From an uncultured Clostridia bacterium (lineage in GTDB: Bacteria; Bacillota; DTU014): a stretch of 64,000 nt of DNA. Under the pieces are notes generated by a model, which searched no databases, was not told the origin of the DNA, and saw only the letters and a list, made by a program, of their open reading frames with translations. The stretch covers positions 37,895 through 101,894 of the forward strand of contig FIZI01000005.1 in NCBI GenBank assembly GCA_900016865.1. Direction: 5' to 3'. The translations under genes and the position numbers were made by a program. How positions within the stretch are numbered: position 1 is the stretch's first letter; each line of letters starts with the position of its first letter. Of the stretch, positions 1 to 64,000 are shown in pieces.

Positions 1-36
1 GCAAACGGCAGCTCAGGCAGACAGCCTTCTCGAGTC

Positions 37-426
37 ATGCTCGTAGCGTCATACGTAAAGCGCCTCAGCTCAGAGAGATTCCAAGTAGTAGTTGAGTTGA
101 AGCTAGGAGACAAGCCCATCACCGGCAGCAGCGACGGCACAGTTGGACACGAGTCTGTACAACAAGTGTCTGCATCTGCTACCGTCAACGCTCTGTCCAC
201 ACTGCTTCCTGGAGCCCAGATCGCAGCTCAGATTCAGGTGATCGGCAGCTACTGCATAGCCGACATAGTGATGACTGATGAGGAAAACCCACACGGACTG
301 AATTTAGTCGGTGCGGTCAAGTTCACGGGAGATATCCCCTGGGATGTCTCCCGTGCTGTCTTAAAGGCCCTTAACCGGAAGCTAAGTCTAGCTATTGTTG
401 ACTACGCTGAAGCGGTTTCGCCTTAG
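37..426 (+). CDS. hypothetical protein. The reading frame is open to the window edge, so it is possibly 5'-truncated.
   Basis: 129-aa ORF with no upstream stop before position 1. No motif that I can assign confidently; a weak SpoVS/Alba-like pattern (AAQIQVIGS) was considered and not accepted. Confidence 0.3.
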   Translation: MLVASYVKRLSSERFQVVVELKLGDKPITGSSDGTVGHESVQQVSASATVNALSTLLPGAQIAAQIQVIGSYCIADIVMTDEENPHGLNLVGAVKFTGDIPWDVSRAVLKALNRKLSLAIVDYAEAVSP

Positions 427-565
427 TGACCTGACTTGCTACTACCAAAGCACTGTTGGGAGTCAATTGGAGCCTTAGCGGTTTTAGCCAAGCCAAGCGA
501 AAGAGACCCCGTTTTAGACAAGCAAAGCCGACGCTTCGAATACCAATCACATGGAGGTGCGGCAA

Positions 566-661
566 ATGAAGAAGGGGTTCTTCGCAGTGATCGTCGCCGT
601 GGTGCTTCAGCTAGTTGCTGTCGCCACAGCTTTCGCTGATACCATTCAAATAGTCCGGTAA
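566..661 (+). CDS. small hydrophobic peptide (31 aa), candidate membrane/leader peptide
   Basis: ATG at 566 is preceded by GGAGGTG (554-560) at 5-nt spacing. Translation is MKKGFFAVIVAVVLQLVAVATAFADTIQIVR, which is TM-like. It lies just upstream of the HD-GYP gene and is not in the ORF track (<60 aa). Confidence 0.25.
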   Translation: MKKGFFAVIVAVVLQLVAVATAFADTIQIVR

Positions 662-695
662 GGCTAACAGCTAGGCTTTAGGGAGATGTAGGGCG

Positions 696-2000
696 ATGAG
701 CGACAGACGACGTTTAGCCACTCTGGTTCTTGGGGCCATCGGCCTGCTGACCATTATCTTGTTGGCGGTCGCTGATGGGATCCAGTCGTCACTCTGGCGA
801 GTAGTGCTACACACCGTGCTGTTGCTCATCGCCTCCTCGTCTCCTGTGCCCGTTGGAAATGTAAGAATATCCCTTCTGTTCCCAGTCCTGCTTCCGGCCA
901 TTGTGACTCAACAGCCAGTAACTGCTTCGGTTATAGGCGCTTTGGGTTCCATTCAGAAGGCCCAAATAGAGTCTGGCATAGATCTCTTGGTGGCTAATCG
1001 GGCGCTTGTCGGCGTCCCTACCCTGGTTGCTTCTGCGCTTTACCACGCAATAGCGAGAGGTGCTGACTTGTGGTCTCTACGGAGCCTAGTCTCGATGGTG
1101 GTAAGTGCCTATGTATATACCCTAACAAACCACCTCTTGGGGATTGGGCTGGTAAGAATCCAGAAAATGAAGCAGGAACTGCCTGTGTTCTCACTCATGG
1201 TTCGCAATCTGAGCTCTTTTGCGTTTTCTCTATTGCTAGGTTTGCTACTAACGTTTGTGTACACCATTAGCGAAGCGTTCTTCGCAGTGCTGGTAATACT
1301 CTTTTACCTCAACAGAGAAACGCTGTATGCCAACATAATGAACCAAAACCTATACACGCAAATCATCAATGCGATGGTGAAAGTGATTGAGAACGTTGAC
1401 CCTTATACGAAGGGTCATTCGGAACGAGTTGCGGCATACTGCCAGGCGATCGGAAAAGAGCTTGGCATGCGGCCACTTCAGCTCAACCGCCTCCATCTCA
1501 TCGCAATGCTTCACGACCTGGGAAAACAGTCTGTGCCTGCAGAAATACTGCGCAAGAAAGGCACACTGACAGAGGAAGAATTCGCGTTGGTGAAGCTGCA
1601 CCCGCAAACGGGAGCAGATACGCTCAAGGGAATCTCTCTGTTCACCCCAGACCAACTAGGAGCAATTAGCGAGCACCACGAGAGATGGGACGGCACAGGT
1701 TATCCGAAAGGTCTGTCAGGCGAAGATATCAACCTGTGGGCCAGGATCATTGCAGTCGCAGATGCGTTCGATGCCATGACCACTGACAGACCGTATAGGC
1801 CGGCAATCACGCCAGATGCAGCTCTCCGCGAACTCCAGCTTGGAGCAGGATCGCAATTCGACCCTAGATTGGTGGCTATATTTGCGTCAGCCTATAACAC
1901 GTCTTCAGTAGTACAAGAGGCTCTTAAGTCAAGACTTGAGCCTCAACCCAATCCATCGTTTGATGCAAACCACGAGCAGGCAGATCCTTTATCCTATTGA
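696..2000 (+). CDS. membrane-anchored HD-GYP domain phosphodiesterase (c-di-GMP hydrolase family)
   Basis: N-terminal ~220 aa carry multiple hydrophobic helices. The C-terminal HD domain has HDLGK and HHERWDGTGYP motifs (HD...GYP signature). Confidence 0.85.
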   Translation: MSDRRRLATLVLGAIGLLTIILLAVADGIQSSLWRVVLHTVLLLIASSSPVPVGNVRISLLFPVLLPAIVTQQPVTASVIGALGSIQKAQIESGIDLLVANRALVGVPTLVASALYHAIARGADLWSLRSLVSMVVSAYVYTLTNHLLGIGLVRIQKMKQELPVFSLMVRNLSSFAFSLLLGLLLTFVYTISEAFFAVLVILFYLNRETLYANIMNQNLYTQIINAMVKVIENVDPYTKGHSERVAAYCQAIGKELGMRPLQLNRLHLIAMLHDLGKQSVPAEILRKKGTLTEEEFALVKLHPQTGADTLKGISLFTPDQLGAISEHHERWDGTGYPKGLSGEDINLWARIIAVADAFDAMTTDRPYRPAITPDAALRELQLGAGSQFDPRLVAIFASAYNTSSVVQEALKSRLEPQPNPSFDANHEQADPLSY

Positions 2001-2174
2001 ACCAATGACTCAACGCATTTCCAGTTGTTTGATCATGTCGCAATTAGTGCCTTGACAGTGAGCTGCTCCAGTTGTATATCGCTGAAGCCAGCGGTTGTCC
2101 AAAAGTGTCGCCCTGGCACAACCTGTTTTCATCAGTCTGATCGGCTTGGAGACACTAATTGCGGAGGTGTTTCA

Positions 2175-2336
2175 GTGGCCAAGTTGATGTCAGATCGGTT
2201 CAAGTACGAGCTGGCAAGAGAACTGGGATTTGCACACAAAGTTCAAAACGGCGACTGGGGAAACATCACTACTCGTGAAGCAGGATTGCTGGTAAAGGCT
2301 GCTATTAACAAAGCCCAACAGGCGATGCGTCGGTAA
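2175..2336 (+). CDS. alpha/beta-type small acid-soluble spore protein (SASP)
   Basis: The C-terminal 50 aa (MSDRFKYELARELGFAHKVQNGDWGNITTREAGLLVKAAINKAQQA) match the conserved SASP core (KYEIA.E.G ... T.R..G.V...LV..A). The SD GGAGGTG at 2163-2169 favours a GTG 2175 or ATG 2187 start, so the track ORF from 2025 is over-extended. Confidence 0.8.
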   Translation: MAKLMSDRFKYELARELGFAHKVQNGDWGNITTREAGLLVKAAINKAQQAMRR

Positions 2337-2343
2337 GATCGAA

Positions 2344-2381
2344 GAGACACTGGCCCGCAGTTTGCAGGGCCAGTGTCTCTT
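2344..2381. terminator. 14-bp GC-rich inverted repeat (agagacactggccc/gggccagtgtctct) between convergent SASP and DUF4139 genes
   Basis: Perfect stem with a 10-nt loop seen directly in the sequence. The U-tract is weak on both strands, so it may be a bidirectional terminator or stabiliser. Confidence 0.5.
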
Positions 2382-2413
2382 TCTGAGAACCCGGCTACTT
2401 CATCAAGCTTCCA

Positions 2414-3883
2414 CTACCAGGTGAACATAGCCTCGTAAGTTACATCCACTTGAGAGTTTGCAGGGACTTCTACAACAAACGACACAGTATTGGCGTCTAT
2501 CTTCGTATACTCGTGGCTGCTCTGCAAGATCTCGTAGTCTCCATACAATGACTCGACAACTTGGATCTCCACGGTCTCGTCTTTATGATTTCTTAGTTCG
2601 ATTCTGAACGCGTCTTTCCGCGAGTTGGATCCAACTCTTGTCGTGCTGACATTGATCCTCTTGCCTGTTACATCAAAAGCATCGCCAATATAGAGGGTGA
2701 TCTCCTCATCCTTGGGTGTATGGTCAATCGAGTCCTCGCCTACGAACTCAAGGCTGCCATCTACATCGGCTTTGTTGACTCTGACCCTACCCTCAGGTAG
2801 AGGCATGCCCATGTTGTTTTCCTTGGAGTTCTCCAACTTAAGAACCACTTTTACATTTTCCGAGTATGAGTAAGGCTGTGTATACCCGGGAATCCTGCCA
2901 AACACGTATTGCTTCTTAACCGGGATTCCGGACACTGACAACAACTGAATCTGCTTAGTCTGGTTGTTCTTTACAGTGGTCGGGAACTCGAGTTTATAAA
3001 GGTGATATTCAAATAGAGATCTCTCCTCAAAGGACTCCGGAGCAGGACTCGCTGTCCTTCCGACGGCCATGAGGTCGTAGTACACGACCTTGTCCGCAAC
3101 TCGGTGTACATCGCCCGCAACCAGCTTGAGTTCGGCATTTTCAAACTCTACACCGCTATTATTGGTTATCGTAACCCAACCAGTCAGGTCGGCAGTCTTG
3201 TCGTCGTCGCCAAGCGTCAGGACGTAGTCCGCAGACCACGACAGGCCTCCGGTGAGATAGGAGACTTCCATCTCGTGATCAGTCTGATCAGAAGTATTGA
3301 TCATGTTCCAGACCAAGGTCGGCTTCATCACAAGTCCTTCGGGCAGGCTTGGATACCTTATAACTTCGATCTCGCTTCTCGCTATAGAAGTGATCGATCC
3401 GCCGAACGGCCTATCGGCGAGGATCAAGCTCCCACCGCTGGTAGGGACGTTGATCAGATAACCGGCATACTCGGTCCCATCTTTTGTGCGGACCTCGATG
3501 TGCTGACCTAGGAACTTTGATAGCAGCTTGTCGCCGCTTACTGTATCGTACTCGTAGTTTTGTTCGAGGATCCTTATGCTGCCCTCCTCAGTCAACGACC
3601 TGAGGATCACAGACGTCGCGTCTATTCTAGACGGTATGTCAGTAAAGGAGAGAACCGAGTTTCCCAATGGCACTGTTAGAACCCGCACGTCTCTGACGAG
3701 AGCGAGGTTGTCGTTGTATATGGTTAGAAATAGCTTCCTGCCAGTGGGTGCATATGTGTCATCTGTGCCTTCAACAGACGGATTTGTCTGGGCTGCAAAC
3801 ACACTCCCGGCGAGGAGACTTGCGACAATGACTACAGCTGCCAGTATCGCGGGAGTTTTCCAACAAGCTTTCATATAACGCAT
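2414..3883 (-). CDS. secreted DUF4139/DUF4140-family protein (MuiA-like), signal peptide
   Basis: 489 aa with an N-terminal signal peptide (AILAAVVIVASLLAGSVFAAQT). Overall architecture resembles TIGR02231/DUF4139 proteins. The family call is from memory only. Confidence 0.5.
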   Translation of the reverse strand: MRYMKACWKTPAILAAVVIVASLLAGSVFAAQTNPSVEGTDDTYAPTGRKLFLTIYNDNLALVRDVRVLTVPLGNSVLSFTDIPSRIDATSVILRSLTEEGSIRILEQNYEYDTVSGDKLLSKFLGQHIEVRTKDGTEYAGYLINVPTSGGSLILADRPFGGSITSIARSEIEVIRYPSLPEGLVMKPTLVWNMINTSDQTDHEMEVSYLTGGLSWSADYVLTLGDDDKTADLTGWVTITNNSGVEFENAELKLVAGDVHRVADKVVYYDLMAVGRTASPAPESFEERSLFEYHLYKLEFPTTVKNNQTKQIQLLSVSGIPVKKQYVFGRIPGYTQPYSYSENVKVVLKLENSKENNMGMPLPEGRVRVNKADVDGSLEFVGEDSIDHTPKDEEITLYIGDAFDVTGKRINVSTTRVGSNSRKDAFRIELRNHKDETVEIQVVESLYGDYEILQSSHEYTKIDANTVSFVVEVPANSQVDVTYEAMFTW

Positions 3884-4045
3884 GCCCTCACACCTTTCGT
3901 TCAGCGTTTGACGGTCTCACTCAAACTGGACGAATAACCTGGTAGGAGGTTCCCCAAGCTTTGATTTCTAGCAGTACATATTTATGGAAACATCTAGACG
4001 AGCCGCACCGGTTCTTCGATCACCTAAGACAAGTCGATCGATCGA

Positions 4046-5077
4046 TCACTCAACTCTGTCTGCATCATTTGCCTGAGGTTCATCGATCTCATCTGCAGAC
4101 TCCGGCTTTGGCGCTGAAATGAATGTCCCGATATTTCTGAACTTCTCGTACCTCTGTCGGACTAATTCATCGGGGCTGAGACTCGAAAACTGGGATAATG
4201 CGCGTATCAGAGACTCCCTGAGATTCTTGGCAGTACCTTCTCGATCCCTGTGTGCGGCACCACCGGACTCAGGCACGATCTCGTCGATGATTCCAAGGCG
4301 CAGCAGATCATCCGAAGTGAACTTAAGCACCTCGGCTGCTTCCTGCCACCTGCTACCATCTCTCCAGATTATCGCGGCGCACGACTGCGGTGGGCAAACA
4401 GAATAGATGGCGTTCTCCAACATGAGCACCTTGTTCGCTACTCCCAAGGCAAGAGCACCGCCACTACCTCCCTCGCCTGTCACAGCAGCGATCACGGGAA
4501 CCGGCAGTCGCGACATCTCTAGGAGGTTCTGAGCTATAGCTTCGGCTTGCCCTCGCTCCTCTGCTCCGGAGCCTGGGTAAGCTGCAGGAGTGTCGATCAG
4601 TGTGATGATTGGGCGGTTGAACTTGGCAGCCTGCTTCATCAGCCTGAGGGCTTTCCTGTAGCCTTCAGGATACGGCATACCAAAATTTCTCTTGATATTC
4701 TCCTTGGTATCTCGCCCCTTTTGGGTACCAATGACAGTGACAGGCATCCCCTCTAAAAAGGCAATGCCACCGACTACTGACGGATCATCGCGAAATGCCC
4801 TGTCACCGTGGAGCTCGATGAAGTCAGTAAATATACAGGATATGTAGTCCAGTGTAAACGGGCGGCCAGGATGCCGGGCCAACTGGTAGCGCTGGGACGG
4901 GGAGAGATTCTTGAATATTTCATCCCGCAGGCGTTCCGCCCGTGCCTCCAATGCGGCGAGCTCATCAGAAACATCAAACTGCCGCTCACCAACGAAGTTT
5001 CTAAGCTCCTGTATGCGCTTTTCAAGCTCAATGAGAGGCCGTTCAAAGTCAAGGGTAAAGTCACTGGCCATCTGCAA
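4046..5077 (-). CDS. accA: acetyl-CoA carboxylase carboxyltransferase alpha subunit
   Basis: ARHPGRPFTLDYI, PVTVIGTQKGRDTKENIKRNFGMP and PAAYPGSGAEERGQAEAIA motifs. The start overlaps the accD stop by 17 nt (translational coupling). Confidence 0.95.
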   Translation of the reverse strand: MQMASDFTLDFERPLIELEKRIQELRNFVGERQFDVSDELAALEARAERLRDEIFKNLSPSQRYQLARHPGRPFTLDYISCIFTDFIELHGDRAFRDDPSVVGGIAFLEGMPVTVIGTQKGRDTKENIKRNFGMPYPEGYRKALRLMKQAAKFNRPIITLIDTPAAYPGSGAEERGQAEAIAQNLLEMSRLPVPVIAAVTGEGGSGGALALGVANKVLMLENAIYSVCPPQSCAAIIWRDGSRWQEAAEVLKFTSDDLLRLGIIDEIVPESGGAAHRDREGTAKNLRESLIRALSQFSSLSPDELVRQRYEKFRNIGTFISAPKPESADEIDEPQANDADRVE

Positions 5078-6095
5078 CGCCCCTCTCAGTTGCAGTGTCC
5101 GCCCCCAAGTCTACCTCCTGCAAGGCTGCGTTCGACTGCGACTCTACAGCAGTGGCCTCCGAACTAGCAGCCGCATCGTCCAACTGGCCCAGTATAGGGC
5201 CTTCGCTGTTCTCAGCGCCCTCACGCTCGAGTGCTGAATCCTCTCGTTCAACCAAATGGAGGTCCAACAGCTTGCTCAAGGTCTGTTTCAGCGACTTCCT
5301 CTCTACGATCATGTCTATCAAGCCATGTTCCAGCATGAACTCAGCTGTCTGAAACCCCTCGGGCAGCCGTTCTCCTGTCTGTTCGATAGTGCGGCGCCCC
5401 GCAAAGCCAATGGCAGCACGCGGCTCGGCTATGATTATGTCTCCCAACCATCCAAAACTGGCACTGACTCCACCATAGGTCGGACTCGTCAACACCGATA
5501 TGTACAGAAGACTCTCGTCATGCAGACGCGACAAGACGGCACTGGTCTTTGCCATCTGCATCAGAGAAAGCATGCCCTCGTGCATCCGGGCTCCGCCTGA
5601 AGTGGAGACGATTATGAGCGGCAGTCTACGCTCAACAGCGGCCTCGACAGCCAATGCAATGCGCTCTCCCTCCATGGACCCCATCGTAGCTCCAATGAAC
5701 CCAAAGTCCATGCACACCAGAACCACTCTGTGTCCATCGAGCAAGCCAATGCCTGACAAGACAGCGCAGTCAAGGCCTGTCTCCTCTTGAGCACGCTCTA
5801 TCCTCTCATCGTAGTTGGGGAATTCCAAAACATTGTAGAAGACAGTTTGGTCAATCAGCTCCTCAAATGTACCCTCATCGATAAGCTGACACACCCGCTC
5901 AGGCGCTGAAACTCTGAAGTGGAATCCGCAACGGACACAAACCATCAGGTTTTTCTTGAGTTCCTTGTTATAGATGATCTGCCCACAGCCTTCACACTTG
6001 GTCCAGAGCCCTCCGGGTATCGCCCTGGTTGCCTCCGATTCGCGAGGCCTCAGTGTCGCATATCTATGCTTGCTACGAAACAGACTGTTCAGCAT
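5061..6095 (-). CDS. accD: acetyl-CoA carboxylase carboxyltransferase beta subunit with N-terminal Zn ribbon and C-terminal acidic extension
   Basis: CEGCGQIIY...CVRCGFHF zinc ribbon followed by a full AccD core (GGARMHEGMLSLMQMAKTS, FAGRRTIEQT). Confidence 0.95.
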   Translation of the reverse strand: MLNSLFRSKHRYATLRPRESEATRAIPGGLWTKCEGCGQIIYNKELKKNLMVCVRCGFHFRVSAPERVCQLIDEGTFEELIDQTVFYNVLEFPNYDERIERAQEETGLDCAVLSGIGLLDGHRVVLVCMDFGFIGATMGSMEGERIALAVEAAVERRLPLIIVSTSGGARMHEGMLSLMQMAKTSAVLSRLHDESLLYISVLTSPTYGGVSASFGWLGDIIIAEPRAAIGFAGRRTIEQTGERLPEGFQTAEFMLEHGLIDMIVERKSLKQTLSKLLDLHLVEREDSALEREGAENSEGPILGQLDDAAASSEATAVESQSNAALQEVDLGADTATERGVADGQ

Positions 6096-6110
6096 CTATT
6101 GTCCTCCCTC

Positions 6111-6128
6111 GTGAGTGTGCGCACTCAC
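6111..6128. promoter_or_regulatory. perfect palindrome GTGAGTG-TGCG-CACTCAC abutting the accD Shine-Dalgarno sequence
   Basis: Seen in sequence. It lies 3 nt from the GGGAGG SD of accD and directly downstream of the DUF2007 gene stop. It could be an RBS-proximal hairpin or a protein operator. Confidence 0.3.
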
Positions 6129-6156
6129 AGGCAGCGAGACAGCCGAGTAGGGTGTA

Positions 6157-6351
6157 TCAAAGCTTCTCGTCCAACACCTGCTGGGCCTCTTCAGCCTCAG
6201 ACTCAAGGACAAGCACTTCAATACTGCCTGATTCGCCTTGGCTTGACCCGCCCATGGGTCTCAATCGGACCATTATGCCCTCAGCCTCGAGGACCGACCT
6301 AACTTGTTGAGCATTGACATCATCGAGTGCTACATGGACTACTGTCCACAT
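6157..6351 (-). CDS. small DUF2007-like protein (putative signal-transducing protein)
   Basis: 64 aa, acidic. Its position upstream of accDA is conserved in some Firmicutes. Low-complexity similarity only. Confidence 0.4.
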   Translation of the reverse strand: MWTVVHVALDDVNAQQVRSVLEAEGIMVRLRPMGGSSQGESGSIEVLVLESEAEEAQQVLDEKL

Positions 6352-6640
6352 CTTCTGTCATACCCCTTCCGCGATCACCGACAAATGTGCGCAAATACAG
6401 CAAAACCTGTTTTCAAATCCCTTAAGGTATTATATCCACAGGCCCTTTGCTATAGAGCCCGGTGCATGGACAGTAGTGTCATTCTACCTGTACGCTGCAT
6501 TTCCTGCACTTGGCGACAATCCTGGAGCCGACAGAGTCTGGCCCTTGGCCTATATACACTATGATGGGTTAGCGCAATACAGCACCAACCCATCTGAATT
6601 ATACCACACTTGAGAACGGCAGTGCTTTGGATCTGGATGG

Positions 6641-6770
6641 CTCCACATGTATATAGCATCTGATTTGCGTATATGGGTAAATGTAAACGACGAGAAAAAA
6701 TCTCGTCGTATGTTGGACACCGCATACGGGTTCGATGTACTACTAGTGCAACTGCATCCAATATATGCAA
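6641..6770. repeat. copy 1 of a ~125-nt conserved intergenic element (candidate sRNA/REP-like repeat)
   Basis: About 75% identical to 51361-51485 and, as reverse complement, to 15364-15484. Shared blocks are ctccacatRtatat, gtatatgg, aaacgacgagaaaaaatc, accgcatacg and tgcatccaatat. A perfect hairpin acgacgaga-aaaaa-tctcgtcgt is present. Confidence 0.6.
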
Positions 6771-6843
6771 ATCACATCTGTGCAGGTTTATCTCTCGACT
6801 CCTACTCGCTATTCAGTCCGTGATTCTGGCTCCGTGAGCTGTC

Positions 6844-7734
6844 TCATTTGCTGTGCGCCACATCAGGTCTAGCCACCAGCTGGGCCTTTAGCGACGAGAC
6901 CAATGCCCCAACGGCCTCGAGGGCTTCTCGCTCGCCCCCATTGCCGCCCTTGCAAACCTTGTCAGAGATCGTACTCACGATAACGCTTCCGACTATGACC
7001 GCGTCAGCAAGAGCACCGGCTTTTGCTGCTGTGAGTGGATCGCCGACGCCAAACCCCACTGCCACAGGGATGTCCGTCCTGGCTCTCACTCTGCCGACCA
7101 AGTCAGTCACCTCAGCCGGCAATTCGGCTCTGACACCTGTTACACCAGTTGTTGATACACAGTATACGAACCCCGATCCTCCTTTGAGTATCGCTTCAAC
7201 CCTGCGGTCGTCACATGTAGGAGAGACCATTGGGATCAGGGAAATCGCTCCGGGCCTCTTGGCCGCGGAGGTGATTCGCTCAAGCGGATCCTGTATCAAA
7301 TGCCTTTCCTCTACAGGGAGATCAGGTACTACTAGTCCGTCAATTCCTACTCTTAGGCAGTCCTCTAGGAATCTGTCTATGCCGTACCTATAGAGGGTGT
7401 TGATGTAGACAAGCAGGACCAGAGGATTGGAGTAGCCTTCAGACCGGACCCTAGAGACTGCTTCAAATACGTCCCGTGTTTTCATTCCGCTCAGTATTGC
7501 CTGAGTATTGGCATTCTGAATGACCGGGCCGTCTGCCAGTGGGTCAGAAAATGGAACACCGAGTTCAACAACATCTGACCCGGCATCAAACATCCGCTTT
7601 ATCACCTCTACCGTGAAGTCGACTGATGGATATCCGGCAGTGACAAAGGTGATCAACGCCTTCTCGCCGTTTTGCAAACCTGCACGGATATGCTCTTCGA
7701 TCCTGGATCTCGTTAATTGCAGGCGCGTCTTCAT
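6844..7734 (-). CDS. trpA: tryptophan synthase alpha chain
   Basis: [25 protein letters not shown] motif. It is the last gene of the trp operon and overlaps the trpB stop by 4 nt. Confidence 0.95.
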
Positions 7735-8960
7735 ACTGTCATCTCCCCGATCTTCGAATCCTGGCTTCTAATGATATCCTGTACGTCCTTGTCACCCCGT
7801 CCACTTAGGTTGACAATGACTATGCTCTCTTTTGGCATGCTTTGCGCCATCTTCACCGCATAGGACACCGCATGTGAACTCTCAAGGGCAGGTATGATAC
7901 CCTCCAACCTACTCAATGTGCGGAAGGCGGATACTGCCTCGTCATCAGTAACAGCTACATACTTCGCCCGTCCGGTGTCGTGAAGCATACAGTGCTCCGG
8001 CCCTACTCCCGGATAGTCAAGCCCTGCTGCGATCGAATGCGTTCCGGTGATCTGGCCGTCCTCGTCGCACAGGAGGTATTGAAACGACCCGTGAAGGATC
8101 CCTTTCGTTCCACCAGATATGGATGCAGCATGCTTGTTGGTCGCAAGCCCAAGGCCCCCGGCTTCTACTCCGATCAACTGCACATCCTTATCCGGAATAA
8201 AGGCGTGGAACGCCCCGATTGCATTGCTGCCTCCGCCAACGCATGCTACCACCGCATCAGGCAACCGTTTCTCCTGATCCAGGATCTGTTGCCTGGCTTC
8301 CCTTCCTATGACTGATTGAAACTCACGCACTATTAGTGGGTAGGGATGTGGCCCTGCTGCAGAGCCGACTGCGTAATGGGTGTTGCGGACATTCGTTACC
8401 CAGTCGCGAATCGCTTCGTTCATCGCATCCTTTAGTGTGCTGGTGCCAGAAGAAACGGAACGCACCTCTGCTCCGAGGAGCTTCATACGGTAGACATTTA
8501 ACGACTGCCTCTTGATGTCTTCGGCACCCATATAGATACAGCACTCAATGCCAAATAGGGCGGCAGCTGTAGCTACTGCTACGCCGTGCTGTCCCGCACC
8601 GGTCTCAGCGATTACCCGGCTTTTTCCGAGGCGCCTTGCGATGAGCATCTGCCCGATGGCATTGTTGATCTTGTGCGCCCCCGTATGGTTTAGGTCTTCT
8701 CGCTTGAGGTATATGCGTGCACCACCGCACTCGGCTGTCAGTCTTTCTGCGAAGTACAGAGGTGTAGGCCGCCCGCAATACGTTGTGAGGTAGTGATCCA
8801 ATTCTGCAACGAAACTGGGATCGTCCTTCAGGCGGCCAAACGCTTCTATGAGTTCGTGAAGAGCCGGAATGACGGTCTCTGGGACGAACATGCCCCCATA
8901 CTCGCCAAAACGGCCTGTCTCAGTTGGCTCTGAGTTGCCCCAAGCGAAGCCGGCTCCCAT
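7731..8960 (-). CDS. trpB: tryptophan synthase beta chain
   Basis: [25 protein letters not shown] and GGGSNAIG motifs. The track start 9113 would overlap trpF by 98 nt. The internal ATG 8960 ([23 protein letters not shown]) gives a typical N-terminal length. Confidence 0.9.
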
Positions 8961-9015
8961 CTCGGGCCCGCGCACCGCACCAGTTGCCGTTGCCCTGACC
9001 TCTGCTTCTCTTCCA

Positions 9016-9717
9016 CTATTCAATCCGATCAATCCTCCCCTGGTTGCTCTCAACGCCTCGAACTTCCAAGACCGCCGATGCGACTTTCTGTCTGTCCTTT
9101 TTGCCGGGTTCATTCTCGACTGCAGAGTTTAGATCCACCATATCCGGCCCGACCGCCTCAACACAGCGGCCTACATTGCCAGGGCCGAGTCCTCCGGCAA
9201 TCGCCAGGCCTCTAAAGCCGTATCCCGGGCTACGCAGCCCCAGCTCGTCCATAGCTGCGCGCAACGCTGCAGCTTTCGGCCAATTCGCCAATTGGCCGGT
9301 TCCACCTAGCTTGCCTTTCTTGTAAGCATCCACTAGCAAGTATGATACGTTCGGCAACTGCGCTATACCCAGTACCTCATCTAATGAGCAATTCTCTGTC
9401 AACCGCACAGCTTTGATCACACGCAGATTGCCAAGCTTACTGATATATTCTTGATCCTCAAAACCGTGCAACTGAACATAGTCAAGGCTGCAGCGCGCAG
9501 CTATCGACTGGATTTCCTCCACGTGCTGGTCTGCAAACACCCCCACCAACCGTGCATAGCCCAAGACCGCCTTTGAGATGTCTACACCTTGCTGCAGCGA
9601 GATCCTCCTAGGGCCGCCAACAAAATTCAGTCCAATCAGATCAACTCCTTCAGCGACACAGGCTAAAGCATCGTCTGGACTTGTTATCCCGCAGACCTTG
9701 ACTAAGACTGCTGACAC
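9016..9717 (-). CDS. trpF: phosphoribosylanthranilate isomerase
   Basis: [13 protein letters not shown] at the N-terminus, a QLHG motif and a ~30-aa C-terminal extension. Confidence 0.9.
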
Positions 9718-9745
9718 AGCCCATCATGCCTCCTAGACTGTTTTC

Positions 9746-10597
9746 TCACCGCGCAGAGCATCGTAGGGCAACTGCCGGATCAGACAAGCGGCAACGACGA
9801 ACCGCCCTTACGCTGCGCATCTCCGCAAGCAGCGACTCAGGCTGATCCGATTTCACCAATGCCTCGCCCACCAGGACTGCATCTACCCCGGCACCTGCGA
9901 GCATCTCAACCTGACTTCTACTGGAGATACCGCTCTCACTTACCACTAGGACGCCTTTTGGAATCTCGACCGCCTCAAGAACCCGCATGGTGGCAGACAG
10001 ATCTGTCTTGAAGGTCGAGAGGTCCCGGTTGTTGATCCCGATCAATTGCGCTCCAAGGTCAATGGCTCTATGAAACTCCTCGACTGTATGCACCTCAACC
10101 AAGCAATCCATATCAAGGCAGTCAGCAACATACATCAGCTTCTTTGCCTTGTCCTGGGCAATCACAGCAAGGATCAGGAGAATCGCGTCCGCTCCCATTC
10201 GCCTGCTTTCGAGGACCTGAAGTTCGTCGATTATGAAATCTTTCCGGAGCACAGGCACATTGACGCTCTTTCGCACCAACTCCAGATCCGCGCCGCTTCC
10301 TCCAAAGAACACTCGATCAGTGAGAACTGATATAGCAGAGGCTCCGCCGGAAACGTACGATTCCGCAAGCTCTCTAGGATCGAGATCTCGTCGTATGATC
10401 CCTGCAGAAGGTGAAGAGCGCTTTACCTCCGCTATCACTCCGATGCCCTCGTCTCTAATCAGGGCATCCCTGAAACGATGACGGTGTGTGGCGGGTTCGA
10501 ATTCGAGGCTCTTTGCACTGTACTCCCTGCACAGATGCCCGATCTCACTGCATTTTTGCCTAAGAATGGCTCTCAAAATCGTCTGCATTGCGAACAC
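9746..10597 (-). CDS. trpC: indole-3-glycerol phosphate synthase
   Basis: IAEVKRSSPSAG, SVLTD and VPVLRKDFIID..Q motifs. Confidence 0.92.
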   Translation of the reverse strand: MFAMQTILRAILRQKCSEIGHLCREYSAKSLEFEPATHRHRFRDALIRDEGIGVIAEVKRSSPSAGIIRRDLDPRELAESYVSGGASAISVLTDRVFFGGSGADLELVRKSVNVPVLRKDFIIDELQVLESRRMGADAILLILAVIAQDKAKKLMYVADCLDMDCLVEVHTVEEFHRAIDLGAQLIGINNRDLSTFKTDLSATMRVLEAVEIPKGVLVVSESGISSRSQVEMLAGAGVDAVLVGEALVKSDQPESLLAEMRSVRAVRRCRLSDPAVALRCSAR

Positions 10598-10614
10598 TCC
10601 ATGGCTCGTACTTG

Positions 10615-11649
10615 CTACGCAGTAGCGACGCTGCGCCCGAACTCGATCAGGTCCCTTAGCTTGGCCATAGCCGCTCCCGAGTCGATACTGTCTGCAGCTG
10701 CTTGAATCCCAGTTCTGAGATCGGGGGCCTCTCCACTGACGTAGATGGCAGCAGCAGCGTTGAGGATGACAATGTTGCGTGCGACTCCTGTACTACCTGA
10801 CAAAACATCTAGTATAAGCCTGGCGTTGTCAGCTGCGTTGCCTCCGCGTATTTCATCCAGGCTTCCACTCAGACCCATGCCGTGATCTCTCGGGTCGAGC
10901 TCAAACTCGACTACGGACCCTCGATCGATCAAGCAGGCACGAGCAGTTTCAAAGCAGGGGATCTCATCGAGCCCGCTCGCACCCGATACCACCATGCCTC
11001 GCTCAATGCCGAGCATCGCCAAAGCTTCGGCCATCTTCCGGACGATGTGCGGCGAGAAGACACCCACCACTTGGTGATTAACTCCTGCAGGATTCGCGAG
11101 AGGCCCGAGGATGTTAAAGATGCTCTTGATGCCGATCTCTCGCCGCGGAAGAGCTGCGTGTCTCATAGCCGGATGATACGTAGGCGCAAACAAGAACCCT
11201 ATACCCACCTGCTCGATAGCCATCTTGGTTTGATTGGGAGTCATGTCTACTGAGACACCCAGGGCCTCCAGCACATCTGCACTGCCGCAGCGGCTTGAGA
11301 CGGAGCGATTGCCGTGTTTTGCGACAGGTATGCCACACCCTGCGACAACAAATGCCGCAGCGGTAGAAACGTTAAAGCTGTTGGAGCGGTCTCCGCCAGT
11401 GCCGCAAGTATCAATCAGTCGATCGACTTTGGGATTGATCTTAACTGCCCTATCTCGCATTGTCTGGGCAGACCCTACTATCTCATCGACAGTCTCGCCC
11501 TTAATGCTCATGGCAGCCAGATATGCCCCAATCTGGCTATGAGTCGCTTTGCCGCTCATGATTTGATCCATGACAGCCGCTGCTTCTCCTTGAGACAGAT
11601 CTACCTTCATTACCAACTTGTGGATGGCTTGCTGTATCACTGCTCGCAC
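10615..11649 (-). CDS. trpD: anthranilate phosphoribosyltransferase
   Basis: DTCGTGGDRSNSFNVSTAAAFVVAGCGIPVAKHGNRSVSS motif. Confidence 0.92.
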   Translation of the reverse strand: MRAVIQQAIHKLVMKVDLSQGEAAAVMDQIMSGKATHSQIGAYLAAMSIKGETVDEIVGSAQTMRDRAVKINPKVDRLIDTCGTGGDRSNSFNVSTAAAFVVAGCGIPVAKHGNRSVSSRCGSADVLEALGVSVDMTPNQTKMAIEQVGIGFLFAPTYHPAMRHAALPRREIGIKSIFNILGPLANPAGVNHQVVGVFSPHIVRKMAEALAMLGIERGMVVSGASGLDEIPCFETARACLIDRGSVVEFELDPRDHGMGLSGSLDEIRGGNAADNARLILDVLSGSTGVARNIVILNAAAAIYVSGEAPDLRTGIQAAADSIDSGAAMAKLRDLIEFGRSVATA

Positions 11650-11693
11650 CTCCTGACTAAACCAAGATCAAGCGCGGGTTTTACTAGAACGGC

Positions 11694-13289
11694 TCACTCC
11701 AAGCCGACGCATTCACGTTCCAAACTTCTGGCTAGCTCAATAGCGCTGTTCATGGCCTGGGCCTTGTTGACCGTCTCTTCGTATTCCCTAGTCGCGTCAG
11801 AGTCTGCGACTATTCCGGCCCCCACCTGAACTTGTGCAACTCCGTCGGCTATCACCAACGTCCTGATCGCTATGCACATATCCATGTTGCCTGAAGCCCC
11901 GAAGTAACCGACCGCACCAGCGTAAATGCCGCGGCGACTGAGCTCCTGCTCCTCAATGATCTTCATCGCCTTGGCCCTGGGCGCCCCAGTCACTGTACCT
12001 GCAGGAAAGGTCGCCTTGAGCAGGTCATACTGGTCGTATTCAGGAGACAGCTCGCCCTTCACAGATGACACGATGTGCATGACATGCGAATAACGTTCTA
12101 TCCGCATTTGCTCTTGTACTCGAACAGTACCGGGTACGCATACACGGCTCAAATCGTCTCTGCTGAGATCAACAAGCATGGAGTGCTCGGCACGCTCCTT
12201 CGCGTCTGCGAGGAGGTCTCTCTCCAACCACTGGTCTTCCTCTGCTGTCTCCCCGCGGCGCCTGGTCCCGGCTATGGGCCTCACCTCTACATCTCTGCCA
12301 TTGAGCCTCACTAGCATCTCTGGAGATGCGCCGACTACTTGCATATGCCCGAAGTCTAGTAGGAACATGTACGGAGATGGATTTATGGACCTCAAGGCTC
12401 TGTACACAGCCAGTGCGCTTGACTGAATGGGGATGAGCACCCGTCTGGAAAGGACTACCTGTGACACCTCAGTGTTCAATATGCAGCGTTTAGCCGCTCG
12501 AACGGACCTCTCAAAGCTCTCTCTGTCGGCAAGCACTTCACCAACACTCGAGGCGGGGGTCTCATGGCCAGTGCGACGGTAGCTCTGAGAAGCGCTCACG
12601 TAGCTTTGAGCAGTGCGCAAGTAGGTTTCAAACGTGCGGCTAGAAGGCTTCTCTTGACTGATAGGTTCGCTGAATAGAGGTGTGGACTCATTCGACTTGA
12701 GAATAGACACGAGTTTGCGGAGCTCAAGGATCGCAGATTCGTAATGCGCTTCATTAGCCCCATTGTCGACTCTGCAGTTCACCACAACGGTCAGCGTATG
12801 CCTGAGATGGTCAAACGCCATTACACATCTGGGCACAGCCACCAAGATGTCTGGAAACCTCGTCAATTCAGGCTGCGAGGCGACTCCCTCAAGGAGACGG
12901 GCGTAATCATATCCCACATATCCGACACACCCGCCAAGCAGAGGCGGAAGGCCTCCGATACTCGGTGACCTGAGAGCCTGCATTGCCTCTCTCAAAGCAA
13001 TCAACGGGTCGTGTGAGAACCCTTGAGTGACGTTGCCATCCTGTACGATCAAGTACCTGCTGCCCCTCGACTCAAACACCATCAAAGGGTCACAGCATAC
13101 AAACGAATAACGCCCTACCTTTTGGCCTTGCTCAGCGCTCTCTAGGACGAACATGTGACCTCGCTGTCTAAGGCGGCAGGCAACACTCATTGGGGTCTCC
13201 AGATCAGCGACGACTTCGGCCCAGACAGGCACCATCGGGTAATCCTTGGCGAGTTTCAAGAACTCAGTAGCTGATAAACCGAGCATCAT
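11694..13289 (-). CDS. trpE: anthranilate synthase component I (no fused amidotransferase domain)
   Basis: Chorismate-binding core (NPSPYMF, IAGTRRRG, GAVGYFG). The track start 13505 lies inside the attenuator terminator stem. ATG 13289 is preceded by AGAGGTGA and reproduces the TrpE N-terminus (MMLGLSATEFLKL...). Confidence 0.9.
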   Translation of the reverse strand: MMLGLSATEFLKLAKDYPMVPVWAEVVADLETPMSVACRLRQRGHMFVLESAEQGQKVGRYSFVCCDPLMVFESRGSRYLIVQDGNVTQGFSHDPLIALREAMQALRSPSIGGLPPLLGGCVGYVGYDYARLLEGVASQPELTRFPDILVAVPRCVMAFDHLRHTLTVVVNCRVDNGANEAHYESAILELRKLVSILKSNESTPLFSEPISQEKPSSRTFETYLRTAQSYVSASQSYRRTGHETPASSVGEVLADRESFERSVRAAKRCILNTEVSQVVLSRRVLIPIQSSALAVYRALRSINPSPYMFLLDFGHMQVVGASPEMLVRLNGRDVEVRPIAGTRRRGETAEEDQWLERDLLADAKERAEHSMLVDLSRDDLSRVCVPGTVRVQEQMRIERYSHVMHIVSSVKGELSPEYDQYDLLKATFPAGTVTGAPRAKAMKIIEEQELSRRGIYAGAVGYFGASGNMDMCIAIRTLVIADGVAQVQVGAGIVADSDATREYEETVNKAQAMNSAIELARSLERECVGLE

Positions 13290-13473
13290 CTCATTCACCT
13301 CTGAACAGCATGAGGGACAGCGTGAGCTCTCGTGCTGACAAGGGTCTAAACATACAAAAAGACTCCCTGCAGCACCACCTGCCGGCTCATATACGCTGTG
13401 CGAAACAGGCAAGTATAAGGCCTGCACAGCGGTGTCCGGCTTCACCGTTGATGGCAAGGAGTCAGACGTATAG

Positions 13474-13506
13474 ACAAAAATGCCGGACTGGAAGTAGCCC
13501 GGCATT
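13474..13506 (-). terminator. trp leader attenuator terminator (intrinsic)
   Basis: Minus-strand RNA ATGCCGGGCU-ACUUCC-AGUCCGGCAU followed by UUUUUG. The 10-bp stem is immediately 3' of the TRAP triplet array and ~185 nt upstream of the trpE start. Confidence 0.7.
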
Positions 13507-13519
13507 AAACTCGCTCGAC

Positions 13520-13612
13520 AGTCTACTCCTCAGCTCATCTCAGCTCAACTCAACTGCTCTCTGCTATAGACTAATTAACCTCAACTCACGACTCTAAGCT
13601 ATCTAGCACTGA
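13520..13612 (-). promoter_or_regulatory. TRAP-binding (G/U)AG triplet-repeat array in the trp leader RNA
   Basis: Leader RNA reads UAG-a-UAG-cu-UAG-ag...GAG-uu-GAG ... GAG-caguu-GAG-uu-GAG-cu-GAG-au-GAG-cu-GAG-gag-UAG. That is at least 11 GAG/UAG triplets with mostly 2-3 nt spacers. Confidence 0.75.
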
Positions 13613-13616
13613 TCGA

Positions 13617-13871
13617 CTAGCTGTCACCCTCCCCGTGACGTCTATGGCCCTCGGACGTGATACCGCCAAACTTGGTCAGTATCTGGGCTTTCCCACGAAT
13701 CTTCATGGCAGACGTGTGCTCCGTGAACTGAGCTATCATAACCTCACCCATATCCAGCTTCTCGCTATGATGAAAACGGGTGTCCTTACCTCTGGTCAAA
13801 CCTATGATAGTCACGCCGTCTTCGAGGGCTTTGATGACAACATACTCGCCCTGCACAGCTTGCTCAGTCAC
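13617..13871 (-). CDS. mtrB: trp RNA-binding attenuation protein TRAP
   Basis: The [53 protein letters not shown] segment is near-identical in pattern to Bacillus MtrB. The GGGAG SD favours the GTG at 13869-13871 (track start 13880). Confidence 0.85.
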
Positions 13872-13900
13872 ACACAACACTCCCAGCCCATGTTGGATTT

Positions 13901-13929
13901 ATTGTATACGACACTCGAGTCGCTGTCAA
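13901..13929 (-). promoter_or_regulatory. sigma-A-type promoter for mtrB (TTGACA-17-TACAAT)
   Basis: Minus strand reads TTGACA (13924-13929 rc), a 17-nt spacer and TACAAT (13901-13906 rc), about 25 nt upstream of the mtrB start. Confidence 0.5.
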
Positions 13930-13967
13930 TAAAAACATGCATCGATGCTCGCACCTAGTCCGAAAGG

Positions 13968-15242
13968 CTATCGGCGAATAGCCGATAGCTCACTGGCGCG
14001 AGTCCTGATCTCCTCCAAGTCTCTATCCAGCCTGGCTACACCGCTCTTCATCGCAGCTTCTGCAACTCGAACTGCGACATTGGGCACGACTCTCGCATCA
14101 AACGGAGCCGGAATGATGTATTCCTCAGACAGCTCGCTGTCAGAAATCAGCTCTGCGATCGCCTCGGCTGCTGCGAGTTTCATCTCTTCATTGATGTCAG
14201 TAGCTCGGACGTCCAAGGCACCCCTAAAGATCCCTGGGAATCCAAGCACGTTGTTGACCTGATTTGAGTAGTCTGACCGTCCGGTTGCTACGACGGCTGC
14301 GCCCGCAGCCGTTGCCTCGTCCGGCCAGATTTCAGGATCAGGGTTGGCCAGTGCGAAGATCAAAGGATCTGAACTCATCGTCCTCACGTGCTCCGCAGTG
14401 AGGACTCCGCCTACTGACACGCCGATAAACACGTCTGCATCTACAACAGCGTCCGCCAGTGTACCAGTCACTCCCGACGGATTGATCCTGCGGGCAAGCT
14501 CTTCCTTCGCCCTGTTGGAGCTGCTCTTCCCTTGTGGGCGGATGATGCCCGATCGATCACACACAACAAGCGATCCTGCTCCCGCGTCACAGAGCAGCTT
14601 AGCTATAGCTATGCCCGCGGCGCCTGCGCCATTGATCACTATCTTGACCTCGTCAAGTGCCTTGTTGACAAGCCTTAGCGCGTTGATAAGCCCGGCGAAC
14701 ACCACTACAGCCGTCCCGTGTTGGTCGTCATGGAATACCGGTATGTCTAGCTCCTGCTTTAGCCTGGCCTCGATTTCAAAGCATCTGGGCGCCGATATGT
14801 CCTCAAGGTTGATGCCGCCAAATGTAGGAGATATGTTTACGATCGTCTTGACAATCTCGTCAACGTCGTATGTATCAAGTACAACTGGAAACGCGTCGAT
14901 TCCTGCGAACTCTTTGAAGAGTATGCTCTTGCCCTCCATCACGGGCAGAGCAGCTCTTGGGCCGATGTCGCCCAGGCCAAGGACAGCCGACCCGTCAGAC
15001 ACCACTGCCACCGTGTTTCCCTTTGATGTGTACTCGTAGACGTCGTCAGGCGAGTCCGCTATGACTTTGCACGGCTCGGCTACTCCAGGCGAATAGGCCA
15101 GGCTGAGGTCCCAAGCGTCGCGAACCCTCACTTTGCTATGAACTGCTATCTTTCCTGTATTGCTTCGGTGCAGCTCCAGTGCATCCGCTTTGAGGTCTCT
15201 CTGCATAGATTTTCTCCTTCCAGCGACTAGGCTAATCCACAA
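13968..15242 (-). CDS. NAD(P)-dependent malic enzyme (short MaeA/YtsJ type)
   Basis: LAYSPGVAEPC, VVSDGSAVLGLGDIG and INGAGAAG (Rossmann) motifs. Confidence 0.9.
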   Translation of the reverse strand: MWISLVAGRRKSMQRDLKADALELHRSNTGKIAVHSKVRVRDAWDLSLAYSPGVAEPCKVIADSPDDVYEYTSKGNTVAVVSDGSAVLGLGDIGPRAALPVMEGKSILFKEFAGIDAFPVVLDTYDVDEIVKTIVNISPTFGGINLEDISAPRCFEIEARLKQELDIPVFHDDQHGTAVVVFAGLINALRLVNKALDEVKIVINGAGAAGIAIAKLLCDAGAGSLVVCDRSGIIRPQGKSSSNRAKEELARRINPSGVTGTLADAVVDADVFIGVSVGGVLTAEHVRTMSSDPLIFALANPDPEIWPDEATAAGAAVVATGRSDYSNQVNNVLGFPGIFRGALDVRATDINEEMKLAAAEAIAELISDSELSEEYIIPAPFDARVVPNVAVRVAEAAMKSGVARLDRDLEEIRTRASELSAIRR

Positions 15243-15363
15243 ACCCTGCCTTATCTGTCCGATCTGCAGCAGTCATTACGTCAAGTATACATGAACAAAA
15301 AAACTGTGTCCACGAGACCCAAACCACAGTTTGCGCAAAGGGATTGACGCGACCCCCAAATCA

Positions 15364-15484
15364 TGGATCCACTTATACTGATGATATTCTCAACACGTAG
15401 GCGAAGTACAGCACAAGACGAGATTTTTCCTCGTCATTTGCATGTGACCATATACGTACACCAGACCTAATGCATATGGAGCCC
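15364..15484. repeat. copy 3 (inverted orientation) of the ~125-nt intergenic element
   Basis: The plus strand here (gacgagatttttcctcgtcatttgcatgtgaccatatacgtacaccagacctaatgcatatggagcc) aligns to the reverse complement of copies 1 and 2. Confidence 0.55.
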
Positions 15485-15709
15485 TCCAGACTTAATGAGG
15501 CAGCACCGACTTCGGATTCCTCGAATCCAGTGTCAGCACTGGATTCGCTATTCGTCGCGTAGCTCGACACAAAGCTCAACACACGCTCCGTGTACATAAA
15601 AAAACCCTCGGTCTCAGGCACAGGGGCTGGCGTGAACATCTATCTAAAGACGCTTGACAGCGTGTTGTAGTCGCATAGAGTCCCCTCTTACATCTGCGGG
15701 ATAGTGGGG

Positions 15710-15859
15710 TTACTTCACTATCCCGACAGAGAAGAGGCCCAGTCTGCGTCGTCTATCCTCGCGGACTTCCTGATAGGACTTACGAGTCAAGTCACCCGCG
15801 CACTTCTTGCAGTACTCGGCAAATGAGAAATTTCTCTCCTTGCAGTCTGGACAAATCAT
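15710..15859 (-). CDS. small zinc-ribbon protein (49 aa, CPDC...CKKC, basic C-terminus)
   Basis: Not in the ORF track (<60 aa). Minus-strand ATG 15859 is preceded by GGGAGGTGA at 6-nt spacing. Translation: MICPDCKERNFSFAEYCKKCAGDLTRKSYQEVREDRRRRLGLFSVGIVK. Confidence 0.5.
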   Translation of the reverse strand: MICPDCKERNFSFAEYCKKCAGDLTRKSYQEVREDRRRRLGLFSVGIVK

Positions 15860-15970
15860 GAATAATCACCTCCCTAACCACTTCTCGCGTGGGACGAATA
15901 TCGCCCCGGCGGGACTCATCCCACCCGCCCATTTACATTATACAATGAACGATTTGTAAAACAATCGCCC

Positions 15971-16023
15971 AAAACAAGACAGGTGAGCCGACAACGGCGA
16001 TCTTCGCCGGTTAGCTCACCTGT
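15971..16023 (-). terminator. valS intrinsic terminator
   Basis: Minus strand has a 10-bp stem ACAGGUGAGC/GCUCACCUGU with an internal sub-hairpin, followed by CUUGUUUUGGG. Confidence 0.65.
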
Positions 16024-16115
16024 TGTGCTTAGATGTCAGTATACCTGCAAAACGGGGCCTGTACGCCGTGCTCAACACGGGACTTGCCCGCATGGGCCTA
16101 GCACCGCCCTATAGA

Positions 16116-18812
16116 TCACAAAGACCTAAGCTGCTCAAGCCGTTTGACGACCGCTTCGCGTTTTTCAACGCTATCTCTGCGACGCTGCCGCTCTCTCTCT
16201 ACCACTTCGGCAGGAGCTTTTTTGACAAAGCCCTCGTTCGCGAGCTTGCGGTCAAACATCTCAATCTCAGCGTCTAGCTTAGCCAGCTCGCTTTCGAGAC
16301 GCTGAGTCTCCTTGGCTATGTCAACCAGCCCGACCAGGGGCAGATAGATCTGCAGCCCAGGCACTATGGCCGCAGCGGCGTTATCAGGTTCACTGGTCTC
16401 CCCCGGCCGTATCTCTAGGTCGGATATCCCAGCAAGCACCTTCAAGAGATCCTGGTCCCTCTCAACAATCGCGCACCGCTGCGAATCTCCCTGCAAGATC
16501 GCTGGAACTCTTCGTGCGGGCTCGACGTTCATCTCTGCCCTGACATTCCTCACCGCGCGAACGAGGTCCATCAAAACGCCGACCTCCGACTCTACCTCGA
16601 GGTCTCGTTGGCTCTCATCGACAACAGGCCACGGAGCGATGACGATCGACTCACCTTCGTGCGGGAGGCGCTGCCAGATCTCTTCAGTTATGAAAGGCAT
16701 GAACGGGTGCAGGAGCCTCATGGTGTGTTCTAGCACGTGCGAAAGGGTAGCCTGAGCGACTCGTCTGCTCTCGTCGCCGCGCTTCCCATAGAGTCTCGGC
16801 TTGACCATCTCAATATACCAGTCGCAAAGCTCTCCCCAGATGAACTCATATATGACTCGAGCAGCTTCACCTAGGTCAAACCGCGTGAGGAACCGAGTGA
16901 CCTCAGAAATCGCGTTGTTCAAACGAGATAGGATCCATCGGTCCTCCGTCTCAAGTGCCAAGTCGGCCAAGCTTGTCACTGACCCCGGGTCATAATCCCC
17001 AAGGTTCATCAGAGCAAACCGACTTGCATTCCAAATCTTGTTGGCGAAGTTGCGCGATGCCTCTACTCGCTCATCATAAAACCTCATGTCGTTGCCCGGA
17101 GCATTGCCAGTGACCAAGGTGAATCTGAGGCTGTCTGCTCCCACCTCGTCTATGACCTCAATCGGGTCAACTGAGTTACCTAGGGATTTGCTCATCTTCC
17201 GGCCTTCGCCATCTCTTAGCAGCCCGTGTATGAACACTGTCCTAAACGGCACGTCGTTCATAAACTCGAGGCCCATAAAGACCATGCGCGCGACCCAGAA
17301 AAAGATGATGTCGTAACCCGTAACAAGGACTGACGTGGGATACCAATGCTCGAGCTCCTCTGTCTGATCAGGCCACCCCATGGTCGAAAACGGCCAAAGT
17401 GCGGAGCTAAACCACGTATCCAGTACATCAGGGTCTTGGAATATGTCCACACTTCCGCAGTGCGAACACTCTGTAGGATCTTGGCGGGCCACTGTCATTT
17501 CAGAGCAATCACGGCAGTACCATACCGGTATGCGGTGCCCCCACCAAAGCTGCCTGGAAATACACCAATCATGAATGCCTTCCAGCCAGTTGGTGTAGAT
17601 CTTTGCAAAGCGTTCGGGGACAAATCGTATGCGCCCGTCTTGAACTGCCTTGAGCGCGGGCTCTGCCAGCGGCTTCATCTTGACGAACCACTGTTCTGAG
17701 AGATACGGCTCAACCACAGAGTCGCATCTCTGGCAGTGGCCGACCGAATGCTGGTGGTCCTCTAGCTTCACCAGAAGTCCCAACTTGTCCAACTCAGCGA
17801 GGATAGACTTGCGGCACTCGTAGCGGTCCATTCCAGCCATAGGCCCTGCCTCGTCGGTCATCCTGCCGTCCGGCCCTATGACTGTGATCTGCTCAAGGTT
17901 GTGTCTCAATCCTACCTCGAAGTCGTTTGGATCGTGTGCGGGAGTTATCTTGACCGCGCCTGTTCCAAACTCCGGATCGACGTATTCATCTGCGATGATC
18001 GGGATCCTGCGGTTCATGACAGGCAGGATGGCTGTCTTGCCGACGAGATCTTTGTACCGTTCGTCTGCAGGGTTGACCGCCACTGCTGTATCACCTAGGA
18101 TCGTCTCTGGCCGCGTGGTTGCGACGGTGATGTATCCGGACCCGTCCTCCAGCGGGTACTTGACGTAGTGAAGCCTGCCTGCAGTATCGGAGTACTCCAC
18201 CTCAATGTCCGACAAGGCAGTCTGGCATCTAGGGCACCAGTTGATGATTCTTGTGCCCTTGTATATGAGGCCTTTTTCAAACAGGCGCACGAATACCTCT
18301 CGGACAGCCCTGGAGCAACCCTCGTCCATGGTAAAGCGCTCTCTGTCCCAGTCGCAGGATGAGCCCAGACGCTGAAGCTGACCTATGATGCGATTGCCAA
18401 ACCGCTCTTTCCACTCCCAGACGTGCTTCAAGAACTCCTCACGGCCCAAATCATGTCTCGATACGCCCATGGTCTCACGAAGGTGTTCCTCGACCTTCAC
18501 CTGAGTAGCGATGCCTGCATGATCGGTCCCCGGTATCCACACAGTGTTATGCCCCTGCATCCGGTGCCATCTCACGAGTATGTCTTGAAGGGTCTCATCG
18601 AGCGCATGACCCAGGTGCAAATGGCCGGTCACATTGGGCGGTGGAATTACCATGCTAAAGGGTGTGTTGCTCTTGTCCACTTCAGCATGGAAATATCCCT
18701 TCTCAATCCAATACCGGTACCATTTGTCCTCCACGTCTGCAGGATTGTACCTCATACTTAACTGTGTATCTCCCATATAGATCACTCCGATCATGTTGTC
18801 TACGACACTCAC
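16116..18812 (-). CDS. valS: valyl-tRNA synthetase
   Basis: PPPNVTGHLHLGHA (HIGH) and KMSKSLGN (KMSKS) motifs, editing domain and C-terminal coiled coil. The start may be the ATG at 18776 (SD GGAGTGA) rather than GTG 18812. Confidence 0.95.
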   Translation of the reverse strand: MSVVDNMIGVIYMGDTQLSMRYNPADVEDKWYRYWIEKGYFHAEVDKSNTPFSMVIPPPNVTGHLHLGHALDETLQDILVRWHRMQGHNTVWIPGTDHAGIATQVKVEEHLRETMGVSRHDLGREEFLKHVWEWKERFGNRIIGQLQRLGSSCDWDRERFTMDEGCSRAVREVFVRLFEKGLIYKGTRIINWCPRCQTALSDIEVEYSDTAGRLHYVKYPLEDGSGYITVATTRPETILGDTAVAVNPADERYKDLVGKTAILPVMNRRIPIIADEYVDPEFGTGAVKITPAHDPNDFEVGLRHNLEQITVIGPDGRMTDEAGPMAGMDRYECRKSILAELDKLGLLVKLEDHQHSVGHCQRCDSVVEPYLSEQWFVKMKPLAEPALKAVQDGRIRFVPERFAKIYTNWLEGIHDWCISRQLWWGHRIPVWYCRDCSEMTVARQDPTECSHCGSVDIFQDPDVLDTWFSSALWPFSTMGWPDQTEELEHWYPTSVLVTGYDIIFFWVARMVFMGLEFMNDVPFRTVFIHGLLRDGEGRKMSKSLGNSVDPIEVIDEVGADSLRFTLVTGNAPGNDMRFYDERVEASRNFANKIWNASRFALMNLGDYDPGSVTSLADLALETEDRWILSRLNNAISEVTRFLTRFDLGEAARVIYEFIWGELCDWYIEMVKPRLYGKRGDESRRVAQATLSHVLEHTMRLLHPFMPFITEEIWQRLPHEGESIVIAPWPVVDESQRDLEVESEVGVLMDLVRAVRNVRAEMNVEPARRVPAILQGDSQRCAIVERDQDLLKVLAGISDLEIRPGETSEPDNAAAAIVPGLQIYLPLVGLVDIAKETQRLESELAKLDAEIEMFDRKLANEGFVKKAPAEVVERERQRRRDSVEKREAVVKRLEQLRSL

Positions 18813-18856
18813 AGGTAGAACCCTTCAGGACATGAGACCGCGAGTTGCCGTATTCT

Positions 18857-20260
18857 CTACTCGTCCTCTTGGTCCAAACTTCTGAGGACGAGCCCTGTAA
18901 GGAGCTTGGGGTAGAAATACGTTGACTTCTGAGGCATAGTCTCTCCTGCAAGTGCAACCTGCCGCACCTCGTCTACTGACGTCGGGTTCAAGAGGAGCGC
19001 AACCTGACACTGCCCGGAGTCGACTAGTGAAACCGCCTCTCTTAAGCTCCTCGTGTATTTCAGGTTTTTCTGGTGAAGCTGATCCTCGTCGCTTATGTTC
19101 ATGATATGGCCTATAATCACCGAATGAAGGACGCTCACATCCAGTCTGCGCCATGCCTCGCTGCGGCTGGCATCCATGAGTGACTCCACCTTCGAACGAT
19201 CTCTCAACTTCAACAAGTACAACCTGCCGGCTACGTACAACCCAAAGATGGGCGTGTCCGCAGCAGGCTTCACGTCTCCTGACAATGAGTCCAGAAATCG
19301 CTCAGGGGTCATATCCTCTATATCCGCCAACCGCTTGGGATCGGCCTCCTCGACGTCGAACCATTTGGCGCACTCTGCCACGAGCACTGCCGGATCCAAA
19401 TCATTGAGCCCGTGAATGACTCTGTGAGTAGGCAACACAACCAGCCCGGTCCCGTGCATGTTGACCAGCATCATCATTGTATAATCGCTTGGGATCCTCT
19501 GGCTCTCATCAGTCAGGCCGAGCTTCTGCCTTACCTCTCTTTGGTAGTTCAAACTGGTCTCATACCTATGATGGCCGTCGGCAATGAGGATTTGGCTGTC
19601 CTGCATGCCGCGCCTGACCGCCTCAATCGCGCCGCGATCCGATACAGCCCAAATCCGGTTGACTGTGCCCGAGTCATCAAGCACGACTAGGGCCTCCGTG
19701 TTGCTGGCCTGATCCCTCAGCGCCGCCTCAATAGAACCGCTCTCATCGGAGTAAATGCCAAAGATAGGGCTCAGATTGCACCTGGTTGCCCGCATCAACT
19801 GCAACCTGTCCGCTTTTGGCTTAGAAAGGGTTTGCTCGTGCGGCAGTATACCACCCACTCCGAAGTCCTGCAAACCAACAGCTGCTATGAACCCAAAGCG
19901 GGTGTATTGGTTACCTCCGACTTCAAACAGCTGCTCGTAAGCATAGAGGGCCGGCTCGGGATCCCGTCTCAGGATCCCGTCGCAGCGCCACTGTCTCAAG
20001 AGAGCAGCGGCGCGAGTATAGCGGTTGTCAGACTCATCGTCGCTGTCATAAGCCTTTCCGAGCACCAACCGAACGACGTTGTATTCGCAACGGCTGTATA
20101 GCTCCTCCCGCTGCTCGTCTGATATGACGTCATAAGGAGGACATGTAACCAGGCCTAAGCTGCCGACCCTGTCTACGGCGTACCTTAGGCCTGCAAACGG
20201 CTTAACTTCCACCACCGGCCTCACCTTCCATGAATCAATGTCGTCGATGTCGCCCGTCAC
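18857..20260 (-). CDS. DUF1015-family protein
   Basis: 467 aa. The location downstream of serA matches the conserved DUF1015 context. The family call is from memory only. Confidence 0.7.
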   Translation of the reverse strand: MTGDIDDIDSWKVRPVVEVKPFAGLRYAVDRVGSLGLVTCPPYDVISDEQREELYSRCEYNVVRLVLGKAYDSDDESDNRYTRAAALLRQWRCDGILRRDPEPALYAYEQLFEVGGNQYTRFGFIAAVGLQDFGVGGILPHEQTLSKPKADRLQLMRATRCNLSPIFGIYSDESGSIEAALRDQASNTEALVVLDDSGTVNRIWAVSDRGAIEAVRRGMQDSQILIADGHHRYETSLNYQREVRQKLGLTDESQRIPSDYTMMMLVNMHGTGLVVLPTHRVIHGLNDLDPAVLVAECAKWFDVEEADPKRLADIEDMTPERFLDSLSGDVKPAADTPIFGLYVAGRLYLLKLRDRSKVESLMDASRSEAWRRLDVSVLHSVIIGHIMNISDEDQLHQKNLKYTRSLREAVSLVDSGQCQVALLLNPTSVDEVRQVALAGETMPQKSTYFYPKLLTGLVLRSLDQEDE

Positions 20261-21837
20261 AGGCGCACGTAATAAACGTCCAGTACCCCGTCAACTGTCT
20301 TAATCGCATCTAGAGACTGCCTGGAAGGCAAGCCGTCGATTCCGAGCAACATGACAGCCTGCCCGCCGATCTCCCTGCGGCCGACGTGCATAGCTGCAAT
20401 GTTTATCTTCTCCCTCCCAAGTAGTTGACCCACGGCGCCTATCACGCCAGGCTGGTCGATGTGAGGGATCAACAGCATGTCGCCGTGCGGTGCGAAGTCC
20501 ATGCGGTAGCCGTCCACCTCGATAATGCGCATCTCTGACCCGGCGTACACAGTTCCCGATATGCTGCGGCTCTTCTCCTTGCCGACTGCTCTAGTGCGAA
20601 TAGCCGGCGGCACCCCCTTGTGGTTCTTGCTCTTGGTCTCTGAAACCCGTATTCCGCGAGATCTGGCAATCAACGGAGCGTTGACAATAGTCACATGGTC
20701 CTCAGTTACCGATGACAGGAATCCCTGAAGCAAGTAATTCGTGACAGGGCTGACATCGAGGTCGGCCAGTTCTCCTGTATACTCGATCTCAACCGCCTCC
20801 AAGCTTCCTCTGCAAGTCGCCCCAAGGAACGCACCGAGCCTCGAAGCAAGCGACAGATAAGGCTTGAGATGGTCGTATGTCTCTGGGTCGATGCTTGGGA
20901 GATTGACTGCATTTCTGAACGACTGGCCCTTGAGGACATTGATCACCTGTCTTGCAGCATCGATCGCCACATTGTCTTGGGCCTCCTCTGTAGAAGCTCC
21001 CAGGTGCGGCGTCAGAACGACGTTGTCCAGCGCTAGCAATTCGCTCGAGGTGGGGGGCTCGTTTTCGTAGACGTCGAGAGCTGCAGCAGCCACAGTTCCG
21101 CTCTTGAGTGCCTCTATTAGCGCAGCCTCGTCTATGATTCCCCCTCTAGCGCAGTTGACTATCCTCACCCCGGGCTTCACAAGGCCCAACCTGCGCGCGT
21201 CTATGAGCCCGCGGGTCTGCTCGTTGAGTGGCGTGTGGACAGTGATGAAGTCTGACTGTCTGCACAGATCGTCCAGATCAGCCAATTTGACCTTGAGCGG
21301 ACGGGTCACATCTGCAGAAATGAACGGATCATACCCGATTACTTCCATACCGAGGCCGACAGCGGCCTTGACGACTTCCATGCCAACTCTACCGAGCCCG
21401 ATGACTCCCAAGACCTTGCCTCGGACCTCTACTCCAATGAACCTCTTTCGATCCCACTTGCCTTGCTTCATGCTCATGTGGGCTTGAGGAATATTGCGCG
21501 CCATGGCGAGAAGCATGGCGATAGTATGCTCTGCAGTAGATGCGCTGTTGCCGCCGGGGGTATTCACTACGATTATCCCGCGTTTGGTGGCGGCATCCAG
21601 ATCGATGTTATCAACACCTACACCCGCGCGGCCTATGACCTTTAAGCTGGTAGCGGCTTCAATGACGTCGGCTGTGACTTTGGTAGCGCTTCTGACGATC
21701 AGCGCGTCGTACTTGGGTATCTCGGCTATCAGCTCTTCTGGAGAGAGTTTCGTATTGACTACGACCTCCATACCCTCTTCGGCCCGAAGCAATGCAAGTC
21801 CCTTTTCGGACAGCGAATCACTGACTAGAACTCGCAT
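20257..21837 (-). CDS. serA: D-3-phosphoglycerate dehydrogenase with C-terminal ACT domain
   Basis: VIGLGRVGMEV NAD-binding motif, catalytic RGG..D.. pattern, ~526 aa long form. Confidence 0.9.
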   Translation of the reverse strand: MRVLVSDSLSEKGLALLRAEEGMEVVVNTKLSPEELIAEIPKYDALIVRSATKVTADVIEAATSLKVIGRAGVGVDNIDLDAATKRGIIVVNTPGGNSASTAEHTIAMLLAMARNIPQAHMSMKQGKWDRKRFIGVEVRGKVLGVIGLGRVGMEVVKAAVGLGMEVIGYDPFISADVTRPLKVKLADLDDLCRQSDFITVHTPLNEQTRGLIDARRLGLVKPGVRIVNCARGGIIDEAALIEALKSGTVAAAALDVYENEPPTSSELLALDNVVLTPHLGASTEEAQDNVAIDAARQVINVLKGQSFRNAVNLPSIDPETYDHLKPYLSLASRLGAFLGATCRGSLEAVEIEYTGELADLDVSPVTNYLLQGFLSSVTEDHVTIVNAPLIARSRGIRVSETKSKNHKGVPPAIRTRAVGKEKSRSISGTVYAGSEMRIIEVDGYRMDFAPHGDMLLIPHIDQPGVIGAVGQLLGREKINIAAMHVGRREIGGQAVMLLGIDGLPSRQSLDAIKTVDGVLDVYYVRL

Positions 21838-23006
21838 TTGCTCATCACCTCCATAGCTGCCTTGACACCCGCTCCGATCTCGATCGGACGTCCGAGATCG
21901 TTCAGAGCCAGCTCAACAGCAGCCCATGTCGACACCATGTCGATCCTGTCCATATATCCCATGTGGCCGATTCTAAAGATGACGCCCTTCAGCTCGGACT
22001 GGCCTCCTGCCACCTCTATGTTGTACACCGTAGCCAGGCGCTTTCGCAGCTTCTCTACATCGAATGTCGAATCGCCCCTGATCGCTGTTATTGTTCGCGA
22101 AGCCACTTCATCCGAAGCAAAAAGCTCCAGACCGGTTGCTCTCGCAGCTGCTCGGATCATATCTCGCATGTCCTGATGCCTACGGTAAACATTCTCAAGC
22201 CCTTCTTCTTCGATCATAGCCGTCGTCTGATCGAGAGCGTAGAACATGCTGACAGCGGGAGTAAACGGAGTCGTCTCCTTGTCCATGTTTTTCCTGCAGG
22301 CTATGAGGTCGAAGTAATACCGAGGACTTCGGCACTTCTCAATCACCGACCATGCCTTTTCAGAGACACCTATGACTGCAAGCCCGGGCGGGAGCATCAA
22401 GGCTTTCTGAGAACCAGCTGCGACTATGTCAACGCCCCAGTCGTCCATTCTCATCTCGATGGCTCCAAGCGAACTGACCGCATCTACGATCAGGAGGGCG
22501 TCTGTATCTCTGACTATTCTCGCAACAGACTCGACGTCGTGCTCTACTCCTGTAGACGTCTCGTTCTGCGTGATGAACACAGCTCGAGTCTCCGGTGCGG
22601 CCTTCAGCGCCTGCTCTACTGCAGCCGGGTCCACAGCCTTCCCGGGTTCTACGACTATCTCCTCGACCTCGGCGCCAAAGGCTCTGCAAAGCTCGGACCA
22701 GCGTTCGCCAAACTTGCCGCCTACCACGACGATCACTTTGTCCGAAGCTGAGACCGTGTTGGCTACTGCAGCCTCCATGGCCCCCGTTCCTGACGAGGCA
22801 AATGTGTACACGTCCGCTTTGGTCCCTAGAATTCGCTTGAGGCGTTCAGTCGTCCGCATGAGGATCGATGAAAACTCCTCTGTCCTGTGTCCCATCAGGG
22901 GTCTGCTCAAGGCCCTCAACGCTTGTGGAGGCACTGGGGTTGGCCCTGGGATTCTCAATTCTCGCTTCTCTCGAAACACGCTTCTCATTCCTCCCAACAA
23001 ACACAT
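21825..23006 (-). CDS. class V aminotransferase (serine-pyruvate/phosphoserine aminotransferase type)
   Basis: PGPTPVP at the N-terminus and a class-V PLP fold pattern. It overlaps serA by 13 nt. Confidence 0.8.
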   Translation of the reverse strand: MCLLGGMRSVFREKRELRIPGPTPVPPQALRALSRPLMGHRTEEFSSILMRTTERLKRILGTKADVYTFASSGTGAMEAAVANTVSASDKVIVVVGGKFGERWSELCRAFGAEVEEIVVEPGKAVDPAAVEQALKAAPETRAVFITQNETSTGVEHDVESVARIVRDTDALLIVDAVSSLGAIEMRMDDWGVDIVAAGSQKALMLPPGLAVIGVSEKAWSVIEKCRSPRYYFDLIACRKNMDKETTPFTPAVSMFYALDQTTAMIEEEGLENVYRRHQDMRDMIRAAARATGLELFASDEVASRTITAIRGDSTFDVEKLRKRLATVYNIEVAGGQSELKGVIFRIGHMGYMDRIDMVSTWAAVELALNDLGRPIEIGAGVKAAMEVMSKCEF

Positions 23007-23188
23007 AGATAAGCGAAAGGAGCTTCGACCGCCTCAAGACGTAAGAAGCTCCCGCGTAACCAATATGGTCTTGCCCGAACTCGCCTTATAAAAGAGCTCG
23101 CAGCGATACCCATCGCACGCGGCAACGGGCCGGTCTCGGACCGCATTGTTTCAGTTTGCTACCATACTACAGGACTCTAAACTGCTTG

Positions 23189-23779
23189 TCAATCCAACCA
23201 GATGATACGGCCTCGCTTCCGAACTGCGACCACTCTGCCTAGGATCTCAGATAGAGGTCGAGGGCCGACATCCTTGAAGCTGCTGTCAGGCCCTTCTGAC
23301 GGGTCGTTCGCAAGCAAATACACACAGCCTTCGGGCACAACACCCTCCTGGGTGACGCTGGTATGAGCCCCTAAGCTGCTGCTTCTGACTGGAATCGGAT
23401 CGCCCGCGACCGCCGCTACCTTTCGAACTACCAGGCGCCTTTCCTCGTCTGCAGACGTATCCTCGTCGTCCTCTGAGCTGTCTACTCTGTCCGAATCCGG
23501 ATCCTCAGAAGATGAGCCTTCGGCAGCTTCGGGCGCCCCAACTGATGCAACATCCCAGCTGGCGCACTTAATCGAGGCGACAACTATATCTCCCGTTTTG
23601 ACCGGGCGGTCTGTATCTCCCGTATCAGCTGCGACTATATCGCCTGCCTTGAGTTCGGGCGCCATAGCGTTGTTCGACATTTTGAAGGTTGTGATAGACA
23701 AGCCGCTCTTGAGCGCTATGCTCAGTCGCAGGCGCAGGCACAGCCAAACAAGGAACCTGTATTTCCGGCTAGTCTCCAT
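23189..23779 (-). CDS. S24/S26-clan (SipW/Sec11- or LexA-like) peptidase homolog with acidic Ser/Asp/Glu-rich insertion
   Basis: The N-terminal hydrophobic anchor is followed by NNAMAPELKAGDIV, which aligns to the SGSMEPxxxxGDIL box B/C. A 30-aa insert is AEGSSSEDPDSDRVDSSEDDEDTSADEE. Confidence 0.55.
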   Translation of the reverse strand: METSRKYRFLVWLCLRLRLSIALKSGLSITTFKMSNNAMAPELKAGDIVAADTGDTDRPVKTGDIVVASIKCASWDVASVGAPEAAEGSSSEDPDSDRVDSSEDDEDTSADEERRLVVRKVAAVAGDPIPVRSSSLGAHTSVTQEGVVPEGCVYLLANDPSEGPDSSFKDVGPRPLSEILGRVVAVRKRGRIIWLD

Positions 23780-23845
23780 TTATACTTTCGCTCCAGTGCA
23801 CAGATAGACACAGGGCCGGCAGAACCGGCCCGAAGTCAGCGGAAA

Positions 23846-25918
23846 TCAGCCTTCTCGCTCTTTCTTGGCTTCCTCAATCACTTTCTCTGCGATGTGATCC
23901 GGAACCTCTTCGTAGTCGTGGAACTCCATAGTGAAGTCTCCGCGAGCTTGGGTCATAGAGCGCAAATCAATGGCATACCGATACATCTCGGCAAGCGGAG
24001 CCATAGCCTTGATCACTTGGTATTCCCCGTCTGGTTCCATGCCGAGGATGCGACCCCTACGCTTGTTCATATCGCCCATGACATCGCCCATGTATGCTTC
24101 CGGAACCCGGATCTCGACATACATGACAGGCTCAAGAAGAACGGGCCTAGCAGTCTCCAATGCCTTCTTGATCGCTAACGAGGTGGCTATCTTAAACGCC
24201 ATTTCAGATGAGTCGACTGCGTGATAAGATCCATCCAACAATGTCACACGGACATTGACCATGGGGAATCCCGCATAGGGGCCTTCAGCAAAGGTCTCTT
24301 GAGCGCCCTTCTCGACAGCAGGGATGTAGTTTTTGGGCACTGCTCCTCCGAATATCTTGTCTACGAACTCGAACTCCTGGTCCTGGAGCGGCTCGATCTC
24401 GAGGATCACATGCCCGTACTGGCCTCTGCCTCCGGTCTGTTTCTTGTGTTTGCCCTCACCCTGCGCCTTTGCCCTTATGGTCTCTCTGTATGGGACCTTC
24501 GGCGAGCGCAACTCTATGTCTGCTCCAAACTTCTTCTTCAGGCGGGCCTTGACGATCTCGATGTGCAGTTCGCCCATACCGGAGATGAGAAGCTCTCTCG
24601 TCTCGGTGCTTCGCTCTACAGTAACAGTGGGGTCTTCCTCTGTAAGTCTGGCGAGACCGGACGCGATCTTGTCTTCGTCGCCCTTGGCGAGCGGGTAAGC
24701 AGCGAGAGTCAGTTTGGGTTTGGGGAACTCTATAGGAGGAAAGACCACCGCTGCGGATTTGTCCGCCAGTGTATCTGCTGTGGTCGTCTCATCAAGCTTG
24801 CCTACAGCAGCAATGTCGCCAGCGACCACTTCTTGGACCGGTATCTGCTCTTTGCCGAATGTCAAGAAGACCTGGCCAACTCTCTCTTCGACTCGCTTGG
24901 TCGCATTGAACACTGTGGAGTCGGACTTCAATGTCCCTGAGAACACTTTAAACAATGAAAGCTTGCCGACATAGGGGTCAGCCATGGTCTTGAAGACCAG
25001 TGCGCTAAACGGCCCTTCAGAGGATACTGGCCGCGAGATCTCGTCCTCGGTCCCTGGCTTCAGCCCAGTTGCCTCTCCCATTTGGTCCGGAGACGGACAG
25101 TATCCGGCAATGAAGTCAAGAAGCGTGGCTACTCCTACTGCTGAATGCGAAGAACCACACAGGACCGGCACCAACCTGCGCTTGAGAATCCCGTCCTTGA
25201 CTCCTGCTCGGACCTCTTCGGCAGTAAGCTCCTCGCCCTCGAGATATTTCATCAGTGCCTCATCATCATACTCTGCCGCCGCCTCAAGCAGAGGAGCCCT
25301 GTGCTCTTCGACCAGATCGGCCATATCTGCAGGGATCTCTGTCTCTTTGACGTTCTTTCCGTCAAATACATATGCTTTGAGCTCCACCAGGTCAACTACG
25401 CCCTTGAAGTCGGACTGAGACCCTATAGGCAGTTGAACTGCAGTGACTCTGTTGCCAAAGAGCTCGCGCATACGTGAGTACACCTTGTAGAAGTCCGCAT
25501 TCTCCCTGTCCATCTTGTTGACAAAGACCATCTGCGGGAGCTCCCGCTGATCAGCGAGCCTGTAGGTGCTCTCCGTCCCAACCTCTACTCCGGAGACGGC
25601 ACACACGACTGAGAGAGCACAGTCTGCAGCCCTGAGTCCGCTGACAACCTCACCTACAAAGTCCGTGTATCCTGGAGTGTCAATGATATTGACCTTTATA
25701 TCTTTCCATTCACAGGGGACGACCGAGGCGTTGATCGAAATCTGCCTCTTGACTTCCTCGGGATCGTGGTCAGACAGGGTGTTGCCTTCCTCGACCCTTC
25801 CCATCCTGGTCGTTTTGCCGCTCACATAGACCATGGCCTCAGTCAGAGTAGTCTTGCCGCACCCGCCATGACCAATCAGCCCGATGTTTCGAAGCTGTCC
25901 GGTCCCATACGTTTTCAA
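23846..25918 (-). CDS. elongation factor G paralog (EF-G2-like translational GTPase)
   Basis: Full five-domain EF-G architecture and length (690 aa). G1 is GHGGCGKTT, G3 is DTPGY and G4 is NKMD. The TTG start is preceded by GGGGAGG. Confidence 0.85.
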   Translation of the reverse strand: MKTYGTGQLRNIGLIGHGGCGKTTLTEAMVYVSGKTTRMGRVEEGNTLSDHDPEEVKRQISINASVVPCEWKDIKVNIIDTPGYTDFVGEVVSGLRAADCALSVVCAVSGVEVGTESTYRLADQRELPQMVFVNKMDRENADFYKVYSRMRELFGNRVTAVQLPIGSQSDFKGVVDLVELKAYVFDGKNVKETEIPADMADLVEEHRAPLLEAAAEYDDEALMKYLEGEELTAEEVRAGVKDGILKRRLVPVLCGSSHSAVGVATLLDFIAGYCPSPDQMGEATGLKPGTEDEISRPVSSEGPFSALVFKTMADPYVGKLSLFKVFSGTLKSDSTVFNATKRVEERVGQVFLTFGKEQIPVQEVVAGDIAAVGKLDETTTADTLADKSAAVVFPPIEFPKPKLTLAAYPLAKGDEDKIASGLARLTEEDPTVTVERSTETRELLISGMGELHIEIVKARLKKKFGADIELRSPKVPYRETIRAKAQGEGKHKKQTGGRGQYGHVILEIEPLQDQEFEFVDKIFGGAVPKNYIPAVEKGAQETFAEGPYAGFPMVNVRVTLLDGSYHAVDSSEMAFKIATSLAIKKALETARPVLLEPVMYVEIRVPEAYMGDVMGDMNKRRGRILGMEPDGEYQVIKAMAPLAEMYRYAIDLRSMTQARGDFTMEFHDYEEVPDHIAEKVIEEAKKEREG

Positions 25919-25969
25919 ACAGATCGCCTCCCCAGCACGACTCGTATCCTAGTTCAAACTCACCTTTAT

Positions 25970-25998
25970 ATTCTACACATAACTATAGCTGATTTCAA
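25970..25998 (-). promoter_or_regulatory. promoter for EF-G paralog (TTGAAA-17-TAGAAT)
   Basis: Minus strand TTGAAA (25993-25998 rc), a 17-nt spacer and TAGAAT (25970-25975 rc), ~50 nt upstream of the start. Confidence 0.45.
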
Positions 25999-26075
25999 CA
26001 AGCCTCGGTTGCTCAGCGGGCTATATCTCACGGATTCGCAATCTCTTGGGGCTTCGCATGCAAAAAGCCCGTAGG

Positions 26076-28361
26076 TCAGCCGCACCTCGAGTACCCGCAG
26101 CAAATGCACGTAGCGCACCCGTCCTGATAGACTACATGCCCGCCGCAGTCAGGACACGCTCCAACGTGATTATCCAGATCGCTCAGGCCGTTTCCCTTCT
26201 TTACTGACGAATCGCTCGAAGCAGCAGGCTCTGCCGTGCTTGACTGCTCGTCAGACGTATTTCTAAAGCCTACTTGCTCCAGCACTCTTCCAATTGCATC
26301 AGGACACGAGTAGATGACTTGCCCGTTGTGCCAAGCCGACGAAGGACAGCGTATCCCCTTGAGATGGTGAATGATAGCCTCTGTGCTGATGCCGCTCCTT
26401 AGGGCAAGAGATATCAAACGGCTTATGGCTTCGGACTGCGCGGACGCGCACCCGCCGGACTTCCCAATCGAGGTGAAAACCTCACAGAGTCCGCACTCGT
26501 CTTGATTGACTGTGACATACACGTTTCCACAGCCGGTCTTGACCTTGACCGTCTGCCCGTAGGTCACGGCAGGCCTATCCCGCGGAATCCTGGCAACTGC
26601 GCCGGCTTCGCTGCCGGGCTGCTCAAGCTCAGCGTCCTTTGAGTCGGACTTCCTCTGAACGGACAGCACCTGGGATTCACGACTGCCGTCTCTGTATACT
26701 GTAACTCCCTTGCACCCGAGCTTGTAAGCCTCGACCAGCACTTCTTTGACGTCCTCTCTCGTTGCACTGTTCGGTAGGTTGACAGTCTTTGATACCGCGT
26801 TGTCCGTGGCCTCCTGAAACGCAGCCTGGATTCTCACGTGTTCAAGAGGTGTGATGTCATGGGCTGTGACAAAGATCCTTTGGACGTCCTCAGGTATCTC
26901 GTCGATTCCGACCACAGTCCCATGAGAAGCAACGGTCTGCATCAGCTCGGGCGTATAGAAGCCCCGCTCCCTAGCTACCTGCTCAAAGAGGGGATTGACC
27001 TCTATCAACCGGTCGTTGTCCATGACATTGCGCACAAAGCAAACAGCGAACAACGGCTCGATACCACTCGAACACCCAGCTATTATGCTGATCGTACCCG
27101 TCGGTGCGATCGTCGTAAGGGTTGCATTCCTAAGGCAAGGCACCTTGTCTGCATAGACGCTGTCTTCAAATGCAGGGAAGCTCCCGCGCTCCTCTGCGAG
27201 GGAAATCGATGCCTCCTCGGCTCGCGCTCTTATAAACTTAACGATCTGCCTGGCCGTGTCCACTGCAGCGTCAGAGTTGTACGGAATGCCAAGCCGGATC
27301 AACATATCTGCAAAGCCCATCACTCCGAGGCCGATCTTTCGCGTGAGTTTGGTCATGCGCTCAATCTCAGGCAGCGGATAGCGGTTGGCGTCAATGACAT
27401 TGTCCAAAAACCGGACTGCCGACCGCACTGTCGTGCCAAGCAAGTCCCAGTCTATCTCATAGCCGGCTTCACCGCGCTTGAGCATACGGCTAAGGTTGAT
27501 AGATCCCAGATTGCAGCTCTCGTTTGGCAGCAGGGGCTGTTCCCCGCAAGGATTTGTGCTCTCGATCTCCCCAAGCTTTGGCGTAGGGTTCGCATCATTG
27601 ATGCGGTCGATAAAGACGATGCCCGGCTCGCCGTTGCGCCATGCCGAATCGACTATGAGGTCAAACACCTCTCTCGCCCTGAGCGATCCGGTGATCTCAC
27701 CTGTCCGCGGATTTATCAGGTCGTACTCCTCGTCATCCTCAACTGCATTCATGAAATCCTCGGTCAGCGCAACCGATATGTTGAAGTTGGTCAGCTCGTC
27801 GTTGTCCTCCTTTGCCCGGATGAACTCCAGGATGTCCGGGTGGTCGACGCGAAGTATACCCATATTGGCTCCGCGTCTTGTACCTCCCTGCTTGACAGCG
27901 CTGGTGGCAGCGTTGAAGACTTTCATGAAGGAGACCGGGCCGCTTGCTACCCCACCAGTAGAAAGGACCTGGTCGTTCTTTGGCCTGAGTCTGGAAAAAG
28001 AAAACCCTGTACCCCCACCACTCTTGTGAATCAGGGCCGCGTTCTTGATCGCATCGAATATTGCCTCCATCGAGTCCTCGACGGGCAGTACGAAGCAAGC
28101 ACTGAGCTGCTGCAGGTCGCGTCCGGCGTTCATGAGAGTGGGCGAATTCGGCAAAAACTGCAAATTCACCATCATCTCATACCATGTTTGTTCCCAAGCA
28201 GCCGCTGTCTCCTTACTCGCTCCGTAGATCTCGGTCTCAACCTCTGCGATGTTGCGAGCGACTCTGCGAAACATGTCCTCAGGCGTCTCTACCACCCTAC
28301 CATTCTCTTTGCGAAGATAGCGTCTCTCAAGGACAATCCGAGCGTTCGCTGTCAACTCCAT
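26076..28361 (-). CDS. nrdJ: adenosylcobalamin-dependent (class II) ribonucleotide reductase with C-terminal Zn finger
   Basis: RNR class II core and a C-terminal CPDCGGHVVYQDGCATCICCGY motif. The ATG at 28361 (MELTANARIVLERRYL) has a GGGAGG SD; the track start 28586 adds 75 non-homologous residues. Confidence 0.9.
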   Translation of the reverse strand: MELTANARIVLERRYLRKENGRVVETPEDMFRRVARNIAEVETEIYGASKETAAAWEQTWYEMMVNLQFLPNSPTLMNAGRDLQQLSACFVLPVEDSMEAIFDAIKNAALIHKSGGGTGFSFSRLRPKNDQVLSTGGVASGPVSFMKVFNAATSAVKQGGTRRGANMGILRVDHPDILEFIRAKEDNDELTNFNISVALTEDFMNAVEDDEEYDLINPRTGEITGSLRAREVFDLIVDSAWRNGEPGIVFIDRINDANPTPKLGEIESTNPCGEQPLLPNESCNLGSINLSRMLKRGEAGYEIDWDLLGTTVRSAVRFLDNVIDANRYPLPEIERMTKLTRKIGLGVMGFADMLIRLGIPYNSDAAVDTARQIVKFIRARAEEASISLAEERGSFPAFEDSVYADKVPCLRNATLTTIAPTGTISIIAGCSSGIEPLFAVCFVRNVMDNDRLIEVNPLFEQVARERGFYTPELMQTVASHGTVVGIDEIPEDVQRIFVTAHDITPLEHVRIQAAFQEATDNAVSKTVNLPNSATREDVKEVLVEAYKLGCKGVTVYRDGSRESQVLSVQRKSDSKDAELEQPGSEAGAVARIPRDRPAVTYGQTVKVKTGCGNVYVTVNQDECGLCEVFTSIGKSGGCASAQSEAISRLISLALRSGISTEAIIHHLKGIRCPSSAWHNGQVIYSCPDAIGRVLEQVGFRNTSDEQSSTAEPAASSDSSVKKGNGLSDLDNHVGACPDCGGHVVYQDGCATCICCGYSRCG

Positions 28362-28454
28362 AAAGCCAGCCTCCCAATAAGAACAATAAGATACCAAATC
28401 TCCTTCAAGCGGGCAAACTAACACAGAAACAGTCAGATAAAGAAAGATGAAAAG

Positions 28455-28502
28455 CGGTGTCAAATCACAATATGTAGTGTCTCGGTTTAGTGTATCATAC
28501 AA
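28455..28502. promoter_or_regulatory. tandem NrdR boxes in nrdJ promoter
   Basis: tcacaatatgtagtgt (28455-28470, 14/16 match to acaCwAtATaTwGtgt) and the perfect palindrome atacaacatgttgtat (28487-28502). Centres are 32 bp apart. Confidence 0.55.
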
Positions 28503-28630
28503 CATGTTGTATATAAAGAAACCCAAAGGGCGATGATTGGGGGTTTGAGCCCGGTGATCCGATTTACTGTCGCTTTTCCGCCTCAAGGTGTACAGCAGAT
28601 GGACGACTGCTGCTTGACAACTGTCTCAAC

Positions 28631-28676
28631 AAAAAAATCCCTGCGAAGGCACCTAAAGCCGATCGCAGGGATTTTG
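28631..28676 (-). terminator. lon intrinsic terminator (bidirectional hairpin)
   Basis: A7 then ATCCCTGCGA, a 15-nt loop, TCGCAGGGAT and T4. On the minus strand the stem is followed by UUUUUUU. Confidence 0.7.
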
Positions 28677-28730
28677 ACTGTATCGGGTCAATCAACTTGC
28701 CCTAGTCCAAAAGCTGTCGACTCACCGCCA

Positions 28731-31187
28731 TTAGACTTGAAGCGATGCTCCTGACCCCTGATCGTGCACATTTTCTGTCATTGGTATGATCTCAGACCGA
28801 CCGCTGTCATCTGATGTTAGCCTGAAATCCCGAAGCGCCACGACAAGGACCTCATCCATGTGGTCTACAGTAACAAACGTCATCTCCTGCTTGATGTTGT
28901 CGGGAATTTCGTCTATGTCCCGTGCGTTCTCAGCAGGCAGTATGACTGTCCGTATTCCAGAACGGTGAGCAGCCAACACTTTCTCCTTCAAGCCGCCTAT
29001 AGGCAGCACCCGCCCTCTTAGGGTTATCTCTCCAGTCATGGCAACGTCACGGCGCACAGGTTTATCGGTCAAGGCGGAAACCAGCGCAGTCGCCATAGCG
29101 ATCCCGGCGGACGGGCCGTCTTTTGGTATGGCGCCCTCCGGCACGTGAATGTGAACGTCGTACTTCTCATGGAAGTCGGGATCCACTCCGAGGCTCTCGG
29201 CCCTGGATCTGACATAGGAGAATCCTGCTTGAGCAGACTCCTTCATGACGTCTCCAAGCTTGCCTGTAAGGTTGAGCTGGCCTTTGCCCTGCATCACACT
29301 GACCTCAATAGAAAGGATCTCGCCGCCTACCTCGGTCCAAGCCAGGCCTGTTGCGACACCCACTCTATCTTCAGATTCCATGACGCCAAACCTGTAGAGA
29401 GGTATTCCGAGGAATCTGTGGATGTTCTTTGGCAAGACCCTTATCGGCCTGCTGGCACCGCTAACTATCTCCTTTGCAGCCTTCCGCAGTACGGTCGCGA
29501 TCTTCCTCTCCAGCTCCCGCACTCCGGATTCACGAGTGTAGCTACGTATTATCTCACGTATGCTCTTCTCGCCTATAAAGACGTCCTTGTTGGTAAGGCC
29601 GTTTTCTCTCAACTGATTCGGCAAGAGGTGCCTCAATGCGATTTGCACCTTCTCGTCCTCAGTGTACCCGGGAATCCTGATTATCTCCATCCTGTCCCGC
29701 AGTGCATGAGGGATGTCGTAAAGCACGTTGGCTGTAGTGATGAACATCACGTCAGACAAGTCCACGGTGACCTCCATGTAGTGGTCACTGAAGTTGCAGT
29801 TTTGCTCCGGATCCAGCACTTCGAGCAGGGCCGAAGCGGGATCGCCTCTGAAGTCTGACGCCAGCTTGTCAATCTCATCCAGAAGTATCACAGGGTTGGA
29901 GGTCCCCGCTTGCTTCATCGCTTGGATGATCCGTCCAGGCATCGCACCTACGTACGTCCTACGGTGCCCTCTAATCTCCGCCTCGTCTCGGACGCCTCCC
30001 AACGAAAACCGGACGAACTTGCGGCCGAGTGCACGTGCGATTGACTTACCCAGTGATGTCTTGCCGACACCCGGAGGACCGACGAAACAAAGGATTGGCC
30101 CCCGGATCTTCTTGGTCAGCTGTCGCACTGACAGGTACTCAAGAATCCTCTCTTTGACCTTGTCAAGGCCATAGTGATCCTCGTTGAGGATGCGCTCTGC
30201 CTGCTTGATGTCAAGTCCATCTTCTGTCTTGACACTCCACGGGTAGGAAATGAGCCAGTCGAGGTAATTGCGAACCACAACAGCCTCTGCGACCATAGGA
30301 GGCATGCGTTCAAGCCTGTCTATCTCTTTTTGGGCCTTTTCGAGGGCTTCCTCAGGCATGCCCAGGCTCTCGACTTTCTCTCTCAGCTCAGCTATTTCCT
30401 GAGCGCGGTCGTCTCTATCTCCGAGCTCTTTCTGAATAGCCTTAAGCTGCTCGCGCAGGTAGTACTCCCGCTGTGTCCTCTCCATCTGCTTGCGAACACG
30501 GGAGTGGATCTTCCTCTCCAGCTCCAGGATCTCTATTTCCTTCATGAGAAGCATGCAGACCTTCTCGAGGCGCTCCTTAGGCGAAAGGCATTCGAGAACA
30601 GCCTGTTTTTGATCAACTTTCAGGGGCAAATGCGAAGCTATGTCATCAGCCAACCTGCCCGGTTCCTCTATGCTGGACACCGACACCAGGATCTCAGGGG
30701 GAATCTTCCTGTTTAGCTTCACGTACTCCTCGAAATGGCGAAGAGCAGTTCGCATCAGAGCCTCGATCTCCCTGTCCACTGTCTTGGGATCAACGACCGA
30801 CGATATCTTGACCCTGAAATGCGGATCATTCTGAACGTAGTCAAGAATCTGAACTCTCACTATCCCCTCAACAAGGATACGGATAGTTCCCTCGGAGATC
30901 TTCGCCAGCTGCTTAACCTCTGCCACAGTACCAACACTGTGAATACCGTCCGGGCTCGGGTCTGGCTCGCGAGTCTCCTTTTGAGCTGCCAAAACAATCA
31001 GCCTGTTATTCATCATCGCGTCTTCCAGCGCACTTACCGACTTCTCTCTACCGACGTCCAACGGAACAGTCATATATGGAAAAACCAGCATGCCCCGGAG
31101 CGCAAGCAACGGCAAAACATCTATGTTCGCAATATTCTGATCGAGATCGCTGTCAGCCAGCTCTCTGTTTGCGCTTTCCGCTGCCAA
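28731..31187 (-). CDS. lon: ATP-dependent protease Lon (LonA)
   Basis: N-terminal LON domain, AAA+ GPPGVGKTS and protease [14 protein letters not shown] motifs. Confidence 0.95.
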
Positions 31188-31399
31188 TCTATTCAGCCTC
31201 CTCCCAGCACACCGCTACCGAGTGATCGGTCTCTATTGATGCAAAATGCAGACATACAGCCACAATGTCTTCTTCTCGTATGATAGCGGTTATCCTCTGA
31301 TAACTGCGCGGACACATGCTGCCATCTGCAGCATTTACCTCCACATCAGGATGCAGTCGGCATCCCAAGGCGCCGCTGCTATCCAAAATCTATATTACC

Positions 31400-33046
31400 T
31401 CAAACAAGAATCGATTTCATCAAGGATCTGTCTGCCCCTCTAAAGGCCTCTCCGATTGCCTGCTCAATCGTTGACACTGGGATCACTTCTACACCTGTAT
31501 CGGACAGCATCTCTTGCCAGTTCTCCTGCGGTATCAAGACTTTCCTCGCGCCCGCACGCCTAGCCGCTTCGACTTTGGCTGGGATCCCGCCAACTGGTTT
31601 GATCACGCCTCGAATCGACACTTCTCCTGTCATAGCCATAGGAGTCGATATGGGCAGTCCCGTTATAGCCGAATACACCGAGCACGCCATAGTCAAGCCG
31701 GCCGATGGGCCGTCCACTGGATAGCCTCCTGGGAAGTTTACATGTATATCATAGTCCCTATAATCTATTCCAAAACACCTGCTGAGAACAGTCAGTACGT
31801 TCTGCATAGAATCCTGTGCCATGCTCCTACGCCTAAGGCGCATTCGGGAGCCGCCTATCTCCTCTTCCTCAACCAATCCGGTTGTGACAAGCCTTCCCGT
31901 ACCCTTTGCAACCGGGATTGAGCTCGTTTCTACCTCTATTACAACTCCTAGATTTGCTCCGATAACGCCGAGGCCATATGCAAGGCCAACAACTGGAGTT
32001 TGCACAATCTGACGGTCGGGCCTGGGATGATACTGCCCGCTGTTTATCACCCATTCTATCTCCTTAGCTGTTATCTTTTGCTTGCCCTCTGTTGTACAAA
32101 TACCTGCTGCTACCTGCAATAGGTTTACTGCCTCTCTCCCGTTTGTGGCGTATTTGCGTATCACCTCAATAGCCTGTCTCTCGACTTCGAAGCCTATCTT
32201 TGACGCGGCATTCAGTGCGATAGTCTCTATGTGATCAGGCCCTAGAGGTTTGAAGAACACCTCGAGGCACCTGGAGCGGATCGCAGGCGGTATCTCTTCG
32301 GGGCTTCGAGTCGTTGCTGCAACTAGTCGGAAGTCTGCGGGAAGGCCATTTTGGAAAATATCGTGGATGTGCCTCGGAATATTCGTATCTTCACTGTTGT
32401 AGTAGGCACTCTCAAGAAAGACCTTGCGGTCCTCCAACACTTTGAGGAGCTTGTTCATCTGGATAGGGTGGAGCTCCCCTATCTCGTCAATAAACAACAC
32501 ACCTCCGTGCGCCTTAGTGACTGCACCGGGCTTGGGTTGAGGAATTCCTGCAATGCCCAGCGGGCCAGCGCCTTGGTAGATGGGGTCGTGGACCGATCCC
32601 ATCAGCGGGTCCGCTATGCCTCTATCATCAAACCTGGCAGTAGTGGCGTCGATCTCTACGAACTTGGCGTCGCGCCTAAACGGTGAGAGCGGGCTCCTCT
32701 TCGCCTCCTCGAGCACCACCCTCGCAGCCGCCGTCTTTCCAATGCCCGGAGGGCCGTAGATGATAACGTGTTGAGGGTTGGGTCCACACAAAGCAGCGCG
32801 CAAGCTCTTGAGCCCTTCCTCCTGGCCGACTATGTCCTCAAAGCGCGATGGACGGGTCTTCTCAGCCAAGGGTACAGACAGCGAAATGCTCCGCAACCTG
32901 GCGAGCTGCTCCATCTGCTTGCTCGATTCCCTGTTCACAGCAGACTTGCTGGTCTGCTGGGCCTTTAGGAGATTCCAGAAGTATAAGCCAATGACGATTG
33001 CAAAGAAAAGATTGAGGAGGCCCAGAATACCCGTAAGCGAACTCAA
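31400..33046 (-). CDS. lonB: LonB-type ATP-dependent protease (sporulation Lon paralog) with N-terminal membrane anchor
   Basis: TM helix at the N-terminus, AAA+ GPPGIGKTA and DGPSAGLTM protease motif. Position between clpX and lon as in sporeformers. Confidence 0.85.
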   Translation of the reverse strand: MSSLTGILGLLNLFFAIVIGLYFWNLLKAQQTSKSAVNRESSKQMEQLARLRSISLSVPLAEKTRPSRFEDIVGQEEGLKSLRAALCGPNPQHVIIYGPPGIGKTAAARVVLEEAKRSPLSPFRRDAKFVEIDATTARFDDRGIADPLMGSVHDPIYQGAGPLGIAGIPQPKPGAVTKAHGGVLFIDEIGELHPIQMNKLLKVLEDRKVFLESAYYNSEDTNIPRHIHDIFQNGLPADFRLVAATTRSPEEIPPAIRSRCLEVFFKPLGPDHIETIALNAASKIGFEVERQAIEVIRKYATNGREAVNLLQVAAGICTTEGKQKITAKEIEWVINSGQYHPRPDRQIVQTPVVGLAYGLGVIGANLGVVIEVETSSIPVAKGTGRLVTTGLVEEEEIGGSRMRLRRRSMAQDSMQNVLTVLSRCFGIDYRDYDIHVNFPGGYPVDGPSAGLTMACSVYSAITGLPISTPMAMTGEVSIRGVIKPVGGIPAKVEAARRAGARKVLIPQENWQEMLSDTGVEVIPVSTIEQAIGEAFRGADRSLMKSILV

Positions 33047-33235
33047 AGAGCCATACCTCCGAGCTAGGGGTTGTTGTAAGAACCTTTCCAGCCCTATTGT
33101 TTCCCCAATAAGCTCGAATATCCGGCTCAGCCGCCAATAGAAGGCTCGTTGAGCGTATCGAAAGCGCTGTATTACAAAGAGGAGACAGCTCAGGCGGCCG
33201 TCTCGCTCTCAGTGCGTTCAACCTGCGGAGAAGAC

Positions 33236-34504
33236 CTAGGCAGTCTCTTCTTTTGTCTTTTTGCTCTTCTTCTCGTTCAGCATAATAATGGGCTCGGATT
33301 TGCCCTCTATGACTTCAGGAGTCACGACACACTTGCTGACGTCACTCCTTGAAGGTATATCAAACATCACATCCATCATGACGCCCTCGATAATGGAGCG
33401 AAGGCCGCGGGCCCCTGTCTTGCGCTCTATAGCTTTCCTCGCGATAGCAGTCAAAGTCTCCGGGAGGAACTCCAATTCCACTTTGTCGATTTCGAAGAAC
33501 TTCTGATACTGCTTGACGAGTGCGTTCTTTGGCTCCGTAAGAATGCGCACGAGATCCTCCTCTTTGAGGGGATCCAACGTGACGACTATCGGGAGACGTC
33601 CAATGAACTCGGGTATCAGCCCGTACTTGAGAAGGTCCTCAGGCATTACCTGCGACAAGATGGAGCCGATATCTTCGCTGTCCTTCTTGACAGGCTCTGA
33701 GCCAAAGCCGACCACTCTTTTTCCTACTCGAGAGGAGATTATCTTCTCCAGGCCGTCGAACGCCCCGCCGCATATGAACAGGATATTGGTGGTGTCAAGC
33801 TGTATGAACTCCTGATGAGGATGCTTTCGTCCACCCTGCGGAGGCACGCTTGCCACAGTGCCCTCAAGGATCTTGAGTAGCGCCTGCTGGACCCCCTCCC
33901 CGGAAACGTCTCTGGTGATCGACGGATTCTCCGACTTGCGAGCGATCTTGTCGACTTCATCGATGTATATGATGCCTCGCTCTGCCTTCTCGATGTCATA
34001 ATCCGCAGCCTGGATCAACTTGAGCAGTATGTTTTCAACATCTTCTCCTACATATCCGGCTTCTGTAAGGGAAGTCGCATCAGCGATTGCAAACGGTACC
34101 TTCAGGATCCTAGCCAAAGTCTGCGCGAGGAGGGTCTTACCACACCCGGTAGGCCCCAACATAATGATGTTGCTCTTCTGGAGTTCGACATCGTCAGTGC
34201 TAATTGGGTTGTTTATCCTCTTGTAGTGGTTATATACAGCGACCGAGAGCGCCTTCTTGGCCGCCTCCTGTCCAACTACGTATTGGTCAAGTATAGCCTT
34301 GATTTCCTTAGGCTTGGGCACGGAACTAAACTCCGCGTCGGCGCTCTCGGTTAGCTCTTCTTCGATGATCTCATTGCACAACTCGACGCACTCGTCGCAG
34401 ATGTACACACCGGGGCCGGCAATGAGCTTCCTTACCTGCTCTTGCATTTTGCCACAAAAAGAGCATTTTGGCTGACCCTTGTCGTCTCCAAATTTGAACA
34501 TCAA
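33236..34504 (-). CDS. clpX: ATP-dependent Clp protease ATP-binding subunit ClpX
   Basis: CSFCGK...C..C zinc-binding N-terminus, GPTGCGKT Walker A and a GRLP pore-region motif. Confidence 0.95.
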
Positions 34505-34514
34505 ATCACTCCTC

Positions 34515-35126
34515 TTAGGTCCTGAGTTCGCCGCCGCCGAATATGCCGTCGATTATCCCGTAGTCTTTGGCTTCCTGCGAGGACATAAAGAGGTTTCGAT
34601 CCATATCGCGCTCGATCTTCTCTCTAGGCCTCCCGGTATGCTTTGCCATAATCTCGTATGTGATCTCTCTGAGATTGAGAATCTCTCGAGCCTGTATCTG
34701 CACGTCTGTCGCTTGGCCTCTAGCTCCGCCCCAGGGCTGGTGTATCATGATGCGAGAATACGGCAGCGCATAGCGCTTGCCCTTTGTCCCGGCTGCCAGC
34801 AAAAGTGCTGCCATGCTTGCAGCCATGCCAACGCAGGTAGTTGACACGTCAGGCTTGATATACTGCATCGTATCGTATATCGCCAAACCGGAATAGACGA
34901 CACCGCCCGGGCTGTTGATGTACAGGTTGATATCTTTGTCCGGATCCTCACTCTGCAGGTAAAGCAATTGCGCTATGACCAGGTTTGCCACATAGTCGTC
35001 AATTGGCCCACCTATGAATATGATGCGCTCCTTCAAGAGCATAGAATAGATGTCATACGCGCGTTCGCCCCTTGCAGTCTGTTCCACAACGACTGGAACC
35101 AGCGCAGAGCCCAGTAGATCTGCCAT
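34515..35126 (-). CDS. clpP: ATP-dependent Clp protease proteolytic subunit
   Basis: GMAASMAA (Ser) and IMIHQP (His) catalytic motifs. Confidence 0.95.
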
Positions 35127-35239
35127 GGTACCACTCCTCCGGATTACTGGCCGTTCGTGATAATCGGCCTTTCACCTAACATCTTACCGCAAAACCGGCA
35201 ACCCTTCCACAATAACATGTCTCAGCCCAGTAACAGATC

Positions 35240-36544
35240 TCAGCCGACGACTATCCGCATTGACGCATAATCCTTTAGCTTAGCCACTGTCTTCTCTATG
35301 CGAAGCGACTCCTTGAGAGAATCCATTCGATCCTCTTTCTCATACAGCTCCTTGAGCTCATCGACAGACCTCGAATACTGCTCTGCCAGTTCGGATAGCT
35401 TCTGATCGACGTCTTCATCTGTTACCTCGATACCTTCAGCCCTAGATACCGCGTCAAGAACCAAATCGATCTTGACTTGCTTCTCCGCCTCGGGAGCGAA
35501 CTCGTCTCTCAGCTGCTGCTCAGTCATCTCGCGCATCTGCAGGTACTGCTCCAGGGTCATCCCTGAATAGCGCAGTCTGATAGACAGCTGATCCATCATC
35601 CTGTCGACTGTCCGATCAACCAGTATCTTGGGTATGTCAACACTGCATCTGTCAGCGACCTCTGAAGTCACCTTGTCCTCGAACTCTCTCTCGGCTCTTG
35701 CTGCTGCCTCGCTCTCCAAGCGCTCTTTGATAGCAGATCGCAGCTCATCCAGACTCTCGTAGTTGCCAACGTCCTTGGCAAACTCGTCGTCGAGTTCAGG
35801 CAGGCGCTTCTCCCTTATGTCGTTTAGTTTTACCTTAAACCTCGCGTCCTTACCTGCAAGTTCGCTGCTGTGGTAGTCATCCGGGAACTTGACGGAGATC
35901 TCTCGTTCCTCTCCGACAGCCATACCGACCAACTGATCCTCAAAGCCAGGTATGTAGGAGTTGCTGCCTATCTCGAGAGTCGCGCCTTTGTGAGAAAGCC
36001 CTTCAGACTCTACACCCTCTACCGAACCCTCGAAGTCTATATCTGCGAAATCGCCTTTCTCAAGGGACGGTTTGTCAACGCTGACCAACTCAGCGAACCG
36101 CTCTCTCATTGAGTTGATGACATTTCGAACTTGCTCATCCGTTATCTCAACGGATTCCTTTTGAACTCGTACAGCCCTATAGTCACCCAATTCGACCTCG
36201 GGCAATACCTGAACCTTTGCCTTAAATGTGTAAGGGCTCCCTTCGACTAGGTCAGGCAGCTCGTCCACCACAGGCCTATCTATGGCTTGGATTCCTGACT
36301 TGTCCAAAGCCCGCTGGTACGCGTCCGGAATCAGGTCTTCGAGTGCCTGAGCAAGAATGGCCTCCTTGCCGAACCTCATCTCTAACACCCTGCGCGGGGC
36401 TTTTCCCTTTCTAAAGCCGGGGATATTGACTCCGCGGGCAATAGACCGAACTGCTTTCTTGACTGCCTCATCCACGTCCTCAGGAGGGACTGTCACGGTC
36501 ATCTGAACCTGATTGCCCTCTAGTTTCTCGACCGACACATCCAC
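35240..36544 (-). CDS. tig: trigger factor
   Basis: GFRKGKAP ribosome-binding signature, PPIase domain and C-terminal arm. Confidence 0.95.
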   Translation of the reverse strand: MDVSVEKLEGNQVQMTVTVPPEDVDEAVKKAVRSIARGVNIPGFRKGKAPRRVLEMRFGKEAILAQALEDLIPDAYQRALDKSGIQAIDRPVVDELPDLVEGSPYTFKAKVQVLPEVELGDYRAVRVQKESVEITDEQVRNVINSMRERFAELVSVDKPSLEKGDFADIDFEGSVEGVESEGLSHKGATLEIGSNSYIPGFEDQLVGMAVGEEREISVKFPDDYHSSELAGKDARFKVKLNDIREKRLPELDDEFAKDVGNYESLDELRSAIKERLESEAAARAEREFEDKVTSEVADRCSVDIPKILVDRTVDRMMDQLSIRLRYSGMTLEQYLQMREMTEQQLRDEFAPEAEKQVKIDLVLDAVSRAEGIEVTDEDVDQKLSELAEQYSRSVDELKELYEKEDRMDSLKESLRIEKTVAKLKDYASMRIVVG

Positions 36545-36794
36545 TGTTGGTCACCTCATCAATAGTCCTTTTCCTGCCGCCAATCGACTCATTCAGTACA
36601 AACAGTATAAACGCACCCTATCCCCATTCATAACAAACACCCAAACACTGCAATACGCCTTCGGCGGCGCTCTAACGCAGCAATAATAGCACACGAGATG
36701 CTGAAAAGCAACCGCGGCGGCATCAGCTCGAACAGGGGGCGATGTGTGGTCTCCTCCGCTTGCCCTCTCCATCGTACCGGCTTCGCGCACTCCG

Positions 36795-36838
36795 ACAAAC
36801 AAACAGAGTGGGCTCCAGGCTTAGGAGACCCACTCTGT
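36795..36838 (-). terminator. intrinsic terminator after MurF-like gene
   Basis: Minus strand stem CAGAGUGGG-CUCC/GGAG-CCCACUCUG followed by UUUGUUUGU. Confidence 0.55.
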
Positions 36839-36906
36839 CTAAAATAATCCGCATTTCAACCCACCTTTTTTTGAGTCGGTGCAGATAACGTCTTTTGCAG
36901 GACGGA

Positions 36907-38028
36907 CTACCGTCGTTTGCTAGGTGGTCGGTCACCTTTGTTTTTCAGCATCCAAACCAGGGAGCTGAATCCGTATCTGTGAGACGCCTTTAGCAGGACT
37001 ACTGAACCATGGGGGATTGCTCTGCGAATTCCTATTACTGCTTTGCCCAAGTTGTCAAAATGCTTTGTCTTGTTTGATGGAAATCCACGTTCAATAGCGC
37101 CTTCACGGATGAGCTTGGCAGCGTCGCCTACAGTGACTAGCTTGCTAACTCTTTTCTCTGCGATGTAGTGCCCAATCTGTCTGTGGATTCGGTCTGAACT
37201 CCTACCGAGGTCTGCCATACCTCCGAGAACCGCAACTGCTGGCCTATCCTTCTTTAGTTTTACCAGCACGTCGATTGCGGCCTTGACTGCTTCGGGTATG
37301 GCGCTATAGCTGTCATCAATCACAATGACATCATTGATACCTTTACTTACCCGCAGCCTTCTCCTCATCCGGTAGTATCGCGCGAGCCCGCGCCTGATGT
37401 GCTCGACAGAGAAGCCAAGTTCTCTGGCAGCTGCCATTGCCGCCAGAGCGTTATACACATTGTGCGCCCCGTATATGGGAATGAAGAACTCCTCGTCACT
37501 GCCATTGATGGTGACTGTAAATCTCATCCCGTTTTTCGCATATCTAATATTCCGGCCCTTGTATTCGCACTCGTTCTTAACTCCGAAGTAGATGGTCCTG
37601 CCTCTAAATCGGCCTTTATCCAAAAGACGAGTTCTTGGGTCATCTTTGTTGAGTATCAATAGTCCATTAGGGTCCATTCCCCGAATGAGTTCGCCCTTTG
37701 CTTCAATCAGTTTGGAGAGGCCGCCGAACTTCCCTATGTGTGCGGTTCCGAGGAGGGTGATAATCCCAATAGTGGGCTGCTTGATGCGGCAATGCCGAGC
37801 TATCATGCCCGGTCTGCTGGCGCCGAACTCCAAGACACATGCTTGGTGAGACGGTTTGAGCCCCTGAAGTAGCTTCCTTATGTGGCTTGGGGCGTTGTTA
37901 TTGCCGATGCTTTTTAAAATTCTCCACTTCTGACCAAGTATGGAGGCAAGCATTTCCTTTGTGGTACTCTTCCCGGAACTTCCGGTTATCGCGATCACCG
38001 GGATCCGCTTGCGCCTGTTTATCCACAT
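36907..38028 (-). CDS. Mur ligase family protein, MurF-like, lacking the N-terminal substrate domain
   Basis: ITGSSGKSTTKEM (MurF P-loop), DDSYSA, HNVYNALAAMAAARELG. The start has a GGGGGA SD and no upstream coding potential for the ~80-aa N-domain. Confidence 0.7.
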   Translation of the reverse strand: MWINRRKRIPVIAITGSSGKSTTKEMLASILGQKWRILKSIGNNNAPSHIRKLLQGLKPSHQACVLEFGASRPGMIARHCRIKQPTIGIITLLGTAHIGKFGGLSKLIEAKGELIRGMDPNGLLILNKDDPRTRLLDKGRFRGRTIYFGVKNECEYKGRNIRYAKNGMRFTVTINGSDEEFFIPIYGAHNVYNALAAMAAARELGFSVEHIRRGLARYYRMRRRLRVSKGINDVIVIDDSYSAIPEAVKAAIDVLVKLKKDRPAVAVLGGMADLGRSSDRIHRQIGHYIAEKRVSKLVTVGDAAKLIREGAIERGFPSNKTKHFDNLGKAVIGIRRAIPHGSVVLLKASHRYGFSSLVWMLKNKGDRPPSKRR

Positions 38029-38131
38029 ACACTATCCCCCGAGTCTACCTAATCTGTCTGCTACACCGCTTGTTAAGCCTCTCTGTGTATGCTATTCAGT
38101 CAGGCCTTTGCTGCTGATAGTGGCAGTGGCA

Positions 38132-38160
38132 TTGACCTTGAATTGTTCCTGTAGTATCAT
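38132..38160 (+). promoter_or_regulatory. promoter for IMPDH-family gene (TTGACC-17-TATCAT)
   Basis: Seen on the plus strand ~45 nt upstream of ATG 38206. Confidence 0.4.
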
Positions 38161-38205
38161 GATTAAAATCTGATTGTATTGACCACGGGGAGGAGGAGAT
38201 CGCCT

Positions 38206-39738
38206 ATGGCCAAGATCGTCTTTGACGAGCCGTCGAGGACTTTCGCGGAGTACTTGCTGCTTCCGGGCCTTACTACAAAGCGACACACTCCGGACAATGT
38301 TTCGCTAAGAACACCTCTTACGAAGTACCGCAAAGACGACGGGCCGAATCTGATGCTGAACATCCCATTTACCTCAGCGATCATGCAGGCCGTTTCAGAT
38401 GATCGATTGGCGATTGCGTTGGCACGGGCAGGAGGCATGTCGTTCATCTACTGCTCACAACCAATCGACAGGCAAGCTGAAATGGTGAAGAAGGTCAAGA
38501 CTCACAAAGCCGGCTTCGTAGTGAGCGACTCAAACCTGCGTCCGGATCAGACTCTGCAGGAGGCCCTCGATTTGATAGAGGTCACAGGGCACTCCACGAT
38601 CGCTATCACTGAGGATGGAGGTCCGCATTCGAAGCTGTGCGGCATTCTTACAAAGCACGACTACTGGCAGTACAAAGACGATTTGAGCCTCCCCGTCTCA
38701 GAGTTCATGACCCCAATAGACAAGCTCGTGACTGCTCAGGATGGAATCTCCATATCTGAGGCTAACGAGATCATCTGGAAAAACCGCATTCCGGTGCTTC
38801 CGATCCTCAACTCCAGACAGGAACTGATGTACCTAGTGTTCAAGAAGGACTACGACGACCACAAGATCAACCCGCTTGAGATGCTTGATACGCAGAAGCG
38901 ACTGATGGTGGGTGCTGGAATCAACACTAGGGACTACAAGGAAAGGGTTCCTGCGCTCGTCGAGGCGGGAGCCGACGTGCTCTGCATTGACTCCTCCGAC
39001 GGGTACTCAGAGTGGCAAAAGGAGACTGCACTCTGGATTCGCGAGCAATATGGCGACTCGGTCAAAGTAGGCGGAGGCAATGTAGTCGACCGCGACGCGT
39101 TCTTGTATCTGGTGAAAGGGGCCGATCTTGACTTCGTCAAAGTCGGCGTCGGACCCGGTTCGATCTGCATCACGAGAGAAGTGAAGGGCATAGGCCGCGG
39201 GCAGGCCTCTGCTGTACTGGAGGTTGCCAAAGCTCGGGACGAATACTTCGAGGAAACCGGTATCTACGTTCCGATCTGCTCCGACGGAGGCATTGTCCAC
39301 GACAACCACATCATCATAGCTCTAGCACTCGGAGCCGATTTCGTGATGATGGGCAGGTACTTCGCTCGGTTTGAGGAGAGCCCTGCTGAAAAGAAGCGCA
39401 TAGGAATGCACACGGTCAAGAGATTCTGGGGCGAAGGCTCATATCGAGCTCAGAATTGGCAGCGATATGACCATGGCTCAAAGGGCAAGCCTACGCTGTC
39501 ATTCGAAGAGGGTGTTGATGTTTACATCCCCTACGCAGGTTCGCTCAGAGAAAACGTCGAAACATCGCTTTCCAAGATCAAAGCTGCCATGTGCAACTGC
39601 GGGGTTTTGACAATAAGTGAACTGCACAAAGAGGCGAGGCTCGTTGTCGTGTCGCAAGCAGCTATCAGAGAAGGCAGCGCTCACGACGTTATCCGAATCG
39701 AGTCAGCTGAGGACCTCAATGACTACCCTATGACCTAG
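38206..39738 (+). CDS. IMP dehydrogenase/GMP reductase-family protein with CBS pair (divergent GuaB-like)
   Basis: Catalytic loop [11 protein letters not shown] and CBS domains. ATG 38206 is preceded by GGAGGAGGAG; the track TTG 38179 start runs through that SD. Confidence 0.8.
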
Positions 39739-39831
39739 TGTTTGGCTACTGACATCAGCAGCCGTAGGCTCAGCCGATTGATCGGATAAGGATCGAGCCG
39801 TTGAACTCGATTCGATATGTCTTCTTGAACC

Positions 39832-39867
39832 AAAAAGGGCCGGGGATTTTGATCCCCGGCCCTTTTT
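39832..39867. terminator. bidirectional terminator between IMPDH-family gene and PFOR
   Basis: AAAAA-GGGCCGGGGA-ttttga-TCCCCGGCCC-TTTTT. Confidence 0.7.
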
Positions 39868-39893
39868 CTACCGCACTATTGCCAACTCAGGCA

Positions 39894-43481
<3,588 letters not shown>

Positions 43482-43610
43482 CTAGGCAATCACACCGCGG
43501 AGATCAGTCCAGGCCGTATGCATAAAAACTGTTACTCGCGGTCTGTCAGCCTGGACACCCAAATAACAGTATAACAAAAGGATGGGCAAGTGTCACCCTG
43601 TGGCTGGCAA

Positions 43611-43640
43611 CAGAAAACCTCGCGGCAAAAACCGCGAGGC
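43611..43640 (-). terminator. opp operon terminator
   Basis: Minus strand CCUCGCGG-uuuuug-CCGCGAGG followed by UUUUCUGUU. Confidence 0.6.
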
Positions 43641-43683
43641 ATATACCAAACAGACCTCAACCTTGTCGCCTGAGCTAAGGCTG

Positions 43684-44562
43684 CTAACCCTGGATCTTGG
43701 GATCCATAATATCTCTAAATGCATCGCCGATTAGGTTCCATGCCAGAACAAAGAGCACTATTGCAAGCCCGGGATAGACAACTGCATACCAGTACGCTAG
43801 CGGATTGTCGGGAGTGCCGAGTATCCAGTTTCGGGCGTAGCTAATCATCTGTCCCCAGTCCGCATAGCCCTCAGGGGCGCCAAATCCCAAGAAGCTCAAA
43901 GATGCAACTGAGACCACAATCGAGCCGATGTTCATCGATGCCTGTATGAGCGTAGGATAGATGGTATTTGGAATTATGTGACGCATGAGTATCTTTGCGT
44001 CACTGACCCCAGCCGCACGGGCAGCGGCAATGAACTCCTCCTCTTTCACCTGAAGGACGCTTCCGCGCATCAGCCGTGCATAACCTGCCCACCTAAAGAC
44101 GATCATCGCTGCCATGACCTGAGTAAGGCCTCTGCCCCATATGGTGGTGACCACGATGGCTGCAATGAGAAACGGGAAGCTCATAAAGACGTCGGCTATG
44201 CGCATCACGATCTCATCAAACCGACCGCCGATATATCCAGAAACCGATCCCACAATGACCCCTATGAGGCATGTAGCTGCAGTCACGGTTATACCGACTC
44301 TAAACGCAGTCCGAGTGCCCCAAACGAGGCCATACAGGATATCATGTTGTTGGTGCGTCAACCCCAACGGATGCTCCGGCGACGGAGGCGACGGGGCTGC
44401 TCTCCATCCGTACCTCGGTATTCTATAAGGATCATCCTTGTATCTCTCAGGGGTCGGAGCTATGACAGGTGCGAATATCGCAACAAGAACAAAACCCAAC
44501 AGGAGAACCAACCCCAGCAGAGATACAGGATTGCGAAGCAGTTTCTTGAATACCATAGCCAT
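43684..44562 (-). CDS. peptide ABC transporter permease (OppC/DppC family)
   Basis: Binding-protein-dependent permease signature with an N-terminal Pro-rich insert. Confidence 0.85.
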   Translation of the reverse strand: MAMVFKKLLRNPVSLLGLVLLLGFVLVAIFAPVIAPTPERYKDDPYRIPRYGWRAAPSPPSPEHPLGLTHQQHDILYGLVWGTRTAFRVGITVTAATCLIGVIVGSVSGYIGGRFDEIVMRIADVFMSFPFLIAAIVVTTIWGRGLTQVMAAMIVFRWAGYARLMRGSVLQVKEEEFIAAARAAGVSDAKILMRHIIPNTIYPTLIQASMNIGSIVVSVASLSFLGFGAPEGYADWGQMISYARNWILGTPDNPLAYWYAVVYPGLAIVLFVLAWNLIGDAFRDIMDPKIQG

Positions 44563-44567
44563 AGTCC

Positions 44568-45605
44568 TTACTCCAATCTAACCCGCGGATCGATCACGGC
44601 GTATAGAATATCGACTACGAGATTGCCCAACACCATGAGCAATCCAAAGAACAGCGTGGTGCCTAGAACCAGCGTGTAGTCGAGCTGCTGTGCGCCTTGA
44701 GCTATCAGCATTCCAACTCCTTTGAAGTCAAAGACCGTCTCGACGATGACCACACCGCCCAGCAACCCGATAACCATAGATCCGGCTACAGTTGCGACTG
44801 GAATCAATGCGTTTCTTCTTACGTGTCTCGTGACGACCTTTCTTTCAGGAAGCCCTTTTGCACGTGCTGTTCGCACATGATCCTTATTTAGGACATCAAG
44901 CATACTCGATCGAGTAATCCGCAGTATAAACGCCCACCAAAGATAGGCGAGTGTTATGACGGGCCCAACCAAATGCCTCAAAGCATCAAGAAACACTTGC
45001 CACTCACCGTTTAGTATTGCATCTATTGTGTTCATGCCCGTATAGCGGACAAACGAACTCGACATCACGATTTGGTCGGCCCATACTGACAGCCTTCCCG
45101 GCGGAAACCACCTTAGCGCTCCATAGAAATACATGAGGAACAACAAGCCAAAGACAAAATCAGGGAGTGACCACCCGACTATCGCAAATATGCGTATTCC
45201 GTGATCAAGCGGCTTGTTGTGATTCATCGCCGCTGTCTGGCCCAATATGACCCCGCCCATGATCACCGGTATCACAGCAAACAGAGCCAGCTCGATCGTA
45301 GCAGGCAAACGCTTTGTCAGCGCCTCCACAACGCTCATGTTTGCAGACTCCGACCAGCCCAGATCACCGCGAACGAGATTCTTCAGCCAATTCCAATAGC
45401 GGACGTAAAAGGGCTGATCAAGTCCGTATTTCGTTACCAGTGCGTCCAGGTTGCCCGCGTACCGCCGAAGCTCATCGGGATCCTTTACATGCGTAGCCAG
45501 CTGCTGATACGGCGAGAGAAAAGCCGTGGTCAAAAATACAAAAAAGGTCACAGCCACAAGCACTATAGGCAAAAACAGAAGCCGCCGAATGATGTAATTC
45601 AGCAT
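44568..45605 (-). CDS. peptide ABC transporter permease (OppB/DppB family)
   Basis: Permease EAA-loop pattern and family-typical length. Confidence 0.85.
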   Translation of the reverse strand: MLNYIIRRLLFLPIVLVAVTFFVFLTTAFLSPYQQLATHVKDPDELRRYAGNLDALVTKYGLDQPFYVRYWNWLKNLVRGDLGWSESANMSVVEALTKRLPATIELALFAVIPVIMGGVILGQTAAMNHNKPLDHGIRIFAIVGWSLPDFVFGLLFLMYFYGALRWFPPGRLSVWADQIVMSSSFVRYTGMNTIDAILNGEWQVFLDALRHLVGPVITLAYLWWAFILRITRSSMLDVLNKDHVRTARAKGLPERKVVTRHVRRNALIPVATVAGSMVIGLLGGVVIVETVFDFKGVGMLIAQGAQQLDYTLVLGTTLFFGLLMVLGNLVVDILYAVIDPRVRLE

Positions 45606-45668
45606 GATCTAATCCCCCAATGGCCGTTCTATGCACCGGATAGCTCATGTTTCCGAACCCGGATGTCT

Positions 45669-45693
45669 AGTTCGGCCCGGGAGAGCCCTTAGC
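45669..45693 (-). promoter_or_regulatory. intra-operon stem-loop after the substrate-binding-protein gene
   Basis: GGGAGAGCCC-uuagc-GGGCUCUCCC, a 10-bp stem with no U-tract. Such a structure is typical for differential stabilisation of the SBP message. Confidence 0.35.
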
Positions 45694-45738
45694 GGGCTCT
45701 CCCCGTATTGCTGCATACAGTTTCACCCAGAAGCAGCG

Positions 45739-47553
45739 TTAGTTGACTTCCTTCCAGACGGTGTAGAAATCGTAGTTGCAGCTGAATGCCGGGTTGAAGA
45801 CGAAGCCTTTCACCCAGTCTCTGTGGACCCTGTGGTCTACTGCGTCATAGTAGAACAGACACGGTGCGAGGTCCTTCACCTTCTGCTGCAACTCTCTATA
45901 GATGGCCGCGCGCTCCTCAGGGTCTGTTGCCGAGATGCCAGCTTCGACCAAGGCATCGAAGTTCTCCTTTGCAAACTCCCTCATGCAGGGCTCGGCAAAC
46001 GTTCCCTTTGAGTGCAAGAACGGAACATAGAAGTTGTGGATGTCCGGGAAGTCCATTGCCCAGCCCATGAAGAACGCAGGCAATGATCCGGTAGTGAGCT
46101 TGTCGAGGTAGGTCGCCCACTCCATACCCTGCACGTCGATCTGGAACTTCGGGTTGATAGATTCTATGACGTATTCCAGCATCTGAGCTGCGGTCATTCG
46201 CTGGGTGTTGCCGCTGTTGTAGAGCAGGGTCAGCTTGAAGCCCTTCTCCCAGAGCTCGCCGCCAAACGCCTTCTTGAACTCCTCTGCTGCAGCGTCCGGA
46301 TCAAAGTCGTACCAAGGTATGTCCTTGTCGATGAATGGCAGAACCTGGTGAGCTGCGCCGTATGGCTTGAACCCTAGACCCATTGCGACATCCTCGATAT
46401 AGGCAGCGTAATCAAACGCGTAGTTGAAGGCTCTGCGGACATGGACGTCTGCAAAGAAGTCACTGGGCACGCCGTTGCCATCCAGCTTGCCGCTGCCGAC
46501 AATCGCCTCGTTGCCCTCAACAGGGAAGTTGAAGTTGAAGATCAGAACGCTGTTGGCTATCCTGGGCAGATTCTCCACTATCTCGACGCCCGGAATGCCC
46601 CTGACCTGATCCAGGAACTGAGCATTGACGACGACCGCGTCAGCTTCACCGGTCTTGAGCATGAGCTGACGAGTGCTGTCCTCGTCGATGTACTTGATGA
46701 CAACTCTAGCGAGCTTTGCAGGTTCGCGCCAGTAGTCGTCAAACCTCTCGAGTATGATCTGACCAGTAGCCTTGTCCCAAGTTACCAGCTTAAACGGACC
46801 GCATCCGTTCTCCTTGTCATATGCTGCCAGGCTCTCCTTGGCATTCTGGTAGTACTTCGGCCAAGTGTCAGGCTGGCCATCCCATGCGCCATTTTCAATC
46901 ATCCAGCTCTTGCACAAGATTGATCCCCAGCTGCCGCCTTTGGCAAGGATGTTCAAGAACGGCCCATACGGAGCTGCCAGCTTGAACACGACGTAGTTGC
47001 CGTCAACTTCGATTGCCGCGTCGACAGCCTCGTATACCTTGCGGACGATCTCAGCATCGAGGTCCTCGACGCTCTCAAACGAATCCGGTCCACCGAGTTT
47101 CGCCACCAGCTGAGCCAGACTGTGTACCCCAAACAGCGGCTCATAGAACATGAGCTGCGGGCCACCCATCGGATCTGCCAGCAGGTTTCTCTCAAATGTG
47201 TACTCGACGTCTTCCGGAGTCAAGACCTCACCGTTGTGAAACTTCACGCCCTCACGTATAGGGAACTTGACGATTGTGCCGTCCTCAGATATGAGCCCGT
47301 TCTCGACGCTCGGAACCTCTGTCGCGAGCATCGGGATTAGCACGTCCAGGCTACTCCCTTCGTAGGCGATGAGGTTGTCGTAAATCTGATGGATAATCTC
47401 ACCACTGGCGGTGTCGTAGCACTCCGCAGGGTCAAGCGTGTCCGGCTGGCCGAACGTCACGAACACGAATGTGTCCGGATCAGTTGCAGCATATGCCGTG
47501 GCCGCGAAGACCACCATGACAGCGACTACGACAGCAAACAACTTAGTCTTCAT
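45739..47553 (-). CDS. peptide/nickel ABC substrate-binding protein (family 5), lipoprotein/secreted
   Basis: Signal peptide MKTKLFAVVVAVMVVFAATAYA and an SBP family 5 fold, 604 aa. Confidence 0.85.
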   Translation of the reverse strand: MKTKLFAVVVAVMVVFAATAYAATDPDTFVFVTFGQPDTLDPAECYDTASGEIIHQIYDNLIAYEGSSLDVLIPMLATEVPSVENGLISEDGTIVKFPIREGVKFHNGEVLTPEDVEYTFERNLLADPMGGPQLMFYEPLFGVHSLAQLVAKLGGPDSFESVEDLDAEIVRKVYEAVDAAIEVDGNYVVFKLAAPYGPFLNILAKGGSWGSILCKSWMIENGAWDGQPDTWPKYYQNAKESLAAYDKENGCGPFKLVTWDKATGQIILERFDDYWREPAKLARVVIKYIDEDSTRQLMLKTGEADAVVVNAQFLDQVRGIPGVEIVENLPRIANSVLIFNFNFPVEGNEAIVGSGKLDGNGVPSDFFADVHVRRAFNYAFDYAAYIEDVAMGLGFKPYGAAHQVLPFIDKDIPWYDFDPDAAAEEFKKAFGGELWEKGFKLTLLYNSGNTQRMTAAQMLEYVIESINPKFQIDVQGMEWATYLDKLTTGSLPAFFMGWAMDFPDIHNFYVPFLHSKGTFAEPCMREFAKENFDALVEAGISATDPEERAAIYRELQQKVKDLAPCLFYYDAVDHRVHRDWVKGFVFNPAFSCNYDFYTVWKEVN

Positions 47554-47623
47554 ACTGTCTCCTCCCTTAATGAATGCTGATCAAGTGCTTTATGCAGCAA
47601 GACCGAAGCGGGCGCCTGCCTTG

Positions 47624-48730
47624 CTAGGCTCCTTGCCTCAGGCTGACACCAGCCAGGTCCAGCTCCCTATATCTGTGGCAGCTGACATAGTGACTGCCAA
47701 CCTCGTCTTTCTTGCCATCAACCCGTGTCAACTGAGGCGTCTCTCTCGAGCAGATGTCTGTGGCATACCTGCAGCGAGGGTGGAAATGACAGCCACTGGG
47801 CGGATTGGATGGACTCGGCACGTCGCCCTCCAAGATGATCTGCTCCATCTTGAAGTCCGGATCAGGAACAGGAATGGCAGAAAACAGGGCTTCCGTGTAG
47901 GGATGACGTGGGTTTTCAAACAGCGAATCCACATCGGCCATCTCCACAATCCTGCCAAGGTACATGACAGCCACTCTGTCGCTGATGTGCTGAACGACCG
48001 AAAGATCGTGAGCTATAAAGAGGTATGTCAACCCGTACCGTTCCTGGAGCTCTTCCAGCAGGTTGATCACTTGAGCCTGAATGGAAACATCGAGAGCAGA
48101 GACAGGTTCATCACATATGATCAAAGAAGGATTCAGCGCCAATGCCCGCGCTATCCCTATCCTCTGGCGTTGCCCGCCGCTAAACTCATGCGGGTATCTG
48201 TCCATATGAGACTTACTGAGGCCAACGGCTTCCATCAGTTCTTCTACGCGTGCGTACCTCTCTGCACGGTTTTTCATCCCTTGAGCTTCGAGAGGCTCAG
48301 CTATAATGTCTCGCACTCTCATGCGGGGACTGAGAGAAGAATACGGATCCTGGAATATGATCTGAATATCTTTGCGCAGACCCGCTATGGTTTTGCGGTC
48401 TACATTGATCCACTGCCCGTCGCGGTTAAACCTTATCGTTCCGGCTGTAGGCTCTTCAAGCTGCATTATGCAACGGCCTGTAGTGGTCTTGCCGCAACCG
48501 CTCTCTCCAACCAACCCGAAGGTCTCGCCGCGTTTGACGTAAAAATCCACACCGTCAACGGCCTTGACCCATCCAACAGGCCTCCTAAACACACCGCCAA
48601 GTATAGGGAAGTGCTTCTTTAGGCCTTTGACTTCAAGCAGAACGTCCTCGCGATCAACCTCATTCAATGGCTCGCCAGGTCGTTCGTCACCCGTAAAGCC
48701 GTTATCCTCAAACTGTTTATCAGCAGTCAT
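47624..48730 (-). CDS. peptide ABC transporter ATP-binding protein (OppF-type) with C-terminal oligopeptide-transporter extension
   Basis: Walker [18 protein letters not shown] signature and a C-terminal Cys cluster. Confidence 0.85.
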
Positions 48731-48749
48731 CTTTCAACAAGCCCTCCCA

Positions 48750-49826
48750 TCACTCATAGAGCCAGCAGCGAACTTCATGTCCTTGCGCAACTTCAACAAG
48801 CGGAGGCTCTTCGCTGCACACGGACATGGCTCTCGGACATCTCGGTCTGAAGCTACAGCCCTCCGGAATCTCGGTGATGTCCGGCACTGTGCCCTCGATT
48901 GGAATCAACTTGCTGCGCCTGGAGCCGAGTCTCGGTATGGAGTTCATCAGTCCGACTGTGTATGGATGAGCGGGCTCTTTGAAAATGGCCTCGACAGGGG
49001 CGCTTTCGACGATCTTCCCCATGTACATGACTGCCACATCATCGCACATCCTGCTGACAACCCCAAGATCGTGCGTAATCATAATGATCGACATGTGGAA
49101 CTGATCCTGAAGCTTGATCATCAGATCAAGGATCTGCGCCTGTATGGTTACATCAAGTGCAGTTGTCGGTTCATCCGCAATAAGAAGGCTGGGGTTGCAC
49201 GAGAGCGCCATGGCGATCATCGCTCGCTGCCTCATGCCTCCGCTCATTTGGTGGGGATACTCCTTTGCCCTCTGGGCCGGACTCGGAATTCCTACCTTGT
49301 CCAGCATGTCGATGGCCATGTCCCAAGCTTCTTTCCTTGTCACATCTTGATGCAGAAGAATAGCCTCAACAATCTGATAACCGACGCTGTACACAGGGTT
49401 CAGCGACGTCATGGGCTCCTGAAATATCATCGCTATCTCATTGCCCCGGATGTTCCTCATGACCGGGCCCTTAGGGTCAAGACGGGCGATGTCTATGGGG
49501 CCGGACTCACGCCTGTTGTACAGGATTCGTCCGGAGTGAATCCTTCCGCTGTGCTCGGGTACGAGCTGCATGATTGAGAGGGCTGTCACGCTCTTGCCGC
49601 AACCGCTCTCCCCGACCAATCCGAGCACCTTTTGCCTCTCTACCTCAAACGATACTCCGTCAACTGCGCGTACGGTACCCTGTTCGTATGAGAAGTACGT
49701 GCAGAGATCCTCAACCTTCAAAAGCGCAGACGGGCCCATCTCCATCTTAAGTCCATTCTGATCGAGCTGAACGGCGTTGTGACCGCCGTTCCTCCTAAGA
49801 ACCCTAGCCAATGTGTCCAAGCCCAT
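48750..49826 (-). CDS. peptide ABC transporter ATP-binding protein (OppD-type)
   Basis: GESGCGKS Walker A and MSGGMRQR signature. ATG with a GGAGGT SD. Confidence 0.85.
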   Translation of the reverse strand: MGLDTLARVLRRNGGHNAVQLDQNGLKMEMGPSALLKVEDLCTYFSYEQGTVRAVDGVSFEVERQKVLGLVGESGCGKSVTALSIMQLVPEHSGRIHSGRILYNRRESGPIDIARLDPKGPVMRNIRGNEIAMIFQEPMTSLNPVYSVGYQIVEAILLHQDVTRKEAWDMAIDMLDKVGIPSPAQRAKEYPHQMSGGMRQRAMIAMALSCNPSLLIADEPTTALDVTIQAQILDLMIKLQDQFHMSIIMITHDLGVVSRMCDDVAVMYMGKIVESAPVEAIFKEPAHPYTVGLMNSIPRLGSRRSKLIPIEGTVPDITEIPEGCSFRPRCPRAMSVCSEEPPLVEVAQGHEVRCWLYE

Positions 49827-50125
49827 GATCTAGTACCTCCAACCCGTCTAAACCAAACCAGCGCCCTTGACGAATACTCTGTATTTCCTCTAGCCTTCGT
49901 GCAGACTCCAGAGCGGTCAAGCGGCCGCGATCGGCACCAGCGATCGCTCCCAGAATACAGATATGCACAAAGGATCTGACATCTCGTGATCAGATCCAAT
50001 GACGAGGTGCAACTGCTTCCAACAATATACTTCCGAAATTATTTCGAATAGTATACTAGTGGTAGTCTAACACTAATAGCCCACACATGTCAAAGTTGTT
50101 TTTTACCTGTCCTGACGTGTGACCA

Positions 50126-50380
50126 TCACAGCTTAATCCCAGCTCCGGGCATATATTCAGGATTGAGATAATCAGATGGGTCTGTGCTTATAAGCCTGAC
50201 CACTTCCGCCATGCCTTCTCCGGTTTCACACACGATGAGGCGCGCACCTCCTCGGACTACCTCACGATACCGTTTGGGGTCCAATGCAGCGCTCGTCATT
50301 ACTAGAGACTCGACTTCCTGGCCGTGGAGCGACTGCCAATCTGCGAACACAACTTCTGGAGGAATCACTGAATACAGCAC
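50126..50380 (-). CDS. hypothetical small protein (84 aa) downstream of tepA-like gene
   Basis: The ORF has a 5-nt gap to the upstream gene (coupled). No recognisable motif. Confidence 0.35.
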   Translation of the reverse strand: MLYSVIPPEVVFADWQSLHGQEVESLVMTSAALDPKRYREVVRGGARLIVCETGEGMAEVVRLISTDPSDYLNPEYMPGAGIKL

Positions 50381-50385
50381 AGCTG

Positions 50386-51258
50386 TTACTCCTTGTCCTT
50401 GCCGGTTTTTTCGCTAGACTCTATGAGCTCATGCAATTTGGCAAGTGCAGCGGACAACCCGCCCACCTCATCGATCAAGCCTACCTCGACAGCCTCTGCA
50501 CCGACCATGACTGTACCTACATCCCGCACTAAGTCCCCTGTTCGAGTCATCAGCTCGCGGAACTTCTCTGCCTCGATTCGAGAATGTTTAGTGATAAAAC
50601 GTATCACCCTGTCCTGCATTTTGTCCAGATACTCATAGGTCTGAGGCACGCCTATGACAAGGCCTGCGAGTCTTATGGGATGGATGGTCATTGTAGCAGT
50701 GGGGGCAATAAACGAGTAGTCTGCGCTGACTGCTATCGGAATGGCGATCGAATGGCCTCCTCCAAGAACTAGTGACACTACCGGCTTTGAGAGGGTCACC
50801 AACAGTTCTGCGATGGCCAGCCCTGCGTCAACGTCCCCTCCTACGGTGTTCAAGACGACGAGGACGCCCTTTATGCTCGGGTCCTGCTCTATTGCCACCA
50901 GCTGGGGAATGATGTGTTCGTACTTGCTTGTCTTGTTTTGAGGAGGGAGGACCAAGTGTCCCTCGATCTGCCCGATTATGGTCACGCAGTGGATCTCAGA
51001 TCTGTGAGCTCCTAGAGGTGGCGTTTGGCCCATTTGTTTCACTGACTCCATGGTCGATTGGGCCGAGTAATCCCTGTTCTCCTCAACATTCTCTTTGCGC
51101 TCAGCATTGGATGCCCTGCTTCTGCCTGGATCTGCAGTGGCTCTCCTCCCGCCGATCTGCTCGGACAGAGCAGAATCCTTGCCTGATAGCAGCAACTGAG
51201 TGTGCATACTCTCCGGAGTCATGAAATCACCATCTTTCCATATATAAAAGGCGTACAC
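50386..51258 (-). CDS. ClpP-family protein (TepA/translocation-enhancing protein-like)
   Basis: ClpP fold with a GGGHSIAI Ser and a MTIHPI His region. The N-terminal extension is non-homologous; an alternative start is ATG 51222 (SD GGTGA). Confidence 0.7.
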
Positions 51259-51360
51259 AAATCAAACAGCCGTATGACTAGTATGCATTCAGCTCGCAGC
51301 TGCTATGCCACACATGCAAAGCCCAGCGCAGTACAGGGTTGTGAGTGGTTCTCTTAACGT

Positions 51361-51485
51361 CTCCACATATATAGGGTCCGGTGTACGTATATGGTCGAAT
51401 GCAAACGACGAGAAAAAATCGCATCGTTTGTTAGATACCGCATACGAGTCGAGTGCACTATAGGTGCAGGTGCATCCAATATTTG
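51361..51485. repeat. copy 2 of the ~125-nt intergenic element
   Basis: Aligns base-for-base with 6641-6770 at roughly 75% identity, including the hairpin region and the tgcatccaatat end block. Confidence 0.6.
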
Positions 51486-51640
51486 GGGTAGGTGTCAGTC
51501 GCATCCACGGCCCATGTCCACACTTCACTTGACAATCAGCAGTCGGTTTGGTTCAATTACAGCGGGTGGACATCGTGGGCGGGTTGCTCCGCAGGTCTAC
51601 CGAGTTTACGAGACCCACTCCGGGATAGAAAGGAGCCGCC

Positions 51641-51655
51641 ATGTTCAGCAGGTAA
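51641..51655 (+). promoter_or_regulatory. 4-codon leader uORF (MFSR) of ABC-F attenuator
   Basis: AGGAG SD at 51631-51635, 5-nt spacer, then ATG TTC AGC AGG TAA. A terminator lies downstream before the ABC-F start. Confidence 0.5.
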
Positions 51656-51813
51656 CCGACTTGTGGTACGCAGCCTCAAAAAGCGTCATCACTTAGGTCG
51701 AACCTGCAGTGGTTGGGCTCTCGTCTTTCATTGCGCTGTTTGGAGTGATTCACCGGGATAGGACCGCCTAGTCCAGTCCTATCCGATCACCCATAAGCTA
51801 CGTGTGCGCTCAG

Positions 51814-51853
51814 GGCCACGGCAGGTTTGACCGCCGTGGCCTTTGCTTGTTTG
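51814..51853 (+). terminator. leader attenuator terminator upstream of ABC-F gene
   Basis: GGCCACGGC-aggtttgacc-GCCGTGGCC followed by TTTGCTTGTTTG, ~40 nt before ATG 51894. Confidence 0.65.
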
Positions 51854-51893
51854 CGAGACTATTTTGCGCTCACAGCCTTGGGGGTGGACGTCA

Positions 51894-53528
51894 ATGCTAT
51901 TGAGCTGTAACCGGATTCGGAAGCAATATGACGGGATCGAAATACTGAAAGGCATCGATCTCGATATCGCGTTTGGTGAAAGGATCGGTCTGGTCGGACC
52001 CAACGGGGCTGGCAAGACCACTCTCATGCAAGCCATTGCTCACGAGGTGTCGATTGACGATGGAGATATCACCTTCTGGCTGCCTCGAACGAAAATAGGA
52101 TATCTGCGCCAGTCTGTCGGAGCCTCGCGTTTCTCTGAAGGATACCGCCTCATCACAGTGACCCGCAGACTCGAGTCGGGCAAGACCATAGTCGAACCGC
52201 CAGCCGCAGATACTGATGAGCTTCGTGAGCTGCTGAAGATCTCGAGTCAGTTAGGCATCGGGTATTTAGACGAGTGGAGTGCACAGCACATCAACGGCCT
52301 CAGTGGAGGAGAGCGAGCAAAGCTTGCACTGGCAAGGATCTGGTCGGCTCAGCCTGATCTCTTGTTGCTCGATGAGCCCACCAATCATATGGACCTCAAC
52401 GGCATAGACTGGCTTATCGATCAGCTCAGACAGTACACAGGCGCGGTCCTTGTAATCTCACATGACCGATATTTTCTTGATCAGGTTGTATGCAGGATCG
52501 TAGAAATCGATGACGGCAAAGCTGAGAGCTACAGCGGCAACTACTCCTTCTATAGAGAAGAGAGGGCAAGAATTCGAGCAGCCCAGCTAAGACAGTATGA
52601 AGAAGCAAAGAGGCAGGAGAAACGCTTAGAAGAGGACGTTTTGCGCACCAAGCAATGGGCGGCCAAGGCTCACAGGGAGGCAGGCAAAAAGTCGGAGATA
52701 AGGTCGGCAAAGGTCGGCGACAGAGCCCGAGCAAAGCGGATCGATAGGCAGGCCAAAGCAAAGGTCAAGCGGCTCGAACGGCACAGGGCAAGAGCGCCGA
52801 GAAAACCAAAGGACGACCCGAATATTCGCTTTCAGATCAAGAGCGCAGAGAAACACGGCAGGCGAATGATCTACGCCAAGGGGATCTCCAAGGAGTACTC
52901 GGGCAGGGCCTTGTTTAGAGACAGTAGTTTCTACATCCTCAGAGGTGACAAAGTCGGATTGCTTGGCAAAAACGGCTGCGGCAAGACAACCCTCCTTAAA
53001 ATCATCCTGGGAGAAGAAACTCCTGATGAGGGCGAGGTCTGGATCAGTCCATCTGCGTGCATCGGATACCTCGCTCAGGGAGATCCGCTGTCAGGCGCAG
53101 ATGGATCGACGCTGGATGTTCTCGGCCTATCGAGTAGCGTGCTCGCGTCAAAGGCAAGGACCTTGCTCGCACAGATGGGTATCGGAGAGGATCTGGTTCA
53201 TAAGCCCGTCAGCGTCCTCAGTGCGGGCGAAAGGACCAAAGTGGAGATAGCGAGACTGATCATCAACCAGGCAAACCTTCTCCTCCTCGACGAGCCAACC
53301 AATCACCTGGACATCTATGCTAGAGAGCAACTCGAAGCGGCGCTAGTCGCCTATGACGGAACCATAATCATGGCTTCTCACGACAGGCGCATGCTAGAGT
53401 CGGTCTGCAACCGAATCCTCGTATTCGAAGACGGGCAGATACGACCTATGAGAGAAGAGGCCGATCCACCCGACGTAGACATAGAGTGGTGCTTTAGCAG
53501 CGACGACATAGAGCTCGATCTGCCCTAG
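51894..53528 (+). CDS. ABC-F family ATPase (two ABC domains, no TMD; ARE/translation-factor type)
   Basis: Two Walker A motifs (GPNGAGKTT, GKNGCGKTT), two LSGGE signatures and a ~80-aa Lys/Arg-rich interdomain linker. ATG 51894 has a GGGGGTGGA SD. Confidence 0.85.
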   Translation: MLLSCNRIRKQYDGIEILKGIDLDIAFGERIGLVGPNGAGKTTLMQAIAHEVSIDDGDITFWLPRTKIGYLRQSVGASRFSEGYRLITVTRRLESGKTIVEPPAADTDELRELLKISSQLGIGYLDEWSAQHINGLSGGERAKLALARIWSAQPDLLLLDEPTNHMDLNGIDWLIDQLRQYTGAVLVISHDRYFLDQVVCRIVEIDDGKAESYSGNYSFYREERARIRAAQLRQYEEAKRQEKRLEEDVLRTKQWAAKAHREAGKKSEIRSAKVGDRARAKRIDRQAKAKVKRLERHRARAPRKPKDDPNIRFQIKSAEKHGRRMIYAKGISKEYSGRALFRDSSFYILRGDKVGLLGKNGCGKTTLLKIILGEETPDEGEVWISPSACIGYLAQGDPLSGADGSTLDVLGLSSSVLASKARTLLAQMGIGEDLVHKPVSVLSAGERTKVEIARLIINQANLLLLDEPTNHLDIYAREQLEAALVAYDGTIIMASHDRRMLESVCNRILVFEDGQIRPMREEADPPDVDIEWCFSSDDIELDLP

Positions 53529-54382
53529 AACGCTACTACCAGTCCTCCCTGGTCACCATAGACAGTGGTTATTCCGGCTCCGTTAACAATGATCACGTCC
53601 TTGAACTTGAGCCTCTCCAAAATCAGGTCGCGGAGTTGCTCTGCCTTTTCTCTGCAGTTTACATGAGCGATTCCGCAGATCTTCTCCTCAAACTGCTCGC
53701 CTTTTTCTGCGATTATGTCCACGAGCCTTTGGAGTGCCCGCTTTGCTCCTCTCACCTTGTCCGCCAGCTCAATCGTGCCTTCGTCGGTTTTTGCCAGGAT
53801 CAACCTCACGGAAAGGACAGAACTCAACTTGGCAACGATCTTGTTCAACCTTCCGGACTTAACAAGGTTGTCCAGAGACTCGAGTAGACAGTAGGTCTTC
53901 TGACTCTTGATGTAATCCGTGACCTTTTGGACTATTTCCGTTTCCCCGCAGTTCTTTCGGATGAGCTCTATAATCTTCAGATTCACCAGAGTCTGGCCTA
54001 CAGATGCGGTCTTTGAGTCAAACACGTGGACGAACCGAGCAAGTTTGTCTTCTATAGCCATTCTCGCTGCAAGCATTGCGTTGGAGTATGAAGCACTGAG
54101 TCTCGAGGAGACCGTCACAGCGAAGACGCAGTCTTCGCCTGCGAACTCTCGCATGAAGTCTCCAGGCGAGGGGCTCGATGTCTTGGGACCCGCACCTGAC
54201 TTCTTCATCTCATCCAACAGATCTTGTACATTGAGCGACTCGTCATCAACGAACTCCCGGTCACCGAGCAATATCGCCAAAGGCACTCGTTTGAACCGGC
54301 CACTGCTAACGAGTTCGTCAACAGGATCGCACGCGCTGTCTGTGACCAGCTTTATATGCTTCACACAGTTTCCTCCATTCAA
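53525..54382 (-). CDS. DegV-family fatty-acid-binding protein
   Basis: KLVTDSACDP at the N-terminus and a DegV/EDD fold pattern. Its stop codon overlaps the ABC-F stop on the opposite strand. Confidence 0.85.
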   Translation of the reverse strand: MNGGNCVKHIKLVTDSACDPVDELVSSGRFKRVPLAILLGDREFVDDESLNVQDLLDEMKKSGAGPKTSSPSPGDFMREFAGEDCVFAVTVSSRLSASYSNAMLAARMAIEDKLARFVHVFDSKTASVGQTLVNLKIIELIRKNCGETEIVQKVTDYIKSQKTYCLLESLDNLVKSGRLNKIVAKLSSVLSVRLILAKTDEGTIELADKVRGAKRALQRLVDIIAEKGEQFEEKICGIAHVNCREKAEQLRDLILERLKFKDVIIVNGAGITTVYGDQGGLVVAF

Positions 54383-54436
54383 CTTCAGCTTGCTTAAGTT
54401 TATCAGATCAGAGATGGCAATACCAGACCATTTCAG

Positions 54437-56071
54437 TCAGTTTTTCATCAAGCACCTAGTTATCCGCCCTTCGATCTCAAGAGCGATAGGTTCCGCAAAC
54501 GACTCTAGATACGCAACAAACGCATCAAGGTCATTAGCTACTACCATTGGGTTCCTGCCTTCCAAGAAGGCCGTAAAGCCATTGCCGCCGTAATACAGGA
54601 AGCTGTTAACGGCAACTGTATACACCTGCTCATCCCCAATCTGCGTGCCGTCTGATAGCGAAGCAGACACTATCCTATTGCCAATAGGCAAACTGTCGTC
54701 GTAGCAGTAGGTCATGCCTGACATTTGGAGAAACCTTACTTGGACTCCATCCTCCGTCTCCTGCCACTGCTGGTTGAGCGCGCTGAGGATCTGCTCACCG
54801 GTCATCTCGATCTTGACGATTTCATTGCCAAAAGGCAAGACAGCGTACAGTTGCCCCCATGTCAATATCCCGGGCTCCAAGTCCGAGCGCAGCCCGCCCG
54901 GGTTGACAAACGCAATCTGAGCTTTGGAGATCCACCTTTTCGAATCAGCAACCAGATTGCCGAGCACAGACTCACCCTGATCTCTGCCTTCCCTTCCAAG
55001 ACGGGTAGCGGCAACTGCGACCGGACGGTTGACCAATGCCTCCACAAGCGGCCTGTATCGATCAATCAAGGCCTCTATCCTAGGATCCGGCGGCCTCATG
55101 TCCGACCACACGGTCACCAGCTCTGCAGTAGACGACACGACGTCTCCTGTCGCCCTATCGATCAGTAAGTCTATGTCTACAAAGGCAGTGCCGTTAGAAT
55201 ACGCCTGTGTGACCAGCTTCCCATCGATGTAGCCGACATAGCCCTGGTGAGTGTGTGCGCTGATTATGACGTCGACAGAATCGTCTATGCCATGGGCCAG
55301 CTTGGCTATGGGCCCAACGATCTCACCTGACGAACTCACATACCCGCCTTCGTGTGCGAGAACTACAATAGCCTCCACACCTCTGTCTCTGACGATCTCT
55401 GCATAGGTGTTTATCACTTCGACCGGGTCGATGACCTTGAGGCCTTGAATGCCTGCCGGCGTCACAGAGGCCGGCAACTCCTCTGTAATGACGCAGATAA
55501 ATGCCACAGGGACTCCTTCGACCACTTTGACGACATACGGCGGGAAGACAGGGCCTCCGGTCTCAGCCGAGACTAGATTTGCGAGCCCGAGAGGAAACGA
55601 GCTGCCAGCGAAATAGCCCGAAACTTCATGAAACCCTCCATACTGAAGCCTGTACAGCTCGGCGATTCCCTCATCGAATTCATGGTTTCCCGGAACTCCC
55701 ACATCAAATCCCATGAAACTCAACACTTCGATAGTAGGCTGATCCTGCAACAGTCCTGAGATCGGAGGGCTCGCGCCAATCATATCGCCTGCATGCACCC
55801 TGAGAGTGTTGACAGCATCGGCCTCCCGCTCGAGCATGTACGTTGCGAGGTACGCAACGCCGCCAACAGGCCTGCCGTCAAGATACTCAGTCTGTTCGAT
55901 ATGCCCGTGCAGATCGTTTATGGCGAGTATCTGCAGACAAACCAGGCCATCCTCAGCAAACGCCAAGCCCGCATCTCCGGGCACCAGCCACGAGACTACC
56001 AACGCGATCAAAAGGCAAACCGCACTTAGTAGTCTAGCCCGCTTTTTCATCTTCGCACCCCCCGTCGGCAA
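54437..56071 (-). CDS. secreted bifunctional metallophosphatase/5'-nucleotidase (UshA/CpdB family)
   Basis: Signal peptide, NDLHG and GNHEFD metallophosphoesterase motifs and a C-terminal nucleotidase domain. Confidence 0.85.
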   Translation of the reverse strand: MPTGGAKMKKRARLLSAVCLLIALVVSWLVPGDAGLAFAEDGLVCLQILAINDLHGHIEQTEYLDGRPVGGVAYLATYMLEREADAVNTLRVHAGDMIGASPPISGLLQDQPTIEVLSFMGFDVGVPGNHEFDEGIAELYRLQYGGFHEVSGYFAGSSFPLGLANLVSAETGGPVFPPYVVKVVEGVPVAFICVITEELPASVTPAGIQGLKVIDPVEVINTYAEIVRDRGVEAIVVLAHEGGYVSSSGEIVGPIAKLAHGIDDSVDVIISAHTHQGYVGYIDGKLVTQAYSNGTAFVDIDLLIDRATGDVVSSTAELVTVWSDMRPPDPRIEALIDRYRPLVEALVNRPVAVAATRLGREGRDQGESVLGNLVADSKRWISKAQIAFVNPGGLRSDLEPGILTWGQLYAVLPFGNEIVKIEMTGEQILSALNQQWQETEDGVQVRFLQMSGMTYCYDDSLPIGNRIVSASLSDGTQIGDEQVYTVAVNSFLYYGGNGFTAFLEGRNPMVVANDLDAFVAYLESFAEPIALEIEGRITRCLMKN

Positions 56072-56089
56072 TACTGTGGCACGAATCCG

Positions 56090-56998
56090 TCAGTATTGAT
56101 ATGACCCCAGAACCTTGAGAGAAATAACCTTTTCGCTGAGCCTGTCCAACGATTCCTTGAGTGCGGCATCTGTCACAGTCCCTTCTACGTCGATGAAAAA
56201 CACGTAATCGCCGTAACCCTGGCGCGAAGGCCTTGACTCAATCCTTGTCAAGTTGATCTGTTTGGCTGCGAACACTCCAAGCAGCTCATACAGGCTTCCC
56301 GGCCTGTCGCGCTCTATTGCACAGACGATCGACGTCTTATACGGCAGTCCTGCCTCAACAAGCAGTGACTTCCGCTCGTTGTCCCCTTTCGATAAGACCA
56401 AAAACCGAGTCACATTGTTCTGCAAGTCCTGAATATCTCTAGCAACTATGTCCAGGCCGTAGATCGACGCACACTGCTCAGTGCCGATCGCAGCTAGCGG
56501 CAATGAGTTAACTGAGACGACCCTGGCTGCTTCTGCAGTGCTGGCTGTCTCGAACTGCTTGGCGTTCGGCAGGTGTTCCGAAAGGAACCTCCTGCACTGC
56601 GCCAGAGCCTGTGGGTGCGACAACACAGTCCCTACTGACGAGAGCTTGGTCCCGCGCTGCACCAAGAGGTGATGCCGGACAGACACAAGCACTTCTCGGA
56701 TGATCTCTGCCGAAGAGTCATGGAAGAGGATGTCCCAGGTAGGGCTAACCGATCCTTCGTAGGAGTTCTCGGCAGGTACAACCGCGTAGTCTATCTCTCC
56801 TGCGTCAACTGCAGAAATGAGAGCTGCTATCCCTTTGTAGGGACTGTAATGCACGCTGTACTGCACGGGCTCCCCCGGCTTGGGTGAAACGCTTGAACCG
56901 ACACTACGAGCTCCTTTTTCTAATAGTGTTCCGACTCTGCGGGCAGCTTCTTCGGAGAACGTGCCCATCGGTCCCAAGTACCCGATTTGTATGTTCAT
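56090..56998 (-). CDS. pheA: prephenate dehydratase with C-terminal ACT domain
   Basis: PDT domain with TRF(LVL) and an ESRP ACT motif. ATG 56998 (MNIQIGYLGPMGTFSEEA) has a GAGGTGA SD, one nt after the aroF stop. The track start 57076 is over-extended. Confidence 0.85.
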   Translation of the reverse strand: MNIQIGYLGPMGTFSEEAARRVGTLLEKGARSVGSSVSPKPGEPVQYSVHYSPYKGIAALISAVDAGEIDYAVVPAENSYEGSVSPTWDILFHDSSAEIIREVLVSVRHHLLVQRGTKLSSVGTVLSHPQALAQCRRFLSEHLPNAKQFETASTAEAARVVSVNSLPLAAIGTEQCASIYGLDIVARDIQDLQNNVTRFLVLSKGDNERKSLLVEAGLPYKTSIVCAIERDRPGSLYELLGVFAAKQINLTRIESRPSRQGYGDYVFFIDVEGTVTDAALKESLDRLSEKVISLKVLGSYQY

Positions 56999-56999
56999 C

Positions 57000-58058
57000 T
57001 CAATTATCACCTCGCAGACAGCCGATATCTTTGACTCTGCTTTCATCATCAGAGAAACGCAATGCCTGATACTCACGCCTCAGTCTCCGAGCGAGGACTT
57101 CGAACTCGTCAGGTGTTAGAGACTGAGGGCCGTCGGAAAGCGCCTCGTTTGGACTCGGATGCACCTCTACCATCACACCGTCCGCACCCGTTGCAAGAGC
57201 AGCTCTCGATAAAGGCATAACGAGTTTCCATCGGCCTGTCGCGTGGCTTGGGTCGACAATCACTGGCAAATGGCTCAACTCCTTGGCAAGAGCCACCGCA
57301 GACAGATCCAGAGTATTGCGGGTGTATGTCTCGTGCGTTCTGATTCCTCGCTCGCACAAGATCACGTCGTGGTTTCCTTCTGACATGATGTACTCGGCAG
57401 CCAGCAGCCACTCCTCAATCGTCGCAGACAACCCACGCTTGAGTACAACCGGACGGTCGACTCGGCCAATCGCCTTTAGCAGTGCAAAATTCTGCATATT
57501 CCTGGCTCCTATCTGCAAGATGTCGCAGTAGTCCGCAACCATGCTGACGTCCTCAGGACTGACTACCTCTGTGACAACAGGCAGTCCCGTAGCTTCCCTC
57601 GCCTCTGCCAAGAGCTTCAGCCCACTCTCCTTTAGGCCCTGGAAGCTATATGGCGAGGTTCTAGGCTTGAACGCTCCTCCTCTCAAGATCGTGGCGCCGG
57701 CAGCTTTGACCCTGAGCGCCACCTCCAATAGCTGCTCTCTGCTCTCAACTGCACAAGGCCCGGCTATGAGCGTGAACGCTCCCCCACCTACGCGAGTTGC
57801 GCCCACTTCTACTACTGTGTCCTCTGGCCTAACCTCCCTCCCACACAGTTTGAAGGGCTGCAGGACGGGTGACACGTGTTCAACAAAAGGCATATAGCGC
57901 AAGTCTGCAAGCCGGTCTCGCCTGCCGTTGCCTATGGCTATTACCTGGCTCCTCCCGTTGCCGTCTATCACGTGAGGATCGAATCCGAGGCTGCTCAACA
58001 TCTCCTTGACAGCTGCAATGGACTCCTCCGGGCAGCCGCTAGTCATAACGACCTTCAC
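57000..58058 (-). CDS. aroF: 3-deoxy-7-phosphoheptulonate (DAHP) synthase, class I-beta with N-terminal ferredoxin-like regulatory domain
   Basis: KDO8PS-like (beta/alpha)8 core ([28 protein letters not shown]) with an N-terminal ~70-aa ACT/FL domain as in Thermotoga-type DAHPS. Confidence 0.85.
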
Positions 58059-58147
58059 TGCTCACCTACTCCCTTCTTCTTGAGCATATGTGAGTTAGGC
58101 CCTACATGAGCTGCAACGCACTTCGATCAAGACGTACTTCCAACAAC

Positions 58148-58517
58148 CAAAAAAGCCCTTCGTCCTAAGGACGAAGGGCCTAACCCTCCGCGGTACCACC
58201 TTGGTTGATCTACAACTCAAACGAGATCCGCTCGATAGAGTACGGGACATGCTCCACGAGAGTCGCCTTCGCAAGCTCTCCAGCGGACACATCCGATACC
58301 CCCTTCCCTGTAACGGAGGAAGCTGCCGTCGAGGCCTACTACTCAGCATCCCTGGCTGGGACGCCGGATTCAGCCTGAGACTCCGGAGCGAACTTCGGAC
58401 TGGTTCATCGCATCGGGCTCCCACCCCGGCTGCTGCCGGCCCCGACTCTCTGGTGCGACTACACAGCCTACTTTGCTCCTTCATAGTCTGTGAACAAATA
58501 TGGCAACAACTGAATTT
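58148..58517 (-). promoter_or_regulatory. T-box riboswitch leader controlling aroF-pheA
   Basis: Minus-strand RNA contains the AGAGAG stem-I base motif. It contains the T-box sequence AACCAAGGUGGUACCGCGGAGG (58186-58207 rc), immediately followed by the terminator GCCCUUCGUCC-uuag-GGACGAAGGGC-UUUUUU (58148-58181). Confidence 0.75.
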
Positions 58518-58523
58518 AGAGTC

Positions 58524-58552
58524 ATTCTACCACAGCAAGTGCATGCGGTCAA
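58524..58552 (-). promoter_or_regulatory. promoter of T-box leader (TTGACC-17-TAGAAT, extended TG)
   Basis: Minus strand TTGACC (58547-58552 rc), a 17-nt spacer and TAGAAT (58524-58529 rc) with an upstream TG. Confidence 0.5.
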
Positions 58553-58601
58553 CGGATGTGCTTGCGCTGATAATGCACCGGAGTCGTCCTCAGGATGCCC
58601 T

Positions 58602-59831
58602 CTACCCTTTGATCACCGCTATCGGACGCACAGTCCTGATCGGTTTGACCAAGTCACGCTCGTAGGCCAGCACTTCATCGATGTCCTTGTATGCTTCGAT
58701 GAACTCATCGACCACAGCGTGGCTCTTGGGAGTGCCGAGCACGACGTCACGAGCCGACAGATCTCTCATCATTTGATCGACAGTAAACCTACGCTTGGCC
58801 TCGTTGCGGCTCATGACACGGCCTGCGCCATGAGATGCAGACTCAAAGGACTCTGGATTTCCGAGGCCCTCGACAAAGTAGCTCTTGCCGCCCATAGCTC
58901 CAGGGATAATGCCCTTTTCGCCTTTTTTTGCGCGAATCGCACCCTTCCTGTGGACGACCACTTCTTCACCGTAGTGTCTCTCGATCGACGCGTAGTTGTG
59001 ATGACACTGCACTACCTGCCTCACATTTGCAGTGACCGAGGCGTGCTTGGACAGGCGTTCTTGAACGATCTCTGTCGCGATTTGCATCATCACAGACCTA
59101 TTCTTCGCAGCAAACCGGAGTGCGAGGTCCATCCACTTGAGGTACATCCGGCCGAGCTCGTGTTCTGTTGGGAGATACGCCAACTGCCAGCTAGCCGGGA
59201 CCTCGCTCTTCATTTGTTCGTTGAGTTTTTTCGCCAGGTTGTTAAACGTGTTTGCGACTTTGTAACCGAAGTTCCGGCTGCCGCTGTGAACCATGATCAC
59301 GAGCTCGCCGGTTGACCCATCCTCCTGCAGTTCTATGAAGTGATTGCCACCGCCAAGGGTGCCACACTGATACGGGGCACTCTCCCACTCCTTGCACAAC
59401 GACTTGATCTCGCACATATCGGCTGTCGGAGACATCTCCGGATCGATTGGCCGCTTCCTGTGTTCAAATCCCAGTGGGATTGCACGCATGATATCCCCTG
59501 TGAGAGCCTGAGCAAGCGTTCCGCTGCCTGTCTTGACTTCTCTCAGCAGCTTCGCAGGTGCATCGAGCACTGAGCCAATCAGGCCGCATCCGATGTCTAC
59601 TCCGACTGCGTTCGGTATCACCGCACCCTTTGCAGCTATGACTCCTCCGATAGGCATTCCGTAGCCCTCGTGTACATCAGGCATGAGTGCGACATGGCTC
59701 ACCAAAAACGGAAGCCTTGAAAGGTTTAGCGCCTGAGCCATAGCTCCCGACTCAATATCGTCAGCAGACTCCAACCAAGCCTTGATAGGTACTCTCTGGA
59801 CGCTACGATCAAAGATGGTGATCATCTGCAC
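58602..59831 (-). CDS. rtcB: RNA 3'-phosphate/5'-OH ligase RtcB
   Basis: GGNHFIE, CHHN and SHGAGR metal/GTP-binding motifs, 409 aa. Confidence 0.9.
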   Translation of the reverse strand: MQMITIFDRSVQRVPIKAWLESADDIESGAMAQALNLSRLPFLVSHVALMPDVHEGYGMPIGGVIAAKGAVIPNAVGVDIGCGLIGSVLDAPAKLLREVKTGSGTLAQALTGDIMRAIPLGFEHRKRPIDPEMSPTADMCEIKSLCKEWESAPYQCGTLGGGNHFIELQEDGSTGELVIMVHSGSRNFGYKVANTFNNLAKKLNEQMKSEVPASWQLAYLPTEHELGRMYLKWMDLALRFAAKNRSVMMQIATEIVQERLSKHASVTANVRQVVQCHHNYASIERHYGEEVVVHRKGAIRAKKGEKGIIPGAMGGKSYFVEGLGNPESFESASHGAGRVMSRNEAKRRFTVDQMMRDLSARDVVLGTPKSHAVVDEFIEAYKDIDEVLAYERDLVKPIRTVRPIAVIKG

Positions 59832-59858
59832 GAACTCCTTTGTCTGTTGCTAGTTTCT

Positions 59859-61559
59859 CTACTCTAAGCTTATCACGAAGTGGCAAACCGACAAAGCCGG
59901 AAGCGTGTATTGGAAAGCCTTATCTTCGAGTTCCATGGGCGAATCAAGCTTCCTTATGTCGGGAGATCCACTGTCAAACGCCCAAACCTCAATATCGGCT
60001 ATCTTGCGGTCAGTGGCGATCGTAAAGAACGAATCCGCCAAAGGCTCCTTCGTCTTGTTCAACGCAATAATGTGCACTTTCTGCACTCCGCTGCCTTCTT
60101 CTGTCTGATCCGCAGCACTCGTTGTTGCAGCGTACACAGATGTCTTGGCAACGTCTGAACTGGTCGCTTTCAAGCTCACATCGCCGAACGTCGACATGTT
60201 ACCGTCGTAGTTGCGATAGATTCTATAGGCAGCAGCAACGTAGTCTACCTTCTGACTCACCTGCCAGAAGTTCGCGGCATATACTCCATACCTCCCAAAG
60301 ATACCCAAGGTATCTGCCATTGCGATACCGCCAGAGATGTGGTCTTCGGCCCCATAAGAGAACTCTGTTATGGCGAGTTTGGTCCCCGGGTAGTACTTCT
60401 CTATGGACGCCAGGACCCGCGGCAGCAATGCTATAGCACCTTGGCGAGTAGTCCCGACACCTGGGATCTCCCTGGAGTGCGCTCTCCATTGGCTTATCCA
60501 GCTATCCTCCACGTACTCCAGGTCCCACAGCGAACGGGGCGCCTGCAAGCGCGCAGCGACGTTTTTTTCAGAAGTCGCATTGCTCTCAAATACGATCCGG
60601 TTGTCTCCGCGGGCTTCAGGATACCAATGCAGATCCAGCACATCCAGCAATCGCCTCCCTGCCGTCTCAGACGCCTTCCTCATCTCGTCGAGGTAGTAAT
60701 CTATGAACCAGGAATAGCCCTTGCCAAGCTTAACGCGGTTCCAGTCGGGAGCATCCTGGAAGGTGTCAAACGCCGCAAACCCATAGAGCACAGGACCAAA
60801 GATTTCGGCATAGGGATCCACGTCTTTGACAGCAGACGCGAGCTCGATGGTTTTTTGGACTATCTCTTCACACGTCGTCTTGTGCGGATGTATGCGCGGA
60901 TGCGTATGCGGCCACAGTGCGGGCTCGTTGTCTATCGAGTATCCCTTGACACCAGTCGGCGTCGATGCGTCTCCATACTTGGTGACAAGGAAGTTAACCA
61001 GCTCGTCCATGTAAACGTAGTCATCGAATCTGCTCGGTTTCAAGCTGAATGGTTCGCCTTTTCTAGACTTAACCTCCTTCCACCTCTTGGAAGGGGCTGT
61101 CTCGGCCTCACTGACAGGCCCTTGACGGTCAGCAGCGACGTACCCCGCAGCCTGGAGGGTCACTATAGTGTACGATGCGCCCATCTCCAACGACTTCTCG
61201 TGGAAGTCCATGAGGGCCTTCGCTGGCTCAACGCTCGAGGACAGATAGCCATCGCTAGAATGATACCAATCAGCGCCTGCATTGGACGCGTTTGTCTCCC
61301 AGTTGTAGCCCGTAAGTCTGTTGCCTCCGTATCGCTGCGACTCGATATTCTCCTGAGGCCCCAGGGTGTGGAAATTGGTGCCGTAGATATACGGGCTGAT
61401 GCGGTGGCCCGGTTCCGTGGCGTCTACGAAGAACTGAACAGATGCGGACGCGATACGCGGCAGGGCAACGTCAACGATCAACAAGATAGCGGGCACAAAT
61501 GCACAGGCCATCGCCAGGAGTGCAACGGTTCTCACAGTACTCACCCCCAACGGTTTCAA
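59859..61559 (-). CDS. secreted clan GH-A glycoside hydrolase (GH44-like endoglucanase/xyloglucanase candidate)
   Basis: N-terminal signal/anchor. IDNEPALW (acid/base NEP) and AITEFSYG (nucleophile TE) motifs. GGNRLTGYNWETNASNAGADWY resembles GH44. Confidence 0.55.
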   Translation of the reverse strand: MKPLGVSTVRTVALLAMACAFVPAILLIVDVALPRIASASVQFFVDATEPGHRISPYIYGTNFHTLGPQENIESQRYGGNRLTGYNWETNASNAGADWYHSSDGYLSSSVEPAKALMDFHEKSLEMGASYTIVTLQAAGYVAADRQGPVSEAETAPSKRWKEVKSRKGEPFSLKPSRFDDYVYMDELVNFLVTKYGDASTPTGVKGYSIDNEPALWPHTHPRIHPHKTTCEEIVQKTIELASAVKDVDPYAEIFGPVLYGFAAFDTFQDAPDWNRVKLGKGYSWFIDYYLDEMRKASETAGRRLLDVLDLHWYPEARGDNRIVFESNATSEKNVAARLQAPRSLWDLEYVEDSWISQWRAHSREIPGVGTTRQGAIALLPRVLASIEKYYPGTKLAITEFSYGAEDHISGGIAMADTLGIFGRYGVYAANFWQVSQKVDYVAAAYRIYRNYDGNMSTFGDVSLKATSSDVAKTSVYAATTSAADQTEEGSGVQKVHIIALNKTKEPLADSFFTIATDRKIADIEVWAFDSGSPDIRKLDSPMELEDKAFQYTLPALSVCHFVISLE

Positions 61560-61655
61560 AGTCAGTTGTTCTTGCTTTCAAAGGATAACAGGGCGCCGCA
61601 CCTCGCGGCGCCCTGCTGCAGTAGGTTGGGAACCACGACACTTGCCAAAGCAGCC

Positions 61656-62903
61656 TTACTGCTTGAACAGATCGTCGATCTGCGACTGGATCTGAGGATA
61701 GATCTCGTCGATGTACGCGGCTGCGCTCTTTTCGCCGTTGAACACGGGATCCAGCGGGATGGTGAGCGTGCCCTCCATGATGTCAAACTCACCCTCCCAG
61801 TTCTCGATTCCTTCCATCATGATCTGCGCGGACTTCTCATCCCTGACCCACCATGGAATCCACTGGTCAAACATAGTCATTTCATGCCATTCGGCGGACG
61901 GCGCTATGTAGTTGACCAAAGCGATCAGCTTCTCAGGCTCTTTCGCGTTAGCTGGCAAGTAGAACATACAGACTTTGTCCGTCGGGAACACGTATTTCGT
62001 TGCATTCGGACCCTTTGGCAGTGGGACTACTCCATAGTTCAGCTCTGTTCCCATGAGCGTCCAGAACTGCCAGCTGATCACGCCAGTCATTGCCCTAGTG
62101 CCCGCCAGGAACTCTCTGATATCCCAGGTGCCTTGAGAGACCTTGAGAAGGGTTCTCCAGCGGTACACAAGGTTGATAGCCTCGAGTGCCTCGGGTTGGT
62201 TGAACGCGAACACAAACTGGCCATCAACGAGGTCGACAGTACGAGCGCCGTTTGGAATGAGCGTGAAGAGCGTCCTCATCTCGCCAATGCCGTACTGGTC
62301 GATCTCTCCGTCATTATCCGTGTCCTTGGTAGCCATCAACGCTATCTCCTCAACCTTGTCCCAAGTCCACTCGCCCTTATCATACAACTCGTAAGGATCC
62401 GGGAGACCGTCTCTCTCAAATATGTCCTTGTTGAACACCCAGAACACCATGTCGTTGAGCACTGGTATCCAGGAGTGGAACGCGTAAGTCTTGCCATCCA
62501 TCTTGAGCTTGTTAATCCGCTCTATTATGCTCGGATCGAGATAGTCAAAATGGTCTGCCGGCAGCATCTCGTCCACAGCCAACACTGCATTGTTGCTGAC
62601 GAGTTGCACGAAATGCGGATGCCCCATCATCCATACATCGTAATCAGAGTCACCGGACAGCAGCCTTGCCATCGCCATTTCAGTGTAGCTATCCCAGTCC
62701 ACAACCTGCATCTCGAACTTGAAGTTGAACAGTTCCTCAGCTTCAGCCACAACATCGGCGTCGAGAGGGTTATTCGGATCGTAGTAGAGGAACGTAATAG
62801 TCTTTCCTCCGAAGTCGAGATTGTCATAGTCGTAAGCCATGCTGACACTCGCACACGCTACTATGACCGTCAAGACGATCATCAACGACAACCTTGCCTT
62901 CAC
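61656..62903 (-). CDS. carbohydrate ABC transporter substrate-binding protein (SBP family 1)
   Basis: Signal peptide plus lipobox-like start, 415 aa with SBP-1 pattern, adjacent to sugar permease genes. Confidence 0.7.
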   Translation of the reverse strand: MKARLSLMIVLTVIVACASVSMAYDYDNLDFGGKTITFLYYDPNNPLDADVVAEAEELFNFKFEMQVVDWDSYTEMAMARLLSGDSDYDVWMMGHPHFVQLVSNNAVLAVDEMLPADHFDYLDPSIIERINKLKMDGKTYAFHSWIPVLNDMVFWVFNKDIFERDGLPDPYELYDKGEWTWDKVEEIALMATKDTDNDGEIDQYGIGEMRTLFTLIPNGARTVDLVDGQFVFAFNQPEALEAINLVYRWRTLLKVSQGTWDIREFLAGTRAMTGVISWQFWTLMGTELNYGVVPLPKGPNATKYVFPTDKVCMFYLPANAKEPEKLIALVNYIAPSAEWHEMTMFDQWIPWWVRDEKSAQIMMEGIENWEGEFDIMEGTLTIPLDPVFNGEKSAAAYIDEIYPQIQSQIDDLFKQ

Positions 62904-63017
62904 TTCAACTTACCTCCTTCTTTGTTATGCCTTGCTTTCGCCCGAAGCTACTTCAAGATTCCACATCGATCAATAGCTACACCCTTTCTGATAACCACCT
63001 CCCGGCAAGACAGGCCT

Positions 63018-63959
63018 TCACCCAACTAGTCCAGTTCTCTCCACGCTCTCAATGAAGTATCTCTGCAGCACTATATACAGAGTGACCAGCGGCGCAATGA
63101 GTAGAAGACTCCCTGCGTTATTAAGCAAAGAACCATAAGCCCTCATGACATGCTCAGTTCCTGCAACCGTCAGATCTCGCGAATACTCACCGGTAAGCTG
63201 TGCCAGCGCATTTGGAAGCAAGTGTCTGTTTCCGGCGAATATGTTGACAAAGAAGTAGTCATTCCACTGCCAGACGAAGGCAAAAAGGAAGACGACGACC
63301 ATAGCAGGCACGGCGCTTGGAAGCATCACGGAGAAAAACGTTCGGAAGACTCCCGCGCCGTCTATGTAAGCAGCCTCTTCAAGGTCCCTCGACATACCTC
63401 TAAAATACTGCCGCATGATATACACAAAGAGTCCGTTTTTCACACCAGTAGCAGTCGAAGCCATAAGCACCAGCGGCCAGTAAGTGCCCAAGAGATTTAG
63501 CTGCATTTCCTTAGCCAAACCGAAGAAATCGAAATAGCGATAGTTCAGATACAGAGGGATCATGATCATCTGAGGTGGAACCACCAGAGTGAACAGCACA
63601 GCCGCGAATAGAACCTCCCGGCCTCTCCAATCAAACCTCGCAAACCCGTATCCCACGACTGTGCAGCTTGCAAGCTGAAGCAGGCTCAGGCCCAAGGTAA
63701 GAGCGAGGGAGTTCACAAACGCAGACGGATATTTCATGTATTTGATCGCGTTTCTGTAGTTGTCCAAAGTGAAGTGCTTCGGTATCCAATGAACAGTCTT
63801 GTCGAATATGTCAATCTCAGCCATGAATGACGTAGCGATCTTCGCCAAGAGAGGAAACAAGATTGCATAAGAGACCCCGATCAACACCCCCAGGCGACCT
63901 AGACTTACCAGCAGGCCACCGAGATTGCGGGGGGTAAACAGTTTTTGCAGCCTCTCCAA
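63018..63959 (-). CDS. carbohydrate ABC transporter permease (MalG-like)
   Basis: EAA loop LEEAAYIDGAGVFRTF and 6 TM segments. A partner permease probably lies beyond the window end. Confidence 0.8.
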   Translation of the reverse strand: MERLQKLFTPRNLGGLLVSLGRLGVLIGVSYAILFPLLAKIATSFMAEIDIFDKTVHWIPKHFTLDNYRNAIKYMKYPSAFVNSLALTLGLSLLQLASCTVVGYGFARFDWRGREVLFAAVLFTLVVPPQMIMIPLYLNYRYFDFFGLAKEMQLNLLGTYWPLVLMASTATGVKNGLFVYIMRQYFRGMSRDLEEAAYIDGAGVFRTFFSVMLPSAVPAMVVVFLFAFVWQWNDYFFVNIFAGNRHLLPNALAQLTGEYSRDLTVAGTEHVMRAYGSLLNNAGSLLLIAPLVTLYIVLQRYFIESVERTGLVG

Positions 63960-64000
63960 CGCTGCCTTAGCCGGAGTCTGTTGGAACCTTGCGCCTATGC

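Follow-up and report, generated by a model that had tools for sequence, protein, structure and literature searches.

The 64,000-nucleotide stretch of DNA analysed here (the window) was found to contain three copies of a dispersed repeat, of which 12 distinct copies, 100-280 nt in length, could be recovered in total (three in the window and nine elsewhere). All 12 copies are intergenic and their orientation to the flanking genes is mixed. From sequence comparison, this is probably a lineage-specific dispersed intergenic repeat, with a non-autonomous mobile element as the most likely origin. It would have spread by way of a hairpin-forming core, a feature which may be recognised in trans by an enzyme (transposase or recombinase) whose gene lies elsewhere, and its copies would persist today as mostly neutral passengers. 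Likely side effects would include spurious ORF calls, the addition of a hairpin with a U-rich tail after trpA and the provision of substrates for recombination between copies. No partner transposase for the repeat was identified in the ~227 kb of related sequence examined. An earlier, sequence-only reading of this DNA had proposed either a MITE-like repeat or a candidate sRNA. The first of these proposals is supported by the multiple copies, their intergenic position, two empty sites, mosaic ends and a partial tandem duplication at one locus, while the sRNA proposal is not supported.

Copies of the repeat and their surroundings

The three stretches of the window that had been grouped as a family are true homologues, being recovered with nhmmer E-values of 1e-40 to 1e-51 (about 1e-40 for each with a profile built from the three), and the orientations originally given (copies 1 and 2 alike, copy 3 inverted) agree with those reported by nhmmer. 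No fourth full copy was found by nhmmer in the 64-kb window. The coordinates first given to the element proved too short, as the homology between copy 1 and the copy on contig L026 spans 6630 to 6843. The boundaries of the window copies were taken from a 12-copy nhmmer profile, and the features are as follows.

6622-6785, plus strand: copy 1, nhmmer span (E 1.6e-43)
6630-6843, plus strand: copy 1 in its long form, a core of ~140 nt (6630-6775) extended at its 3' end by ~70 nt
6668-6728, plus strand: central imperfect palindrome of copy 1, 61 nt, with outer arms CGTATATGG and CCGCATACG
15331-15500, minus strand: copy 3 (nhmmer E 4.7e-44)
51353-51507, plus strand: copy 2 (nhmmer E 3.4e-44)
58551-58587, minus strand: possible remnant of the element's 3' part, 37 nt (nhmmer E 0.0019, borderline)
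L016, L026, L028, L031, L032, L033 and L034: further copies c4 to c11 (c7 being two tandem partial units)

The match at 58551-58587 may be a relic copy or else a chance similarity. It sits just upstream of a promoter-like site (TTGACC-17-TAGAAT).

Within a 78-nt ungapped core, copies 1 and 2 share 77% identity, copies 1 and 3 share 71% and copies 2 and 3 share 69%. The sequence blocks which had been listed as common to the three are exact in copies 1 and 2 and only approximate in copy 3. Identity within the core across all of the copies ranges from 69 to 88%, by which the copies are judged to be old.

The gene context described in the sequence-only reading was confirmed at each of the three sites. 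Copy 1 is located between trpA and the DUF2007-accD genes, and the 3' limit of its long form abuts the trpA stop codon (6844-6846). Copy 2 lies in the spacer of two divergent genes, one of the ClpP family (50386-51258, minus strand) and one for an ABC-F protein (51843-53528, plus strand), both assigned by Pfam. Copy 3 has the terminator of an sORF for a 49-aa zinc-ribbon protein on one side and the promoter of the malic-enzyme gene on the other. The gene content of the window is that of a core chromosome (the trp operon with TRAP, accDA, valS, tig-clpP-clpX-lon, RNR, PFOR and opp), and no transposase or phage gene was found among the annotated genes of the 64 kb.

Other features were observed in the same regions. 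A leader of ~240 nt (window 6352-6608, minus strand) separates an extended -10 promoter (TGTGGTATAAT, 6598-6608) from the DUF2007-accD-accA operon. This leader contains a hairpin (GATGGGTT...AACCCATC, 6563-6594), is conserved in three species (the window, L022:2170-2402 and L023:10870-11057) and had no Rfam match in the window; it could be a candidate cis-regulatory RNA for the acetyl-CoA carboxylase genes. The zinc-ribbon sORF (49 aa, MICPDCKE...CKKC; 15710-15859, minus strand) lies downstream of valS and has its own conserved promoter (TGTATAATG), and a structured leader that is conserved in three species, with a hairpin and a terminator following, the whole region extending upstream to about 16110. 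A TRAP gene (trp RNA-binding attenuation protein, PF02081; 13617-13880, minus strand) was identified directly upstream of trpE, which suggests that the trp operon is under Bacillus-type TRAP control in this uncultured lineage.

The further copies come from an uncultured, spore-forming Bacillota lineage of anaerobic digesters, represented by related metagenome contigs and MAGs. Scanning metagenome contigs with a sequence pattern returned eight loci, only two of them true copies, and provided the fourth copy (L016:1836-1952). As gene callers were seen to place ORFs on the element, its translation was used as a protein query, and 15 clusters annotated as 'hypothetical protein' matched the profile at E <= 0.001. 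The contigs of the matched clusters yielded copies on L026, L031, L032 (two), L033 and L034, plus a partial tandem pair on L028. One of the two L032 copies was unselected, having been met in the flank of L032. With three copies in 64 kb and this single unselected copy in ~57 kb of flanks, we infer, as a rough estimate, tens of copies per genome. Scans of genome contigs with the DNA pattern and with TrpA recovered no close relative.

Outside the window, the copies have as neighbours kinase and DUF2619 genes, tRNA genes, lepA and spoIIP, comEA, rpmE and an AAA_21 gene, and no function common to the neighbouring genes was apparent. The copy at L031:2700-2900 is directly upstream of a TTGACA-17-TATAAT promoter driving tRNA genes, and a 90-aa 'gene' call on the same contig extends from the repeat into tRNA sequence. 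The host is considered to be a spore former because SASP, SpoIVA and SpoIIP genes are present in the loci. The window TrpA and an ORF over a c8-like copy are both encoded on one contig of 2,434,840 bp, the longest of the contigs concerned. Many contigs from anaerobic digesters, and MAGs labelled 'Bacillota bacterium', encode a TrpA identical to that of the window, one of the TrpA-identical contigs being linked by its LFRM01 accession to a biogas MAG set (Campanaro et al., 2016; PMC4736482).

Empty sites, element ends and recombination

Insertion is indicated by relatives in which sites occupied in the window are empty. At the trpA/DUF2007 site the element is missing from L022 and L023-25, and the flanking terminator and promoter are kept. 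This TGnTATAAT promoter, which serves the DUF2007-accDA operon and is conserved in the relatives, is separated by ~17 nt from the trpA stop codon in the relatives (TrpA 82% and 68% identical) compared with ~245 nt in the window species, where the insert amounts to ~225 nt. At the sORF/malic-enzyme site, L035 and L036 are without the element and retain both the sORF terminator and the -35/-10 malic-enzyme promoter. Terminator and promoter are ~34 nt apart in these relatives (malic enzyme 83% and 80% identical) compared with ~285 nt in the window species, copy 3 belonging to an insert of ~245 nt (about 15313-15573) which is absent from the relatives. No copy of the element was found in ~40 kb of sequence from the empty-site relatives, and no lengthening of the TrpA C-terminus by the insertion was evident.

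Copies 1 and 3 are identical in 10 of the 10 conspecific contigs that represent the strains sampled, and hence give no sign of recent mobility. As the strains are invariant, it is the comparison between species alone that points to insertion, and from it we infer that copies entered terminator-to-promoter gaps of housekeeping operons in either orientation.

The unit itself is modular. All-against-all comparison of the copies with 300 nt on either side revealed a core of ~140 nt common to the copies, to which a 3' module of ~70 nt is added in c1, c5 (L026) and partly c9 (L032), and a 5' module of 70-95 nt in c5, c8 and c9. Homology between copy 1 and the L026 copy extends by BLAST over 213 nt (82%), the longest homology between copies is ~280 nt, and the full unit reaches up to ~280 nt in L026. 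The ends are mosaic, the 5' and 3' extensions differing from copy to copy. At L028:10033-10268, two partial copies (profile positions 6-130 and 39-166) are arranged in direct tandem. The pair is located directly upstream of the AAA_21 gene and overlaps its start.

No terminal inverted repeats common to the copies were found, inverted-repeat scans giving copy-specific and differing arms, and all-against-all BLAST with 300 nt on either side detected no homology in inverted orientation between the ends. Long TIRs, considered from the 5' flank of copy 3 and the reverse complement of the 3' extension of copy 1 (words CACGGAGC and GAATAGCGA), were unsupported by BLAST, and a 20-nt arm pair (ATCTGATTTGCGTATATGGG and CCAATATATGCAAATCACAT) was rejected as a family feature, being confined to copy 1. 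Alignments of filled with empty sites revealed no target-site duplication, with flanks that are ~20% diverged and element ends that are fuzzy.

A hybrid contig was also encountered. L027:1240-2140 matches the window without mismatch over 379 nt, covering the DUF2007 leader and the 5' half of copy 1, and then passes, by one crossover within 10 shared bases inside ACACCGCATA, into the 3' half of the L026 copy and its right flank (DUF2619 gene). Either repeat copies have recombined in a strain or the contig is an assembly chimera. Logan assemblies are built with k=31. The longest identical run between copy 1 and the L026 copy, the sequences being compared by reading, is 27 nt, and with k=31 assumed an assembly chimera therefore seems unlikely. 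Recombination between copies is weakly indicated by this one 2-kb contig; if the hybrid junction is real, it would be an example of repeat-mediated rearrangement.

Alternative readings of the conserved core

It is unlikely that the element represents a multi-copy family of structured sRNAs, trans-acting or cis-antisense, produced from its forward strand. Single copies do fold well. The perfect 9-bp hairpin claimed for copy 1 is present at 6687-6709 (ACGACGAGA-AAAAA-TCTCGTCGT), and the folding energy of copy 1 is -73.8 kcal/mol with a forward-strand z of -4.8, the reverse strand giving z = -3.8; the copy 2 hairpin carries two mismatches (TCGCATCGT). Over 11 copies the helices are 78-92% paired, the central ones at 92% and 85.5% compared with 22-54% in slid controls, and an outer helix is weakly paired (68% of cells). 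However, pairing and covariation across the copies do not exceed those obtained by shuffling. A 30-pair structure has 83.2% of cells paired across the 11 copies compared with 83.7% in shuffles, its covariation score is 0.182 compared with 0.187 (306 of 500 shuffles reaching the observed value), and individual helices, when tested separately, were also no better than shuffles. RNAalifold of the 11 copies returned no compensatory pairs and a consensus of only -5.1 kcal/mol.

The covarying hairpin of the sequence-only reading rests on a misalignment, the copy 1 counterpart of gagtgcactataggtgcaggtgcatcc being gatgtactactagtgcaactgcatcc, which is of equal length. The small 3' helix claimed to covary is 78.2% paired in the 11 copies and 77.3% in shuffles. 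In about half of the family CTCGTC has become CACATC in the 3' arm with GACGAG unaltered in the 5' arm, which leaves uncompensated mismatches. Selection on RNA structure, as had been suggested, is thus not supported, given that compensatory changes are not above shuffles; covariation no better than chance had itself been named in advance as evidence against the proposal, and this is what the shuffle comparison gave. The palindrome derives from the ancestral unit and is undergoing uncompensated decay.

Other properties expected of an sRNA gene were also looked for. Consensus scans detected neither a promoter nor an intrinsic terminator common to the copies, the ends vary among copies, partial tandem copies occur at one locus, and orthologous sites in relatives are without the element. 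An Rfam search, which had been proposed as a check, gave nothing at either gathering or permissive thresholds, with 0 matches in the window at the gathering score and, around four copies, chance-level matches only when the limit was relaxed to E<=10 or E<=1. On the other side, forward-strand G-U pairs number 44 compared with 23 A-C mismatches. Eight of these G-U pairs are supplied by a single conserved column (43/91, U-G in 8 of 11 copies), and the excess is therefore only a weak hint, which leaves some room for a constraint on one strand. Conservation is also higher in the centre of the core than in its flanks, the two arms and the block between them being the best kept, and the A-rich loop is well conserved.

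For the same core to be a functional module, either as a forward-strand regulatory sRNA or as the ssDNA hairpin substrate of a putative transposase or recombinase that works without TIRs or target duplications, is improbable in our estimation. The G-U strand bias and the better-kept central block would be compatible with either version.

A DNA-level regulatory module near promoters, for example one in which a global regulator or nucleoid protein would bind paired sites at the arms CGTATATGG and CCGCATACG, is very unlikely. It would fit the position of the copies near promoters or terminators and the fact that conservation is highest in the two arms and the intervening block. However, the distance and orientation of the copies to adjacent promoters are inconsistent, the genes beside them have unrelated functions (acc, malic enzyme, ABC-F, tRNA, rpmE, lepA and comEA), and the same promoters occur in relatives without the element. 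A cis-regulatory leader was likewise rejected, as neither strand is consistently upstream of a gene, and the conserved blocks, when inspected by eye, fitted neither sigma-54 or sporulation-sigma sites nor a cre box.

There is little to recommend the view that the copies are fragments of a longer IS element or prophage, a possibility which the sequence-only reading had named as one that would tell against it. Some copies do share extra 5' and 3' modules, by which the full unit (up to ~280 nt in L026) exceeds the 125 nt originally proposed. However, homology between copies never rises above that ~280 nt, no transposase, integrase or phage gene was found beside the copies in the window or the fetched loci, a scan of viral contigs for the element had no match, and the neighbourhood is one of housekeeping genes.

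The ORFs overlapping the element had been described as lying in different frames and not conserved. This was found to be incorrect, since one and the same frame (RIW..NDEKKS..LDTAY) stays open across the core of all copies, including c2, c4 and c9, which were found without ORF calls. Gene callers annotate this frame (58 aa in copy 1 and 74-88 aa in copy 3), and together with the 15 clusters matching the profile this is what would be expected if the copies were genes for small proteins (~35-60 aa) sharing the motif RIW.NANDEKKS.R.LDTAY. However, no third-position excess is present: variable columns by codon position number 15/15/16 (12:11:10 in four copies), entropy by codon position in 10 copies is 0.58/0.45/0.52, and the synonymous fraction of the open frame (0.187) is not raised relative to the remaining frames (0.181 and 0.23). 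Neither start nor stop codons are conserved, and the subfamilies are divided by a 2-nt indel immediately upstream of the core. Copy 2 has no nearby ATG, the ATG of copy 3 opens a 2-codon ORF, and an annotated 84-aa ORF in L028 crosses both partial copies in two different frames. By these substitution and frame patterns the copies are judged not to be protein-coding, and a protein gene family hardly merits further consideration.

Comparison with known bacterial repeats

The repeat is ordinary in kind, its novelty being one of membership only, and it opens no new biological question. Its main value is in annotation, as many MAGs carry 'hypothetical protein' calls (34-118 aa) that stem from it. 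It can also mislead sRNA searches, may break or scramble assemblies of a common digester organism, and provides a marker for strain typing in the lineage.

By analogy, this dispersed and probably mobile repeat appears to act like the ERIC/MITE class of small bacterial repeats. A more distant likeness is to REP/REPIN sequences, which are mobilised by RAYT transposases. These too are dispersed extragenic palindromes with a hairpin that is probably what a trans-acting enzyme recognises. However, REPs are 20-40 nt in length, G+C-rich and usually found as inverted doublets, whereas the repeat is 140-280 nt, has an A-rich loop and occurs as single copies or in direct partial tandem, which places it outside the REP/REPIN-RAYT group.

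Bacterial MITEs include Correia/NEMIS of Neisseria, RUP of Streptococcus pneumoniae and bcr1 of the Bacillus cereus group. The repeat resembles them in being short (<~500 bp), non-coding and multi-copy, as seen in its 12 copies, and in having subfamilies. It is similar also in its intergenic insertion beside promoters and terminators and in its capacity to create spurious ORFs and to serve as a recombination substrate. Insertion polymorphism at orthologous sites is seen between species, with none among the 10 conspecific contigs. However, the TIRs and target-site duplications that define MITEs were looked for and not found, the duplications in alignments with diverged flanks and fuzzy element ends, and the repeat would fall outside the class in its strict sense (TIR, TSD); we know of no parent IS for it.

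The ERIC or IRU sequences of Enterobacteria are imperfect palindromes of about 127 bp. The repeat differs from them in belonging to another phylum, so that the likeness is one of architecture and resemblance in sequence is not expected, and in having a clear palindrome only in its central ~61 nt, with weak outer pairing (68% of cells). It otherwise shares with ERIC a length of ~125-140 nt (~125 nt as an imperfect palindrome), a strictly intergenic location in both orientations, the lack of coding capacity and of a known dedicated transposase, variants with extra internal or terminal segments, and presence or absence at orthologous sites of related species.

Follow-up and report, generated by a model that had tools for sequence, protein, structure and literature searches.

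A trp operon probably headed by its own TRAP gene and bearing two candidate TRAP-linked terminators in an uncultured Clostridia bacterium

TRAP is the textbook case of protein-mediated attenuation, yet knowledge of it comes nearly entirely from a few Bacilli. In the 64-kb stretch of clostridial DNA analyzed here (the window), mtrB, the gene for TRAP, was predicted to lie immediately 5' of the trp leader as part of a TRAP attenuation module. The locus raises the question of whether regulator and target genes share one transcript and, if so, how the RNA between them would decide the fate of that transcript. Our analysis supports the predicted module, with its elements located where they had been placed. 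We estimate a probability of roughly 0.7 that the locus is a single operon, P–mtrB–(attenuator)–trpEDCFBA, in which the last triplets of a TRAP-binding array switch two terminators, T1 and T2.

Gene order, TRAP, and the operon promoter

All features described below are on the minus strand. Pfam assignments gave the gene order malic enzyme–mtrB–trpE, followed by trpD (11649-10615), trpC (10597-9746), trpF (9717-9016), trpB (about 9017-7731, its start inferred from a 428-aa gene call in identical contigs), and trpA (7734-6844). mtrB (13871-13617) encodes an 84-aa TRAP, starts with GTG at 13871 (alternatively GTG at 13880), and ends with UAG at 13619-13617. trpE runs from ATG at 13289 to 11694 and encodes 531 aa with the Pfam domains Anth_synt_I_N and Chorismate_bind. 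In agreement with the original prediction, no trpG was assigned by Pfam between trpE and trpA. A motif regex search, which is a weak test, gave nothing convincing for trpG/pabA or anti-TRAP in the 64-kb window.

Public gene calls place the trpE start at 13505 (603 aa), the start of the longest ORF, which falls in the 5' arm of T1; the called gene is 72 codons too long. The start at 13289 had been proposed instead and holds: the N-termini of relatives align from this position (MMLGLS in the window vs MRLGLT in relatives), and a Shine-Dalgarno sequence (AGAGGTGA / AGAGGUGA) is located at 13302-13295. This corrects a systematic mis-annotation of the trpE start inside a terminator.

The window TRAP matched Pfam TrpBP (PF02081) with E=3.8e-40 and 136 bits (cutoff 21.3) over profile positions 2-69 of 69, and it matched PDB TRAP chains with E=1e-27 to 1e-31, including 1c9s (E=1.3e-30) and 1wap. 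Lys-38, Lys-57, and Arg-59 were invariant across 19 aligned sequences, including TRAP of Bacillus subtilis, and align with its RNA-binding residues, Lys37, Lys56, and Arg58; the KKR residues on which the prediction depended are thus present. The loops GLTRGxDTxFHH and AQFTEHTSA were invariant or nearly so in the same alignment. They correspond to the tryptophan-binding loops, at residues about 25-32 and 49-53, whose Trp contacts are those of the crystal structures. The C-terminal tail of TRAP is longer in this clade, and for a ring of 11 (or 12) subunits the 11 triplets kept in relatives are indirect evidence. JGI metagenomes include a gene call for the same 84-aa protein, and digester samples such as JGI 3300002167 carry this contig. 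About 4,550 TRAP homologues were found in all.

The predicted mtrB promoter is present at 13929-13901, with the -35 hexamer TTGACA (13929-13924), a 17-nt spacer, and the -10 hexamer TACAAT (13906-13901), and matches the consensus at 11 of 12 positions. It was the sole promoter-like site on either strand in 13000-14300, in a scan that detects near-consensus sigma-70 sites only and could miss a weak internal promoter. Four relatives (L088, L090, L173, and L170) carry a promoter-like site with 10-11 of 12 matches at the same position relative to mtrB, and in each it is the only one on the sense strand between the malic-enzyme gene and trpE. With this single promoter-like site 5' of its start, mtrB is probably the first cistron of the trp operon, ahead of both terminators, and would be co-transcribed with the trp genes. 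An autoregulatory loop had also been suggested. With the promoter 5' of mtrB and both terminators 3' of it, TRAP binding cannot lower mtrB transcription; sequence inspection and the array scan found no triplet array at the mtrB ribosome-binding site. As read from sequence, TRAP would be expressed constitutively and the trp genes conditionally.

The arrangement is unusual, as had been supposed. trpE directly followed mtrB in none of the 80 GTDB-species TRAP loci; one distant locus (L034) has a looser version, with trpE 1.1 kb from mtrB behind a fused DAHP-synthase domain. folE and/or hepS were found beside mtrB in about 44 of the 80 loci, all Bacilli-type. In the window, folE is not upstream nor hepS downstream of mtrB, so the description "Bacillus-type" fits the mechanism and not the locus. 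The accompanying claim that mtrB is unlinked to trp in B. subtilis was too strong: Bacilli have folE–mtrB–hepS, and in B. subtilis this locus and trpE are a few kb apart and belong to separate operons. The layout is thus a rare variant of the textbook Bacillus TRAP system. No account of mtrB inside a trp operon was found in the literature searched, and an earlier description is possible. A metagenome pattern scan for GAGNNGAGNNGAGGAGTAGAC returned 76 stretches, only two of them from true relatives; exact-protein look-ups were far more productive.

Triplet array, first terminator, and antiterminator

The predicted TRAP-binding array was located by a triplet scan at 13587-13523 and comprises 11-12 triplets: GAG uu GAG guuaau UAG ucua UAG ca GAG ag CAG uu GAG uu GAG cu GAG au GAG cu GAG gag UAG. 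It begins 30 nt downstream of the mtrB stop codon, and the ca. 107 nt 3' of that codon contain 19 GAG/UAG triplets. The densest 110-nt stretch contains 20, the window maximum on either strand (minus-strand mean 4.3, sd 2.3). At least 11 triplets with 2-3-nt spacers had been predicted. The core, GAG-uu-GAG-cu-GAG-au-GAG-cu-GAG-gag-UAG at 13551-13523, is exactly as described, but strict 2-3-nt spacers join only six triplets; reaching 11-12 requires spacers of 4, 6, and 5-7 nt and one CAG. The core is nevertheless the sole chain of at least five triplets with such 2-3-nt spacers on both strands of the 64 kb, and no chain of at least six occurred in 612 kb (both strands) from the 80 other TRAP loci.

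The 3' block of seven triplets was kept in all relatives with trp genes downstream, and in L088 and L090 the array has the same layout as in the window (4 + 7 = 11 triplets). In L087, which retains mtrB and has lost the trp genes, the array is lost as well, whereas in L170, where only trpBA remain, both the array and T1 persist. The array is therefore tied to the downstream genes and not to mtrB. From these sequence features, we infer that TRAP would bind the intercistronic RNA in response to tryptophan.

A 10-bp terminator with U5 had been predicted at 13474-13506. The hairpin was found there, with 11 bp counted (T1; AAUGCCGGGCU / AGUCCGGCAUU, 13506-13479; U5 at 13480-13476). It starts 16 nt 3' of the last UAG and has 6 GC pairs, a 6-nt loop, and a folding energy of -17.0 kcal/mol. 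T1, like the array, was kept in seven leader versions (the window and six other distinct versions from metagenomic relatives), with compensatory changes at two T1 pairs. The T1 U-tract is broken up in L092/L174 and L173/L094; in the window, L088, L090, and L170 it is intact. Six of the seven versions share the T1 loop CUACUU without change, as a need to pair with GGAGUAG would predict. Relatives with TRAP proteins of 77-86% identity conserve the array, T1, and the box and second terminator described in the next section, while the surrounding leader has diverged in sequence.

Folding identified a candidate antiterminator (AT1) that overlaps the last triplets and the 5' arm of T1, as had been anticipated. 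The last GAG and UAG lie in GGAGUAG (13529-13523), whose pairing partner is CUACUUC at 13497-13491 (the top of the T1 5' arm and the T1 loop), and inner pairs use the remaining 5' arm, so that AT1 covers essentially the whole 5' arm and most of the loop. When the RNA was cut before the T1 3' arm and given 70 nt of upstream context, AT1 was the minimum free energy (MFE) structure in all seven versions, in agreement with the RNAalifold consensus. Its folding energy ranged from -11.7 to -15.3 kcal/mol in relatives; that of the window, -9.4 kcal/mol, is weak beside the -17.0 of T1. With the whole leader included, it remained dominant in five of the seven; in the window and L170, it lay 1.8 kcal/mol above the MFE, and in the full window leader it held 0.37 of 7 expected pairs. 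AT1 thus comes out of these folding models as robust for five relatives and as marginal for the window itself. The whole-leader MFE had initially suggested that there is no antiterminator, because the array folds on itself and hides it; cutting before the T1 3' arm and comparing relatives overturned this. The idea that a small hairpin immediately 5' of T1 acts by itself as a mini-antiterminator was rejected: this hairpin does not overlap T1 in L170 and is better seen as the apical part of AT1.

These results bear on two other readings of the locus. In one, T1 simply ends a monocistronic mtrB transcript, trp has a separate downstream promoter, and the array acts on mtrB mRNA through stability or feedback. 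T1 is strong and canonical (11 bp, U5, -17 kcal/mol), AT1 is only marginal in the window, and the promoter scan sees near-consensus sites only, all of which fit such an arrangement. We nonetheless regard it as quite improbable: neither the window nor the four relatives have a promoter-like site between T1 and trpE, the array is lost with the trp genes in L087, which keeps mtrB, and retained with trpBA in L170, the broken T1 U-tracts of L092/L174 and L173/L094 are hard to square with an obligatory gene-end terminator, and the array shows complementarity to the T2 5' arm.

The other reading, which we consider rather unlikely, is that TRAP mainly promotes termination or pausing at U-tracts, with refolding secondary and AT1 and the second antiterminator (AT2) contributing little. 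The interrupted U-tracts after T1 in some relatives point in this direction, as do reports that TRAP-dependent termination in B. subtilis is independent of the antiterminator and even of the attenuator hairpin (PMC3064811, PMC3913778). According to Szigeti et al. 2004, as far as cited in these two papers, the leader of B. halodurans has a very weak attenuator and no apparent overlapping antiterminator. For Bacillus, the weakness of the attenuators has led to the view that TRAP takes an active part in termination (PMC3064811, PMC3913778). T1 is unlike them, being GC-rich and strong, and should therefore terminate constitutively without an antiterminator; moreover, AT1 overlaps the whole T1 5' arm in a conserved architecture. 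Refolding of the leader through AT1 thus remains our preferred account of T1.

A probable second terminator and its candidate coupling to the array

The ca. 185 nt between T1 and trpE had been described as leader. That length of RNA is there, but it is more than plain leader: a second conserved, terminator-like element, T2, lies within it and is linked by complementarity to the last triplets. T2 has a basal helix (GACUCCUUGC / GCAGGGAGUC, 13463-13454 / 13370-13361) followed by U5 at 13360-13356. The helix closes a structured interior of ca. 83 nt (60-110 nt in relatives), which is atypical for a terminator. The basal helix and U-run were found in every trpE-bearing relative, including L088, around interiors that differ in sequence; T2 is absent from L170 (mtrB–trpBA).

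Several other roles for this region were considered and rejected. In L088, the box partner GCAAGGAGU looked like a trpE Shine-Dalgarno sequence within a sequestering hairpin; the real trpE start lies ca. 65 nt further on, and the element is T2 with its U-run, as in other relatives. A leader peptide after T2 would be ATG-UUU-UAG in the window, with no conservation in relatives. A T-box or other known RNA in the T2 domain found no Rfam match: Rfam, T-box included, gave no gathering-score hit in the 64 kb and nothing relevant at E<=10 in 13100-14100. As to the comparison with Rfam TRAP-binding leader models proposed earlier, no Rfam model matches.

The candidate antiterminator of T2, AT2, is a helix enclosing T1 in which a 3' strand (GUCUGACUCCUU, 13467-13456) pairs with GAGGAGUAGAC (13531-13521) and shares 8 nt with the 10-nt T2 5' arm. 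A 15-nt box, CGUCUGACUCCUUGC, is nearly invariant beside highly variable sequence; its complementarity to the last triplets, which are just as invariant, extends over 11 pairs. The proposed AT2 pairs are formed in 98.6% of alignment cells and show no covariation, because they hardly vary. Likewise, P1 of AT1 is almost invariant, so that neither AT1-P1 nor AT2 gains proof from covariation; TRAP binding could have kept one side conserved and T1/T2 pairing the other. When TRAP-free transcripts were truncated 5' of the T2 3' arm, AT2 was the dominant pairing in five of six relatives, and it appears in the MFE of the 337-nt window leader. In the full-length leader cut at the T2 U-tract, AT2 was not the equilibrium structure, and T2 formed at equilibrium with or without the array constrained. 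Coupling of T2 to TRAP therefore rests on kinetics, and in the folding models AT1 and AT2 would both act kinetically.

An alternative reading leaves T2 uncoupled from TRAP. Only T1 might be TRAP-regulated, with T2 terminating partially and constitutively, affecting RNA stability or processing, or sensing another signal, and with the complementarity of T2 to the last triplets incidental. The equilibrium behavior of T2, the absence of covariation in AT2, and the existence of L170, which manages with T1 alone, speak for this, and the T2 interior, being large and variable, might serve as a binding platform. We consider this alternative possible and on balance unlikely, given the near-invariant box facing invariant triplets, the dominance of AT2 among all co-transcriptional intermediates in five of six relatives, and the lack of any Rfam family in this region.

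In the single-operon reading with two switched terminators, TRAP would be made from the first cistron whatever happens downstream. Trp-loaded TRAP would wrap roughly 11 (G/U)AG triplets in the mtrB–trpE intercistronic RNA, which would make the last ones, GAG-GAG-UAG, the switch. Without TRAP, these triplets would initially engage the T1 loop and 5' arm (AT1), letting polymerase pass T1; once T1 is folded, they could pair with GUCUGACUCC just downstream (AT2), hiding the T2 5' arm, and the trp genes would then be transcribed. With TRAP bound, both pairings would be blocked, the strong hairpin T1 would stop most transcripts, and T2 would catch leakage.

Relation to known attenuation systems

The locus shares with the B. 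subtilis trp system the same protein family with identical RNA- and Trp-binding residues, about 11 GAG/UAG repeats, last repeats that would here form the 5' strand of a candidate antiterminator excluding a downstream terminator, and a second downstream layer of control through a leader segment freed when TRAP is bound. In B. subtilis, this second layer is a hairpin sequestering the trpE Shine-Dalgarno sequence; here it would be a second transcription terminator in place of translational control of trpE. The trp operon of B. subtilis is embedded in an aro supraoperon, whereas the present one is not, and the motif search of the 64-kb window revealed neither trpG nor anti-TRAP. Unlike in Bacilli with folE–mtrB–hepS, mtrB is here probably the first trp cistron, and the binding site is intercistronic and not in a 5' leader.

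Two other B. subtilis operons have comparable layouts. In hut (hutP–terminator–hutHUIGM), the regulator is likewise promoter-proximal, a terminator lies between regulator and structural genes, and spaced NAG triplets are recognized: HutP is an L-histidine-activated protein that binds UAG repeats. However, HutP is an antiterminator whose binding turns genes on, with a hexameric fold unrelated to TRAP, while TRAP binding here should turn genes off. In pyr (pyrR–attenuator–pyrP–attenuator–pyrB), an attenuation protein is also encoded first, serial attenuators follow, and binding favors the terminator. PyrR has a PRTase fold and binds a structured anti-antiterminator hairpin instead of a triplet array; a further attenuator 5' of pyrR makes it autoregulatory, whereas we saw no attenuator-type site 5' of mtrB.

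As in B. halodurans, a TRAP-regulated leader in a non-subtilis lineage departs in its RNA structures from the model, here in a different direction, toward a strong terminator and extensive antiterminator overlap. In Bacillus trp leaders, antiterminator and terminator overlap by 0-5 nt and the attenuator is weak and AU-rich; strong intrinsic terminators have been argued to need more overlapping and more stable antiterminators (PMC3064811). T1 is in contrast strong and GC-rich with its 5' arm wholly covered by AT1, which is what this argument asks of strong terminators.

A broader reading, which we offer tentatively and hold to be doubtful as a whole, joins an ancestral layout to a two-checkpoint attenuator. 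mtrB–(attenuator)–trp–accDA may be the ancestral home of TRAP, with a cis-encoded regulator heading its own operon. The Bacillus folE–mtrB arrangement, with trp elsewhere and a weak attenuator needing active TRAP-induced termination, would then be derived, as would the widespread clostridial mtrB–accDA neighborhood, formed after the trp operon moved or was lost. One segment, GAG-GAG-UAG, would control two successive terminators, and translation termination at the mtrB stop codon, 5' of the array, might also tilt the choice of antiterminator.

The locus offers a natural contrast to the Bacillus systems, with a strong terminator and a fully overlapping candidate antiterminator, a second terminator proposed to answer to the same triplets, and the regulator in cis. 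Its sequence signature is clean and can be used to look for TRAP sites beyond the Bacilli. From this lineage one might learn what share of TRAP regulation is due to RNA refolding alone and by what route regulator and target were separated in Bacillus.

Organization of the mtrB-trp locus

A malic enzyme gene, whose 3′ end lies at 13968 on the minus strand, was followed by a near-consensus promoter found by promoter scan (TTGACA-17-TACAAT, 13929-13901), mtrB (13871-13617), trpE, trpD, trpC, trpF, trpB, trpA, a DUF2007 gene (6351-6157), accD, and accA. trpG was absent from this trp gene run according to the Pfam assignments. The product of mtrB matched Pfam TrpBP (136 bits, E = 3.8e-40) and TRAP chains in PDB (E ~1e-30), including the RNA complex 1c9s. 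When this protein was aligned with TRAP of B. subtilis and 17 homologues, the RNA-binding residues K38, K57, and R59 and both tryptophan-binding loops were invariant. On sequence grounds, this small ORF unambiguously encodes TRAP. TRAP proteins of this clade also carry a charged C-terminal tail of ca. 9-20 residues that is missing in Bacillus TRAP (HRRHGEGDS in the window, 13617-13650). C-terminal residues of TRAP are reported to affect 11-mer versus 12-mer assembly (PMC3184956).

Relatives of the locus came from exact-protein look-ups with the nearest TRAP homologues, which were of metagenomic origin throughout and 77-100% identical; members of the 100% cluster include NCBI 'Bacillota bacterium' MAGs. 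The retrieved contigs showed the same neighbourhood, malic enzyme-mtrB-leader-trp genes. The site at 13929-13901 was the sole promoter-like site in 13000-14300, and in the relatives tested a promoter-like site at equal distance upstream of mtrB was the only one on the sense strand before the trp genes. Therefore, a single transcription unit most probably spans mtrB and the trp genes.

The public gene calls (L001-L006) and the longest ORF placed the trpE start at an ATG within the 5′ arm of the first terminator of the mtrB-trpE leader (T1), giving 603 aa. However, homology to the relatives starts at 13289, giving 531 aa. The extra 72 codons (13289-13505) are leader RNA containing T1 and a second terminator (T2). 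No Rfam family reached the gathering score anywhere in window positions 1-64000, not even upstream of valS (16116-18812), a place at which one could have anticipated a T-box in a Bacillota genome.

Triplet array, first terminator, and candidate antiterminator

Nineteen GAG/UAG triplets were found in the ca. 107 nt downstream of the mtrB stop codon, and the densest 110-nt stretch contained 20; no stretch on either strand of the window exceeded this count (mean 4.3 and sd 2.3 for the minus strand). The core GAG-uu-GAG-cu-GAG-au-GAG-cu-GAG-gag-UAG (13551-13523) was the only chain of at least five triplets with 2-3-nt spacers on both strands of the 64 kb, and both strands of the 612 kb flanking 80 other TRAP genes lacked any chain of at least six triplets. 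The original prediction of at least 11 triplets with such spacers was slightly generous; six are strictly spaced, while all 11-12 (13587-13523) are reached by allowing one CAG and spacer lengths of 4, 6, and 5-7 nt. The relatives have four triplets, a longer spacer, and the same seven-triplet block, and on the strength of this layout a count of 11 appears convincing.

T1 (13506-13479, followed by U5) is GC-rich and stable (−17.0 kcal/mol) and was kept in all seven distinct leader versions (window, L088, L090, L092, L170, L173, and L094), with compensatory changes at two pairs. An antiterminator was not seen in whole-leader MFE folds. Once the RNA ended immediately 5′ of the T1 3′ arm, each of the seven versions adopted the same alternative fold (AT1), in agreement with the RNAalifold consensus. 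In AT1, the final GAG and UAG triplets (GGAGUAG) are paired with CUACUU(C/U), which covers the T1 loop and the upper part of the T1 5′ arm; further inner pairs, together with a small hairpin at the apex, use up the remainder of that arm. The T1 loop sequence was invariant in six of the seven versions while the neighbouring apical hairpin varied freely, as the AT1 pairing predicts. The folding energy of AT1 ranged from −9.4 (window) to −15.3 kcal/mol and that of T1 from −15 to −20 kcal/mol.

When the entire leader was folded, AT1 was the dominant structure for five relatives but not for the window and L170, where it lay 1.8 kcal/mol above the MFE. In these two, AT1 became the MFE once the mtrB stop codon and the 15 nt after it were blocked. 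The outcome named in advance as refuting the original prediction, a leader in which no antiterminator folds, was thus not obtained, although support for AT1 in the window's own sequence is only moderate. In the window (13601-13619), a competitor of AT1 arises when the 15 nt past the stop codon pair just 3′ of the last triplet (UCGAUCAGU with ACUGUCGA), and the block mimics a terminating ribosome. It is possible that mtrB translation is linked to antitermination.

A conserved second terminator and the predicted mechanism

The ca. 185 nt before trpE, described originally as leader, hold the conserved T2. A box (CGUCUGACUCCUUGCC) right after T1 and GCA(A/G)GGAGUC with a U-run 60-110 nt further downstream were kept in every trpE-bearing relative. 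They form a 10-bp helix enclosing a structured interior of variable sequence (13463-13454 with 13370-13361 and U5 at 13360-13356 in the window). L170, where trpBA alone follow mtrB, retained the array and T1 and lacked the box and T2.

The box is also complementary to the last triplets GAGGAGUAGAC (11 pairs, one bulge); this helix (AT2) would enclose T1. For TRAP-free transcripts ending anywhere from the box to the T2 3′ arm, AT2 was dominant in five of six relatives (an expected ca. 12.5 of 13 pairs). Since T2 was preferred in full-length RNA at equilibrium whether the array was free or not, and AT2 showed no covariation on the alignment of relatives, a coupling of T2 to TRAP would have to rest on folding kinetics.

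In the proposed mechanism, mtrB would be transcribed constitutively from the single promoter, and Trp-TRAP would bind the intercistronic array. Free last triplets would form AT1 and next AT2, allowing read-through of T1 and T2; when they are TRAP-bound, T1 would terminate, with T2 as a back-up. The original prediction of TRAP attenuation with mtrB adjoining its target was right in kind, with TRAP, the array, T1, and the trp genes located as described, and it overlooked AT1 and T2. Its autoregulatory loop of mtrB does not hold: T1 and T2 are both located 3′ of mtrB, whose ribosome-binding site is not overlapped by any array.

Comparison with known systems and evolution of the locus

In B. subtilis, the second checkpoint is translational, a hairpin sequestering the trpE Shine-Dalgarno sequence. 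The logic would be shared, whereas here the second checkpoint would be transcriptional and the regulator is encoded in cis. By analogy, the mtrB-attenuator-trp organization resembles the known operons hutP-terminator-hutH and pyrR-attenuator-pyrP. Attenuators in Bacillus are weak, and their overlap with the antiterminator is 0-5 nt (PMC3064811; PMC3913778). In contrast, the leader here has the opposite design, a strong terminator with an antiterminator over the whole T1 5′ arm, which fits the argument that strong terminators need an extensively overlapping antiterminator (PMC3064811).

When every GTDB species, represented by one genome, was scanned by pattern, 586 TRAP loci were obtained, and among the best 80 of these, none had trpE directly 3′ of mtrB. 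folE and/or hepS lay beside mtrB (the Bacilli arrangement) in ca. 44 of the 80, and mtrB-accD-accA was found in ca. 19, from Clostridia-type lineages (L009, L014, L015, L017, L019, L024, L026, L028, L033, L035, L037, L038, L041, L047, L048, L058, L063, L082, and L085). The single partial match was L034 (4237-6773), from a distant Bacillota MAG, with the order TrkA_C-mtrB-215-nt leader-DAHP synthase::TrpE (anthranilate synthase) fusion (773 aa)-trpG. Its GAG/UAG triplets are broken up by two small GGGCU...AGCCC hairpins, and its leader ends with GAGauGAGcuGAG and a terminator. The searchable literature yielded no account of the arrangement, among hits that did not include the Gutierrez-Preciado Trends Genet papers.

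The window is the common mtrB-accDA neighbourhood with the trp operon and the DUF2007 gene inside. trpA-accD linkage also occurs in proteobacteria, e.g. trpFBA-accD-folC (PMC6614838). Because mtrB-accDA is common in Clostridia-type genomes and trpA-accD is linked in proteobacteria, there are hints that the mtrB-trp-accDA order could be ancestral. Behind an intact malic enzyme-mtrB pair, relatives (L092/L093, L172, L174, L170, and L087) have lost the trp operon stepwise, from trpE-trpB-trpA without trpDCF (L092 and L174; L172 and L174 have trpE divided between two ORFs) to trpB-trpA (L170) to none. In this last case (L087), mtrB is intact, the array is gone, and just a 12-nt remnant of a T1 arm is left.

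TRAP attenuation itself is known, and the layout of this mtrB-headed trp operon and its proposed T2 checkpoint differ from the Bacillus paradigm. The locus is useful mainly as a natural counterpoint to that paradigm and as a clue to the way in which the TRAP regulon came together.

Follow-up and report, generated by a model that had tools for sequence, protein, structure and literature searches.

The homologs of type I signal peptidase (SPase) that have been described as inactive are membrane-anchored proteins, and their genes lie beside pilus genes or beside an active paralog. SipA (LepA) of Streptococcus pyogenes, a signal-peptidase-like protein of pilus assembly with solved structures (PDB 4n31, 4k8w), carries a transmembrane helix and is encoded in a pilin/sortase locus. 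It has the S26 fold without the Ser-Lys dyad: Asp48 is the residue at the Ser90 site and Gly85 that at the Lys145 site, and the protein possesses a peptide-binding cleft and has no activity, a nearby lysine notwithstanding (PMC4049620). SpsA of Staphylococcus aureus is an S26 paralog that lacks both catalytic residues and is dispensable as a peptidase (PMC12445088). It is anchored in the membrane, and its gene adjoins that of the essential active enzyme SpsB.

The protein described here is encoded in a stretch of 64,000 nucleotides (the window) from an uncultured Clostridia bacterium. It is predicted to share with SipA the S26 fold without the dyad, and with SpsA the loss of both catalytic residues. 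It differs from SipA in having Ala and Arg in place of Asp and Gly and in carrying an acidic insert, and from SpsA in that its gene is accompanied by no second S26 gene within the 64 kb and in that its anchor appears to be lost. Inactive signal peptidase homologs are thus already known, and what is new here is the predicted loss of the anchor, the acidic insert and the exchange of the Lys-Arg pair of the active site for Arg-Lys. The features of the gene and of its surroundings are collected in Table 1.

Table 1. Positions in the window of the S26-like gene, its parts and the neighboring elements; residue numbers refer to the S26-like protein unless stated otherwise.
Feature	Position	Strand	Basis
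S26-like gene, 196 aa, predicted pseudo-peptidase	23189..23779	(-)	ORF, PF10502 match, nine ortholog clusters, omega ~0.1-0.14
Putative remodelled former membrane anchor, residues 1-33, RKYRFLVWLCLRLRLSIALK, Arg-rich, highly conserved	23681..23779	(-)	conservation, hydropathy scales, pN/pS 0.17
Box B, residues 31-47, TFKMSNNAMAPELKAGD; Ala38 (codon 23666-23668) at the position of the nucleophilic Ser	23639..23689	(-)	MAFFT, hmmalign and HMMER alignments
Box C, residues 63-71, GDIVVASIK	23567..23593	(-)	aligned with S26 consensus GDxVVF
Insert rich in Ser, Asp and Glu, acidic and predicted to be disordered, residues 76-112, separating boxes C and D	23444..23554	(-)	absent from S26 consensus, pN/pS 0.54, pLDDT 53-63
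Box D, residues 113-127, ERRLVVRKVAAVAGD; Arg119-Lys120 (23420-23425) in place of the canonical Lys-Arg	23399..23443	(-)	hmmalign, SipA alignment
Variable loop, residues 132-146, where the 'cap' domain of true SPases sits	23342..23386	(-)	length variation, pN/pS 0.98, low pLDDT
Box E, residues 148-167, VPEGCVYLLANDPSEGPDSS; Ala157 for the Gly272 equivalent, Gly163 for the Ser278 equivalent	23279..23338	(-)	column comparison with canonical homologs
EFG II-type EF-G paralog, upstream neighbor; its Tyr84 (25667-25669) at the position of the catalytic His	23846..25918	(-)	NCBIfam NF009381 973 bits, DTPGY, RQISI
GC-rich hairpin GGGCCGG-N5-CCGGCCC without U-tract, between EF-G stop and S26-like start	23813..23831	(-)	in 4/4 lineages compared; loops and stem lengths differ
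Candidate sigma-70-like promoter TTGACA-17-TAGTAT of serC-serA, overlapping the S26-like stop codon and marking the 3' boundary of the unit	23164..23192	(-)	scan, 10/12 match

The open reading frame starts with ATG, which is immediately preceded by an in-frame stop codon. The strings quoted in a first-pass annotation of this DNA are all found in its product: KMSNNAMAPELKAGDIVAAD at residues 33-52, VVRKV at residues 117-121, and the acidic run AEGSSSEDPDSDRVDSSEDDEDTSADEE inside residues 76-112. That annotation had taken the protein for a homolog with the signal peptidase/LexA fold, a view which a Pfam search bears out for S26, as PF10502 (Peptidase_S26), whose gathering score is 22.9, is matched at 28.7 bits (E 1.5e-6). 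The match to Peptidase_S24 (PF00717), at 18.2 bits, is under the cut-off of 23.3, and the nucleophilic Ser is absent from it. TIGR02227, which NCBIfam curates as the equivalog of the active bacterial signal peptidase I, gives 29.3 bits and does not reach its cut-off of 47. Among 1.84 billion representatives a profile of the family picked out about 270 S26 proteins (E<=1e-3), and a profile built from 88 of the retrieved S26 proteins together with the family matches solved SPase I structures with E-values of 1e-38 to 1e-28. The single sequence, when compared to the sequences in the PDB, returned only low-complexity noise from the acidic run.

A structure was predicted with AlphaFold from an alignment of 97 sequences; a model calculated from the 10-sequence family alignment was unreliable (pLDDT 60) and was replaced by this run. 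Canonical S26 sequences predominate in the larger alignment, and the model leans towards the S26 fold for that reason. Its best structural matches are S. pyogenes SipA and E. coli LepB, and the S24 structures match more weakly. SipA is both the closest solved structure and the sole PDB sequence match of the family profile, the sequence similarity being marginal (E 0.07).

By these profile matches the protein is a homolog of the P-type type I signal peptidases (S26). The segment VVRKV, which had earlier been aligned with the region of the general-base His in SipW/Sec11, is part of a P-type box D, and the His-type reading of the protein was rejected because this box fits the P-type consensus KRVxGxPGD. 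The active P-type enzymes (E. coli LepB, B. subtilis SipS, S. aureus SpsB; TIGR02227) would have in common with it the fold and the order of boxes B to E, and their hydrophobic groove columns are retained. It differs from them in being without the nucleophile, the general base, the supporting residues and, as far as hydropathy tells, the anchor, and in the acidic stretch that separates its boxes C and D. The fold of the superfamily is also that of the C-terminal domains of the S24 proteins LexA, UmuD and lambda CI, which are soluble and cytoplasmic.

The column of the nucleophile is occupied by Ala38 in three independent alignments, made with MAFFT, with hmmalign (158 sequences) and, against SipA, with the HMMER profile of the family. 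Ala38 is present in 10 of 10 family sequences, while 108 of the 158 sequences aligned by hmmalign have Ser in the same column. In the general-base column of the latter alignment 110 of 158 sequences have Lys, and the family has an invariant Arg119. The HMMER alignment pairs Ala38 with Asp48 and Arg119 with Gly85 of SipA. Lys120, one residue past the general base, stands in a column that is normally Arg, so that KR has become RK; it is found in 9 of 10 sequences and is Arg in the relative P0009. Two further positions are altered in box E, where the canonical Ser/Lys homologs have Gly in 94 of 96 and Ser in 90 of 96 sequences and where the family has the invariant residues Ala157 and Gly163. The Gly corresponds to Gly272 of the E. 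coli enzyme, without which there is a clash with the catalytic Lys, and the Ser corresponds to Ser278, which stabilizes this Lys (PMC4049620).

The first-pass proposal that the nucleophilic Ser is replaced by Ala is therefore upheld in all three alignments, and it extends to the equivalents of the Lys, of Gly272 and of Ser278. No profile alignment places a different Ser at the catalytic site. The suggestion that an S24-type Lys dyad might still be present is not supported, as the exact column is that of Arg119 and Lys120 becomes Arg in one relative. With four of four catalytic positions replaced in concert, the protein is, judged from its alignments, a non-catalytic pseudo-peptidase.

The gene is under purifying selection, with omega about 0.1-0.14. 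Between four lineages pN is 0.20-0.25 per site and pS is 0.73-0.81, which is saturated; in the least diverged pair omega is 0.136, compared to 0.069 for the neighboring EF-G. The reading frame is intact in every lineage, in independent metagenomes, and 55 columns of the family are invariant although the synonymous sites are saturated. The 10-sequence family alignment has its invariant columns concentrated in boxes B (13 of 17), D and E, and has only 6 in the 28 columns of residues 48-75. The residues that occupy the former catalytic positions, Ala38, Arg119, Ala157 and Gly163, are all invariant, and their codons have turned over: Ala38 is encoded by GCT, GCC and GCG in different lineages, Arg119 by CGA, AGG and CGC, and Gly163 by all four Gly codons, and synonymous turnover is also seen at Ala157. 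The region of the former active site is thus itself conserved by selection, and this speaks for a binding function that has been kept rather than for a gene in decay. No part of the protein is better conserved than this region with the groove and the N-terminal segment.

Residues 1-33 match the membrane anchor of the homologs by position. The segment has an invariant Arg18 in its middle and Arg16 in 9 of 10 family sequences, and four relatives have Lys, Arg, His or Gln at position 12, where the protein of the window has Trp. A simple Hessa sum over the best run of 19 residues of the N-terminus gives +5.5 to +11 in the family, compared to a median of -0.2 in 138 other S26 matches. The KD19 maximum is at most 1.4, the value of 1.4 belonging to the lineage of the window itself and lying barely below the usual threshold, and the mean Eisenberg hydrophobicity is -0.07, as against 0.63-0.96 where related proteins have their anchors. 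A low helical moment (0.1-0.2) contrasts with a high beta moment of 1.04, which is due to an i/i+2 alternation of Leu and Arg. AlphaFold draws residues 3-24 as a helix resembling the anchors of the homologs, the underlying alignment consisting mostly of anchored proteins. By the hydropathy scales, the ancestral transmembrane anchor has been lost and is now a non-hydrophobic, Arg-rich segment.

Membrane anchors normally evolve fast. Residues 1-33, however, are under some of the strongest constraint seen in the protein, with a pN/pS of 0.17 at a normal synonymous divergence, so that the segment is translated and functional and is not an RNA element. A translation start at Met34, which would skip the N-terminus, was rejected because of the same strong constraint at the protein level.

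The acidic insert shows a different mode of conservation. The 'poly-acidic Ser/Asp/Glu insert' that had been pointed out earlier is real when measured against the S26 consensus, is about 37 residues long here and is acidic in all relatives. Its length is 37 residues in the window and 20-50 residues in the relatives, its net charge across the family is -5 to -15, and Asp, Glu, Ser and Thr make up 50-85% of it. The sequence drifts fast (pN/pS 0.54) and the acidic composition is kept. The predicted pI of the protein is 4.8 with the insert and 9.5 without it. The insert is positioned directly ahead of the strand of box D that lines the groove in the true peptidases.

The pair of Ala and Arg at the dyad is also found in 14 distant S26 matches outside the family, of which none keeps the Ser and four keep the Gly of box E. 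They come from Clostridia metagenome-assembled genomes (MAGs; for instance P0020 from Lachnospiraceae, P0062 from Anaerovoracaceae, and P0023). Such homologs are automatically annotated as 'signal peptidase I'. They have in common with the present family the motifs AMxP and RRV and the losses at the equivalents of Gly272 and Ser278. At 25-33% identity, they differ from it in having hydrophobic anchors, RR and no acidic insert, where the family has RK, the insert and, by prediction, no anchor. A profile of the Ala/Arg homologs matches the family 5-20 bits better than canonical S26 samples of equal size do, a weak sign of common origin. One of the homologs is encoded at the end of a SpaA-pilin/sortase operon, one adjoins a sortase gene, one is the tandem neighbor of a canonical Ser/Lys S26 gene and one has no telling context. 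The pilin/sortase and tandem contexts correspond to those described for SipA and SpsA (PMC4049620, PMC12445088) and show that the substitution pattern goes together with non-catalytic roles.

Nothing of this kind was found around the present gene. A Pfam scan of 38 large ORFs in the window (about 2.4 to 61.6 kb) detected no Sortase, SpaA or Cna_B domain, and none was found among the called genes of the relatives. An S26 profile detected no second S26 gene in the window or in the 6-10 kb flanks of the relatives, nor did an approximate SipS sequence used as the query in the window. Searches with PADLOC and PHROGs returned no matches, which gives no link to a defence system or a phage. Rfam yielded nothing in the window at the gathering threshold and nothing around the S26-like gene at E<=1, and a search of the window for tRNAs found none. 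A literature search turned up no relevant work on inactive SPase paralogs that are cytoplasmic or without an anchor.

The family is confined to one very small uncultured lineage of biogas-reactor bacteria. It consists of nine clusters at 90% identity in a search of 5.8 billion proteins. The library clustered at 50% identity holds one full-length representative (314 bits) and one short fragment (82 bits), and the next matches are generic S26 proteins at 54 bits. In GTDB the gene occurs in a single species, represented by the anaerobic-digester MAG 'Bacillota bacterium AS02xzSISU_7', and scans for the family motifs in GTDB genomes and JGI metagenome contigs gave no additional lineage. Across the clade that has the gene, the identity of the neighboring EF-G is at least 80%. 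As the family is so small and shallow, the gene context provides almost no functional information.

The upstream gene encodes an EF-G and lies outside the str operon. Its product has the five-domain architecture with all EF-G domains present and scores 973 bits against NF009381, above the cut-off of 583. The co-oriented EF-G with a His to Tyr change that had been noticed earlier is indeed there, with DTPGY in place of DTPGH. Nevertheless DTPG[YF] is found in 119 of the 120 closest EF-G homologs listed, the remaining one being a fragment, and the G2 motif RQISI fits RxxSI, the variant of a Clostridia subgroup of the EFG II family (PMC3150367). These motifs mark the neighbor as an ordinary EFG II, one of a widespread family of paralogs that normally carry Tyr or Phe at the position of the His.

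The two genes stand in a block of 15 kb that is syntenic throughout the clade, in the order Lon, class II RNR, EFG II, S26-like, serC, serA, DUF1015 and valS. Since the whole block is syntenic, the adjacency of the EF-G and S26-like genes says nothing specific about a pair. In four outgroup lineages with EFG II orthologs at about 60% identity, the S26-like gene is downstream in none. In three of the four a small charged ORF is followed by ctsR-mcsA-mcsB-clpC, and in one of these three there is a methyltransferase gene and then the same ctsR operon; in the fourth a DUF3792 gene is downstream. The small ORF was examined as a possible remnant or homolog of the S26-like gene, but it is unrelated to that gene and has no homolog in the window.

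Between the EF-G and the S26-like gene there are 66 nucleotides, in which a scan found no promoter-like site; the hairpin located there was not scored as an intrinsic terminator. The serC promoter sequence is identical in L001, L004 and L007. The lack of an intergenic promoter-like site, the hairpin without a U-tract and the position of the serC promoter at the S26-like stop codon together suggest that the gene is probably co-transcribed with the upstream EFG II gene. The conserved hairpin could uncouple the expression of the two genes.

By combining these results it is possible to propose how the protein may work. In the preferred description, to which a probability of roughly 60% is given, it would hold an extended peptide in the groove of the signal peptidase fold and leave it uncleaved, and would do so as a soluble or peripheral protein of the cytoplasm. 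As selection maintains the gene without its catalytic residues, the function would probably be the binding of a peptide instead of its cutting. With the groove kept and the catalytic apparatus gone, a peptide would be bound in the manner proposed for S. pyogenes SipA; this step is probable by analogy to that protein, the conservation of the groove being judged from alignment columns. The protein would be soluble or peripheral in the cytoplasm rather than an ectoprotein anchored in the membrane. Partner binding, oligomerization or a self-regulating masking of the groove might then be the task of the acidic loop and of the basic segment at the N-terminus. The gene would be transcribed together with the EFG II gene upstream of it.

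It is possible, if unlikely, that the protein is instead an ordinary pseudo-peptidase of the SipA/SpsA type, which is still anchored, exposes its domain outside the cell and either acts on exported proteins, for example pilins, or partners an active SPase. The N-terminal segment is homologous by position to the anchor found in P0020 and other Ala/Arg homologs; this, the helix drawn by AlphaFold for residues 3-24 and the standing of SipA as the best structural match all agree with an anchored protein, and the KD19 maximum of 1.4 in the lineage of the window is only just under the usual threshold. An anchor would nevertheless have to accommodate an invariant Arg18 and, in 9 of 10 sequences, Arg16 at its center, together with Lys, Arg, His or Gln at position 12 in four relatives; its Hessa sum would be +5.5 to +11, and it would be more constrained than nearly all the rest of the protein, where anchors usually evolve fast. 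Sortase, pilin and second S26 genes, which might provide a substrate or a partner, were not found in the window ORFs scanned or in the flanks of the relatives. That the protein is a hydrolase with a non-canonical nucleophile and base, such as Ser35, Thr31 or Ser166 with Lys120 or Lys33, is very improbable. In its favor, the family keeps Ser35, Lys33, Asp165 and Ser166 without exception and has Lys120 in 9 of 10 sequences. Lys120 is Arg in P0009, however, and the four active-site positions were lost together, including the Gly whose absence produces a clash with the catalytic Lys (PMC4049620). The same pattern is displayed by the sortase-linked and tandem pseudo-peptidases, and SipA is inactive despite its nearby Lys (PMC4049620). 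The loss of the anchor and of the catalytic residues, two internal segments that are near-neutral (pN/pS 0.54 and 0.98) and the low scores against the S26 models could also describe a decaying, functionless remnant of a signal peptidase gene. This can hardly be reconciled with a frame that is intact in all lineages and independent metagenomes, an omega of about 0.1-0.14, and the 55 invariant columns at saturated synonymous sites.

The first-pass annotation had furthermore regarded the EF-G and the S26-like protein as two neighboring pseudo-enzymes that possibly form a functional pair. The pair might, for instance, be a GTPase-impaired EFG II and a factor associated with the ribosome or the nascent chain, co-expressed under stress. 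The genes are co-oriented across the 66-nucleotide gap with neither a promoter nor a U-tract terminator found between them, all members of the clade have them side by side, and a mycobacterial EF-G2 with the His to Tyr change is a slow or trapping factor (bioRxiv 10.64898/2026.05.25.727771); as a speculation, the acidic loop could contact basic ribosomal surfaces. A functional pair is nonetheless improbable. The EF-G is a usual representative of EFG II, a family that occurs far more widely than the S26-like gene, and within the clade the adjacency is uninformative because the whole 15-kb block is syntenic. The check for the pair in related genomes found it kept only inside the clade and absent from the four outgroup EFG II lineages. 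A functional pairing of the two products is thus not supported. A more elaborate reading, which is likewise improbable, has the SPase fold relocated to the cytoplasm, the anchor having become an amphipathic strand of Arg and Leu and an acidic disordered loop having been added, as a cytosolic binder of signal peptides or nascent chains that would be co-expressed with the GTPase-impaired EF-G2 and act on ribosomes or pre-secretory proteins under stress.

Two points call for care in annotation: S26 relatives with the Ala/Arg pair are automatically named 'signal peptidase I', and an EF-G of the Tyr type is a normal EFG II and not a local oddity. The S26-like family appears to combine a concerted loss of the catalytic residues, as in the known cases, with a remodelled anchor, an added loop that is predicted to be disordered, and a 'dead' site that is under selection. 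If the protein is cytoplasmic, as in the preferred description, the peptide-binding groove of signal peptidase would be reusable away from the membrane, and the protein would offer a small, soluble model for what such grooves bind.

In two relatives (L001 and L007), the serC-serA genes are preceded by a leader of about 410 nt with a T-box riboswitch, whose match to RF00230 (84.9 bits, E 1e-18) falls slightly short of the gathering score (93). The window has this leader reduced to 185 nt, and no T-box match was found in it at E<=1. The shortened leader retains a 3' hairpin resembling a terminator, GGGAGCTTC...GAAGCTCC, with a T-run after it, and a degenerate remnant of the T-box sequence is also left. 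The tRNA-sensing control of serine biosynthesis may have been lost or remodelled specifically in the window lineage. T-box leaders commonly precede aminoacyl-tRNA synthetase genes in Bacillota; valS of the window (16116-18812, minus strand) has no recognisable T-box leader. Across the whole 64 kb, no Rfam family reached its gathering score and no tRNA was found.

Coordinates of the features in the window and in the compared loci
Feature	Position	Strand	Remark
tig-clpP-clpX-LonB-like-lon run	window 28731-36544	-	proteostasis genes
Second, longer ClpP-fold protein	window 50386-51258	-	290 aa
Shortened serC-serA leader	window 23007-23188	-	hairpin and T-box sequence remnant
T-box riboswitch leader, serC-serA	L001 6608-6876	+	RF00230
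GC-rich hairpin GGGCCGG-loop-CCGGCCC	window 23813-23831	-	no U-tract; directly 3' of EFG II stop codon
Small charged ORF after EFG II	L011 7194-7439; L024 7221-7454; L026 4253-4555
Ala/Arg-type S26 homologs	L017 6001-6549; L015 5001-5552; L019 6001-6561

Clostridia MAGs hold a class of S26 homologs in which the nucleophile position is Ala and the general base is Arg, the Gly and Ser of box E being likewise gone. These genes are found in a pilin/sortase operon, as neighbours of a sortase gene, or forming a tandem with an active S26 gene. The proteins appear to be analogues of the inactive SipA and SpsA, and the enzyme label "signal peptidase I", which they carry automatically, is probably a mis-annotation.

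The GC-rich hairpin that follows the EF-G paralog gene (EFG II) is kept in four lineages with varying loops and stem lengths, and may serve to stabilise or process the transcript, or act as a factor-dependent terminator. Immediately upstream of the block of RNR, EFG II and the S26-like gene lies the proteostasis run, whose order resembles the Bacillus tig-clpX-lonB-lonA region.

In other Bacillota, EFG II is followed by a conserved, highly charged small ORF of 77-100 aa and then by the ctsR-mcsA-mcsB-clpC heat-shock operon. The small ORFs match each other pairwise at E about 1e-16, and no Pfam match was found for them. This recurrent order, EFG II / small ORF / ctsR, is not present in the window; it may be more informative on the biology of EFG II than the S26-like neighbour.

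Follow-up and report, generated by a model that had tools for sequence, protein, structure and literature searches.

EFG II (EF-G2) is a widespread, rapidly evolving paralog of elongation factor G, found as a second copy beside the canonical EF-G (EFG I) that fusA encodes in the str operon. Genomes with a single copy always carry EFG I, and the motifs of EFG II differ in a defined way (Margus 2011, PMC3150367). The G2 consensus RGITI is lost and becomes xxxSx (RxxSI in Clostridia); G1 GhxxxGKT, G3 DxPG and G4 NKxD are kept. Replacement of the P-loop Asp by Gly in EFGII has also been noted (Atkinson 2015, PMC4342817). These proteins are relevant to the question of whether GTP hydrolysis is required for translocation, and to how bacteria translate during starvation. 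This interest has already been developed at the family level in Bacteroides, Mycobacterium and Thermus, and the protein described here is one further member.

The activities of the three characterized EFG II proteins disagree. T. thermophilus EF-G-2 (PDB 1WDT, 2DY1; Connell 2007) is reported to hydrolyze GTP in a ribosome-dependent manner, to translocate and to support poly(Phe) synthesis; its intrinsic GTPase activity is higher and its poly(U) activity is low. B. thetaiotaomicron EF-G2 (PDB 7UVP, 8DMF) is reported to translocate without ribosome-dependent GTPase activity (Han 2023, as cited by later papers), and carbon starvation induces it (Han 2023, as cited by later papers; Townsend 2020). 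Its deposited molecule name in 7UVP is ‘TetQ’. M. smegmatis EF-G2 (PDB 9K0Z, 9K10) is a second, non-essential EF-G copy. It lacks ribosome-dependent GTPase and ribosome recycling activities, binds the non-rotated (non-ratcheted) 70S ribosome and has been termed a stress-specific factor. Displacement of its domain IV loops from tRNA has been reported. Substitutions of the catalytic His have been studied in canonical factors. H88Y nearly abolishes the GTPase activity of M. smegmatis EF-G1, and multi-turnover translocation persists in E. coli EF-G H92A, with slow release. Mitochondrial EF-G2 is reported to retain the catalytic His.

Here we describe an EFG II-type protein (the query) encoded in the window, the whole 64,000-nucleotide stretch of DNA that was analyzed. 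Positions of the gene, its motifs and flanking signals are listed in Table 1.

Table 1. Features of the EFG II-type gene and its flanks, in window coordinates.
Feature	Position	Strand	Remarks
EFG II-type (EF-G2-like) elongation factor G paralog	23846..25918	minus	690 aa ORF, TTG start
Sigma-70-like promoter candidate TTGAAA-17-TAGAAT	25970..25998	minus	consensus scan, 10/12 matches; ~51 nt upstream of start codon
Shine-Dalgarno GGGGAGG	25927..25933	minus	8 nt before TTG start; identical in nearest ortholog (L001)
G1 / P-loop GHGGCGKTT, residues 16-24	25847..25873	minus	read from sequence and alignments
G2 / switch I RQISI, residues 58-62	25733..25747	minus	replaces RGITI; fits Clostridia EFG II pattern RxxSI (Margus 2011)
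G3 / switch II DTPGY, residues 80-84	25667..25681	minus	Tyr84 codon 25667..25669, opposite catalytic His87 of Thermus EF-G
G4 NKMD, residues 134-137	25508..25519	minus	canonical guanine-specificity motif kept
Domain IV loop 1 KKQTGGRGQYGH, residues 492-503	24410..24445	minus	nearly invariant; includes EFG II-specific Lys-Lys
Domain IV loop 2 GSYHAVDSS, residues 563-571	24206..24232	minus	translocation-tip histidine kept
GC-rich 8-bp hairpin, possible weak terminator	23813..23831	minus	15 nt past stop codon, then moderately U-rich tract

Membership in the EFG II family

As the initial annotation proposed, the query is a paralog-type EF-G homolog of full length, and all five EF-G domains are matched by Pfam. 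Its AlphaFold (AF2) model is confident, with a pLDDT of 92.3. TM scores of 0.87-0.95 were obtained when the model was superimposed on EF-G bound to the ribosome and on the EF-G2 proteins of M. smegmatis and B. thetaiotaomicron. Compared to the nearest ortholog, in L001 (82% identical), the gene has a dN/dS of 0.044 and is therefore functional. The TTG start is common to both.

The query almost certainly belongs to the Clostridia subgroup of EFG II. All 13 EFG II-specific positions are present (Margus 2011, PMC3150367). In 1WDT numbering, the Type I positions Gly16, Leu25, Ser61, Thr291, Gly333 and Lys/Arg352 correspond to G16, L25, S61, T311, G355 and K374 in the query. The Type II positions D216, V250, L264, K471, K472, E513 and G603 correspond to D218, V252, L266, K492, K493, E536 and G626. 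In domain II, the canonical signature Ile, Ala, Gly is replaced by Thr, Gly, Lys, which is found in 118/118 close homologs. The motifs RQISI, GHGGCGKT, DTPG and NKMD together fit the EFG II pattern, and the canonical machinery AHxDxGKT, RGITI and DTPGH with its str-operon context is absent. Phylogenetic placement agrees with this assignment. Neighbor joining, a distance method only, separated six EFG I-type from 150 EFG II-type sequences with a bootstrap of 100/100, and the query is among the latter. Sources of the five EFG I-type cluster representatives include Dictyoglomus and Gluconobacter. Anaerobic digesters and syntrophic lineages, for example Syntrophothermus and Tepidanaerobacter, are the source of many relatives of the query.

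The Clostridia sub-subgroup (Margus 2011, PMC3150367; EFGII in Atkinson 2015, PMC4342817) is the least diverged in EFG II. It lies near the root, has no indels relative to EFG I and its genes are found outside the str operon. The query likewise has no indels and lies outside the str operon, and shares with the subgroup the 13 positions, RxxSI and the P-loop Gly. Most members have Ala/Ser in the P-loop and Phe after the Tyr, whereas the query lineage has Cys (GHGGCGKT) and Thr. Otherwise there is no substantive difference.

NCBIfam NF009381, a subfamily separate from canonical EF-G, is the better-scoring model (973 bits). The EF-G2 equivalog NF009377 (657 bits, cutoff 890) and the Bacteroides EF-G2 model NF058620 (634 bits, cutoff 1000) fall below their cutoffs; these two cover other EFG II sub-subgroups. 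The canonical EF-G model TIGR00484 scores 767 bits, above its cutoff of 659.4. Proteins like the query thus pass the canonical model and are labeled ‘elongation factor G’ despite belonging to the His-less EFG II. EFG II proteins should not be counted as the main translocase of the cell.

GTPase motifs and domain IV

The alignments of the query to T. thermophilus EF-G (4w29, 1dar) found by phmmer are ungapped across the G domain. Tyr84 faces His87 of DTPGH, and GHGGCGKT faces AHIDAGKT; the motif does not shift to restore a His. The G3 region reads DTPGYTDF in full, from D80 onward. In the P-loop, canonical Ala19, Ile21 and Asp22 (Thermus numbering) are each replaced by Gly, and Leu25 follows. 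[quoted passage not shown] The motifs for nucleotide binding, GKT, DxPG and NKMD, are intact. Both the His-to-Tyr change and the altered G1 loop pointed out in the initial annotation are thus borne out. The implied novelty is not, as EFG II proteins routinely have Tyr in place of the catalytic His.

Loss of the three residues is family-wide. Of 118 full-length homologs, 112 have Tyr and 6 have Phe in the switch-II His column. At the 80 genome loci it is Tyr in 76, Phe in 4 and His in none. The P-loop Asp is Gly in 117/118 close homologs, and the P-loop follows the pattern [SGA]H[GS]G[ASC]GKT. The chance that Tyr84 results from a sequencing error, misalignment or a decaying pseudogene is negligible. 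The alignment is ungapped, every homolog and locus examined has Tyr or Phe, the reading frame is intact, dN/dS is 0.044, and an identical protein is encoded on another contig (P0001).

Across the wider family, the same column is variable. In 145 EFG II-type cluster representatives Tyr and Phe dominate, followed by Asp, Leu, Ala, Asn and Ser, and His is kept in only 4. Over 155 aligned sequences there are 75 Tyr and 32 Phe. No single residue at this position can be catalytic, because all of these are tolerated. The Tyr hydroxyl was considered as a catalytic group and rejected, since Phe, Leu and Ala occupy the same column.

Domain IV is highly conserved. The segments KKQ[ST]GGRGQYG and GSYHxVDSSEMAFKIA are near-invariant across homologs, and H566, V568, D569 and S570 of loop 2 are invariant. 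The acidic G’ helix, which contacts L7/L12, is also conserved. The present work makes one small addition, namely the contrast between a ‘catalytic’ column that varies over 145 EFG II-type clusters and domain IV loops that remain constant.

The query shares features with each of the characterized proteins. Like T. thermophilus EF-G-2, it has GHxGxGKTTL, a Tyr after DxPG and the five-domain fold. This Tyr precedes DFVGE, the G3 region of 1WDT being DAPGYGDFVGE. The two are only ~38% identical, and unlike the query T. thermophilus EF-G-2 has HRTTV for RxxSI, TKLD for NKMD and deletions (665 aa). The query lies nearer to canonical EF-G (667 bits) than to 1WDT (497 bits). M. smegmatis EF-G2 also has Tyr for the catalytic His (Tyr98) and a remodeled P-loop. 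Unlike the query, it has many indels and has lost Arg and Ile in switch I as well as Asn and Met in G4. B. thetaiotaomicron EF-G2 is EFG II-type, lacks the catalytic His, has DFVG after G3 and adopts the ribosome-bound EF-G fold. However, it has Ser instead of Tyr (DCPGSDDFVGS), YGYSV at G2 and NQLD at G4. Canonical EF-G resembles the query in domain order and domain IV loops, and Thermus EF-G is 47% identical to it.

Gene neighborhood and proposed function

The query gene adjoins a class II RNR gene and an S26-like gene; rpsL, rpsG and tuf are not adjacent. It is the only EF-G-like gene in the window, which contains no EF-Tu and no str operon, and it follows tig-clpP-clpX-lonB-lon. No canonical EF-G was found close to the paralog in 80 loci. 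Clustering of flanking ORFs placed the ctsR-mcsA-mcsB heat-shock operon directly downstream of the ortholog in 22/80 loci, and IMPDH and family-4 UDG each flank it in ~14/80. Synteny of the window neighbors (RNR, S26-like, aminotransferase, SerA, DUF1015 and Lon) is seen only in L001, the closest relative. A conserved operon partner or functional module was rejected, as the flanking associations are only partial. Across the 80 loci the substitution is kept, as Tyr or Phe, and the neighborhood is not. The initial annotation linked the gene to an adjacent, apparently altered protein, which is a degenerate S26-like gene. Because this adjacency is shared only with the closest relative, it does not point to a functional link. 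The S26-like neighbor had no match in a sequence search of the PDB.

The most likely role of the query, to which we assign a probability of roughly one half, is that of a slow accessory translocase on which the cell draws under stress or when energy is short, and whose GTP hydrolysis is weak or non-canonical. This reading draws on residue conservation and on analogy with characterized EFG II proteins. The query would bind GTP and, like EF-G, enter the factor site of the ribosome. Its domain IV would drive tRNA-mRNA translocation, more slowly. GTP hydrolysis would be weak, absent or uncoupled from the mechanism involving the sarcin-ricin loop and the His. The protein may step in when either energy or the canonical factor runs short, for instance during starvation, in stationary phase or under stress.

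Impaired hydrolysis, as first proposed, is a reasonable inference. The triad is lost, H88Y nearly abolishes GTPase activity in a canonical factor, and M. smegmatis EF-G2 and B. thetaiotaomicron EF-G2 are reported to lack ribosome-dependent GTPase activity. However, the Tyr alone is no proof of impairment, because T. thermophilus EF-G-2 carries the same Tyr yet is reported to hydrolyze GTP and to translocate. The query might thus be a GTPase-competent alternative EF-G of this kind, hydrolyzing GTP on the ribosome or intrinsically without the switch-II His, and acting as a largely redundant or condition-specific translocase. We consider this rather unlikely, although several observations are consistent with it. 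The T. thermophilus protein also shares the P-loop Gly, and the mechanism would have its analogy in GTPases whose catalytic position is hydrophobic. In the query, NKMD, the switch I Arg, Ile and Ser and the acidic G’ helix are retained, and the nucleotide-contact motifs are strongly conserved. Compared to the three characterized EFG II proteins, it is less diverged from canonical EF-G, with 47% identity to Thermus EF-G, no indels, and NKMD and the switch I Arg and Ile retained; it might for this reason behave more like the canonical factor. The H88Y result argues against a competent GTPase, as do the seven residues tolerated at the His column, and no alternative catalytic residue was found here.

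A role as regulator, hibernation or protection factor ‘rather than a translocase’ had also been suggested, and this part of the proposal does not hold up well. The domain IV tip loops are near-invariant, and two characterized EFG II proteins are reported to translocate. A non-translocating stress regulator like M. smegmatis EF-G2, which would bind GTP, occupy the 70S/50S factor site and modulate or pause translation, is an unlikely description of the query. That protein has the same His-to-Tyr change, shows no GTPase or recycling activity and sits on the non-ratcheted 70S. The position of orthologs directly upstream of ctsR-mcsA-mcsB, and of the window gene after tig-clpP-clpX-lonB-lon, would also suit a stress function. 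Yet this association is weak and may reflect chromosome position only. Conservation of the loops that contact A-site tRNA and the decoding center would be needless for a simple site blocker, and those of M. smegmatis EF-G2 reportedly lie away from tRNA. M. smegmatis EF-G2 is also far more remote from canonical EF-G than the query is (508 vs 667 bits). Very improbable is a Tet(M)/Tet(O)-type protection factor or a recycling-only EF-G of the spdEFG2 or mitochondrial EF-G2 kind. Both groups have an EF-G-like fold, and the 7UVP entry bears a Tet name. However, the NCBIfam Tet(M)/Tet(O) ribosomal-protection model NF012153 scores the query at 325 bits, far below its cutoff of 775. The catalytic His is retained in Tet proteins and in EF-G2 of the recycling type, and the query has EF-G domain IV loops and the EFG II rather than the spd-type signature.

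The auxiliary-translocase reading can be taken further, although the extended form is doubtful. Clostridia-type EFG II might be a hydrolysis-independent translocase of low GTP cost for energy-starved anaerobic Bacillota, working within a protein-quality-control or heat-shock response. The aromatic residue would exclude the hydrolytic water, and placement near ctsR-mcsA-mcsB or clpP-clpX-lon would reflect co-regulation.

Expression signals

Scanning the entire window against Rfam gave no match to an RNA family, and so no known leader or riboswitch. The hairpin downstream of the stop codon has an MFE of -21 kcal/mol (z = -1.9) and was not called by the terminator scan. The initial annotation described a strong promoter belonging to the gene itself. 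The TTGAAA-17-TAGAAT element is present, and the consensus scan gave 4 sites in the region compared to 1.6 expected. In L001 its -10 region is preserved, as is the 5’ UTR, and sequence farther upstream is not. We regard it as a plausible promoter of the gene.

Assignment of the protein to EFG II

The EF-G paralog is a full-length EF-G-like protein as initially annotated, containing all five EF-G modules in Pfam (GTP_EFTU, EF-G_D2, EFG_III, EFG_IV and EFG_C). Both quoted motifs are present. G1 reads GHGGCGKTT (residues 16-24) and G3 reads IIDTPGYTDF, with Tyr84 after the glycine; G2 is RQISI and G4 is NKMD. The phmmer alignment with T. thermophilus EF-G has zero gaps across the G domain, aligning Tyr84 with His87 of DTPGH and GHGGCGKT with AHIDAGKT. 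No realignment places a histidine at the catalytic position, which confirms the proposed His-to-Tyr change. The AlphaFold2 model (86 homologs as input) has a pLDDT of 92.3 and a pTM of 0.86. It superimposes on ribosome-bound EF-G structures with TM scores up to 0.95, on ribosome-bound M. smegmatis EF-G2 (9K0Z) with 0.91 and on B. thetaiotaomicron EF-G2 (8DMF) with 0.87.

Among the NCBIfam models, subfamily NF009381 ("elongation factor G") scores best (973 bits, cutoff 583). The protein also passes the canonical EF-G equivalog TIGR00484 (767 versus 659 bits), and misses the cutoffs of the EF-G2 model NF009377 (657 versus 890), the Bacteroides EF-G2 model NF058620 (634 versus 1000) and the Tet-protection model (325 versus 775). 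Decisive for the family is the comparison with the published definition of EFG II, in which six positions are conserved differently in EFG I, the canonical str-operon EF-G, and EFG II, and seven more are conserved in EFG II only (Margus, Remm and Tenson, 2011; PMC3150367). Carried over by alignment with Thermus EF-G, all six (G16, L25, S61, T311, G355 and K374) and all seven (D218, V252, L266, K492, K493, E536 and G626) are found, 13/13 in total. EFG II proteins have also lost RGITI from G2, and those of Clostridia read RxxSI instead (PMC3150367), the pattern seen here.

Database comparisons gave the same placement. HMMER was run exhaustively against 1.84 billion cluster representatives, and 145 of the best 150 clusters (40-53% identity) carry the EFG II signature, usually with Thr-Gly-Lys in domain II together with Lys-Lys-Glu in domain IV. 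The other five carry the canonical signature (AID P-loop, RGITI, HV after DxPG and [IV]AG in domain II). A neighbor-joining tree separates the canonical set and Thermus EF-G from all EFG II-type sequences, including ours, in 100/100 bootstrap replicates. Identity to canonical Thermus EF-G is 47%, and the match to that protein (667 bits) is stronger than the one to T. thermophilus EF-G-2 (497 bits). This is because Clostridia sequences branch close to the root of the EFG II tree and are less diverged, with few indels (PMC3150367).

The protein is thus an ordinary Clostridia-type member of EFG II/EF-G2, a paralog family that is already known, occurs widely and has been characterised structurally, and the flagged feature is the trait that defines it. 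Automated annotation does not separate this paralog from the main translocase, since it passes TIGR00484 and its relatives are called 'elongation factor G' in every public source. The remaining value lies in this plain naming of EFG II proteins, and in the Clostridia type being their least diverged subgroup.

Conservation of the altered motifs

Both deviations are described family traits, found in characterised proteins and in the literature. T. thermophilus EF-G-2 (1WDT) has GHAGSGKTTL and DAPGYGDFVGE, with the same tyrosine; B. thetaiotaomicron EF-G2 (7UVP, deposited as "TetQ") has GSSGSGKTTL, YGYSV, DCPGSDDFVGS and NQLD. EFGII proteins have a divergent G domain, with glycine replacing the P-loop aspartate that binds a monovalent cation, and are capable of slow translocation (Atkinson, 2015; PMC4342817). 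In M. smegmatis EF-G2 the catalytic His is likewise replaced by Tyr, and an H88Y change in EF-G1 of this species is reported to leave almost no GTPase activity. The suspicion of altered GTPase chemistry was reasonable, and the trait itself was already known.

Sequencing error and a decaying gene are ruled out. An identical protein is found on another public contig (P0001). Of 118 full-length close homologs (55-88% identity), 112 have Tyr and 6 have Phe as the switch-II residue; GTDB species genomes supplied 80 loci, of which 76 encode Tyr, 4 Phe and none His. The nearest genome is the uncultured Bacillota MAG AS02xzSISU_7 (locus L001; 82% identity), and other relatives are labelled Tepidanaerobacter, Syntrophothermus, Symbiobacterium, Limnochordia, Thermoanaerobacterales and similar. 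Comparison with the L001 ortholog, which shares the TTG start, gave a dN of 0.117, a saturated dS of about 2.6 and a dN/dS of 0.044, indicating strong purifying selection.

The "catalytic" column varies among the 145 EFG II-type clusters. Tyr and Phe predominate (75 and 32 of 155 aligned sequences, Thermus reference excluded), with Asp, Leu, Ala, Asn, Ser and a few others more rarely. Since Phe, Leu and Ala occur there, the Tyr hydroxyl cannot be what generally replaces the histidine as catalyst. Close homologs almost without exception have Gly or Ser in place of the hydrophobic-gate Ile21 (Thermus numbering) and Gly in place of Asp22, which binds the cation and the SRL. GKT, DxPG, NKxD and the acidic G' helix contacting L7/L12 are highly conserved, and above all the domain IV tip loops KKQ[ST]GGRGQYG and GSYHxVDSSEMAFKIA. 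Judged from these alignments, constraint acts on the nucleotide pocket and the translocation tip, and not on the canonical GTPase-activation residues.

Only four EFG II-type representatives (P0155, P0214, P0228 and P0238) keep the histidine. They otherwise have the full signature (Thr-Gly-Lys, Lys-Lys-Glu/Asp and a non-RGITI G2). Their histidine may be a retention or a reversion, and they would provide natural controls for the role of the switch-II residue. Cys20 of the P-loop is shared by a close clade (14 of the 118 homologs) and is Ala or Ser in other members of the subgroup; a redox-sensitive P-loop is speculative.

Possible function

The fold is intact, the nucleotide-binding and domain IV elements of this EFG II protein are kept, and the canonical Ile, Asp and His are lost. 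We propose, with a probability of about one half, that it is a slow translocase whose GTP hydrolysis is impaired or uncoupled. It would bind GTP, dock in the ribosomal factor site and promote translocation slowly via domain IV, hydrolysing GTP weakly, not at all or by a non-canonical route. Such a factor would help the cell when energy or canonical EF-G runs short. E. coli EF-G carrying H92A remains capable of multi-turnover translocation, its release being slowed to about 20 s, and the poly(U) activity of T. thermophilus EF-G-2 is low. B. thetaiotaomicron EF-G2 is reported to translocate in the absence of GTPase activity, and carbon starvation induces it while fusA falls.

The probability is divided among three readings because characterised EFG II homologs disagree on GTP hydrolysis in the literature. 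A parallel is the group of GTPases whose catalytic position holds a hydrophobic residue and which hydrolyse GTP in another way, so losing the canonical residue need not abolish hydrolysis. T. thermophilus EF-G-2, with the same tyrosine, was reported to have ribosome-dependent and higher intrinsic GTPase activity; that our protein is likewise a GTPase-competent alternative EF-G is a minority reading. M. smegmatis EF-G2 has essentially no GTPase activity and is described as a stress factor binding non-rotated ribosomes. A non-translocating regulator of this kind is slightly less probable again, and we give very little weight to ribosomal protection, a recycling-only function or an artefact.

Gene neighbourhood and expression signals

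Coordinates of the gene and its surroundings in the window
Feature	Position	Strand	Remarks
EFG II ORF	23846..25918	-	690 aa, TTG start
Cys20 codon	25859..25861	-	P-loop
Shine-Dalgarno GGGGAGG		-	8 nt 5' of TTG start; sequence reading
5' UTR	25919..25969	-	about 50 nt; L001 about 7950..8000
Promoter-like TTGAAA-17-TAGAAT	25998..25970	-	10/12 consensus matches
S26-like protein	23189..23779	-	196 aa; directly downstream of EFG II gene; L001 ortholog 10125..10649
Class II-type ribonucleotide reductase (RNR)	26076..28586	-	C-terminal TSCPD domain

The gene lies outside the str-operon context, and no other EF-G or EF-Tu gene is found within the window. Its neighbours are the RNR upstream and a degenerate S26-like gene downstream, in the order lonB-lon-RNR-EFG II-S26-like-aminotransferase-serA-DUF1015; the whole preceding run is tig-clpP-clpX-lonB-lon-RNR. 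Among the genome loci compared, this order recurs in L001 only. Elsewhere the commonest downstream neighbours are ctsR-mcsA-mcsB, a class III heat-shock regulator operon, with the ortholog directly upstream on the same strand (22/80 loci, e.g. L054, L012 and L022). Upstream, IMPDH or a family-4 uracil-DNA glycosylase is commonest (about 14 loci each); neighbours were assigned by eye from cluster representatives. These arrangements hint at a link to stress genes, and the adjacency may be mere chromosomal position. We do not regard them as a functional module.

The S26-like protein is probably the second catalytically altered protein of the initial annotation. It matches Peptidase_S26/signal peptidase I weakly (Pfam 28.7 bits; TIGR02227 29.3 versus a cutoff of 47) and has no match among PDB sequences. 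Its nucleophile box is SNNAMAPEL (SNDAMAPEL in L001), with Ala, by eye, at the catalytic Ser position, and it has a long acidic and Ser-rich insert. Its adjacency, reproduced only in L001, has no demonstrated meaning. The RNR ORF as listed begins at an upstream TTG, which puts about 75 extra residues in front of the Ribonuc_red_lgN domain; translation probably begins farther downstream, near MELTANARIV.

The gene had been credited with its own strong promoter. The site is present, and by itself the match is weak evidence, since 4 such sites were found versus 1.6 expected in the 3.4-kb region. L001 retains the -35 element (TTGATA), the block GTGTAGAATATA and almost all of the 5' UTR, which supports a putative independent transcription unit; farther upstream the sequence is not conserved. 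An 8-bp GC hairpin lies 3' of the stop codon. The 5' UTR has no match in Rfam. It is almost identical in L001, in contrast to the coding region with its 82% protein identity and saturated synonymous sites, and could be a small regulatory leader.

Follow-up and report, generated by a model that had tools for sequence, protein, structure and literature searches.

The intergenic region in front of a chromosomal VmlR-like ARE ABC-F gene of an uncultured Bacillota bacterium very likely harbors, as judged from sequence comparison and RNA folding, a ribosome-mediated transcription attenuator of the vmlR/cplR type that controls this gene. The locus is contained in a stretch of 64,000 nucleotides, referred to as the window, whose numbering is used throughout, and all features lie on the plus strand unless indicated otherwise. 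An attenuator consisting of a short upstream open reading frame (uORF) and a terminator, as typical of ARE-type ABC-F genes, had been proposed in a first-pass annotation of the window; the proposal is supported here by a conserved set of an anti-antiterminator hairpin (P1), an antiterminator and a terminator, by an in silico switch and by the family of the encoded protein. The mechanism is already known, and the locus is a well-supported but ordinary further example of it.

In a scan of genome contigs the best relatives of the ABC-F protein are at most 44% identical and their leaders (L001–L006) are non-homologous, and the comparative set was therefore taken from metagenome assemblies. It comprises 12 leaders, namely that of the window and 11 others, of which eight were found via their proteins and three via a DNA pattern restricted to P1; this pattern scan of the metagenomes yielded the three further loci only, all of them near ones already in the set. 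The 12 leaders represent about seven lineages of one clade, and covariation events among them are few. The ABC-F proteins of the 11 further leaders are 55–76% identical, and the gene order is kept in all of these, with the clpP-like/ylzJ genes pointing away from the ABC-F gene on one side and degV followed by a 5′-nucleotidase gene pointing towards it on the other. Promoter, Shine-Dalgarno (SD) sequence, a uORF of the form ATG...AGG-stop, P1, the two antiterminator strands (seg2 and seg3) and the terminator are kept in all leaders, while divergence is seen in the 5′-terminal 70 nt and in the spacer. Among the distant homologues, L001 and L004–L006 bear a mini-uORF as well, reading MIN in L006, and a terminator is evident in L001, L005 and L006.

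The leader mini-ORF ATG TTC AGC AGG TAA (51641–51655) reads MFSR and is preceded, 5 nt 5′ of its ATG, by the SD sequence AAGGAG (51630–51635); the first-pass annotation had named the same uORF together with AGGAG at 51631–51635, and both are confirmed in the sequence. The SD motif GAAAGGAG is invariant or nearly so in the alignment of the 12 leaders, in which the 70 nt 5′ of it are poorly conserved. SD, 5-nt spacing, ATG and in-frame stop are found in 12/12 leaders, with drift in the neighboring unpaired sequence. The orthologous leaders encode MFIR (L081) or MRR (L082, L083, L084, L085, L087, L090 and L092), the latter also with a TAG stop (L088 and L091), so that the stop is preserved despite the change from TAA. 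The difference between three codons, as in most relatives, and four codons is an in-frame 3-nt indel. From this pattern the uORF is presumably translated.

Met-Arg-Arg in 7–9 of the 12 uORFs and Arg (AGG) as the last codon in all of them would also be expected if the attenuator sensed arginine or tRNA-Arg, an Arg-rich uORF stalling the ribosome when charged tRNA-Arg is scarce. This is extremely unlikely. AGG is not rare, being the commonest Arg codon among the genes of the window (27.5%), and the idea of an arginine or rare-codon sensor was rejected on these grounds. Furthermore, the uORFs of the window and of L081 contain a single Arg, the regulated gene is unconnected to Arg metabolism, and the drug-induced cplR has an MR-type uORF (PMC10201436). 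The AGG codon is situated within the conserved GCAGGU strand of P1, and pairing of the RNA accounts for its conservation, which for the same reason is not independent evidence for translation of the uORF.

P1 (51622–51728) is obtained from the minimum free energy (MFE) fold of the window, from RNAalifold and from comparative pairing, and encloses both the uORF and its SD. The core of the hairpin (51648–51707) is predicted by folding to consist of the helices GCAGGU/ACCUGC, CGAC/GUCG and UGGUACGC/GCGUCAUCA, closed by a loop at 51672–51682; in the basal extension GGAGC of the uORF SD (51632–51636) pairs with GCUCU (51717–51721). The 5′ strand of P1 starts within uORF codons 3–4 (51648) and is located inside the region +7 to +20 of the AUG. 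The fold of the 301-nt leader has a z-score of −4.04, and its MFE structure holds P1 and the terminator, which are recovered independently by RNAalifold on the leaders. Across the 12 leaders P1 core and terminator are paired to 97.1%, compared with at most 40% in slid controls, and four pairs are changed on both sides. The basal helices are paired to 89.3% with a covariation score of 0.346 (slid controls at most 0.174), a value reached by 1 of 500 shuffles. The seg1:seg2 duplex of P1 amounts to −28.1 kcal/mol as opposed to −19.2 ± 2.6 kcal/mol for shuffled sequences, and 2 of 1000 dinucleotide shuffles are as good.

Any factor destabilizing P1 could drive such a three-helix alternative structure, and the extended P1 also holds the uORF SD in a helix, both of which are compatible with a ligand- or protein-binding attenuator of the riboswitch type in which the mini-ORF is incidental and untranslated. 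However, a riboswitch, T-box or known leader family is found in Rfam neither for the leader at E ≤ 10 nor for the whole window at gathering thresholds, and a ligand pocket is not suggested by P1, which is without conserved internal loops or junctions. Retention of SD, spacing, ATG and in-frame stop in every leader despite the 3-nt indel and the exchange of TAA for TAG likewise speaks against an untranslated ORF, and the closest characterized systems are all ribosome-dependent (PMC9226507, PMC10201436), rendering this alternative very unlikely.

The 3′ strand of P1 doubles as the 5′ strand of the antiterminator, seg2 (GGUCGAACCUGCAGUGG, 51696–51712), which was identified by inverted repeat and duplex energy and pairs with seg3, i.e. 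the 5′ arm and loop of the terminator (51816–51832). With 17 nt, of which 15 form Watson-Crick pairs and one a G-U pair, seg2/seg3 is the longest inverted repeat of the intergenic region. Its duplex energy of −31.1 kcal/mol (−21.5 ± 2.7 kcal/mol for shuffled sequences) is matched by 2 of 1000 dinucleotide shuffles and ranges from −26 to −31 kcal/mol in all 12 leaders. The antiterminator is paired to 84.3% across the leaders, compared with at most 46% in slid controls; the shuffle control of this cross-leader pairing and covariation test is not significant for the antiterminator. Covariation between AU and GC is observed at 51702/51826 (alignment columns 171/319), where A→G at 51702 accompanies U→C at 51826 and pairing of the former nucleotide with U51653 of P1 is retained. 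In-register conservation is poor for the distal third of this helix (51708–51712 with 51816–51820). Mutually exclusive helices, which the first-pass annotation had proposed to look for and whose absence it had regarded as fatal to an attenuator, are thus present and conserved across the leaders: antiterminator and terminator share 51816–51832, and P1 competes for seg2.

The predicted intrinsic terminator (51812–51854), derived from folding and from pairing in the 12 leaders, is composed of a stem (51812–51822/51833–51843), an inner GGU/ACC helix and a U-rich tail. An uninterrupted 9-bp stem is formed by GGCCACGGC (51814–51822) and GCCGTGGCC (51833–51841), followed by TTTGCTTGTTTGC. The 9-bp GC stem and U-rich tract assigned earlier to 51814–51853 were hence correctly located, while the full stem is in fact longer and comprises 11 bp, with an additional inner helix of 3 bp and a 1-nt bulge. 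The predicted energy is −29.3 kcal/mol (51800–51862; z = −3.26 relative to shuffles) and −24 to −29 kcal/mol over the leaders. The tail UUUGCUUGUUUGC contains 9 U in 13 positions, the U-tract being interrupted; a U-rich tail is found in all 12 leaders and is weak in L081. In the 12 leaders the terminator is 100% paired, with two compensated pairs (CG↔UA in 5/7 sequences and GC→AU in L083). A terminator scanner missed the hairpin at 51814–51841, as its rule admits loops of 3–8 nt, whereas 10 nt separate the two arms of the uninterrupted 9-bp stem. The sole hit of this scanner is a weak hairpin on the minus strand that spans the uORF, and its outcome is uninformative.

A four-codon ORF and a GC-rich hairpin are each common, and the hairpin was not flagged by the scanner, as would be the case if a short ORF and a stable hairpin, unrelated to each other, merely coincided in a long intergenic region and had no regulatory role. 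Against such a chance arrangement stand the conservation of elements and spacing across proteins that are 55–76% identical, including compensatory changes, and the outcome of the duplex shuffle tests given above. Its probability is practically negligible, and it is effectively refuted by the comparative data.

The behavior of the leader as an attenuator was simulated with a transcript ended at seg3, i.e. before the 3′ arm of the terminator, and with the uORF blocked as by a stalled ribosome. In the window the pairing probability of seg2:seg3 in the truncated transcript is 0.05 when the RNA is free and rises to 0.92 or 0.87 when a ribosome occupies the AUG or the last codon, respectively. A clear switch of this kind, from near 0 to 0.68–0.92, is seen in 8 of the 12 leaders. 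In the same test L082 shows a weak switch and L084 none, and in L081 and L083 the antiterminator is already favored in the absence of a ribosome. When the full leader is folded at equilibrium with the uORF blocked, the terminator has a probability of 0.999 in the window, and 3 of the 12 leaders switch. A purely thermodynamic switch was dropped as an explanation, the terminator persisting at equilibrium in the window and most leaders despite the blocked uORF; consequently, the switch would have to be kinetic, i.e. co-transcriptional.

A putative sigma-A-type promoter was recognized as a conserved pattern at 51529–51557, with the −35 element TTGACA (51529–51534) and the −10 element TTCAAT (51552–51557) separated by 17 nt, a TG at 51549–51550 and a predicted transcription start at about 51562–51565. 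The pattern TTGAC[AG]-17 nt-TT[CGT]AAT is found at equal distance from the uORF in 12/12 leaders. A consensus promoter scanner missed this site, as it demands A as the second base of the −10 hexamer; the same scanner called no promoter-like site downstream of the terminator. In the first-pass annotation a transcription start downstream of the terminator had been held to be irreconcilable with attenuation, and the conserved putative promoter is positioned 5′ of the uORF and not 3′ of the terminator.

Between P1 and the terminator a variable spacer (51729–51811) contains, as an inverted repeat, a local hairpin formed by GGAUAGGAC (51756–51764) and GUCCUAUCC (51776–51784). The hairpin is lineage-specific, its sequence being conserved no further than L081. 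Its position matches that of the pause hairpin SL-2 of vmlR (PMC9226507), but no pause signal was identified here; visual inspection of the aligned stretch that separates P1 from the terminator revealed no NusG TTNTTT pause motif. On the distal side, the terminator ends about 40 nt 5′ of the SD and start region of the ABC-F gene. The SD GGGGGTGGA, i.e. GGGGGUGGA (51880–51888), precedes the ATG at 51894, and in all orthologues an SD containing GGUGG is found 5–8 nt 5′ of an ATG, TTG or GTG start. In read-through transcripts this SD is predicted to be paired, the partner varying by lineage: 51615–51621 in the window and L081, a CCAC motif of the spacer or elsewhere in other lineages. A conserved sequestration of the ABC-F SD in the manner of vmlR SL-4 or cplR was left out of the claim, the pairing partner being inconsistent between lineages.

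The ABC-F gene (51894–53528) encodes a VmlR/VmlR2-like (ARE2-like) ABC-F ATPase, as assigned by NCBIfam NF000355, homology and an AF2 model. Its start at 51894 agrees with the first-pass annotation, the length being 544 amino acids instead of the 545 given there. The NF000355 model for ribosomal-protection ABC-F proteins is passed with 455.7 bits (cutoff 380), the protein staying under every cutoff of the specific Msr, Vga, Lsa, Sal, CplR and OptrA models, and a member of its 90% cluster is named 'ABC-F type ribosomal protection protein [Bacillota bacterium]' by NCBI. Pfam domains are two ABC_tran and the linker ABC_tran_Xtn (PF12848). Walker A, signature, Walker B-Glu and H-loop motifs are intact in both nucleotide-binding domains (NBDs), and a transmembrane domain is absent. 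In a phmmer search of the PDB the scores are 438.8 bits for VmlR2, 319.6 for VmlR, 260 for EttA, 257 for MsrE and 250 for VgaA, with 45% identity to VmlR2 over 411 residues. The AF2 model (pLDDT 82.6) is best matched in Foldseek by VmlR2 (8BUU, TM 0.80), followed by VmlR (6HA8, TM 0.75).

The interdomain linker or antibiotic-resistance domain (ARD; residues 217–300, 52542–52793), delimited by AF2 secondary structure and alignment, comprises a helix (217–265), a tip loop (266–271) and a second helix (272–300). It aligns unbroken to VmlR2, which is 6 residues longer, and to VmlR, which is 2 residues shorter, and contains about 24 residues without counterpart in EttA according to the alignment. 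The long basic linker described in the first-pass annotation is borne out: residues 222–318 contain 33 Lys and Arg among 97 (34%) with a net charge of +18, compared with 14.9% Lys and Arg in the whole protein. Linker and protein group with VmlR2 and VmlR by phmmer, Foldseek and alignment, and not with the housekeeping proteins EttA/Uup, an outcome on which that annotation had made its classification depend. Differences are observed outside the linker. The protein ends about 25 residues past NBD2 with an acidic tail (521–544) that is predicted to be disordered, and the whole orthologous clade is without the C-terminal extension (CTE) of about 60 amino acids that homologues of 42–47% identity have. 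In addition, NBD1 is enlarged by about 25 inserted amino acids (roughly residues 78–108), which VmlR-like homologues lack. Because of the missing CTE the protein is filed as VmlR-like (ARE2-related) and not as a typical ARE2 member. MsrE functions without a CTE. In VmlR the CTE consists of two helices that bind the 30S subunit, and its deletion inactivates the protein (PMC6130385).

The absence of the CTE that VmlR needs, together with the NBD1 insertion, would be in line with a different role, namely that the same RNA switch controls a stress-induced translation factor of the YfmR/YkpA/EttA type and that the uORF reports any slowed initiation, elongation or termination instead of one particular antibiotic. 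The gene is moreover chromosomal and strictly syntenic across the clade and not located on a mobile element, and general translation defects are reported to induce VmlR (PMC9226507). Yet intrinsic chromosomal vmlR, cplR and lsaA are just as syntenic and non-mobile. Sequence and fold are nearest to VmlR2 and VmlR, for which a resistance function is proven, housekeeping ABC-F proteins score clearly lower, the NCBIfam ribosomal-protection model is passed, and the ARD exceeds the EttA linker by about 24 residues. A stress factor is hence unlikely. A further reading, in which the CTE-less clade with its enlarged NBD1 is an endogenous ribosome-rescue factor and the uORF attenuator responds generally whenever initiation or termination is impaired, is quite unlikely as well; if true, the vmlR-type switch would be a translation-quality sensor that was later adopted by resistance genes. 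A role in antibiotic resistance is preferred here, and from its sequence the ABC-F protein would be expected to confer it.

For the attenuator, the following course of events may be envisaged. Transcription would begin at the conserved promoter, near 51562, and the 3′ end of the uORF with the sequence right after it would serve as the 5′ strand of the long anti-antiterminator hairpin P1. Without drug, a ribosome would complete the uORF and depart, P1 would form and sequester seg2 (51696–51712), the GC-rich terminator (51812–51854) could then form and RNA polymerase would halt some 40 nt short of the ABC-F start. A ribosome halted at the AUG or the last codon of the uORF would cover the 5′ strand of P1 with its footprint; the freed seg2 could pair with 51816–51832 once this segment is transcribed, ahead of the 3′ arm, whereby the terminator would be blocked and the ABC-F gene transcribed. 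The protein would bind to the ribosomal E site, its extended linker reaching the peptidyl-transferase center and dislodging the drug. Antibiotics are probably the inducing signal, most likely those of the pleuromutilin/lincosamide/streptogramin A (PLSA) class. These drugs arrest initiating ribosomes, and the very short uORF argues for a PLSA-type class that stalls at initiation.

The same principle underlies vga(A), lsa(A), lmo0919/vgaL, msr(D)/msrDL, lmrC and ermC: when a drug stalls the ribosome on a leader peptide, the leader RNA is remodeled and expression permitted. In macrolide-responsive leaders (msrD, erm) the arrest peptides are longer and sequence-specific, and attenuation is often exerted on translation rather than on transcription. 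For PLSA-type ARE ABC-F proteins uORFs of 3–4 codons are the rule, e.g. MR[I/M] for CplR, MK[L/Q] for VmlR2 and MAGN for LsaA (PMC10201436). For the vmlR leader of Bacillus subtilis (Takada et al. 2022, PMC9226507), mutagenesis and toeprinting have confirmed the uORF (MIN) in an anti-antiterminator hairpin, the antiterminator and the terminator. Both leaders share a short uORF within the anti-antiterminator (SL-1 in vmlR), an antiterminator overlapping the terminator (SL-3) in front of a VmlR-family ABC-F gene, a hairpin between anti-antiterminator and terminator and, as proposed here, stalling at or near initiation (PMC9226507). Contrary to these similarities in architecture, sequence homology between the leaders is not detectable, and neither has an Rfam model. 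The uORF is MFSR/MRR here, its SD is located inside the basal P1 helix and not single-stranded as in vmlR, and sequestration of the main SD, as by SL-4 of vmlR, is not consistently placed.

The cplR leader of Clostridioides difficile (Obana et al. 2023, PMC10201436) resembles the present one in its 3-codon uORF starting with Met-Arg (MR[I/M]) in a 5′ hairpin followed by a terminator; its design joins transcriptional and translational attenuation. In cplR, however, the terminator stem sequesters the main SD, whereas the terminator here ends well before it, and CplR is an ARE1 and not an ARE2 protein. At the protein level, the ARE2 members VmlR2 of Neobacillus vireti (8BUU) and VmlR (6HA8) are the best matches in sequence and fold, with both ATPase sites intact. 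The ARD forms a two-helix hairpin, 6 amino acids shorter than in VmlR2 and 2 longer than in VmlR, and its tip sequence GKKSEIRSAKVGD bears no relation to that of VmlR, which contains Phe237. Unlike VmlR and VmlR2, the protein has no structured CTE and contains the insertion in NBD1.

The gene had already been named an ABC-F ribosomal protection protein by NCBI; what is added is a well-resolved and comparatively supported switch of uORF, anti-antiterminator, antiterminator and terminator from an uncultured Bacillota lineage, together with a seed alignment of 12 sequences for a covariance model of the leader. The catalogue of mini-ORFs of PLSA-type ARE ABC-F genes is extended by MRR and MF[S/I]R, which bears on how the uORF sequence tunes drug-specific induction (PMC10201436). 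A VmlR-like clade naturally without the CTE thought to be essential in VmlR bears on the need for this element outside VmlR. For the organisms themselves, the locus flags a putative inducible intrinsic resistance in environmental and digester Bacillota.

The first-pass annotation had placed an attenuator, made of a leader mini-ORF (uORF) and a terminator, before a resistance-type ABC-F gene, and direct reading of the plus strand confirms each of its landmarks. The Shine-Dalgarno sequence (SD) AAGGAG at 51630-51635 precedes the uORF ATG TTC AGC AGG TAA (MFSR, 51641-51655), which is followed by a GC-rich hairpin and by the ABC-F SD GGGGGTGGA (51880-51888) 5' of the ATG at 51894; the ABC-F ORF ends at 53528 and encodes 544 residues, one fewer than the 545 originally counted. 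The terminator consists of the perfect inverted repeat GGCCACGGC / GCCGTGGCC (51814-51822 / 51833-51841), followed by TTTGCTTGTTTGC. Its stem, described as 9 bp, was understated and comprises 11 bp with a further 3-bp helix inside, with a folding energy of -29.3 kcal/mol for 51800-51862 (z = -3.26). The hairpin is absent from the output of a generic terminator scanner solely because of the scanner's loop-length rule.

The longest inverted repeat of the entire 640-nt intergenic region pairs 51696-51712 with 51816-51832 (17 nt, 15 Watson-Crick pairs and one G-U), the latter strand comprising the terminator 5' arm together with its loop; this pairing is an antiterminator. The minimum-free-energy structure of the leader (z = -4.04) instead uses 51696-51712 as the 3' strand of an anti-antiterminator hairpin, P1, whose 5' strand runs from G51648, inside uORF codons 3-4, across the stop codon to 51671. 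According to RNAalifold, the base of P1 is formed by the uORF SD GGAGC (51632-51636) and GCUCU (51717-51721). Since P1 and the antiterminator both use 51696-51712, the leader has a classical four-segment layout, all on the plus strand: segment 1 (the uORF end and the sequence directly 3' of it; P1 5' strand), segment 2 (51696-51712; P1 3' strand or antiterminator 5' strand), segment 3 (51816-51832; terminator 5' arm and loop or antiterminator 3' strand) and segment 4 (51833-51843; terminator 3' arm), with the 1:2 anti-antiterminator, 2:3 antiterminator and 3:4 terminator mutually exclusive. The 2:3 and 1:2 duplexes (-31.1 and -28.1 kcal/mol) are each better than 998/1000 dinucleotide shuffles of the partner region. 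The mutually exclusive antiterminator and terminator helices sought in the original proposal are both found.

The ABC-F clade is small, derives entirely from metagenome assemblies and shows 53-76% identity in a large protein collection, the closest relative among GTDB species representatives being 44% identical. Eight orthologous leaders were retrieved through ABC-F proteins and three with a DNA pattern of P1 only (JGI/GenBank metagenomes), giving with the window 12 leaders from about seven lineages. Protein-derived loci with enough flank (the contigs of L092 and of the pattern-derived set are short) share the window's gene order clpP-like protease and ylzJ (-), ABC-F (+), degV and 5'-nucleotidase (-). 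All elements are present in 12/12 leaders at near-constant spacing, namely a putative promoter TTGAC[AG]-17-TT[CGT]AAT with upstream TG, the uORF SD GAAAGGAG, the uORF, P1, segments 2 and 3, and the GC-rich hairpin with its U-rich tail, while the first 70 nt and the ~100-nt spacer between segments 2 and 3 are poorly conserved in the alignment. The uORF encodes MFSR in the window and L089, MFIR in L081 and MRR in the remaining leaders, the two lengths differing by a clean 3-nt indel; L088 and L091 use the stop codon TAG in place of TAA. A riboswitch that binds a ligand, the ORF being incidental, is an unlikely reading, as SD, ATG and stop are strictly kept through the indel and the stop-codon change and no Rfam family matches any part of the leader or window. 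Sensing of arginine by the uORF is unlikely as well, AGG being the commonest Arg codon here and the uORF AGG codon being fixed by RNA pairing.

In the 12-leader alignment, P1 core and terminator are paired in 97.1% of cells (slid controls ≤40%), with four pairs changed on both sides, and the P1 base in 89.3% (≤61%), with a covariation of 0.346 versus ≤0.174. For the antiterminator the value is 84.3% (≤46%) with one covarying pair; the register of its distal third is not conserved, and its shuffle control is not significant. A51702 is replaced by G in five sequences, exactly those with U51826 replaced by C, which turns an antiterminator A-U pair into G-C and retains the P1 pair with U51653 (U-A to U-G). 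This covariation, compatible with both antiterminator and P1, is especially informative. A further weak point of the comparison is the small number of independent lineages.

A ribosome was mimicked in silico by blocking nucleotides -15 to +15 relative to the P-site codon. When the complete leader is folded at equilibrium, the window terminator stays in place with the uORF blocked (P = 0.999), and only 3 leaders flip; a purely thermodynamic switch is therefore ruled out. The intermediate judged relevant is the transcript ending at segment 3, with the terminator 3' arm still absent. Here, P(2:3) in the window rises from 0.05 in the free RNA to 0.92 with the ribosome on AUG and 0.87 on the final sense codon. 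A clean switch is seen in eight leaders, a weak one in L082 and none in L084, and L081 and L083 prefer the antiterminator even without ribosome. Such modelled behaviour would be expected for a kinetic attenuator, in which a ribosome halted on the uORF would let segment 2 pair with segment 3 before the terminator 3' arm is made.

The same kinetic model has been established experimentally for vmlR and fits the window leader in silico. In vmlR, uORF(MIN) lies inside the anti-antiterminator SL-1, a 30S toeprint is found 16 nt from the A of AUG, and lincomycin induction is lost upon SD or start-codon mutation (PMC9226507). Short uORFs of 3-4 codons are typical of ARE-ABCFs against drugs of the peptidyl-transferase centre, which arrest initiating ribosomes; examples are CplR MR[I/M], VmlR2 MK[L/Q] and LsaA MAGN (PMC10201436). 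Among more distant homologues, L001 and L004-L006 carry a mini-uORF (MHK in L005, MIN in L006) and L001, L005 and L006 a terminator, in leaders non-homologous to that of the window.

When the read-through leader is folded to minimum free energy, GGGGUGG of the ABC-F SD pairs with GACCCACUCC directly 5' of the uORF SD (51612-51621 x 51881-51893), as is kept in L081. In other lineages the spacer holds an anti-SD that includes CCAC, e.g. AACCACCU in L084-L088; the predicted pairing may add translational attenuation of ABC-F, but its partner is not conserved among lineages. Two kinds of gene-calling artefact touch the leader, an 88-aa 'gene' called across it in L081 (1363-1629, -) and ABC-F starts annotated at 3001, in or just past the terminator hairpin, in L083, L085, L086 and L087 (proteins of 547-561 aa), although the TTG/GTG start supported by an SD is 24-78 nt 3' of the terminator.

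Within 2414-63959, ABC-F is almost the sole plus-strand gene amid ~60 kb of minus-strand genes. From the sequence it appears to be a self-contained monocistronic unit, given that its stop overlaps the convergent degV stop (53525-53528). Between the divergent genes, a minus-strand motif GGCATA-18 nt-CATACTA (51276-51308), conserved in all orthologous loci, resembles a forespore sigma-G/sigma-F-type promoter (consensus GHATR-17/18-CATXHTA) for the clpP-like (tepA-like; 50386-51258, -) and ylzJ (50126-50380, -) genes. A dispersed ~128-nt repeat has three intergenic copies (51361-51488, +; 6641-6767, +; 15354-15481, -; 72-79% identity) with a common long imperfect hairpin and conserved apical stem AAACGACGAG-AAAAA-CUCGUCGU. 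One copy makes up most of a stretch of ~215 nt that stands 5' of the ABC-F promoter in the window and L089 and is missing from L081, the closest orthologous locus; the repeat has no Rfam match and may represent a MITE/REP-like element or else a small RNA.

The protein scores 455.7 bits (cutoff 380) with NCBIfam NF000355 (ribosomal protection-like ABC-F), and the Msr, Vga, Lsa, Sal, CplR, OptrA, EttA, Uup, YbiT and YheS models all stay well under their cutoffs. Both ATPase sites are intact by sequence motifs, and an NCBI member of the same 90% cluster, found on 123 contigs, is named 'ABC-F type ribosomal protection protein [Bacillota bacterium]'. Among solved structures VmlR2 (8BUU, 438.8 bits; 45% identity over 411 residues) ranks before VmlR (6HA8, 319.6) and EttA, MsrE and VgaA (250-260), and Foldseek ranks 8BUU (TM 0.80) and 6HA8 (TM 0.75) first. 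In the AlphaFold2 model (pLDDT 82.6) the interdomain linker forms a hairpin of two helices (217-265 and 272-300) joined by a loop (266-271). The first-pass description of this linker as basic and extended holds, with 34% Lys+Arg; it aligns without break to the antibiotic-resistance domains of VmlR2 (6 residues shorter in the window) and VmlR (2 longer), whereas some 24 of its residues are without equivalent in EttA.

VmlR, VmlR2 and the nearest annotated homologues (42-47% identity) possess a ~60-aa C-terminal extension (CTE), whereas the entire orthologous clade stops about 25 residues past NBD2, the tail (residues 521-544, 53454-53528) being disordered in the model. Conversely, VmlR and VmlR2 lack a ~25-aa NBD1 insertion of the window clade (residues ~78-108, about 52125-52215), which is modelled with low confidence at the site of the 'arm' in other ABCFs. 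VmlR is inactivated by CTE deletion, and MsrE is naturally without CTE (PMC6130385). On account of the missing CTE, the insertion and the CTE requirement in VmlR, the protein is labelled VmlR-like and is not a typical member of the VmlR/VmlR2 subfamily ARE2. The most serious alternative, that the same RNA mechanism controls a stress-induced translation factor instead of a resistance factor, draws on the ABC-F being CTE-less and chromosomally fixed; we regard it as improbable.

The conserved exclusive pairings, the in-silico switch and the VmlR-like protein together support the attenuator interpretation, that is, a vmlR/cplR-type ribosome-mediated transcription attenuator before a VmlR-like ABC-F. 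By analogy, the best guess for its inducer would be the pleuromutilin/lincosamide/streptogramin A class. The locus is a further case of this known kind of system and stands out a little through the unusual domain make-up of its protein and through the MRR / MF[S/I]R uORF family.
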